Shown: positions 1 through 42,738 of the stretch, one piece after another
Layout of the letters: every line of letters starts with the position of its first letter
Numbering within the stretch: position 1 is the stretch's first letter
Made by a program: the position numbers and the translations under genes
The notes under the pieces: generated by a model
Database searches by the model: none
What the model saw: only the letters and a program-made list of their open reading frames with translations
Told to the model about the DNA's origin: nothing
Source: an uncultured Bacillota bacterium
GTDB lineage: Bacteria; Bacillota; Clostridia; Christensenellales; UBA1242
Assembly (NCBI GenBank): GCA_949298925.1
Contig: CASFYE010000052.1
Coordinates: forward strand, 1 to 42,738
Direction of reading: 5' to 3'
DNA: 42,738 nt

Positions 1-11
1 GTCAAGAGCGC

Positions 12-29
12 ATCCCACCGTCTCCGCCA
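12..29 (+). pseudogene. 3' fragment of a tRNA-Ser-like gene (partial duplication)
   Basis: ATCCCACCGTCTCCGCCA resembles the 3' T-stem, acceptor strand, discriminator G and CCA of tRNA-Ser. The preceding bases (GTCAAGAGCGC) are not a GGTTCGA T-loop, so this is not an intact tRNA end. Upstream context lies outside the window. Confidence 0.6.
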
Positions 30-34
30 AAGCC

Positions 35-108
35 GTCGCGGTGTGATTGGAGCCTGTCGGCTCCTGTCAAATAGTCATTTGACCGAACCCACGTTTTGTG
101 GCTACGAC
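35..108. repeat. GC-rich multi-hairpin element next to the tRNA fragment
   Basis: Hairpins GGAGCC-tgtc-GGCTCC (49-64), GTCAAAT-agtc-ATTTGAC (66-83) and CCAC-gtttt-GTGG (89-101), with an imperfect closing stem GTCGCGG/CTACGAC. Confidence 0.6.
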
Positions 109-283
109 CGAACCAAGAGGCGTGCGTGGATAAAAATGTTACAGATGTAAAAATTAGATAAAGTGTAAAAGTTTCTGTTGGTTTTGTTAATTAAATTATT
201 ATTTAAAACATAATATCAATTTGTTTAAGTGTTTGATTTTTTTGTTGGGTGTATGATATAATTAGTTCGTTTAAGGAGTCGCT

Positions 284-2890
284 ATGGAGAAAAGTTATTC
301 ACCTGAATTGTTCGAGACACAGATTTATCAAAAATGGCTTAATAATAATTACTTCACAACAAAGCCAGATGGAAGGGAACATTACAGTATTGTTATGCCA
401 CCACCAAATGTAACCGGCAAAGCACATATTGGGCACGCACTCGACAACACTATGCAAGACATTTTGATTAGAACAAAAAGAATGCAGGGTTTTAACACCC
501 TTTGGGTGCCAGGCACTGATCATGCTGCAATAGCAACTGAGCAAGTTTTGGTGAAAGATTTAAAAAGCAAAGGGCTGGATAAGGAAACAGTTGGAAGAGA
601 GGAGTTTTTAAAATTAGGTTGGCAATGGTATGACAAATATGCGAATGTCATATGTGATCAGTTAAAAAAACTTGGAATTTCATGTGATTGGTCGAGACAA
701 GCTTTTACAATGGATGAAAATCTTAATAGAGCGGTCAGGCATGTGTTTTGTCAATATTACAATGAGGGGCTCATTTATAAAGGGAAAAGGGTGGTAAATT
801 ATTGCCCAAGTTGCAAAACGACAATTTCTGATAATGAAAATGTGCATATTGATCAATCAACGTTTTTGTGGTACATAAAATACCCATTTGCTGATGGAAA
901 TGGAAGCGTGGTTGTTGCTACAACAAGACCAGAGACGATTTTTGGAGACACGGCAGTTGCAGTAAACCCAAACGACAGGCGTTTTGCTGATAAAATTGGT
1001 AAGGATTTGATTTTGCCACTTGTAAACAAAAAAATTAAACTCATTGCAGATGATTATTGCGATATGAAGTTTGGAACGGGAGCGGTTAAAATTACTCCAG
1101 CGCACGATCCAAATGATTATGAAATAGGATTGAGGCATAATCTCGAAGTTGTCAATTGCATTGACGATGACGGCAAACTTACAGAAAGCGCTGGTGCGTT
1201 TGCAGGACTCGACAGAATTGAAGCAAGGGGCGCTATTGAAAAAGCTTTGGCTGATGGCGGTTACTTGGTTAAAAAAGAAAAATACAAAAACCAAGTTGGG
1301 ACTTGTGAAAGATGTGGCTCGTTTACTGAACCAAGAATTTCAACTCAATGGTTTGTAAAGATGAAGGATCTAGTTAAACCGGCGATCGATGTTGTAAAAA
1401 AAGGTAGGTTAAATTTTCATCCTAAACGTTATGAAAAGACATATTTAAATTGGCTTGAAAACATACAAGATTGGTGCATTTCACGTCAAATCTGGTTAGG
1501 GCATAGAATACCAGTGTTTACATGCTTGAACGGACATACTTTTGCAACGGAAACTGATCCTCAAACTTGCCCTGTGTGTGGGGAAAAACATCTCGAACAA
1601 GACGAAGGTGTGCTTGACACATGGTTTTCTTCTGCACTTTGGCCTTTTTCCACTCTTGGCTACCCTGAAAAAACTGATGATTTGAAATACTATTATCCAA
1701 CATCAGCGCTCGTAACGGGATATGATATAATAACATTTTGGGTTTCTAAGATGGTCTTTTCGGGGCTTAAATTTATGGGCGATGTGCCATTTAAAGATGT
1801 TGTTATACATGGACTTGTCAGAGATATTCATGGGGTTAAGATGTCTAAACATTTGGGCAATGGAATTGACCCAATAGACATGATAAATAAATACGGCGCC
1901 GATGCGTTAAGATTGAGCCTTGTCAATGGCATGAGCACAGGGACAGATGTCAAATATGGGGAAGAAAAAGCGAAAGAAGCAAAGATATTCATCAATAAGC
2001 TTTACAATGCTAGCAAATTTGTTGTTCAAAATCTAAAAGATGTAAAAATTTGTTCAATCGAAACTCTTGATTTGAGAGAAAAAGACAAATGGATATTGTT
2101 GGAACTTGACAAACTGATCAAATCAGTAAATAAAAATATTGATAAGTATGCTTTTGGTGTTGCGACAAGCAATTTAATCGAATTTACTGTAAACAAGTTT
2201 TGTGATTGGTATATTGAACTTAGTAAAGTCGATTTGTATGGTGATGATTTAGAAAATAAAACAAAAACGCAAAATGTTTTGCTTTATGTTTTGGATGCTT
2301 TACTCAAATTGTTTCATCCTTTTATTCCTTTCGTTACTGAATATATTTACCAAGAATTGCCAGGCAGTCAAAAAACGATCATGCTTGCAGAATTTCCAAA
2401 AAACGTTCAGTCGAAAAGATTAAGAAACAATTTTGCTAGAACAATTGAGATTGTTAGATTGATAAGAAATGCTAGGGCGGAATTCAACGTTCCTGACAAT
2501 AAAAACGTTTCAATTTTCTTGCGCGTAAACAAAAAAGACAAGACAATTGAAGAAAACTTAAGTGAAATTGCAAAACTTGCTCATGGTGATGTTTGTAAGA
2601 TTGTGGAAAGTGAACCAAAAGAAAAGTGCTCAAAGATTATAAGCGGAGATGTAGAGATTATGCTTCCAATGGGGCAACTTGTTGACTCTCAAAAAGAAAA
2701 AGAACTCATGGAAAAAGAGATCGCAAGATTGAAGTTTGAAATAGAACGTTCTAAAAAAATGCTTTCCAACGAGGGCTTTGTCGCAAAAGCACCTGAAAAA
2801 CTAATAAATTCTGAAAAAGAAAAATTAGAAAACAATTTACAAAAACTCATAAAGATAGAAAATGAAATAAAAAATTTGCAAATTTTTTAA
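284..2890 (+). CDS. valS: Valine--tRNA ligase
   Basis: PPPNVTG..HIGH, GTDHA, GTGAVKITPAHD, DWCISRQ, KMSK motif, C-terminal coiled coil (F..KAP); AAGGAG RBS. Confidence 0.98.
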   Translation: MEKSYSPELFETQIYQKWLNNNYFTTKPDGREHYSIVMPPPNVTGKAHIGHALDNTMQDILIRTKRMQGFNTLWVPGTDHAAIATEQVLVKDLKSKGLDKETVGREEFLKLGWQWYDKYANVICDQLKKLGISCDWSRQAFTMDENLNRAVRHVFCQYYNEGLIYKGKRVVNYCPSCKTTISDNENVHIDQSTFLWYIKYPFADGNGSVVVATTRPETIFGDTAVAVNPNDRRFADKIGKDLILPLVNKKIKLIADDYCDMKFGTGAVKITPAHDPNDYEIGLRHNLEVVNCIDDDGKLTESAGAFAGLDRIEARGAIEKALADGGYLVKKEKYKNQVGTCERCGSFTEPRISTQWFVKMKDLVKPAIDVVKKGRLNFHPKRYEKTYLNWLENIQDWCISRQIWLGHRIPVFTCLNGHTFATETDPQTCPVCGEKHLEQDEGVLDTWFSSALWPFSTLGYPEKTDDLKYYYPTSALVTGYDIITFWVSKMVFSGLKFMGDVPFKDVVIHGLVRDIHGVKMSKHLGNGIDPIDMINKYGADALRLSLVNGMSTGTDVKYGEEKAKEAKIFINKLYNASKFVVQNLKDVKICSIETLDLREKDKWILLELDKLIKSVNKNIDKYAFGVATSNLIEFTVNKFCDWYIELSKVDLYGDDLENKTKTQNVLLYVLDALLKLFHPFIPFVTEYIYQELPGSQKTIMLAEFPKNVQSKRLRNNFARTIEIVRLIRNARAEFNVPDNKNVSIFLRVNKKDKTIEENLSEIAKLAHGDVCKIVESEPKEKCSKIISGDVEIMLPMGQLVDSQKEKELMEKEIARLKFEIERSKKMLSNEGFVAKAPEKLINSEKEKLENNLQKLIKIENEIKNLQIF

Positions 2891-2983
2891 TCAACAAGAT
2901 TTAAGAATTTAATCATTAAAAAATTTTTGAATTTAGAGAAAATGCTATTTTGTTTTAAAAAATCATTTAATTTTTATAAGCAT

Positions 2984-3013
2984 AAAAAAACTGCAATTTT
3001 GTGCAGTTTTTTT
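2984..3013. terminator. Bidirectional intrinsic terminator
   Basis: (A)n CTGCA attttg TGCAG (T)n between convergent valS and the pilin-like gene. Confidence 0.75.
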
Positions 3014-3053
3014 TAATTAAAATTTGATTAATAAATTTTAAATTTGATTATTT

Positions 3054-3081
3054 AAAAAAAGACCAAAATTGGTCTTTTTTT
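3054..3081. terminator. Second intrinsic terminator, downstream of the pilin-like gene
   Basis: (A)n GACCAA aa TTGGTC (T)n. Confidence 0.7.
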
Positions 3082-3086
3082 AAAAT

Positions 3087-3434
3087 TTAAGATACAGGAT
3101 TCGTTATTACTTGATTCTCACCCGAAGAGCTTACAAAGGCATCTATAATAATAGGAAGCAATTCGTTAAAGAATACTACTAACAAAATTGTTACTGCAAC
3201 AGCTATTATAGTTGTAATCAAACGCTTTTTTGCTTCATCACGTTTTGATTGATCTTCTGCGCGTGCGAGATTTATTCCTAAAACAACAGCATAAACAGCA
3301 CCAGCCGCTGCTGCAACAGCCATTATTGCGTAAAGCAAAGGATAAAGCACATTAAACAAGTTTGTTAACCATGTGTAATTTTCTGGCCATGTCGTATTGT
3401 TCCAACCACCAAGCAAAGAAATAAATTTAAACAT
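3087..3434 (-). CDS. Pilin-like protein (TrbC/VirB2-type, similar to Mollicutes/Firmicutes conjugative pilins)
   Basis: Two hydrophobic helices separated by a charged loop (GAVYAVVLGINLARAEDQSKRDEAKKRLITTIIAV), the VirB2-like pattern. GGAGG RBS supports the ATG at 3434. Confidence 0.7.
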   Translation of the reverse strand: MFKFISLLGGWNNTTWPENYTWLTNLFNVLYPLLYAIMAVAAAAGAVYAVVLGINLARAEDQSKRDEAKKRLITTIIAVAVTILLVVFFNELLPIIIDAFVSSSGENQVITNPVS

Positions 3435-3731
3435 AAAAACCTCCGTATTGTGCACAAATAGTTATGCACTCTTTTGTTTTTAATTTAATATTTGTAAAAA
3501 AGAAATTTATATTCAAATCTTTTTACATGACAATATTAGCATAAAAATTTTTTAATACCAAACGTTTTTACATTTTTTTTAAAAAAAATAAAAAATTTTT
3601 TTTGTAAAAAAAGCAAGGTAAAAAATTAAAAATGATTAATTAAACCTTGCTTAAAACTTAATAAATTATTTATTTTTATTTTTCATATTTAAATCATTTT
3701 AAGATATTAAACACTCATTTTTTATTTTATG

Positions 3732-3911
3732 TTAAAAAAGTCGTCCAGAGCATTGACCAGGGCATGTGTTTGCACAGCCACAAGAATTATTGTTGTTTGA
3801 CAAGGCTAGCAAAAGTAGCAACAAAAAGTTTGTGTTGGTGTTAAGATTTGTGTCAGTTGCATTTGCGAATATTGACAACAGCAAAATTAGCAAGATGTCT
3901 TGAGAATTCAT
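3732..3911 (-). CDS. Small Leu/Asn/Cys-rich protein, 59 aa (possibly spore-coat associated); absent from the ORF track
   Basis: GAAAGGAGGAG RBS; translation MNSQDILLILLLSIFANATDTNLNTNTNFLLLLLLALSNNNNSCGCANTCPGQCSGRLF*. Confidence 0.7.
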   Translation of the reverse strand: MNSQDILLILLLSIFANATDTNLNTNTNFLLLLLLALSNNNNSCGCANTCPGQCSGRLF

Positions 3912-4085
3912 TGGCTCCTCCTTTCAACATTTTTTAATTTAAAAAAGCAAAAATAGTCAAAATAATTTTTTGCAATTTTTCTTTTGTAAGTTACTATTGA
4001 ATATGTCCTGATTATTTCGCTTCAGGAGGAGCGTTACGACATTATATATGATTAATCTAACAAAATTGCCACACTAGGAGGAATT

Positions 4086-4421
4086 ATGGAAGAAAAATAT
4101 CTGATGCTCTCGGAGCGACGTAAGAGCGATATATTGAGCTTTTTGCCAAGCGATGCTGAGGTTTCGCGACTTGCAGATTATTTTCAAAACTTTTCTGATT
4201 TTACTCGGCTAAAAATCATTTCCTGTCTTTCTATTTGTGACATGTGTGTTGGGGATATTTCCACATTGCTAGGAGTCAATCAAACCACAGTTTCCCACCA
4301 GCTTAAAATCTTAAAAGATCAAGGGCTAGTTAGTTACAGGCGAGATGGAAAAATTTTGCTTTATTCTCTTACCGAAAGATCAGTGAATGATGTTATGATG
4401 TATGCCGTTGAATATTTATAA
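4086..4421 (+). CDS. ArsR/SmtB family transcriptional regulator
   Basis: FSDFTRLKII...MCVGDIS..LGVNQTTVSHQLKILK..GLV..RRDGK winged HTH. Confidence 0.93.
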   Translation: MEEKYLMLSERRKSDILSFLPSDAEVSRLADYFQNFSDFTRLKIISCLSICDMCVGDISTLLGVNQTTVSHQLKILKDQGLVSYRRDGKILLYSLTERSVNDVMMYAVEYL

Positions 4422-4462
4422 GAGCATTGACTTTTTTTTTGTAATTTGTTAAAATCTTAGTC

Positions 4463-4882
4463 ATGTCAAGTGTTTCATTTAAAATTCCAAAAGGTTACAT
4501 AAAGTTGCAAGAAAAATATGATCTTTCAAATGATCAAAATTTGCAATTTGTTTTTAATTTACTTTCACCAAACAAAACAATCATCTCTGTCTTTTTAGCA
4601 AAGGAGGAGTTGTTTGTTTATGACAAGATGATCAAAGATTATAAAAGCATTACACCAAACCTTGAATTGAAGAAAAAGTTTAACATAAAGATTGGAGAAA
4701 AAACGGCATCATTATATATAATTGGCAAAGACAGTTTCTTTGCGCAACTGTTTTTTCAGTTTGGCAACAAACTTTACAGTTTTGTTACTACATTAGAAAA
4801 GTTTGAACCTAGTTATGAAAAACTGAAAAAAGAAAATTTAGCTTTAGCAGATTTGGTGGGGTTTGTGAGGTTGTTAAAATGA
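4463..4882 (+). CDS. Hypothetical protein
   Basis: 139 aa ORF overlapping the queH start (ATGA); TTGACT/TAAAAT promoter-like sequence immediately upstream. Confidence 0.65.
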   Translation: MSSVSFKIPKGYIKLQEKYDLSNDQNLQFVFNLLSPNKTIISVFLAKEELFVYDKMIKDYKSITPNLELKKKFNIKIGEKTASLYIIGKDSFFAQLFFQFGNKLYSFVTTLEKFEPSYEKLKKENLALADLVGFVRLLK

Positions 4883-5433
4883 AAAAACTTTTGTTACATT
4901 CTTGTTGTGGGCCATGTTCCACGCATGTTATTGAACAGCTTATAGGCAAATACGATTTGACAATTTTCTACTTTAATCCAAATATTTTTCCATTTGAAGA
5001 ATATCAAAAACGTTTGGCTGAACAAAAAAGATATGCTAAACTCAAGGGAGTCAACGTCATTGAAGGCGATTATGACGAAGAAAGCTTCTTAAACCTTGCA
5101 AAAGGACTTGAAGACGAGAGGGAAGGAGGCTATCGTTGTAAAATTTGCTTTCAAATTCGTTTGGGTGAAACGGCACGAGTGGCGAAAAAGCTTGGATTTG
5201 ACTTATTTGCAACAACTCTTTCGGTGAGCCCTTACAAAAACACTTTATTAATAAACAGTGTGGGAATGGAAGTTTCAAAAAAAGAAAGAATTGAATTTTT
5301 AGCTGAAAACTTTAAAAAGAAAGATGGCTATTTAAAAAGCATTCAACTTTCAAAACAGTTTGGTCTTTACAGACAAAATTACTGTGGTTGCAGATTTTCA
5401 AAAAAGGAGAGAGATGTTCGGCACGAAGTCTAG
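4879..5433 (+). CDS. queH: Epoxyqueuosine reductase QueH (DUF208)
   Basis: LLLHSCCGPCS, NPNI.P..EY.KR, GG.RC..CF, YRQNYCGC motifs. Confidence 0.93.
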   Translation: MKKLLLHSCCGPCSTHVIEQLIGKYDLTIFYFNPNIFPFEEYQKRLAEQKRYAKLKGVNVIEGDYDEESFLNLAKGLEDEREGGYRCKICFQIRLGETARVAKKLGFDLFATTLSVSPYKNTLLINSVGMEVSKKERIEFLAENFKKKDGYLKSIQLSKQFGLYRQNYCGCRFSKKERDVRHEV

Positions 5434-6262
5434 AAAAGATATCAAAGGAGAGGAATTCATAGAGAGAAGCGTAAGAAAGTATCCAAAAGTGCTTTTCTGG
5501 ATTTTTTTGTTTTACTTTTTGATTTTTGCTTCATATATGATTTGGTATTTTTACTTTATTTCAACGCATACACTTTCAAGTGTCGACGGGATAAGCATGC
5601 AAAACACCTTGAATGCTAGTGCTATCGACTCAGATGATTGTTATGATTGGGTTTATGTAAACAACAATGATTTGCCTGAACAGTTTGATATAATAACCAT
5701 CTCAGCGACTCAATTTAACGAAAAAGGCGAGCTAAGCCATATTTCATTAATTAAACGTGCAATAGCTTTGGAAGGAGATCTCGTCACTATTAAAAAAGCC
5801 ACCGGAGAAGGTGAGGACGGTTTCTATCATGTTTATGTTCAAAGAGCGGGTGAATTGGCACCGACTAGGCTTGATGAAAATTACATTAAAAGCTATGAAG
5901 AGTGGTCAACGATGGCATCACACACTGAATGGCATTTAAACAACTTAGAAGCTGTTAAAATAGAATACGAACAAATGTTTTATCAAACTTTCTTAAAAGA
6001 AAAAGATGAAAATGTTGTGAGAATAGGAGACACTTGGTATTATAAAGTTCCTGAGAATTCGGTGTTCTATCTTGGAGACAACAGGGCACATTCTTCTGAT
6101 AGCCGTGTAAGAGGAGTCGCCAGCTTGAACGATGTGGAGGGAGTCGCCGAAATCATTTTAAAAGATGCAGAGCTTGCAACAGAATCGCAATTAATTTGGA
6201 TTAAAACCTCTTCAATATGTCAATATTATTGGAACGAGATAGAAAAGGTTTTTGCTAGATAA
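5414..6262 (+). CDS. lepB: Signal peptidase I
   Basis: N-terminal TM, VDGISMQNTL (Ser), LIKRAIALEGD (Lys), FYLGDNRAHSSDSR. Start moved to ATG 5414 (AGGAG RBS). Confidence 0.92.
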   Translation: MFGTKSRKDIKGEEFIERSVRKYPKVLFWIFLFYFLIFASYMIWYFYFISTHTLSSVDGISMQNTLNASAIDSDDCYDWVYVNNNDLPEQFDIITISATQFNEKGELSHISLIKRAIALEGDLVTIKKATGEGEDGFYHVYVQRAGELAPTRLDENYIKSYEEWSTMASHTEWHLNNLEAVKIEYEQMFYQTFLKEKDENVVRIGDTWYYKVPENSVFYLGDNRAHSSDSRVRGVASLNDVEGVAEIILKDAELATESQLIWIKTSSICQYYWNEIEKVFAR

Positions 6263-6378
6263 GAGCAAAATCTGTCTGTTTTCTTGTAAAATGCATTAAA
6301 ATCGTTTTGTTAAAATGTCGATTTATGCTAGTATTTTACTAGCACAGAGATGCAAAATTTTAAAAAGGGAGAAAATTT

Positions 6379-6651
6379 ATGAACAAATCTGAATTTATCA
6401 AAGCTTTTGCTGAAAAAGCAAATTTCACTCAAAAGGATGCAGGAATTGCTTTTGAAGCCATGGTTGCAACAGTTGTTGATGCACTTAAAAAGGGTGACAA
6501 AATTGCAATCGCTGGTTTCGGCACTTATGAAATTAAAAAGAAACCTGCACGCACAGGAATCAATCCTATGACAAAACAAAAGGTTAAAATTGCTGCCGCA
6601 AAAGTTCCATCATTCAAATTCGGAAACAGTTTTAAAGCTATCTTCAATTAA
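6379..6651 (+). CDS. hup: HU family DNA-binding protein
   Basis: MNKSEFI..., GFGTYE...ARTGINPMT...I.AAKVPSFK. Confidence 0.96.
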   Translation: MNKSEFIKAFAEKANFTQKDAGIAFEAMVATVVDALKKGDKIAIAGFGTYEIKKKPARTGINPMTKQKVKIAAAKVPSFKFGNSFKAIFN

Positions 6652-6679
6652 AAAAAAACCGCAATTTGCGGTTTTTTTT
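6650..6679. terminator. Bidirectional intrinsic terminator
   Basis: (A)n CCGCA att TGCGG (T)n between convergent hup and rubrerythrin. Confidence 0.85.
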
Positions 6680-7268
6680 AATTTTTTGGGAAATCAATTA
6701 TCACATAACCTTGTGGGTATTGACATAGTGGGCAAATTTTCCATGCTTCCTTCTTGGTTTCTTGGTGTCCACAATTTGAACATTCGTATTGCTTTGCAGT
6801 TTGGGATTTGTAAAGTGCATTTTTCTTGTATAACTGAGCCAAATATCCCAATTTTTCTGCATGCACTTTTTCTACTTGGGCAACTTTTAAAAAAGTTTTT
6901 TCTATTTCTAAAAAGCCTTCGTCTTTTGCAATTTTTGCAAAGGCAGGATAGATGTTTTCTCCTTCTGCTTCTTCTATTTGTGAGGCTGCTGCAAGTGACG
7001 AGCAAATTTCGGATTGTTTGAATGGAAAGCCTGCCTCGATGTTTACATTTCCATTTGATGATTTTGGCAAGTTGTCAATCATGTGCTGGTAAAACATCTT
7101 TGCATGCGCCATCTCGTTTTTCGCGAGCATCTTTAATATAGTTGAAATATAATTCATTTGATTTTTCTTCGCATCTTTTGCGATAAATTGATATCTTGCA
7201 CCATCTTGACATTCGGCAGCAAAGGCTCTCGCTAAGTTTTCTCTTGTTTTACTGTTACAAAACTCCAT
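6678..7268 (-). CDS. Rubrerythrin family protein
   Basis: SKTRENLARAFAAE, E..H diiron motifs, YPAFAKIAKDEGF, C-terminal CSNCG...CPLC rubredoxin-like domain; GGAGG RBS before ATG 7268. Confidence 0.93.
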   Translation of the reverse strand: MEFCNSKTRENLARAFAAECQDGARYQFIAKDAKKNQMNYISTILKMLAKNEMAHAKMFYQHMIDNLPKSSNGNVNIEAGFPFKQSEICSSLAAASQIEEAEGENIYPAFAKIAKDEGFLEIEKTFLKVAQVEKVHAEKLGYLAQLYKKNALYKSQTAKQYECSNCGHQETKKEAWKICPLCQYPQGYVIIDFPKN

Positions 7269-7380
7269 AAAAATTCCTCCTTTTAAAATTATTGTCAACA
7301 GTTTCTCGTTTTAAACATTTGCATTTTTCATAAAAAACGTGTTAAACTTTTAACAAGGGGTTATCCCATTAGGAGAAAGT

Positions 7381-8145
7381 ATGGAAACGACAGAGAATGG
7401 TATAATCAAATATCATTACGACATGTTAAGAGACAACATTCAAAATGTCATTCACAAACTCGACGATGAGTTGACTTATTACAGGATTTACTTCGAAAAG
7501 CGTTTAAAATCGGTCGAAGTCATTTATGACACACCAACGAATTTGCTTTCCAATGCAGGAATAGTGTTGAGTAAGGAATTTAGAGAAGGCAAGTGCTATT
7601 TTAAGGTAAAAAAGATCTCATACTTGCCAACAGAATTTAGAAAACCAAACAGGAAATTTTACAATGCAGAGTGCAGTGCAAGAGAAACACCAAAAGACTA
7701 TCCTATTCAAATTGCCTCTGCAATAAACAATGCTTTTTCAAACATCTTTACCATTGACCTTGTAGAAGTTGTAAAACAAACCGTTCCAATCTATGAAATA
7801 AAAATTAAATCCGATGTTTACAAGATTATAAGTGGCATGGGGTTAAAAGGCAGTTTTGCTTTTGAAAAAATCACCTACAAAGATATGCAGTCAGGAAGAA
7901 AAGAGAAGAGATTGGGGGTAACATTGTCGCTTCCAGAAGATCAACGATTTGAAAAAGAAGCAAACGAAGTGCTTAGCGCTATTGAAAGAAAATGCAAAGA
8001 ATTGTTCTTTTATAAAGAAAGTAGATTTGAGATAGCGCAACGAATTTTGCGAGCTAAGAGGTCTGACAAGCCTAAACTTTCTCGTAAGGAATTAAAAGAG
8101 CAATTTAAAAATGAAACTAAAGAGTTAAATAAAGAAGAAAATTAA
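7381..8145 (+). CDS. Hypothetical protein, possibly CYTH-like fold
   Basis: 254 aa ORF with AGGAG RBS; YDTPTNLLSNAGIVL resembles the CYTH Y-D-T-x..L..G..L motif (weak). Confidence 0.6.
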   Translation: METTENGIIKYHYDMLRDNIQNVIHKLDDELTYYRIYFEKRLKSVEVIYDTPTNLLSNAGIVLSKEFREGKCYFKVKKISYLPTEFRKPNRKFYNAECSARETPKDYPIQIASAINNAFSNIFTIDLVEVVKQTVPIYEIKIKSDVYKIISGMGLKGSFAFEKITYKDMQSGRKEKRLGVTLSLPEDQRFEKEANEVLSAIERKCKELFFYKESRFEIAQRILRAKRSDKPKLSRKELKEQFKNETKELNKEEN

Positions 8146-8200
8146 TGAATTAATCAAACAGTTTGTCCTTTTTTTTCACGACAGTGCATATAGATAACTT

Positions 8201-9640
8201 GTGAAAAAGAAGGACAATTTTTTACCTTTTAGAAACAAATTATTTTATGGTATGGGCGGATTAGGTTACAACTCGCTGTCCCAGACCATAGGCTCTTTTT
8301 TGATGTTTTTTTGCACATCGATCATGGGGCTTTCTGGAACTCTTGTTGGGCTCGCGATAGGCATTGCTTCTTTGTGGGACGGAGTTAGCGACCCACTTGT
8401 TGGCTATATTTCAGACAGGACTAAGCCCGGCTTTTTCGGCAAAAGATTAAAATACATGATTTTTGCAGTTTTTGCAATTGCACTTTGTAATTTGGCACTT
8501 TGGAGCATGCCTAAAACTAGTCAGTTTGGAATGTTTGTGTGGCTTTTGACATTTTTGCTACTTTTAGAAACCGCAAACACATTTTGGTCAACACCGTTTT
8601 CGGCGCTTGCTCTTGACATAGCACCTGATTACAACGAACAAAGCAAAATTCAATCATATAAAACATTTTTTAATGTGATTGGTATGATTGCGCCAAGTTT
8701 TTTAATGTTTTGGTTGATGCCATCGTTGACATTGGGTATTGACGCAGCAGATGCTAGCCAAGGGGGATTCATCACCATTGCACTTTTGAATGGCGGACTT
8801 GTAATATTGTTTGGATTAATAGCGGTTTTTGGTAATTTAAAACGAGTAAGAAATTTTGTAAAGTATGGCCATCCGCCACAAAAAGAAAAGCACGCTTTAA
8901 AAAATCTAATTGTTGGATATATTGACATTTTTAAAAAGAACAGCTTTGCGTGTTTGATTTTGGGATACTCGGTAGCACAGATCGCGTCATCATTTTTGAC
9001 GTCAGTAGGAATGCACCTATTCACATATTGTTACCATTTTTCGACTGCGAAAATCTCTATTTTGTTAATAGCACTGTTTGCGGGCGCAATTTTGTCACAA
9101 CCCGTTTGGGTGGGGCTTGCGAAGAGGATTGATAAAAAAGGTGCATTGATTTCTGCCTTATCTTTACTTTTACTAGGTATTGGGTTGACTTTAATTTCCT
9201 TTTTATTTAGGCAATATATTCCTCTTGAAACACTTTTTATATTTGTTTTGTGTTGCATAATCGTCTGTGGTTTTGGATTGGGAGCAATGTATTCTTTACC
9301 GATTTCAATGTATGCTGATGTGGTAACGTTGGAGCAATATAGCTCAGGTGTTAATAAGTCAGGGGCATACCTTGGATATTATTCCTTTACCTACAATCTT
9401 TCAAATTCAATTTCGATGCTTTTTATTGGGATTTTGTTAGATGCAATAAAGTTTGATCCGTCCGAACCTATTCAAGCGATAAGTGTGCAAAATGGACTTG
9501 GCACAATTGTTTTTTGTGGTTGCGCGATAGCTCTTGCCTTTGCAATTTTGCTGTTTTCGAGATACAAAGTCAAACGCTCGGATGTTTTGAAGGCACAGTT
9601 AAAATTAAATGATGATGAAAATAAAACTATAAAATTGTAA
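8201..9640 (+). CDS. MFS transporter, glycoside-pentoside-hexuronide (MelB-like) family
   Basis: About 12 TM segments, WDGVSDPLVGYISDRT...GKR motif, PISMYADVV. Confidence 0.9.
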   Translation: MKKKDNFLPFRNKLFYGMGGLGYNSLSQTIGSFLMFFCTSIMGLSGTLVGLAIGIASLWDGVSDPLVGYISDRTKPGFFGKRLKYMIFAVFAIALCNLALWSMPKTSQFGMFVWLLTFLLLLETANTFWSTPFSALALDIAPDYNEQSKIQSYKTFFNVIGMIAPSFLMFWLMPSLTLGIDAADASQGGFITIALLNGGLVILFGLIAVFGNLKRVRNFVKYGHPPQKEKHALKNLIVGYIDIFKKNSFACLILGYSVAQIASSFLTSVGMHLFTYCYHFSTAKISILLIALFAGAILSQPVWVGLAKRIDKKGALISALSLLLLGIGLTLISFLFRQYIPLETLFIFVLCCIIVCGFGLGAMYSLPISMYADVVTLEQYSSGVNKSGAYLGYYSFTYNLSNSISMLFIGILLDAIKFDPSEPIQAISVQNGLGTIVFCGCAIALAFAILLFSRYKVKRSDVLKAQLKLNDDENKTIKL

Positions 9641-9675
9641 ATTTTAAATTCAGCACTATATTAAATATTTTTTAT

Positions 9676-9763
9676 TGCGCGCAAATAAAGCTCGTGCATC
9701 GCACGAGCTTTTGTGCCCTGCAAGAAGCAGGGCACGAGCCACTTTTCGTGGCTTTTGCGCGCA
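9676..9763. other. Perfect four-way-junction palindromic element (candidate ncRNA or REP-like unit)
   Basis: Outer stem TGCGCGCAAA/TTTGCGCGCA enclosing three perfect hairpins at 9687-9711, 9713-9735 and 9737-9753. Confidence 0.7.
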
Positions 9764-9822
9764 GAGTTGGTCACAAAAGAATTATTTTTTTTCAGTTAGC
9801 CAAACTAAATTTAGGGGGCAAA

Positions 9823-10311
9823 ATGAAAAGGAAAGTGTTAATTATCACAATTTTATTAATGTTTGTGATTTCGTCATTTTACGGATGTGGCAAGCAATTA
9901 AGTTATGGCGATGTTGTGCGCGATTCGGCTTTGACAGGTGGAGATTTGAGTTTTGTTTATGACAAACAAACTCACACGGCGACATTTGGTGGGCAAGGCG
10001 AAGTTGTTGCCTACTATATCGGTGATGAAGAGTTGGGTATAAAGTCTGGTAATAGAATAGGAGTTAAAATTTACGCACCTGATGAAATAACAGATTACTC
10101 TAAGGCCAAACTTGATTTTGAAGGAATGCAATACACTTCAGGAAGTTTTATGAGTAAAGTTTACGATCAAACTCAAAATTATTTTGTTTTGAAGCCATTA
10201 GTAAGCGAAGATGTTTCTTCTTTAGAAATTAGAGTTACATGGACGCCAGACAGTGAAACACAAACATACATAATTAAGGTTGCAAAAGGCACAAAGTTTG
10301 CAAATTCATAA
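9823..10311 (+). CDS. Putative lipoprotein
   Basis: MKRK + hydrophobic stretch + FYGC lipobox-like motif; AGGGGG RBS before ATG 9823. Confidence 0.75.
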   Translation: MKRKVLIITILLMFVISSFYGCGKQLSYGDVVRDSALTGGDLSFVYDKQTHTATFGGQGEVVAYYIGDEELGIKSGNRIGVKIYAPDEITDYSKAKLDFEGMQYTSGSFMSKVYDQTQNYFVLKPLVSEDVSSLEIRVTWTPDSETQTYIIKVAKGTKFANS

Positions 10312-10353
10312 AAAATGTTTTTTCTATCGGAAGTGTTATGATATAATAAATCC

Positions 10354-11184
10354 ATGAAAAAAGATATTGTAGCGCAGTCGCAAGAAAAAGAAAGCGAGAA
10401 AAAGAAAAAAATAGATAAGGCAGAAATTTTTCGCATTTTAAAATTTGTTGGCTTTTCAATTTCTGCTGGAGTTATTCAAATTGCTTCATTTGAAATTTTG
10501 TATCATGCTATAAATTGGCTTTGGTGGCCAAGTTATTTGATTTCAATAATTTTGTCGGTCATTTGGAATTTTACTTTTAATCGCAAGTTTACTTTTCAAT
10601 CTGCCAACAACGTTTATATAGCAATGGCATGGACGCTTTTGTATTACGTTGCATTCATTCCTATATCAGTTTTTGGTGGGAATGAACTTGAAAATATAGG
10701 TTGGCATGGAACTTTGGTGACAGCACTTATGATGCTTTTAAATTTCGTAACTGAATTTGCTTGGCAAAGGTATTTTGTTTTTAGAAAATCCATTAATTCA
10801 AAACCGTTGCCAAAAACAGTGCAAATGGCATTGCATTCTGAACCGTTTGAAAAAATAGCATCTGGATTAAAAAAAGTTGAAATGCGGCTTTTTGATAACA
10901 AAAGAAAAGAGTTAAATGTTGGCGACAAAATAGTTTTTAAAGAAAGGACAAATGAAAACAACAAAATAAAAGTCAAAATAACTAAATTAAACAAATTTTC
11001 TTCATTTGATGAACTTTATCGTTTTTACAAAGATAAGACCGTGCTAGGTTATGCACCAAATGAAACGGCGGATCCTAAAGATATGGAAAAATATTACACG
11101 AAAGAAAAACAAAAAATGGGGGTCCTTGCAATTGAATTTGAATTAATCAGCAAAAACAATGAGAAAAATGTAAAATTAAATTAA
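10354..11184 (+). CDS. GtrA family membrane domain fused to a C-terminal ASCH domain
   Basis: KFVGFSISAG, WNFTFNRKFTF, QRYFVF (GtrA); MALHSEPFEKIASGLKKVEMRLFDNKR..LNVGDKIVF (ASCH). Confidence 0.85.
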   Translation: MKKDIVAQSQEKESEKKKKIDKAEIFRILKFVGFSISAGVIQIASFEILYHAINWLWWPSYLISIILSVIWNFTFNRKFTFQSANNVYIAMAWTLLYYVAFIPISVFGGNELENIGWHGTLVTALMMLLNFVTEFAWQRYFVFRKSINSKPLPKTVQMALHSEPFEKIASGLKKVEMRLFDNKRKELNVGDKIVFKERTNENNKIKVKITKLNKFSSFDELYRFYKDKTVLGYAPNETADPKDMEKYYTKEKQKMGVLAIEFELISKNNEKNVKLN

Positions 11185-11399
11185 CAAAAAAGTTTTTAAA
11201 TTTGAAAAATCATTACTAAGGAATAAAAACAAAATAAATTGTCATAAGATTTTGGAATATTGGTTTTCTGTAATATTGCTGGCAATTTATTTTTTTATAC
11301 AAAAAAGCATTTGTCAATTGAAAATAAATCGCAGTGTGAATACAATAATTCTTTTAATGTAACTGTGCCAATTTAATTTTAAGAAAATAATTTTGAGTA

Positions 11400-11428
11400 T
11401 TGACAACAGTAAAAAGGTGTGATATATT
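11400..11428 (+). promoter_or_regulatory. Sigma-A-type promoter of ankyrin gene 1
   Basis: TTGACA-17 bp-TATATT; near-identical copy at 12998-13026. Confidence 0.75.
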
Positions 11429-11452
11429 GTGTATAACAAGGGAGAAAAAAAC

Positions 11453-12877
11453 GTGGAAAACATTATAGATGAAATTAAAGAGTTAATTGAAATAAATGAT
11501 GTAGAAGCAGAGGAATACTTAATTAATTATTTTTCAGAGTTGGACGAAAAAAGTAGCAAAGATGAAGAATTGTTGAAAATGAAATCTTCTGATGGCGAAA
11601 CATTGATAGACCTGGCTATTTTTAAAAAAATGAGGAAATTCTTGTGTTTACTAGTAGAAAAATATCCAAATCTTGCGCAAAACAGTTTACACAGGGCGGC
11701 AGAGGAAGGCTTTTCAGACGTTTTAATCAAAGCGTTAGAAGTTGATCCAAGTCTTGCAAAAGTGCAAAATAAAAAAGGTGAAACCTTTTTGCATGAGGCG
11801 GCATGGAAAGGTCTTTCAGACGTTTTAATCAAAGCGTTAGAAGTTGATCCAAGTCTTGCAAAAATACAAGATTATACTGGCGATACGTTTTTGCATGCTG
11901 CAGTTAGGCGAGGTCTTTATTACGTTTTGATCAAAGCGTTAGAAGTTGATCCAAGTCTTGCAAAAGTGCAAAACAAAAAAGGTGAAACCTTTTTGAATAA
12001 GGCGGCGTGGGAAGGTCTTTCAGACGTTTTAATCAAAGCGTTAGAAGTTGATCCAAGTCTTGCAAAATTACAAGACAAATATGGCTACACTTTTTTGCAT
12101 GCTGCGGCAGAGAAAGGTCTTTCAGACGTTTTAATCAAAGCGTTTGAAGTTGATCCAAGTCTTGCAAGAATTCAAGACCACCGTGGGAACACCTTTTTGC
12201 ATTATGCGGCAGAGAAAGGGCTTTCAGGCGTCTTAATAAAGGCGTTAGAAGTTGATCTAAGTCTTGCAAAAGTGCAAAATGAAGAAGGCGAAACTTTTTT
12301 GCATGAGGCGGCAAAGAAGGGGTTTTTAGGCGTTTTAATAAAAGTGTTAGAAGTTGATCCGAGCCTTGCTAAAGTGCAAAACGAATATGGCGATACGTTT
12401 TTGCACGATGCGGCATGGAAAGGTCTTTCAGCTGTTTTAATTAAAGCATTAGAAGTTGATCTGAGTCTTGCAAGAGTGCAAAGTAAAAAAGGCTATACGT
12501 TTTTGCATGATGCGGCAGACAAAGGTCTTTCAGAAGTTCTAATCAAAGCGTTAGAAGTTGATCCGAACCTTGTTAAAGCGCAAGATTACAAAGGCTATAA
12601 TTTTCTGCATAAGGCGGCGGTGAATGGTCTTTCAGATGTTTTAATCAAAGCGTTAGAGATAAATCCGGAATTTTTAACAATTAAAACGAGAGAAGGACAA
12701 ACTGTTCTAGATCTCGCGAGGGAGACGGCATCTAAAAGAGGTTGTAAAGCAGACTTTTCGGAATTTTTCAAACTTGCTGCACCAATGAACCAAAAAGAAG
12801 CTAAAGAAAATATTCAAAATGCAAAAATCTTTTTAAATGAAAGAAAAGCTCAAAAGCTGGGCGAAGATAGAAGATAA
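11453..12877 (+). CDS. Ankyrin-repeat protein (about 10 repeats of 34 aa)
   Basis: Repeats of G.TFLH.AA..G.SDVLIKALEVDPSLAK.Q; GGGAG RBS before GTG 11453. Confidence 0.92.
   Translation: MENIIDEIKELIEINDVEAEEYLINYFSELDEKSSKDEELLKMKSSDGETLIDLAIFKKMRKFLCLLVEKYPNLAQNSLHRAAEEGFSDVLIKALEVDPSLAKVQNKKGETFLHEAAWKGLSDVLIKALEVDPSLAKIQDYTGDTFLHAAVRRGLYYVLIKALEVDPSLAKVQNKKGETFLNKAAWEGLSDVLIKALEVDPSLAKLQDKYGYTFLHAAAEKGLSDVLIKAFEVDPSLARIQDHRGNTFLHYAAEKGLSGVLIKALEVDLSLAKVQNEEGETFLHEAAKKGFLGVLIKVLEVDPSLAKVQNEYGDTFLHDAAWKGLSAVLIKALEVDLSLARVQSKKGYTFLHDAADKGLSEVLIKALEVDPNLVKAQDYKGYNFLHKAAVNGLSDVLIKALEINPEFLTIKTREGQTVLDLARETASKRGCKADFSEFFKLAAPMNQKEAKENIQNAKIFLNERKAQKLGEDRR
11686..12670 (+). repeat. Intragenic 102-bp tandem repeat array (ankyrin units)
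   Basis: Units start at 11765, 11867, 11969, 12071, 12173, 12275, 12377, 12479 and 12581, plus a partial first unit. Confidence 0.92.
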
Positions 12878-12909
12878 ATTAAAATTTGTTGTTAGCGGGA
12901 AATGAAAAG

Positions 12910-12935
12910 ACACCTTAAAAATTAAGGTGTTTTTT
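12910..12935 (+). terminator. Intrinsic terminator of ankyrin gene 1
   Basis: ACACCTTAA aaa TTAAGGTGT (T)n; the same hairpin follows gene 2. Confidence 0.8.
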
Positions 12936-12997
12936 AATAAAATTAATTATTAAATAAAAAAATCGTGAGATTGTTGTAAGATTAATAATTTTGAGTA

Positions 12998-13026
12998 TTG
13001 ACAACAGTAAAAAGATGTGATATATT
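12998..13026 (+). promoter_or_regulatory. Sigma-A-type promoter of ankyrin gene 2
   Basis: TTGACA-17 bp-TATATT, duplicate of 11400-11428. Confidence 0.75.
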
Positions 13027-13050
13027 GTGACTAACAAAGGAGAAAAAAAC

Positions 13051-13671
13051 ATGAGAAACATTAAAGAAAACATTGTAGATGAAATTAAGATGTCGATTAA
13101 AGAAAACAGTGCAGAAGCGGAGAAATACTTAATCAACTATTTTTCTGAGTTGAATAAAGAAGGTTTCAATGATGATGAATTGTTAAGAATGAAAACTTCT
13201 GATGGCGCGACATTGATAGATTTGGCAATTTCAGAAGGATTACAGAACTTTTTGTGCTTTATAGTGAAATATTATACAAATTTTGCAAAAGTACAAAATA
13301 AAGAAGGAAATACTTTTTTGCATAAGGCGGCACGGAAAGGCTTTTCAGGCGTTCTAATAACAGCCTTAGATGTAGATCAAGATTTTGCGAAAGTACAAAA
13401 TAAAAAAGGCGAAACCTTTTTGCATGAGGCGACAAAAGGCGATGCCGTAGAGGCCCTAATCAAAGCGTTAGAAGTTGATCCTGAACTTTTAACAATTAAA
13501 ACTAAAAAAGGTAAAACTGTCTTGGATATGGCAAGAGAAAGGAAATCTAGCTTTAATTGTGATCTTCGTTTCTATAATTTTTTTGAACTCTTTAATAAAG
13601 AAGAAAACAAAAAAATAATAACTCATCTAAATGAGAGAATGCTTCTAAGATTGGGCGACGATAGAAGCTAA
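13051..13671 (+). CDS. Ankyrin-repeat protein, short paralog of 11453-12877
   Basis: Shared N-terminus (EAE.YLINYFSEL, MK.SDG.TLIDLAI), 2 internal repeats, C-terminal LGDDRS; AAGGAG RBS. Confidence 0.9.
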   Translation: MRNIKENIVDEIKMSIKENSAEAEKYLINYFSELNKEGFNDDELLRMKTSDGATLIDLAISEGLQNFLCFIVKYYTNFAKVQNKEGNTFLHKAARKGFSGVLITALDVDQDFAKVQNKKGETFLHEATKGDAVEALIKALEVDPELLTIKTKKGKTVLDMARERKSSFNCDLRFYNFFELFNKEENKKIITHLNERMLLRLGDDRS

Positions 13672-13701
13672 TTCTAAATTAAACGATGGTAGAAAATAAA
13701 T

Positions 13702-13732
13702 AAAAACACCTTAAAAATTAAGGTGTTTTTTT
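13702..13732 (+). terminator. Intrinsic terminator of ankyrin gene 2
   Basis: AAAAACACCTTAA aaa TTAAGGTGTTTTTTT. Confidence 0.8.
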
Positions 13733-13891
13733 GTTAAAAATTTTATAAAAAAATTAAAGTCGTAATAATAAAAGAAAATAAATTTACAAAACTCGAATTA
13801 GAAATAAGGTTTGATTATTTTAAAGTATATCTTAAATTCTTTGACTATTTTAATGTATTTTTAATTCTTTTTACAATTTTTTAAGCAAAGA

Positions 13892-15094
13892 TTAATCACA
13901 TTTTAAGACGACTTTGATCGTGTCACGTGGGTTTTCAATTAAGAGTTTAAAAGCTTTTTTGTAGTCATCAAGGGCAAAGCGGTGAGTAATAAAGCCTTCG
14001 GTAATGAGCTGTTTTTTTAGCATCATTTCTTTTACTATTTCAAAGGTTTGCTTAGGCTCGCCATTTATAATTTCTAGCCCATGTGAATCAGCGCCTATAA
14101 TATTTAGCCCTTGCCACCAGATTGGCGTTTCGTCAAATTTAGTTTTTGTCATTTGATAGCCAACCTTAACGAGTGTGCCTTGTGCCTTTAACCATCTTAG
14201 TGTGTCGTTAAAAAGTGTGCCTTTGCCAACACAATCGTATATCACATCGAAACCGCCTAAAATCATCCTGTTGTTTCCTTTTTCATATAGTTTGCCTTGT
14301 GTGGCTTTTGCAACGGCTTTGTAAGGATCTCCAGATAGAATTTCATCAGCACCAAGTTTTTTTGCAAATGCGTGTTTGTTTGGATTGTTTTCCATAACAA
14401 AAATTTTGCATTCTGGCATCAGTAACTTTGCAAATTGGATCACGTTTAATCCAATCATGCCAGCACCTATCACCAAAACTTTATCGTTAGGTTTTGGAAT
14501 ATGCTTTAAAACTGCGTGGAGAGAAACTGCGAAAGGCTCTACTAAAACTGCCTCATCATTTGTCAAATCGTTTACTTCGATGAGTTGCCCTTCTGGTGCG
14601 ATATAACTGTCGCTCATGCCTGCGCCAACAGGCTCTTGAACTTTGCTAGGCATACCGTAGTTTTCACAATCTGAATAATTTCCTTTTTTGCACATTTCGC
14701 AAAATTCATTAGGCTTAAAACCTTTAAGTTCGCAACTTGCCATGTATTTTTGCATACAAACTTTGTCGCCCACTTTTAAATTTTTTACGTCTTTTCCGAT
14801 TTCTACAACTTCGCCAACGGTTTCATGCCCCAAATAAGTTATTTCAGAACATGGCATTGGCAAAAAAGCAGTGCTTGGCCCTTGCGCACAGCGATAAAAA
14901 GTCATATCAGATCCACAAATTCCTGTTTGTATATTTTTTACGCGAACCCAGTTTTCAGCAGGTAGTTTAGGATCAGGAAATTTTTTAAAAATTACAGGCG
15001 ACAATTTGCTGTGATATGCTTTTTTTGAAAAAGCACTTAAAACCTTAATGATAGCGACTTTTGAAATCTTTCCTTCGAACAATAAAGTTTTCAT
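13892..15094 (-). CDS. Zinc-binding alcohol dehydrogenase (MDR family)
   Basis: GICGSD, LGHETVGEV, Cys cluster, VIGAGMIG Rossmann motif. Confidence 0.92.
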   Translation of the reverse strand: MKTLLFEGKISKVAIIKVLSAFSKKAYHSKLSPVIFKKFPDPKLPAENWVRVKNIQTGICGSDMTFYRCAQGPSTAFLPMPCSEITYLGHETVGEVVEIGKDVKNLKVGDKVCMQKYMASCELKGFKPNEFCEMCKKGNYSDCENYGMPSKVQEPVGAGMSDSYIAPEGQLIEVNDLTNDEAVLVEPFAVSLHAVLKHIPKPNDKVLVIGAGMIGLNVIQFAKLLMPECKIFVMENNPNKHAFAKKLGADEILSGDPYKAVAKATQGKLYEKGNNRMILGGFDVIYDCVGKGTLFNDTLRWLKAQGTLVKVGYQMTKTKFDETPIWWQGLNIIGADSHGLEIINGEPKQTFEIVKEMMLKKQLITEGFITHRFALDDYKKAFKLLIENPRDTIKVVLKCD

Positions 15095-15235
15095 ATTACA
15101 CCTCTTTTTTTAATTTATCATAATTGTTGCAAATTAAAAAAACAAAATAACAGTTTTTTAAATATTTTATAATAAAAATTAAATTAAGAATAAAATGGCT
15201 GTTTTTGAGAATGCTATTATTAAGGAGGAAAAGAA

Positions 15236-15469
15236 ATGATAATAGCAAATTATATTGCTTATATCTTAACACTGATTGGCGGACTTAATTGGGGGCTTGT
15301 AGGTATTTTTAACTTTGATCTTGTCAACTGGATGTGCGGAGGCAGAAATGTGGGGTCCATCATCATATATATTGTCATTCTTTTGGCGACATTGTGGCTC
15401 ATCATATCTCCAATTTTGTCAAGAGGTATGTTAGATTTGGGTTATACGCGTCGCGATGACAAACAATAA
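15236..15469 (+). CDS. DUF378 family small membrane protein
   Basis: IGGLNWGLVGIFNFDLV signature; AAGGAGG RBS. Confidence 0.88.
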   Translation: MIIANYIAYILTLIGGLNWGLVGIFNFDLVNWMCGGRNVGSIIIYIVILLATLWLIISPILSRGMLDLGYTRRDDKQ

Positions 15470-15510
15470 TAAAAACCTTTTAAATTAGCATTTTTAACTG
15501 TTTAAAAGAC

Positions 15511-15546
15511 AAAGAGAACGTTAAACTAAAAAACGTTCTCTTTTTT
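15511..15546 (+). terminator. Intrinsic terminator
   Basis: AAAGAGAACGTT...AACGTTCTCTTTTTT. Confidence 0.75.
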
Positions 15547-15705
15547 ATAATCAATATTTTTTTTAAATGTAACAATTTTTCGGATTTTTTAATTAAAAGC
15601 TCTAAAACATATTTTGATTTTTGTAATACTTTTTATATGATTATGTTATAATGTGTTATAAAAAAAACAAATTAACAGTTATAAAATTTAATATGAGACA
15701 AAGCG

Positions 15706-15861
15706 ATGTTTGAGTACAAGGTAGAAAAATACAAAATTAAAAATGCAGAGGAGTCGATGAACAATTTGGCAAAAGAAGGTTGGCGTGTCATTTCAGTTTC
15801 TCCAAATGAGGCACTAGGATTTGGAATTATTGTAACTTATGAGCGTGAGGTCAAAAATTGA
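15706..15861 (+). CDS. DUF4177-like small protein, 51 aa; absent from the ORF track
   Basis: MFEYKVEKYKIKNAEESMNNLAKEGWRVISVSPNEALGFGIIVTYEREVKN*; EYKV...N.L..EGW.V.SV pattern. Confidence 0.75.
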   Translation: MFEYKVEKYKIKNAEESMNNLAKEGWRVISVSPNEALGFGIIVTYEREVKN

Positions 15862-15899
15862 CGTTTTACATAATGATTTAACAAAAAAACAAAACTTTT

Positions 15900-16394
15900 T
15901 TACTTACTAAAATAAACAATTTCATAATAAGATGTTTTTAATTGTGTGTGTTTGTTTTGTGTGTCAATAATTTCTAAATTTCCATTTTCATTTATTTTTA
16001 TTTGTATGTAATTAGCATATAATGCTGTTATCTTCCATTTTTTATAAACTAATTCGTTATTGTCAAATGAAATCGATTTATAATAGTTGCCAATTTCATA
16101 TTCCATGCTTTTATCATGCGTCATATCTTTTGTCGTTGTAAAAATCATCTCTGGACAGTCTAGTTTATTGTATTCTTCGTAATCGATTACAGTTTCCTCA
16201 ATATCAAAATTGTAAAATGAATTCAATGTTGTAGTGTTGTTTTGAGAATCTAAGTAGGTGACTGAACAAACCTCCTGAAAGCCTTTAACGAGCTCTGTTA
16301 TCGTTTCAGTTACTTCTTCTTTACATCCCCAGCCTATTAAACATACAGAAGTCATTATTAAAATCAAACAAACTGTTGACAAAAATTTTTTCAT
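15900..16394 (-). CDS. Putative lipoprotein
   Basis: MKK + hydrophobic helix + GWGC; GGAGG RBS. Confidence 0.75.
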   Translation of the reverse strand: MKKFLSTVCLILIMTSVCLIGWGCKEEVTETITELVKGFQEVCSVTYLDSQNNTTTLNSFYNFDIEETVIDYEEYNKLDCPEMIFTTTKDMTHDKSMEYEIGNYYKSISFDNNELVYKKWKITALYANYIQIKINENGNLEIIDTQNKHTQLKTSYYEIVYFSK

Positions 16395-16508
16395 ATTGCC
16401 TCCGTGGTTATTATATCATGTTTATATGATTAAATCAATAGGTCAACTTTTACATTTTACCAACGATCGGCTAGTTTGTTTTTAACTTACCAAATTTGCT
16501 TATTTAAC

Positions 16509-16557
16509 AAAACGAAGCGAATAGTTTCGTTTTATTCTTTGGTAGCCTCAAGGGGAG
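16509..16557 (-). repeat. Direct copy of the tRNA-Glu 3' end plus its terminator
   Basis: Near-identical to 16789-16837 (280 bp offset); includes CTCCCCTTGAGGCTACCA on the minus strand. Confidence 0.9.
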
Positions 16558-16819
16558 CCACACCCTAAAAAAGCAAGCTTTTTTAGGGGACCTATCTCAC
16601 CACAAGGGGTTCGACTCCCAAACATCTGAAAAACTTCGCCACCGAAAAACTAAAAAGTTTTTCTTGCCACGCTTTAGAAAAAAAGCTAAAAACAGTCATT
16701 TGACTTAACCAAACTCCTGTTTTATAGCATTTTTTCCGCTTGCCTCGCTCGTTTTTGAGATGTTTGTTAAAATTTTCAATTATTAAAAAAAACGAAGCCA
16801 ATCGCTTCGTTTTATTCTT

Positions 16820-16894
16820 TGGTAGCCTCAAGGGGAGTCGAACCCCTCATTCCGCCGTGAAGGGGCGGCGTCTTAGCCGATTGACCATGAGGCC
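16820..16894 (-). tRNA. tRNA-Glu (TTC)
   Basis: GGCCTCATGGTCAATCGGCTAAGACGCCGCC-CCTTCAC-GGCGGAATGAGGGGTTCGACTCCCCTTGAGGCTACCA; full cloverleaf with encoded CCA; C at position 33. Confidence 0.93.
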
Positions 16895-16958
16895 GTGACA
16901 GTCGATTATGATTATAATCGATAACAAAGGGTTAAGTCAAGTGTTTTGACAAAAAAAA

Positions 16959-17708
16959 TCATTTTTTTATTTTACTACTCGATTGTTTGCGTGCAAAAGT
17001 GATGACAAAAACGTTGTTTGCAAATTTTTTAAGCTCCTTTGCACATTCATTTGCGGTTGCACCAGTCGTCATTACATCATCTACAAGTAAAATGCTTTTG
17101 TTTAAAATTTTAGTTTTGTCCGTTACTTTAAATGCGTGATGCAAGTTTTTTTGTCTGTCAAAAAATCCTAGTTCTTTTTGATGCTTTGTTTCTTTAACCT
17201 TTTCAAAGCATTTAGTTTCAACCGGCAAATTACAAAGTTTTGATAGTTCTTCCGCAAGCATTTGTGCTTGATTAAATTTTCGTTTGGAAAATGACTTTTT
17301 TGACAATGGCATAGGTATGATTATGTCAAATTCAATATCAGTCTGTTTTAGCCGATCATTCATTAATTGCGCCATATGAGGAGCAAGATATTTTGCATTG
17401 CTGTCTTTAAATTTTAGTATTACTTTTTTTACCATGTCTATGTAAGGATAAACTGAAATTGCTCTGTCAAAAGCTTTTCGATGAGATTTGCAATTGTCAC
17501 AAACTATGCTGTCGCCTTGTAGTATATCATCACAAAGCTTACAACGTTTGTCGTTTTCAAAATGTAGTTTTTCTTCGCATTCATCACAATAACAAATTTT
17601 AGGGTCGGGAATATCTCGACCACAAAATATGCATTTTAAATTCGAAGGAAAAAATATTTCTAAAATCCAATTCCAAATTTTTTTTAAAGTTTTCATATTG
17701 TTTATCAA
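16959..17708 (-). CDS. ComF family protein (zinc ribbon + phosphoribosyltransferase domain)
   Basis: FP..CIFCG, CKLC, CDNC, RKFNQA, ILLVDDVMTTGAT. Confidence 0.92.
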   Translation of the reverse strand: MINNMKTLKKIWNWILEIFFPSNLKCIFCGRDIPDPKICYCDECEEKLHFENDKRCKLCDDILQGDSIVCDNCKSHRKAFDRAISVYPYIDMVKKVILKFKDSNAKYLAPHMAQLMNDRLKQTDIEFDIIIPMPLSKKSFSKRKFNQAQMLAEELSKLCNLPVETKCFEKVKETKHQKELGFFDRQKNLHHAFKVTDKTKILNKSILLVDDVMTTGATANECAKELKKFANNVFVITFARKQSSSKIKK

Positions 17709-17808
17709 AATGTGCTCATTAAAACGTTTTATTTTAAATCACCCCAAAGCATTGCGAAGCAATTGCTTTGGGGCTTTAAAAATCATTTAACCAAAATTTA
17801 ATTTTAGA

Positions 17809-18033
17809 TTAAATATTTAACAGTCTCATAATTCTTCCTGAGACGATCATGAGTATAAGGTCAATCAGCCAAACGATGTTGAAACCAAAGAATACTCTAA
17901 GTAATCCTGCCACTGGTTTTCCTTCCTTAAATCTTGTTAAAATGCCAAGTATCCAAGCGGTAACAGGTATTATTGCAAGGATAATGCTGACAATTCGTCC
18001 AAGTCCGAAGTAATCTTTTCCTTTTTTAGCCAT
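17809..18033 (-). CDS. Small membrane protein
   Basis: 74 aa with hydrophobic helices; AAAGGAGG RBS. Confidence 0.75.
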   Translation of the reverse strand: MAKKGKDYFGLGRIVSIILAIIPVTAWILGILTRFKEGKPVAGLLRVFFGFNIVWLIDLILMIVSGRIMRLLNI

Positions 18034-18137
18034 GATTTTTCCTCCTTTCTTTTAAAAGAATACCATTTTTTTATAAAAAAACAAAACGAATTACAAGTAC
18101 ATAGTGAATTTCAATTAGACAAAATTTTAATTACGTA

Positions 18138-18166
18138 TTGACAACTGATCACAAAGGTGCTATAAC
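18138..18166 (+). promoter_or_regulatory. Sigma-A-type promoter resembling the ankyrin gene promoters
   Basis: TTGACA-17 bp-TATAAC; shares GTATTGACAAC and AAAGGTG with the promoter at 11397-11419. Confidence 0.6.
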
Positions 18167-18186
18167 TTTTTTAAGAGGGCAATGAT

Positions 18187-18969
18187 TTGTTATCTTATCC
18201 GCAAGTAAAAAAAATTTTGAAAGATGAAGAAGACAGAGTGTTAAGGTCTAAAATTCTAAGTTTTACAAAGGACAATAGTTCTTTGTTTGCTTTATTGTGT
18301 TCAATAAGGATGTATTTTGATCCAAACAGTTCAAGATTTGAAAGAAAAGGTTTTTTGAAAAACATACAAAACAACAATTTGGTGGAAAGTTTTAATATCT
18401 TGCGACCAGGGTTTTTAAAGAGAATTAATACTTTTTTTCAGAAAGTCGGCAACAGATCCATCAATGCGACAAATAGAGCTTCTCTTGAAATAACGGTTGA
18501 CGGAGTCTCGGGTAAAATAACTCCATTCAACATCGCTGTTGAAAAAGAATACGAGGGGAATAATAATTGTTACTCAAATGTTGTTATGCTTGCCATTCGT
18601 CGCTATGTTGAAGGCATAAAAATAAATGGTATTTGTGGAATTTTACGGTCACCTGAATACTTACGAACCGACACAGAAGATGTTATTCATTGCGTAGTTG
18701 AGAAAGATGACATGATTAACGATATGCTTAGGCATTGTGCTTTTTCAAAAGATCTATATGAAAAATTATTTTGTTTTGAAACACTTACAAATTTTTCTAA
18801 CGAAAAGATTTTTAATCAAATAATGTTTGTGCGTTCTAAGGCTCCAGAATGTATAGGAGGAGAGGGTGTTGCCCCGTACTACTTTTTGGCAAATGATGAT
18901 TTTATGGATAATGTTAAGAAAAGGCTTGATGAAAAAGTTTCTAATGCAGACGAGATAGCAAGACAATAA
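18187..18969 (+). CDS. Hypothetical protein
   Basis: 260 aa ORF with TTG start and upstream promoter; ends DEIARQ. Confidence 0.7.
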   Translation: MLSYPQVKKILKDEEDRVLRSKILSFTKDNSSLFALLCSIRMYFDPNSSRFERKGFLKNIQNNNLVESFNILRPGFLKRINTFFQKVGNRSINATNRASLEITVDGVSGKITPFNIAVEKEYEGNNNCYSNVVMLAIRRYVEGIKINGICGILRSPEYLRTDTEDVIHCVVEKDDMINDMLRHCAFSKDLYEKLFCFETLTNFSNEKIFNQIMFVRSKAPECIGGEGVAPYYFLANDDFMDNVKKRLDEKVSNADEIARQ

Positions 18970-19163
18970 AAATATAATTTTATTGAGCTATGAAAACAAA
19001 AAAATTTGATTATGAAATTTGTTGTGCGGTTTAGAATAATGACGATAAAACTTATGGCGTGTTTGGTAAATGTTTAATTAATATAAACTATGACAGCAAA
19101 AGTATGAAAAAGTGTTGACTTGTTTGAAATTGTGTGTTAACCTAAAAATATAAGGAGGCACAA

Positions 19164-19334
19164 ATGATTAACGAAGTAAAAGCAAACCCAGAAAGCAACA
19201 CTGATGATATGATCATATTTGATGGGATCGTCTTGGATGATCCCGACGATGAAAAAGAATTGTCAAAACAGGACGAAATGAAACTAGAAAGGCTTTTTTA
19301 TAAAATAAAAAAAGAAAAAACATTGACTAGATAA
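19164..19334 (+). CDS. Small acidic hypothetical protein, 56 aa; absent from the ORF track
   Basis: AAGGAGG RBS; MINEVKANPESNTDDMIIFDGIVLDDPDDEKELSKQDEMKLERLFYKIKKEKTLTR*; terminator AAAAGTAGCG-aa-CGCTACTTTT follows. Confidence 0.75.
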   Translation: MINEVKANPESNTDDMIIFDGIVLDDPDDEKELSKQDEMKLERLFYKIKKEKTLTR

Positions 19335-19476
19335 AAGTTTAAAAGTAGCGAACGCTACTTTTTTATTTCATGGACAAAAACCGTAAAAATACTCAAATAT
19401 TAGACAAAATTTTTTGAAATATATGTGCTAAAATATTGTTGTTGTTTTGCTTTAAATTATAGATATTGGAGAGATT

Positions 19477-19938
19477 ATGATAAAAAGTGAAAGTTTAAAT
19501 GAAAAATTTTGTTATAATGCTGTTTTTGACAAAATATCGCAAGTGACAAAGGCTTATTTAGGAATTTTTCAAGAGTTTGATGCGTCAAATAAGGAAGTTG
19601 TTTTTACTGGCGCAATGTTTCGTCAATTATACAATTCAAACAAAACAGGCCAAGGCAACGGTGGGCACAATAATGCACATGATGATTTTAAAAATAGGAT
19701 GATAAAAGCCTTAACGAATGTCTGTGATGAAAATGAAATCAATGAATTGAGCGTGGAGAACAATATGTTTTCAGATAAATATAGAAGGCTATACGGCAGG
19801 CTGTCAAATCATTTTGCATTAAGCAGTTCGCAAAGTCCTAGTAGCGCCTATGAAATAAGCGTGCATAATGACAAAATTTGGGAAAAATGGTTTTCATTGT
19901 TAAAAACATTATGTGAAGACAAAGTGATATCAAGATAA
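19477..19938 (+). CDS. Hypothetical protein
   Basis: 153 aa, GGAG RBS, terminator-like TGCC-gtt-GGCA(T)n after the stop; ends DKVISR. Confidence 0.72.
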   Translation: MIKSESLNEKFCYNAVFDKISQVTKAYLGIFQEFDASNKEVVFTGAMFRQLYNSNKTGQGNGGHNNAHDDFKNRMIKALTNVCDENEINELSVENNMFSDKYRRLYGRLSNHFALSSSQSPSSAYEISVHNDKIWEKWFSLLKTLCEDKVISR

Positions 19939-20054
19939 TTAAAGTGCCGTTGGCATTTTTTTAATTTTATAAATTGTTATACAATTAACCATATCAATTT
20001 TGTTTGAATAAAAGCATAAATATGCTATCATATTTTTGTAATAAAGGAGAAGAT

Positions 20055-21089
20055 ATGGGGATTTTAAAAAATATTGAATGGAAAGATAACAGCACCAATC
20101 TTATTATTTGGAAGTATCCAATAAACAAAGACCATGTCAACAGAGGTTCTGCATTGACTGTTAGAGAGGGGCAAGTCGCTATCTTTGTTGACAAAGGGAG
20201 ACTCGCAGATGTGTTTTTGCCAGGTTTCTATAAATTGGACACCAACAATTTGCCTGTGCTTACAAAATTGCTGTCATGGAAATATGGCTTTGAAACACCT
20301 TTTAAGTCGGATATTTATTTTGTAAACACAAAACAATTTACCAATCAAAAATGGGGGACTGTTAATCCTATTATTGTGAGAGATAAGGATTATGGCGCAG
20401 TTAGAATTAGAGGCTTTGGCAATTATTCTTTCAAAGTCGATGATGCTTACATTTTTATGAAAAATTTGAGTGGGACAAACGCAAGTTTTAACACCGATCA
20501 AATTAGCGATTATTTAAGAAGTATGGTGGTCAGTGGCATTTCTGATGCAATTGGCGAAAGTAAAATACCTGTTTTAGATATGGCTGGGAATTTGCAAGAG
20601 CTTTCAAAAATTGTTGAGCAGAAGATGGGGTTAAATTTTAAAAATATTGGCTTAAAGTTGACGAGTTTTGTTTTTGAAAACTTTTCACTGCCTGAGGAAC
20701 TTGAAAAAGCGCTTGATAAAAATACTACTTTGGGAATGCTTAGAGGCAACATGGATGTTTACACTCAAATGGAAACATTGGCCGTTATGAAGGAAGCTGC
20801 AAAAAATCCTGGATCTGCTGGAGGAACTTTGGGAGCAGGAATGGGCTTAGGTATGGGCATGGGCATGGGCAATATTTTTGCGAGCAACATGCAACAAATG
20901 GCTGAAAATCAATCTAAAAAATCCAAACAACCTTCAAAAACATGCCCACATTGTGATGCCGAACTTCATGGCAATCCTAAATTTTGTCCAGAGTGTGGCA
21001 AAAGTTTAAAAGCGGTTTGCCCAGATTGCGGGACAGAAGTAAGGGCGAACGCAAAGTTTTGCCCAGAATGTGGGAGAAAACTTAAATGA
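20055..21089 (+). CDS. SPFH/band-7-like protein with C-terminal double zinc ribbon (YdjI-like)
   Basis: GSALTVREGQVAIFV, TNNLPVLTKL, KWGT.NP, GAGMGLGMG, and KFCPECG repeated twice; RBS before ATG 20055. Confidence 0.9.
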   Translation: MGILKNIEWKDNSTNLIIWKYPINKDHVNRGSALTVREGQVAIFVDKGRLADVFLPGFYKLDTNNLPVLTKLLSWKYGFETPFKSDIYFVNTKQFTNQKWGTVNPIIVRDKDYGAVRIRGFGNYSFKVDDAYIFMKNLSGTNASFNTDQISDYLRSMVVSGISDAIGESKIPVLDMAGNLQELSKIVEQKMGLNFKNIGLKLTSFVFENFSLPEELEKALDKNTTLGMLRGNMDVYTQMETLAVMKEAAKNPGSAGGTLGAGMGLGMGMGMGNIFASNMQQMAENQSKKSKQPSKTCPHCDAELHGNPKFCPECGKSLKAVCPDCGTEVRANAKFCPECGRKLK

Positions 21090-22174
21090 CAAATAAATCC
21101 ACAGATGAATTATTGTATGGTGATGAAAAACTTGACACTTCTGTATGCAAATGTCCTAATTGTGGTGGAGAAAGTGAATTTTCTGCAGTTGACCAGAAAA
21201 TGAAGTGCCTGTATTGTGGGAGTTTGTTTGATGTCGAAAGCCTTGGGACGATAGAGGAGCGGGATTTGGATGAGCTTTTGTCCAAGGGTCAAGTTTGGAA
21301 GAACGCATATGTTTATCAATGCAAAAGCTGTGGAGCAAAAGAAGTCGTTGAAAATCAAGAATTTTCGATGGAGTGCCCATTTTGTGGCACAAGTAATATA
21401 ATAAAGATAAATCAGTTGCCAGGCTTAAAACCTCAGGGTGTAGCGCCTTTCAAAATAGGGAAAGAAGAATCGGTAAAAATAGCATTAAATTGGGCGAGAA
21501 AAAAGGTTTTTGCGCCAAATTCATTTAAAAAAGGTGCCAAAGCCCAAAATATTCACGGAGTGTATAATCCGATATTCACATTTGATGCTAAAACCAAAAA
21601 CGAATATTACGGTCGTTTAGGAAAAAATGTTGTTTCATATAGATTTGTTAACGGCAGACGTACTGCCCAAACGACCACAAGGTATTTTGACATCAGAGGA
21701 CAAAAAAATGTGAATTTTGATGACATTTTGGTGCAAGCTTCTACCAATCTGCCTGAAAAATACGTAAAAAAAATTGAGCCTTTTCCTACAAATAATGCTC
21801 CTAAATATAAGTCGGAATATTTAAGAGGTTATGTTGCTTCTACATATGATAAAGATGGGAAAGAATGTTGGGAAGAATGTAAAACGCAAATTAAAAAGCG
21901 TGTTGAAGCTGTGATCTTAAAAAGTTATTCATATGATGTAAAACAGTTTTTAAACGTAAAGACGAAATTTGAAAATAAAAAATATAAGTTCGTTTTAGTG
22001 CCCATTTATGTTGGTCATTACAAATACAAAAACAAATTATACAATTTCTATATTAATGGTGATAATGGAAAGATTGCAGGTAAAACTCCAATTTCAGCAT
22101 GGAAAGTGCTGTTTGTGGTTTTTGGGGTATTATTGTTTATAGGTGCTATTGCGACAATAATTGCTCTTTCATGA
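21086..22174 (+). CDS. Zinc-ribbon protein with C-terminal TM (YdjG-like partner of the SPFH protein)
   Basis: CPNCGG, CLYCG, CKSCGA, CPFCG; INGDNGKIAGKTP followed by a TM helix; overlaps the upstream stop. Confidence 0.85.
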   Translation: MTNKSTDELLYGDEKLDTSVCKCPNCGGESEFSAVDQKMKCLYCGSLFDVESLGTIEERDLDELLSKGQVWKNAYVYQCKSCGAKEVVENQEFSMECPFCGTSNIIKINQLPGLKPQGVAPFKIGKEESVKIALNWARKKVFAPNSFKKGAKAQNIHGVYNPIFTFDAKTKNEYYGRLGKNVVSYRFVNGRRTAQTTTRYFDIRGQKNVNFDDILVQASTNLPEKYVKKIEPFPTNNAPKYKSEYLRGYVASTYDKDGKECWEECKTQIKKRVEAVILKSYSYDVKQFLNVKTKFENKKYKFVLVPIYVGHYKYKNKLYNFYINGDNGKIAGKTPISAWKVLFVVFGVLLFIGAIATIIALS

Positions 22175-22326
22175 CGTTATGGTAAATTATGTTAAAGAAA
22201 CAAATATGATTATGGCAAATTAATGTTGACATTTTAATGTTAATCTTTGTAAAGTGTCATTTGTAGTTAATAATTTGTTTTATATTGTTTGTAAATATGA
22301 TATCATATCATTAAGGAGGATTTGAA

Positions 22327-22767
22327 ATGGGAAGAAATTTTGTTTACAAAGTTTTAGGTGCTTTGATAATTGTTTTGGCTTCTGTCTTGTGGATATTGTC
22401 ACTCACTGTTACAGATGCCTTTGGATTTTTTAACTTGGCATGGGCAGGTGTTCTGCTGTGTGGTGGTATAGGTTTATTATTTTTAATAAACGGTGTTTTG
22501 CAAAAAAACATAACAACAGTTAAAAAACTAAAAATTTGGTTCGGTGCTGGGTTATTGATTTGTGCGGTTTTGTGTTTGGTCTCTGCGATCGCTTTGCCTC
22601 ACAGTTTGGTTTTACCTATTATTTCAATAGTTGTTGCTTTCGCGTTTTTGATCACCATTTTAGCGACCGGTGGCAAAAAATGGGATGAAGGCGACAATCA
22701 TAAGTTAGGATACAAAAACTACCACGAAAGAAAAGCTGAAGAAGAAAAAAAAGAAGAAAGCGAATAA
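22327..22767 (+). CDS. Hypothetical membrane protein (about 4 TM)
   Basis: AAGGAGG RBS, hydrophobic helices, charged tail. Confidence 0.8.
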   Translation: MGRNFVYKVLGALIIVLASVLWILSLTVTDAFGFFNLAWAGVLLCGGIGLLFLINGVLQKNITTVKKLKIWFGAGLLICAVLCLVSAIALPHSLVLPIISIVVAFAFLITILATGGKKWDEGDNHKLGYKNYHERKAEEEKKEESE

Positions 22768-22770
22768 AGC

Positions 22771-23274
22771 ATGAAAAGTAAAAATGAAGTAAGTGTTGAA
22801 AAAGACTTAAAAACAAGATTAATTGTTTCGTTTGTTGTGACGATTATGCTTGTTTTTGGAATTCCTTTAATAATAGTTGGAGCAACCCAATCTATTTGGG
22901 CCATTTTAGGAATAGGCATAGCTTTTACGGTTATAGGTTTTTATGGTGCGCCAATATCATGGACGACTTATGCAAATTTTAAAACATTAAAGAGAATTGT
23001 GGACTGTGTTAATGAGGAAAATTTATTGACAACTGAAGAGATATCAAAACAGCTTCAAATAGATGAGAAGTCGGTTAAACAACAATTAACCCTTGCTATT
23101 AAAAAAAAGTATATTACCGGATTTTTGTTTGATGGATCAACATTGACAGCAAACAACAAAGAAACGTCAAAAAAACGAGTTTTGGAAAACAAATGCCCAA
23201 ATTGTGGCGCGGTTATGGATTTTAATGAAACGACGTGGCATTGCTCATATTGTAATTCCAAATTTGAAAAATAG
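22771..23274 (+). CDS. Membrane protein with winged-helix-like segment and C-terminal zinc ribbon
   Basis: 2 TM, EEISKQLQIDEKSV, CPNCGA...CSYC. Confidence 0.8.
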   Translation: MKSKNEVSVEKDLKTRLIVSFVVTIMLVFGIPLIIVGATQSIWAILGIGIAFTVIGFYGAPISWTTYANFKTLKRIVDCVNEENLLTTEEISKQLQIDEKSVKQQLTLAIKKKYITGFLFDGSTLTANNKETSKKRVLENKCPNCGAVMDFNETTWHCSYCNSKFEK

Positions 23275-23319
23275 TATTGACATTTGATTAATTTTTTGTT
23301 ACCATTAAGCGAGGAGGGA

Positions 23320-24192
23320 ATGATGAAAAAATTTTTGATTGCAATTTTAATAATAATCTTAATTGCGGGGGCTGGCGTTGGTGGATTCTTTATTGGTAAA
23401 AATGTAAAAGGAGACGACTCAGTCTCAGCGGTTACAAAAGAAAATGTAATTGAAGTTTTGGACAATTTTAGTTACAGTGCAGGCTGGATTGAAAAAAATG
23501 AGACTGTCGCAAAGGCTACATCAAACACACAAGAATATACTGCTGAAGAAGTAGATTACAAGGGTCAAGAAGATTTTATTAAAACTATGATATTTGTTAC
23601 AAAATATGCTTTATTAAATGAAGAAGTTAAAGAGAAAGAATTTTATTTTTCAAGTGCGACATATGAAGTTAATGGCCTAAGATATTCTGGCAATATGGGA
23701 TTATACTATGAATTTGGAGAAAATTCTGCGTTTATAAACGTGTATGATTTTGACAACAAAGCACATGTCGTTTTAATCGTTGACATCCAACCTATTCAAG
23801 ATCAAAAGTATGTTTTAAACATTTTGCAAGACGCAGATATGCGTGGACAAGATGGTTTTGCTTTACAACAATTATACATGGATCAATATGCAAATCAAAT
23901 TTATCAATACAGTAGATTAAACGTTCAAACGACAAGGAAAAATTTAAGTGGAATTACAATTGAAGATGTTGACAATATAGAGCTCTATGGTTGTGACATA
24001 ACAACACACGAGCAAATTGATATTTCAAAAGAACAAATTGCTACCGAGCAAACTTATACTTTTGAGGCATTGATGAATGTTTATAAAGAGCAGGCTTCAA
24101 GATATTCAGGCGTAAACTTTATAAATAGAGATTACAAACAAATAGATGCTTTAGAAAAGGCATATTCAAATATTGGCTATCAAGTTGTATAA
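23320..24192 (+). CDS. Secreted or membrane-anchored hypothetical protein
   Basis: MMKKFLIAILIIILIAGAGVGGFF signal/anchor; GAGGAGG RBS before ATG 23320. Confidence 0.8.
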   Translation: MMKKFLIAILIIILIAGAGVGGFFIGKNVKGDDSVSAVTKENVIEVLDNFSYSAGWIEKNETVAKATSNTQEYTAEEVDYKGQEDFIKTMIFVTKYALLNEEVKEKEFYFSSATYEVNGLRYSGNMGLYYEFGENSAFINVYDFDNKAHVVLIVDIQPIQDQKYVLNILQDADMRGQDGFALQQLYMDQYANQIYQYSRLNVQTTRKNLSGITIEDVDNIELYGCDITTHEQIDISKEQIATEQTYTFEALMNVYKEQASRYSGVNFINRDYKQIDALEKAYSNIGYQVV

Positions 24193-24238
24193 CTTTACGA
24201 ACAAAACAAGTTGTTTGGCAACTAGTAACACAAACAAC

Positions 24239-24267
24239 AAAGCACCATTCTAAAATGGTGCTTTTTA
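24239..24267 (+). terminator. Intrinsic terminator
   Basis: AAAGCACCATT ctaa AATGGTGCTTTTT. Confidence 0.8.
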
Positions 24268-24542
24268 TTTGTTTAAAAAAATAATAAATACGATTAAGTA
24301 TAGTTATTAAATAAAATTTTGTATTAAAAACAAATGATATTAAAACAAGTTAATAATTATAATATTTAAGTGAAACCATATAATGAATTTAAAATGTTTT
24401 CAATATTGCATTTATTAAGATTATACTTTCTTTATTTTATAATTTTTAAATAAAATTTTAAGTATTTATATTTCATTAAAAAACCTTTGTATTATTAATA
24501 AGATAATGTCATAAATCTCGAAAATTTAAAAAATAAAATTTA

Positions 24543-25879
24543 TTAAACTGGTTCATTATAGCCAAATAAAATTGGCTTTTTGTTTAAAATTTTAAAATGA
24601 TCTTTTTTTAAAAAATTCTTATTTATCCATGCTTGGAAAACACACTTTTCAAAAAAATTGTTGTTCATTACATAATAACCATTGGTTCTTTGATCTTCTC
24701 CAGCGCTATCTTCTACTTTCCACCTTATTACTTTTCCTTCTTCAATTTGACAGCCTTTAAATGTCATCCAATGTTTTAGAGTTATATCAAAACTTTCTAA
24801 TGCATGGGTTTTATCCATATCTTTAATACCAAAAAGTTTTTCATAGCTAAAAAGTCTTGTGTCAAGAACAGTGCTTTCCTGATTTCTATATTTTTTATTT
24901 TCACAAGCAAAGCAAACGGGAATATTGCTTTTTAATTGTAAAACAATTAGTTCAACAAAATCTTTTTGAGGAAGATTTATAAACTCGACAAAACTTTTCC
25001 CTTCAATATTTCCTGAATAAGCTTTTCTAAATTTTGAATAGTATGGGAAGGTTTTCATAGGAACATTGCCAATCAAAATAAAGTCGTCTAGGTTTATAGA
25101 AGAATATTTATTATAAAATTCTTGTGGAGTAATTTGTTTAATGACCTTTGACTTACCATACTGGTCTTTATAGGAGTAGTTAAAAACAATAGGCGGAGTT
25201 CCTAAGACTTTACATAATATTGTATAATTTTCATTAAGCATTTTGTTTTTTAACATATATAAATCTTTTTTGTTTTTTTAGCTTGAATTAATAAAAACAA
25301 ATCCCTTTTTACCTTTTGCGAATATAGCTTAATAAATTCTGATGAGTTTGATGAGTTATAAGTTTCTGGCATTATTTCTTCTGGGACAATACCATATTTT
25401 TTAATAAGTTCCCTGGCATACTCTATCCTTCCAGATTCTCGAACAGGATCTTGCAAAAATTCCGCTAAAAATCTATTTTTAGACTTATTAACCAATCCGT
25501 TTTTGTAAAAATTGTAATTACTGTCAATAATTACTTGGTATGCATGGTTTGATTTTTCTAACTTATCATAAAAAGTTAAATAGTTAGAGGATATTTGAAA
25601 ATGTAAGGGATCACAATTCATGTTATGAGCTATATCATTTTTAATCAAATTTAAGCATGAAAATAGCCAGCAACGAAGAGATGATTTTTGAGAATAAATT
25701 TTGCAGTTTTCTAATTCCAAATTAAATTCAAATTTATTTCCTTTTATAATTCTATTATTTAATGAAAAGTCCTCTAATGAAACTTTTTTTAATTTATCGG
25801 CTATATTAAAATTTTGGTTTTTTAAATAGTTTTCTTGAAATTCTTTCAAATTTTGTAATGAAATTGATGCATTTTTCAT
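24543..25879 (-). pseudogene. pepC: Aminopeptidase C / bleomycin hydrolase (C1B) gene split by a -1 frameshift into ORFs 25250-25879 and 24543-25256
   Basis: N-half SQKSSLRCWLFSCLN, YLTFYDKLEKSN, KYGIVP..MPET; C-half LGTPP..F, KHWM, WKVEDSAG, GYYVM. Frames join at AAAAAAACAAAAAAG. Confidence 0.8.
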
Positions 25880-25956
25880 AAAAAATTATTCCTTACATGG
25901 TATTCAAACATCTTGCTATTTAGTTTTTTTGGCTTAATCTACTTTTTTATTATAAT

Positions 25957-26031
25957 TGGTGCTCCCGTCAGGATTCGAACCCGAACTAATGGTTCCGAAG
26001 ACCATTGTGCTATCCATTACACCACGAGAGC
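25957..26031 (-). tRNA. tRNA-Arg (TCG)
   Basis: GCTCTCGTGGTGTAATGGATAGCACAATGGT-CTTCGGA-ACCATTAGTTCGGGTTCGAATCCTGACGGGAGCACCA; cloverleaf with A20 and encoded CCA. Confidence 0.95.
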
Positions 26032-26191
26032 ATATAAAATTTGAATTAACGATGAGATTAATTTTTAGGGAGCGAGGAACCATTAGTGGGGTCCCCAAAA
26101 AAAGATGTTTTTTTTGGGATAGCGCAGACTTTGTGCTTGAGTTCTCTGATTTGCGATAGCAAATCGAGTTGTAAGCACAAATAGTCGAGCA

Positions 26192-26235
26192 GGTTCCGAA
26201 GACCATTGTGCTATCCATGTTCGCTACGAGAGCAT
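26192..26235 (-). repeat. Direct partial copy of the tRNA-Arg 5' half
   Basis: 26192-26218 is identical to 25991-26017; 26226-26235 is identical to 26024-26033. Confidence 0.9.
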
Positions 26236-26409
26236 GGAGTCGTGCGTCATCAATAACCAAGTGAAATTATATAACAAAATTAAAATTATTTCAACTGTTT
26301 TTATCATTCATATCCAGTTGTTTAATATTAAAACATTTTTTTTAAAACTTATAGAAATGCTTTTATAATCATGGTTTTTGTGTTAAAATATTAAAAAATG
26401 GGGGATATA

Positions 26410-42738: not shown

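Follow-up and report, generated by a model that had tools for sequence, protein, structure and literature searches.

The tRNA-Glu(UUC) and tRNA-Arg(UCG) genes of an uncultured Bacillota bacterium (Christensenellales; UBA1242) both hold protein-less inserts of 150-280 bases, and both inserts appear to belong to a widespread family of miniature, gene-less mobile cassettes; our literature searches found no description of such miniature tRNA-gene cassettes. The window analysed here is a stretch of 42,738 nt (contig CASFYE010000052.1, assembly GCA_949298925.1) from a metagenome-assembled genome, labelled G000, of 834,993 bases with 53 contigs and 36 tRNA genes. On balance we favour, with a probability somewhat above even, the reading that both loci are gene-less miniature integrative cassettes of ~100-300 bp which target the stem-loop regions of tRNA genes.

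Fold-back inserts at two tRNA genes

A preliminary description of this DNA had placed an inverted and a direct tRNA fragment beside each of the two genes, and repeat analysis bore out its coordinates (Table 1) as well as the overlap of the two fragments in tRNA numbering, which is 48-62 against 50-75 for tRNA-Glu and 36-47 against 1-41 for tRNA-Arg. The fold-back arrangement at the two loci is far beyond chance. At tRNA-Glu the direct repeat takes in the final 18 nt of the tRNA together with the terminator; the displaced piece contains an exact 18-nt copy at 16540-16557 and a terminator at 16509-16533, and the inverted T-arm copy at 16605-16619 has its tRNA sense on the opposite strand. At tRNA-Arg the direct copy comprises two exact stretches, 26192-26218 corresponding to 25991-26017 (27/27) and 26226-26235 corresponding to 26024-26033 (10/10), and the D-arm of the displaced 5' half has diverged.

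Table 1. Features of the two tRNA loci in the window.
Feature	Position	Strand	Basis
Displaced tRNA-Glu 3' end with own terminator	16500..16565	-	D1 vs 16780-16845, 66 nt, 88%; blastn-short
GGTCCCC hairpin module	16563..16592	-	12-bp stem, 2-nt loop; arms 16563-16574 / 16577-16588 (I7)
Inverted copy, tRNA-Glu positions 48-62 (T-arm)	16605..16619	+	I3, 15 nt, 100% complementary vs 16833-16847
148-bp MITE-like secondary insert	16619..16766	.	16-nt terminal inverted repeats; nested in the Glu cassette spacer
Terminator hairpin behind intact tRNA-Glu	16789..16813	-	Terminator scan; inverted repeat I6; within 66-nt direct repeat
Intact tRNA-Glu(UUC)	16820..16894	-	ARAGORN; Rfam tRNA match on L001
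Intact tRNA-Arg(UCG)	25957..26031	-	ARAGORN; Rfam
Spacer, inverted fragment to intact tRNA-Arg	26032..26075	-	Promoter scan: no promoter-like site called
Inverted copy, tRNA-Arg positions 36-47	26076..26087	+	I5, 12 nt, 100% vs 25985-25996
GGGGTCCCC hairpin module	26088..26119	+	10-bp A/T-tract stem; arms 26094-26103 / 26109-26118 (I8)
Second long stem-loop	26120..26191	+	Fold of 26070-26215, z = -6.85
Displaced tRNA-Arg 5' half, positions 1-41	26192..26235	-	D1 27/27, D3 10/10; blastn-short
Promoter-like site before displaced Arg 5' half	26266..26294	-	TTGAAA-17-TATAAT, 11/12

The inserts lack coding capacity. The sole reading frame in those of the window, of 108 aa (25934-26260), runs across the tRNA-Arg gene and is taken to be spurious. 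The only good promoter at tRNA-Arg lies upstream of the whole unit, so that the unit is probably co-transcribed; the promoter-like site at 26266-26294 probably now drives all of it, including the intact tRNA-Arg. The arms of the MITE-like insert at tRNA-Glu (I4; 16619-16634 and 16751-16766) are 94% complementary, and this insert (query 204-333) has five copies in genome G010 at 75-80% identity. A variant in run X3 connects position 16618 to the terminator via 22 other letters. A ComFC-like competence gene adjoins tRNA-Glu.

The Glu insert is also present in contigs of four other public runs from two studies. One contig bridges 16528-16835, and one has a junction of tandem or circle type that leads from 16837 back to 16562; neither an empty site nor a clear excision junction was seen in the contigs, as distinct from the reads, of these four runs. 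An artefact of metagenome assembly might be suspected in a genome of 53 contigs, one break of which falls inside an array of such units, where contig C13 ends at the window start. However, the same structure was assembled in many genomes as well as in the contigs of the four runs; the Glu insert is not an assembly artefact, and the probability of this explanation is negligible.

Recurrence across the genome

The inverted plus direct arrangement recurs at other tRNA loci of this genome. An inverted exact copy of at least 12 nt lies within 600 nt of nine of the 36 tRNA genes, compared with 0/36 for reversed tRNAs, 1/36 for complement-only sequences and 19/1184 for the flanks of other tRNAs; since the copies were found via exact matching, their exactness is partly an ascertainment effect. 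Direct partial copies likewise occur at 9/36 genes, and at six loci the inverted piece and the direct one share tRNA positions. Acceptor/D, anticodon and T-arm regions all hold cassettes, which can lie to either side of the tRNA gene, and the inserts duplicate 17-73 nt of target.

Several loci carry arrays. Tandem units are near-identical, and at C49, C27 and L003 the distal unit of the array is the truncated one. On contig C27 the inverted arm of a type-2 cassette, the second scaffold type discussed below, fits the G variant of the displaced copy rather than the A variant of the working gene.

Filled and empty sites in related genomes

Relatives show both filled and empty alleles. G011 and G006 differ by a clean 145-bp insert, to either side of which they are collinear; the native 18-nt tRNA end comes directly after it, and the G011 insert carries a terminator differing from the native flank. 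The insertion is polymorphic, and the gene is restored after it. Among the tRNA-Glu(UUC) loci of 12 genomes, seven hold the hairpin type, two a second scaffold type and three are empty. In all nine filled loci the inverted arm matches the local T-loop variant, and in G084, which has two tRNA-Glu genes with very similar cassettes (judged by eye; identity not computed), the inverted arms differ at the single T-loop position that distinguishes the two genes. The inverted copy tracks the sequence of its target. At locus L072 the gene is followed by a type-2 cassette, a T-loop-to-CCA copy, a hairpin cassette, a D-loop-to-CCA copy and another type-2 cassette, which is exactly the order predicted by three successive insertions. 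The second scaffold type is found 50-110 nt behind nine different tRNAs, in 9 of 10 records from low-GC Clostridia, and at least four scaffold types share a common layout. Recurrence and the two allele states support the earlier proposal that a short non-autonomous element, or a process, acts on tRNA genes.

In this genus tRNA genes do serve large integrase-bearing elements as sites: a 46.6-kb element, whose tyrosine integrase has 428 aa, splits tRNA-Arg(UCG) in G002, G063 and G018, and tyrosine integrases cutting tRNA loops occur. The inserts could thus be decayed scars, CIME-like remnants left by internal deletion of islands or prophages rather than mobile units, and direct tRNA repeats are the classical att scar, as one account describes (PMC9897764). 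That integrase scars consist of direct repeats only, as the preliminary description assumed, holds for such classical cases, but the nested copy order seen here fits serial site-specific integration. Scars are also unlikely on grounds of spacing. A scan for the tRNA-Glu 3' end found two same-strand copies 101-280 bp apart in 18 of the 121 genus genomes, and pairs at 0.3-9 kb in none of the 121. One scaffold stands behind nine different tRNAs, tandem units are near-identical, and the ends of the 46.6-kb element have neither an inverted target copy nor a cassette scaffold; convergence of independent deletions on one minimal layout is not expected.

Breakpoints at tRNA stem-loops also invite an explanation without any dedicated recombinase, namely template switching or fold-back synthesis at tRNA hairpins, with spread between strains via DNA uptake and homologous recombination in which the conserved tRNA and the repeated piece of it would be the homology arms. 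This would agree with our failure to find an element-linked enzyme (see below), with the competence gene beside tRNA-Glu, and with the native-looking terminator that the duplicated segment includes at several loci. The terminators behind the working gene and the displaced copy are nearly identical at L003, L008 and in window repeat D1, and local duplication would explain this equally well. We nevertheless hold this process to be rather unlikely, as conserved scaffolds are placed alike relative to the gene at many different tRNAs and across many genomes, the terminator of the G011 insert is unlike the native flank, and the interleaved cassette types at L072 are consistent with successive insertions at defined points. 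Moreover, 18 nt is very short for an arm used in homologous recombination.

A separable hairpin module

The hairpin motif given in the preliminary description occurs twice in the window and not once in 100 shuffles, and these two are its only matches genome-wide. Every copy of the GGTCCCC hairpin found in this genome adjoins a tRNA. Across the genus the hairpin is not specific to tRNAs: of 39 copies in four relatives, only eight have an intact tRNA within 400 nt, and in G042 and G056 together 28 of 29 copies are away from tRNAs. The hairpin is shared by both loci of the window, as first described, but it is not obligatory, and fold-back junctions without it exist at tRNA-Thr(UGU), upstream of tRNA-Leu(UAA) and at tRNA-Arg(ACG).

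Among 43 pattern matches, 42 pair over at least 9 bp and 39 have z <= -2, with 23 distinct stem arms. On these figures the GGTCCCC hairpin is a selected structure with co-varying stems. The second stem-loop accompanies the hairpin in many module copies, among them those of L008, L022, L072 and G042 (a likeness by eye, not aligned). The hairpin, often together with this second stem-loop, is a separable module of dispersed small repeats in the genus, and it nests either in the fold-back loop or in the loop of a displaced tRNA piece.

Co-varying stems, folds stabler than shuffles in three of five cases (z -3.9 to -6.9) and the probable co-transcription of the Arg unit would all suit a structured RNA that serves the host in leader or trailer processing, stability or regulation, with the antisense piece pairing with the tRNA precursor. 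Such a role is nonetheless improbable: the module has opposite orientations relative to tRNA transcription at Glu and Arg, a terminator lies between tRNA-Glu and its unit, presence varies among close relatives, and no Rfam family matches. With Rfam 15, 16 loci and the Arg locus gave tRNA matches and sub-threshold noise only, and 13 further loci gave a T-box match only; a known RNA family was rejected on this basis.

Search for a moving enzyme

No recombinase tied to the cassettes was found among the tyrosine integrases and large serine recombinases examined. G000 encodes one Xer-like tyrosine recombinase (contig C2) and one large serine recombinase (contig C45), and the surroundings of the latter hold no tRNA pieces. 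Nine of 30 serine recombinase loci lie beside a tRNA, and partial or inverted tRNA copies are missing from all of them, as is the hairpin motif, a finding that led us to discard a large-serine-recombinase element. Five recombinase loci of up to 20 kb each, two of them shortened by contig ends, contained no tRNA copy of at least 11 nt, and viral contigs gave no match to the hairpin-to-tRNA junction pattern. Nor did the 121 genomes contain, at tRNA-Glu, an autonomous relative with genes between the tRNA copies.

The ends of IS608 are laid out as guide, hairpin and cleavage site. The cassettes resemble this topology: their inverted target copy precedes the hairpin on its 5' side, in simple copies a junction follows 5-6 nt to the 3' side of the hairpin, and their size would suit single-stranded circles; the IS200/IS605 and REP/RAYT systems also combine a subterminal hairpin with a short neighbour complementary to the cleavage or target site. 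An HUH enzyme (IS200/IS605 TnpA or RAYT) might accordingly perform hairpin-guided single-strand transposition, using the 5' sequence as a DNA guide. This origin, suggested in the preliminary description, has become very improbable, as the Y1 transposase (PF01797) and TnpB (PF07282) are absent from all six genomes tested, and no HUH/RAYT enzyme or reverse transcriptase was found. Unlike those systems, the cassettes have the hairpin at one end only and a long target duplication, and one of 17-73 nt is not produced by peel-and-paste transposition. Fold-backs without the hairpin, and the hairpin copies remote from tRNAs in G042 and G056, likewise argue against it. The absence of PF01797 and the length of the duplication also led us to reject a derivative of IS200/IS605 (PATE) or REP/RAYT. 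An IS110/IS1111 bridge-RNA system was rejected as well; the DEDD enzyme PF01548 is absent from G000 and present in 1/121 genus genomes.

A model for integration

We propose that each integrative cassette would carry its own tRNA part from one side of the crossover, the 3' end plus terminator for Glu and the 5' half for Arg. As the cassette brings this part along, insertion would leave a working gene, with the native piece displaced outward; the final 18 nt of the intact tRNA-Glu (16820-16837) and the 5' half of the intact tRNA-Arg would then be copies supplied by the inserts. At its outer end the cassette would hold 10-19 nt of the target as an exact inverted copy that spans the crossover, and the displaced piece would thereby be capped by a fold-back. 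New cassettes would re-insert into the working gene and build tandem or nested arrays with the older copies further out. We infer that the cassettes are moved by a recombinase acting in trans and that the inverted copy is part of the recombination site, where it may act as a second half-site or as one arm of a folded single-stranded site mimicking the target. Two further points weigh against integrative cassettes: double-stranded circles of 100-150 bp are hard to form, and it is unlikely that one protein reads so many different targets.

It is possible, though doubtful, that the inverted copy serves as a nucleic-acid guide or mimic, and that the cassette moves as a folded single strand inserted by a recombinase in trans. 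Together with the start of the tRNA part, the inverted copy would then substitute for the double-stranded tRNA site; the structured module would branch off at the crossover, and a host or helper recombinase would perform the insertion. Any tRNA loop could be targeted after a change in the two tRNA-derived arms.

If the inserts are self-contained cassettes, they rank with the smallest known site-specific mobile units and would colonise essential genes harmlessly, and a change of target would seem to need two short tRNA-derived arms and not a protein. Should the guide or mimic reading be true, they would amount to programmable integration cassettes of the attC kind, protein-less and directed at essential RNA genes. 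These observations bear on how recombination sites gain new specificities, on whether a simple natural design for targeted insertion exists, and on the littering of tRNA loci in reduced genomes, such as those of gut Clostridia, with tRNA fragments that confuse annotation. The arrays break assemblies, as at the start of the window, and create false partial tRNA calls.

Comparison with known systems

Williams, in 2002, reportedly distinguished sublocation classes of integration within tRNA genes. Like the islands and prophages that tyrosine integrases place in tRNA genes, and like their integrase-less derivatives (CIMEs, cis-mobilisable elements), the cassettes insert in a tRNA gene, supply a restoring copy and leave the displaced fragment as a direct repeat, and they share with them the tandem accretion at one gene and the use of anticodon-arm and T-arm sites. 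Unlike these, they are gene-less, measure 100-300 bp, bear an exact inverted target copy at the outer end, and are found also near the acceptor/D region and on the 5' side; one cassette scaffold serves many tRNAs, and no cognate autonomous element was found. An integrase-bearing tRNA island was rejected, there being no integrase gene inside inserts of 101-280 bp, as was a CIME: in a search limited to tRNA-Glu in the 121 genomes and the 46.6-kb tRNA-Arg element, whose ends differ, no cognate integrative element was found. The cassettes are not MITEs either, having a long gene-restoring repeat and no terminal inverted repeats; only the insert nested at 16619-16766 has such repeats, of 16 nt.

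Integron attC and the attP(+) of CTX-type phages are folded single-stranded sites, and CTX phages exploit Xer recombinases. As in these sites, a variable structured loop lies between inverted and direct site copies, which could pair into a stem mimicking a double-stranded target, and the small size would be convenient for a single strand; integration of this kind would be irreversible and array-building. The differences are that the targets are tRNA genes and not attI or dif, that no integron integrase is evident, and that the cassette closing stems are short (5-9 bp predicted). These stems have z values of -3.9 for the Ser unit, -4.2 for type 2 and -2.2 for Glu, where the prediction is not clear.

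The 178-bp rtT repeats of E. coli likewise follow a tRNA gene, tyrT, as non-coding tandem units, every one of which terminates with a copy of the tRNA 3' end. To our knowledge, rtT has no inverted target copy, nested hairpin module or multi-tRNA distribution, a comparison of layout in which the sequences were not compared.

Another known system, tRNA-dependent lysogeny (PMC10865867), is one that we liken to the 46.6-kb element and not to the mini-cassettes. The 46.6-kb element agrees with it in a short common core in the anticodon loop, in a host tRNA that is not rebuilt, and in carrying its own tRNA of the same isotype. The mini-cassettes differ from that system in that the gene is rebuilt and in having neither an integrase nor a complete tRNA.

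Proposed tRNA-targeted cassettes in the window and across the genome

All of the elements that the preliminary description had listed at tRNA-Glu(UUC) and tRNA-Arg(UCG) were recovered by a repeat finder. In our best-supported interpretation these are gene-less miniature integrative cassettes: each would insert at a tRNA stem-loop and restore the gene, further cassettes would insert repeatedly and so accumulate, and an enzyme supplied in trans would move them.

We surveyed 600 nt on each side of all 36 tRNA genes in the genome that holds the window (G000; 834,993 bases in 53 contigs, 34.7% G+C), with the remaining tRNA genes masked. An inverted exact copy of at least 12 nt is present at 9/36 genes and a direct partial copy of at least 12 nt at 9/36; reversed tRNA sequences gave 0/36, complement-only sequences 1/36, and tRNAs compared with the flanks of other tRNAs 19/1184. 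The genes affected in this genome include Gln, Met, Phe, Thr(UGU), Thr(GGU), Leu(CAA, CAG, UAA), Ser(CGA, GGA), Arg(ACG, UCG) and Glu. The inverted-plus-direct arrangement is thus not confined to the two loci first described, as it recurs with overlapping coordinates at Ser, Leu and Thr genes. Since the two pieces overlap in tRNA coordinates, the broken end of the displaced piece carries an inverted copy of itself as a cap; a loop of 0 nt at Thr, 20 nt at Arg-ACG and at most about 110 nt separates the two.

Features of the proposed tRNA cassettes, neighbouring genes and the integrase element (window coordinates unless stated)
Feature	Location	Second location	Strand	Detail
tRNA-Glu(UUC)	16820-16894		-	ARAGORN
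tRNA-Arg(UCG)	25957-26031		-	ARAGORN
Glu inverted T-arm copy, 15 nt	16605-16619	16833-16847		100% complementary, repeat finder
Glu hairpin arms	16563-16574	16577-16588		repeat finder
Glu direct repeat, 66 nt	16500-16565	16780-16845		88%; tRNA last 18 nt + terminator
MITE-like insert, 148 bp	16619-16766			16-nt terminal inverted repeats
Arg inverted piece, 12 nt	26076-26087			repeat finder
Arg hairpin arms	26094-26103	26109-26118		repeat finder
Arg 5'-half copy	26192-26235			exact stretches 27/27 and 10/10
Ser(CGA) array interior	1-131			tRNA 3'-end copy 12-29; inverted T-arm piece 84-94
ComFC-like gene	16959-17708		-	upstream of tRNA-Glu
Peptidase C1-like gene	24543-25879		-	two consecutive frames, 209 and 237 aa
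TraG/VirD4-like gene	26398-28392		+	adjoins tRNA-Arg locus
Zeta-toxin-family kinase gene	33610-34410		-	adjoins tRNA-Leu(UAG)
Glu, tRNA positions	inverted 48-62	direct 50-75
Ser(GGA), tRNA positions	inverted 62-78	direct 70-88
Ser(CGA), tRNA positions	inverted 64-74	direct 73-93
Leu(CAG), tRNA positions	inverted 11-20	direct 16-88
Thr(UGU), tRNA positions	inverted 26-41	direct 26-32
Arg(UCG), tRNA positions	inverted 36-47	direct 1-41
46.6-kb element	G002:C1:35647-82300	G063:C1:122568-169214		G018: two junctions on separate contigs C13, C2

Arrays and a second scaffold

At one genus locus (L072) the gene is followed by a type-2 unit (a second scaffold type with the same insert layout), a T-loop-to-CCA copy, a hairpin unit, a D-loop-to-CCA copy and another type-2 unit. 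Exactly this order is expected if three insertions entered the working gene one after another, each with its own downstream tRNA part. On contig C27 of G000, the type-2 inverted arm agrees with the displaced copy and differs from the working gene, as would be expected if a later insertion had moved an older one outward. Truncation affects the distal unit in the C49, C27 and L003 arrays. A tandem tRNA-Ser(CGA) cassette array also reaches into the left edge of the window; contig C13 ends in the identical sequence, and the assembly therefore broke inside the repeat.

The type-2 search of public genomes returned many chance matches in GC-rich genomes, and only low-GC Clostridia records were used; in 9/10 such records among the matches listed, the scaffold lies 50-110 nt behind a tRNA, nine different tRNAs being represented. 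The scaffold is therefore constant, and its two tRNA-derived arms vary with the target.

Empty and filled alleles in relatives

The preliminary description had proposed a comparison of empty and filled alleles, and both states were found among related genomes. The 12 genus loci of tRNA-Glu(UUC) comprise seven of the hairpin type, two of the second scaffold type and three that are empty. Genomes G011 (filled) and G006 (empty) are collinear apart from one 145-bp insert at tRNA-Glu. The insert opens with a second copy of the final 18 nt of the tRNA and a terminator that differs from the native one; a spacer, the inverted T-arm, a short direct piece of the T-arm and lastly the hairpin come next, and beyond them lie the native 18 nt and native flank. 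At tRNA-Arg(UCG), five of 23 loci have the 5'-side arrangement of the window and ten have no fragment.

We considered whether the fragments are scars of decayed islands; passages of PMC9897764 treat tRNA fragments only as classical direct repeats. Paired copies of the tRNA-Glu end lie 101-280 bp apart in 18/121 genomes, and no pair spaced 0.3-9 kb occurs in the 121. The sole 9.9-kb pair represents two distinct Glu genes whose cassettes look much alike by eye; at the T-loop base that distinguishes the genes, the inverted arms of the cassettes differ too. The local T-loop variant is likewise present in the inverted arm at 9/9 filled Glu loci.

The inverted target copy thus tracks the sequence of its own tRNA, and does so at many different targets. 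A rival that we considered is template switching without any recombinase, with homologous exchange as a second step; the foreign terminator of the G011 insert and the recurrence of conserved scaffolds at many tRNAs speak against it. Within the cassette interpretation, base pairing or a folded target mimic explains the inverted copy more easily than protein recognition does; we do not put this forward as our principal claim, since neither an enzyme nor a circle nor a single-strand intermediate was seen. Full-text literature searching turned up no report of tRNA cassettes that carry an inverted copy of their target, and the supplementary tables of PMC9897764, which list more tRNA fragments, may include similar cases. 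PMC3293823 reports on an archaeal element with a recombinase through which a fragment of a tRNA is scattered.

The hairpin is a separate nested module

The hairpin motif of the preliminary description has two matches in the window, which are the sole ones in G000, and 0/100 shuffles match. With only the G/C clamp of the pattern fixed, the hairpin is found in 29/41 genus genomes. Among 43 matches examined, 42 form at least 9 bp and 39 have z ≤ -2 against shuffled interiors, with 23 different stem arms; the structure is clearly under selection.

Both window copies adjoin a tRNA, but in four relatives an intact tRNA is found 400 nt or less from just 8/39 copies (1/17 in G042, 0/12 in G056, 5/6 in G024 and 2/4 in G051). 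In G042, G056 and G051 the hairpin is a component of other dispersed small repeats, often with a second stem-loop, and the intergenic regions that host them are empty in G000. At four Glu loci (L003, L005, L010, L012) a direct T-arm piece follows the inverted T-arm after 2-4 nt and the hairpin sits in the resulting pseudo-T-loop; in Leu copies it is placed in the D-loop, and some fold-backs have no hairpin. Thus the architecture first described combines a displaced tRNA piece, capped by a fold-back, with a hairpin that is a nested module of its own.

Short TGTCATTCTGAGC...GAAGAATC repeats in G056 (L231-L242), some with the module at their centre and some without, suggest that the module settles within loops of other small palindromes. 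A structured repeat of roughly 200 nt with GGGGRCAACTAGAATTT ends is dispersed in 11 copies in G042 and 13 in G078 (e.g. L217-L221, L225, L226); it contains the module, and no transposase was found. We rejected it as the parent transposon of the module: it is dispersed in 17/121 genomes, with no kb-scale inverted pairs.

Folding, transcription and independent samples

As single strands, the inverted and direct arms are predicted to form closing stems (z -3.9 for the Ser unit and -4.2 for the type-2 unit); the prediction is a very stable two-hairpin structure for the Arg unit (z -6.85) and a weaker fold for the Glu unit (z -2.2). Stable folds speak for a host RNA function, a rival that we considered; Rfam holds no family matching the units. 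The single strong promoter-like site at Arg is upstream of the displaced 5' half, so that transcription of the working gene probably passes through the unit. At Glu, gene and unit have a terminator between them. The module has opposite orientations relative to tRNA transcription at Glu and Arg, which argues for a DNA-level logic.

Assembly artefact was a further rival, and one to which the break inside the Ser(CGA) array is relevant. The Glu insert is also present in contigs from four other runs of two studies; no empty Glu site joint occurs in the assembled contigs (as distinct from reads) of those runs. One contig joins 16837 back to 16562 at a depth of 2.7, as a tandem copy or circle would. 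A 148-bp MITE-like insert is nested inside the Glu cassette of the window; it has five copies in G010 and is missing from a strain variant in sequencing run X3. A 233-nt skip in X3 was not trusted as a real variant, its shorter side being just 21 letters.

Search for a moving enzyme

HUH transposition, with the RAYT or IS200/IS605 TnpA origin suggested in the preliminary description, was rejected: family searches for HUH, RAYT and TnpB enzymes were negative in G000 and five hairpin-rich relatives. In G000 the searches found no IS110 enzyme, TnpB, Y1 HUH transposase or reverse transcriptase, and TnpB and Y1 HUH enzymes are absent from the five relatives. Reverse transcriptase was accordingly rejected, as was IS110, which is present in 1/121 genus genomes. 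GIY-YIG matches occur in 118/121 genomes and nearly all are UvrC-sized; of 15 loci with a small GIY-YIG gene, two adjoin a tRNA-Arg(CCU), and the one of these that was read (L208) has neither fragment nor hairpin. A GIY-YIG homing nuclease was likewise rejected. The Glu junction pattern has 0 matches in viral contigs.

G000 encodes a single tyrosine recombinase, which is Xer-like, and a single large serine recombinase. Genes for the latter class occur in 43/61 genus genomes, with up to eight per ~1-Mb genome, and at 9/30 loci they run convergently with a tRNA gene and end a short way behind it and a conserved hairpin that resembles a terminator (loci L258, L266, L267, L269, L270, L274, L277 and L279). 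They are frequent beside tRNAs, yet partial or inverted tRNA copies are absent near these loci, and we rejected them as cassette movers. Five of the large serine recombinase loci have no tRNA copies within up to 20 kb, two of the five stretches being shortened by contig ends. These recombinases may constitute a separate class of tRNA-end elements.

A genuine 46.6-kb integrase element interrupts tRNA-Arg(UCG) of G002 and G063 at the anticodon loop, as does an element in G018 whose two junctions fall on separate contigs (loci showing the element: L034, L037, L039, L047-L049); the genus thus does contain recombinases that cut within tRNA loops. It encodes a 428-aa tyrosine integrase, leaves the host gene unrebuilt and brings its own, different tRNA-Arg(UCG), matching the pattern of tRNA-dependent lysogeny as outlined in PMC10865867. 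Cassette features are absent from its ends.

Genes near the tRNAs of the window

A ComFC-like gene near tRNA-Glu, whose phosphoribosyltransferase and double zinc ribbon domains both score under the Pfam cut-off, hints at natural DNA uptake. The split peptidase C1-like gene is probably a frameshift or pseudogene. A lone type IV secretion coupling protein is encoded beside tRNA-Arg amid housekeeping genes, and a zeta-toxin-family kinase beside tRNA-Leu(UAG).
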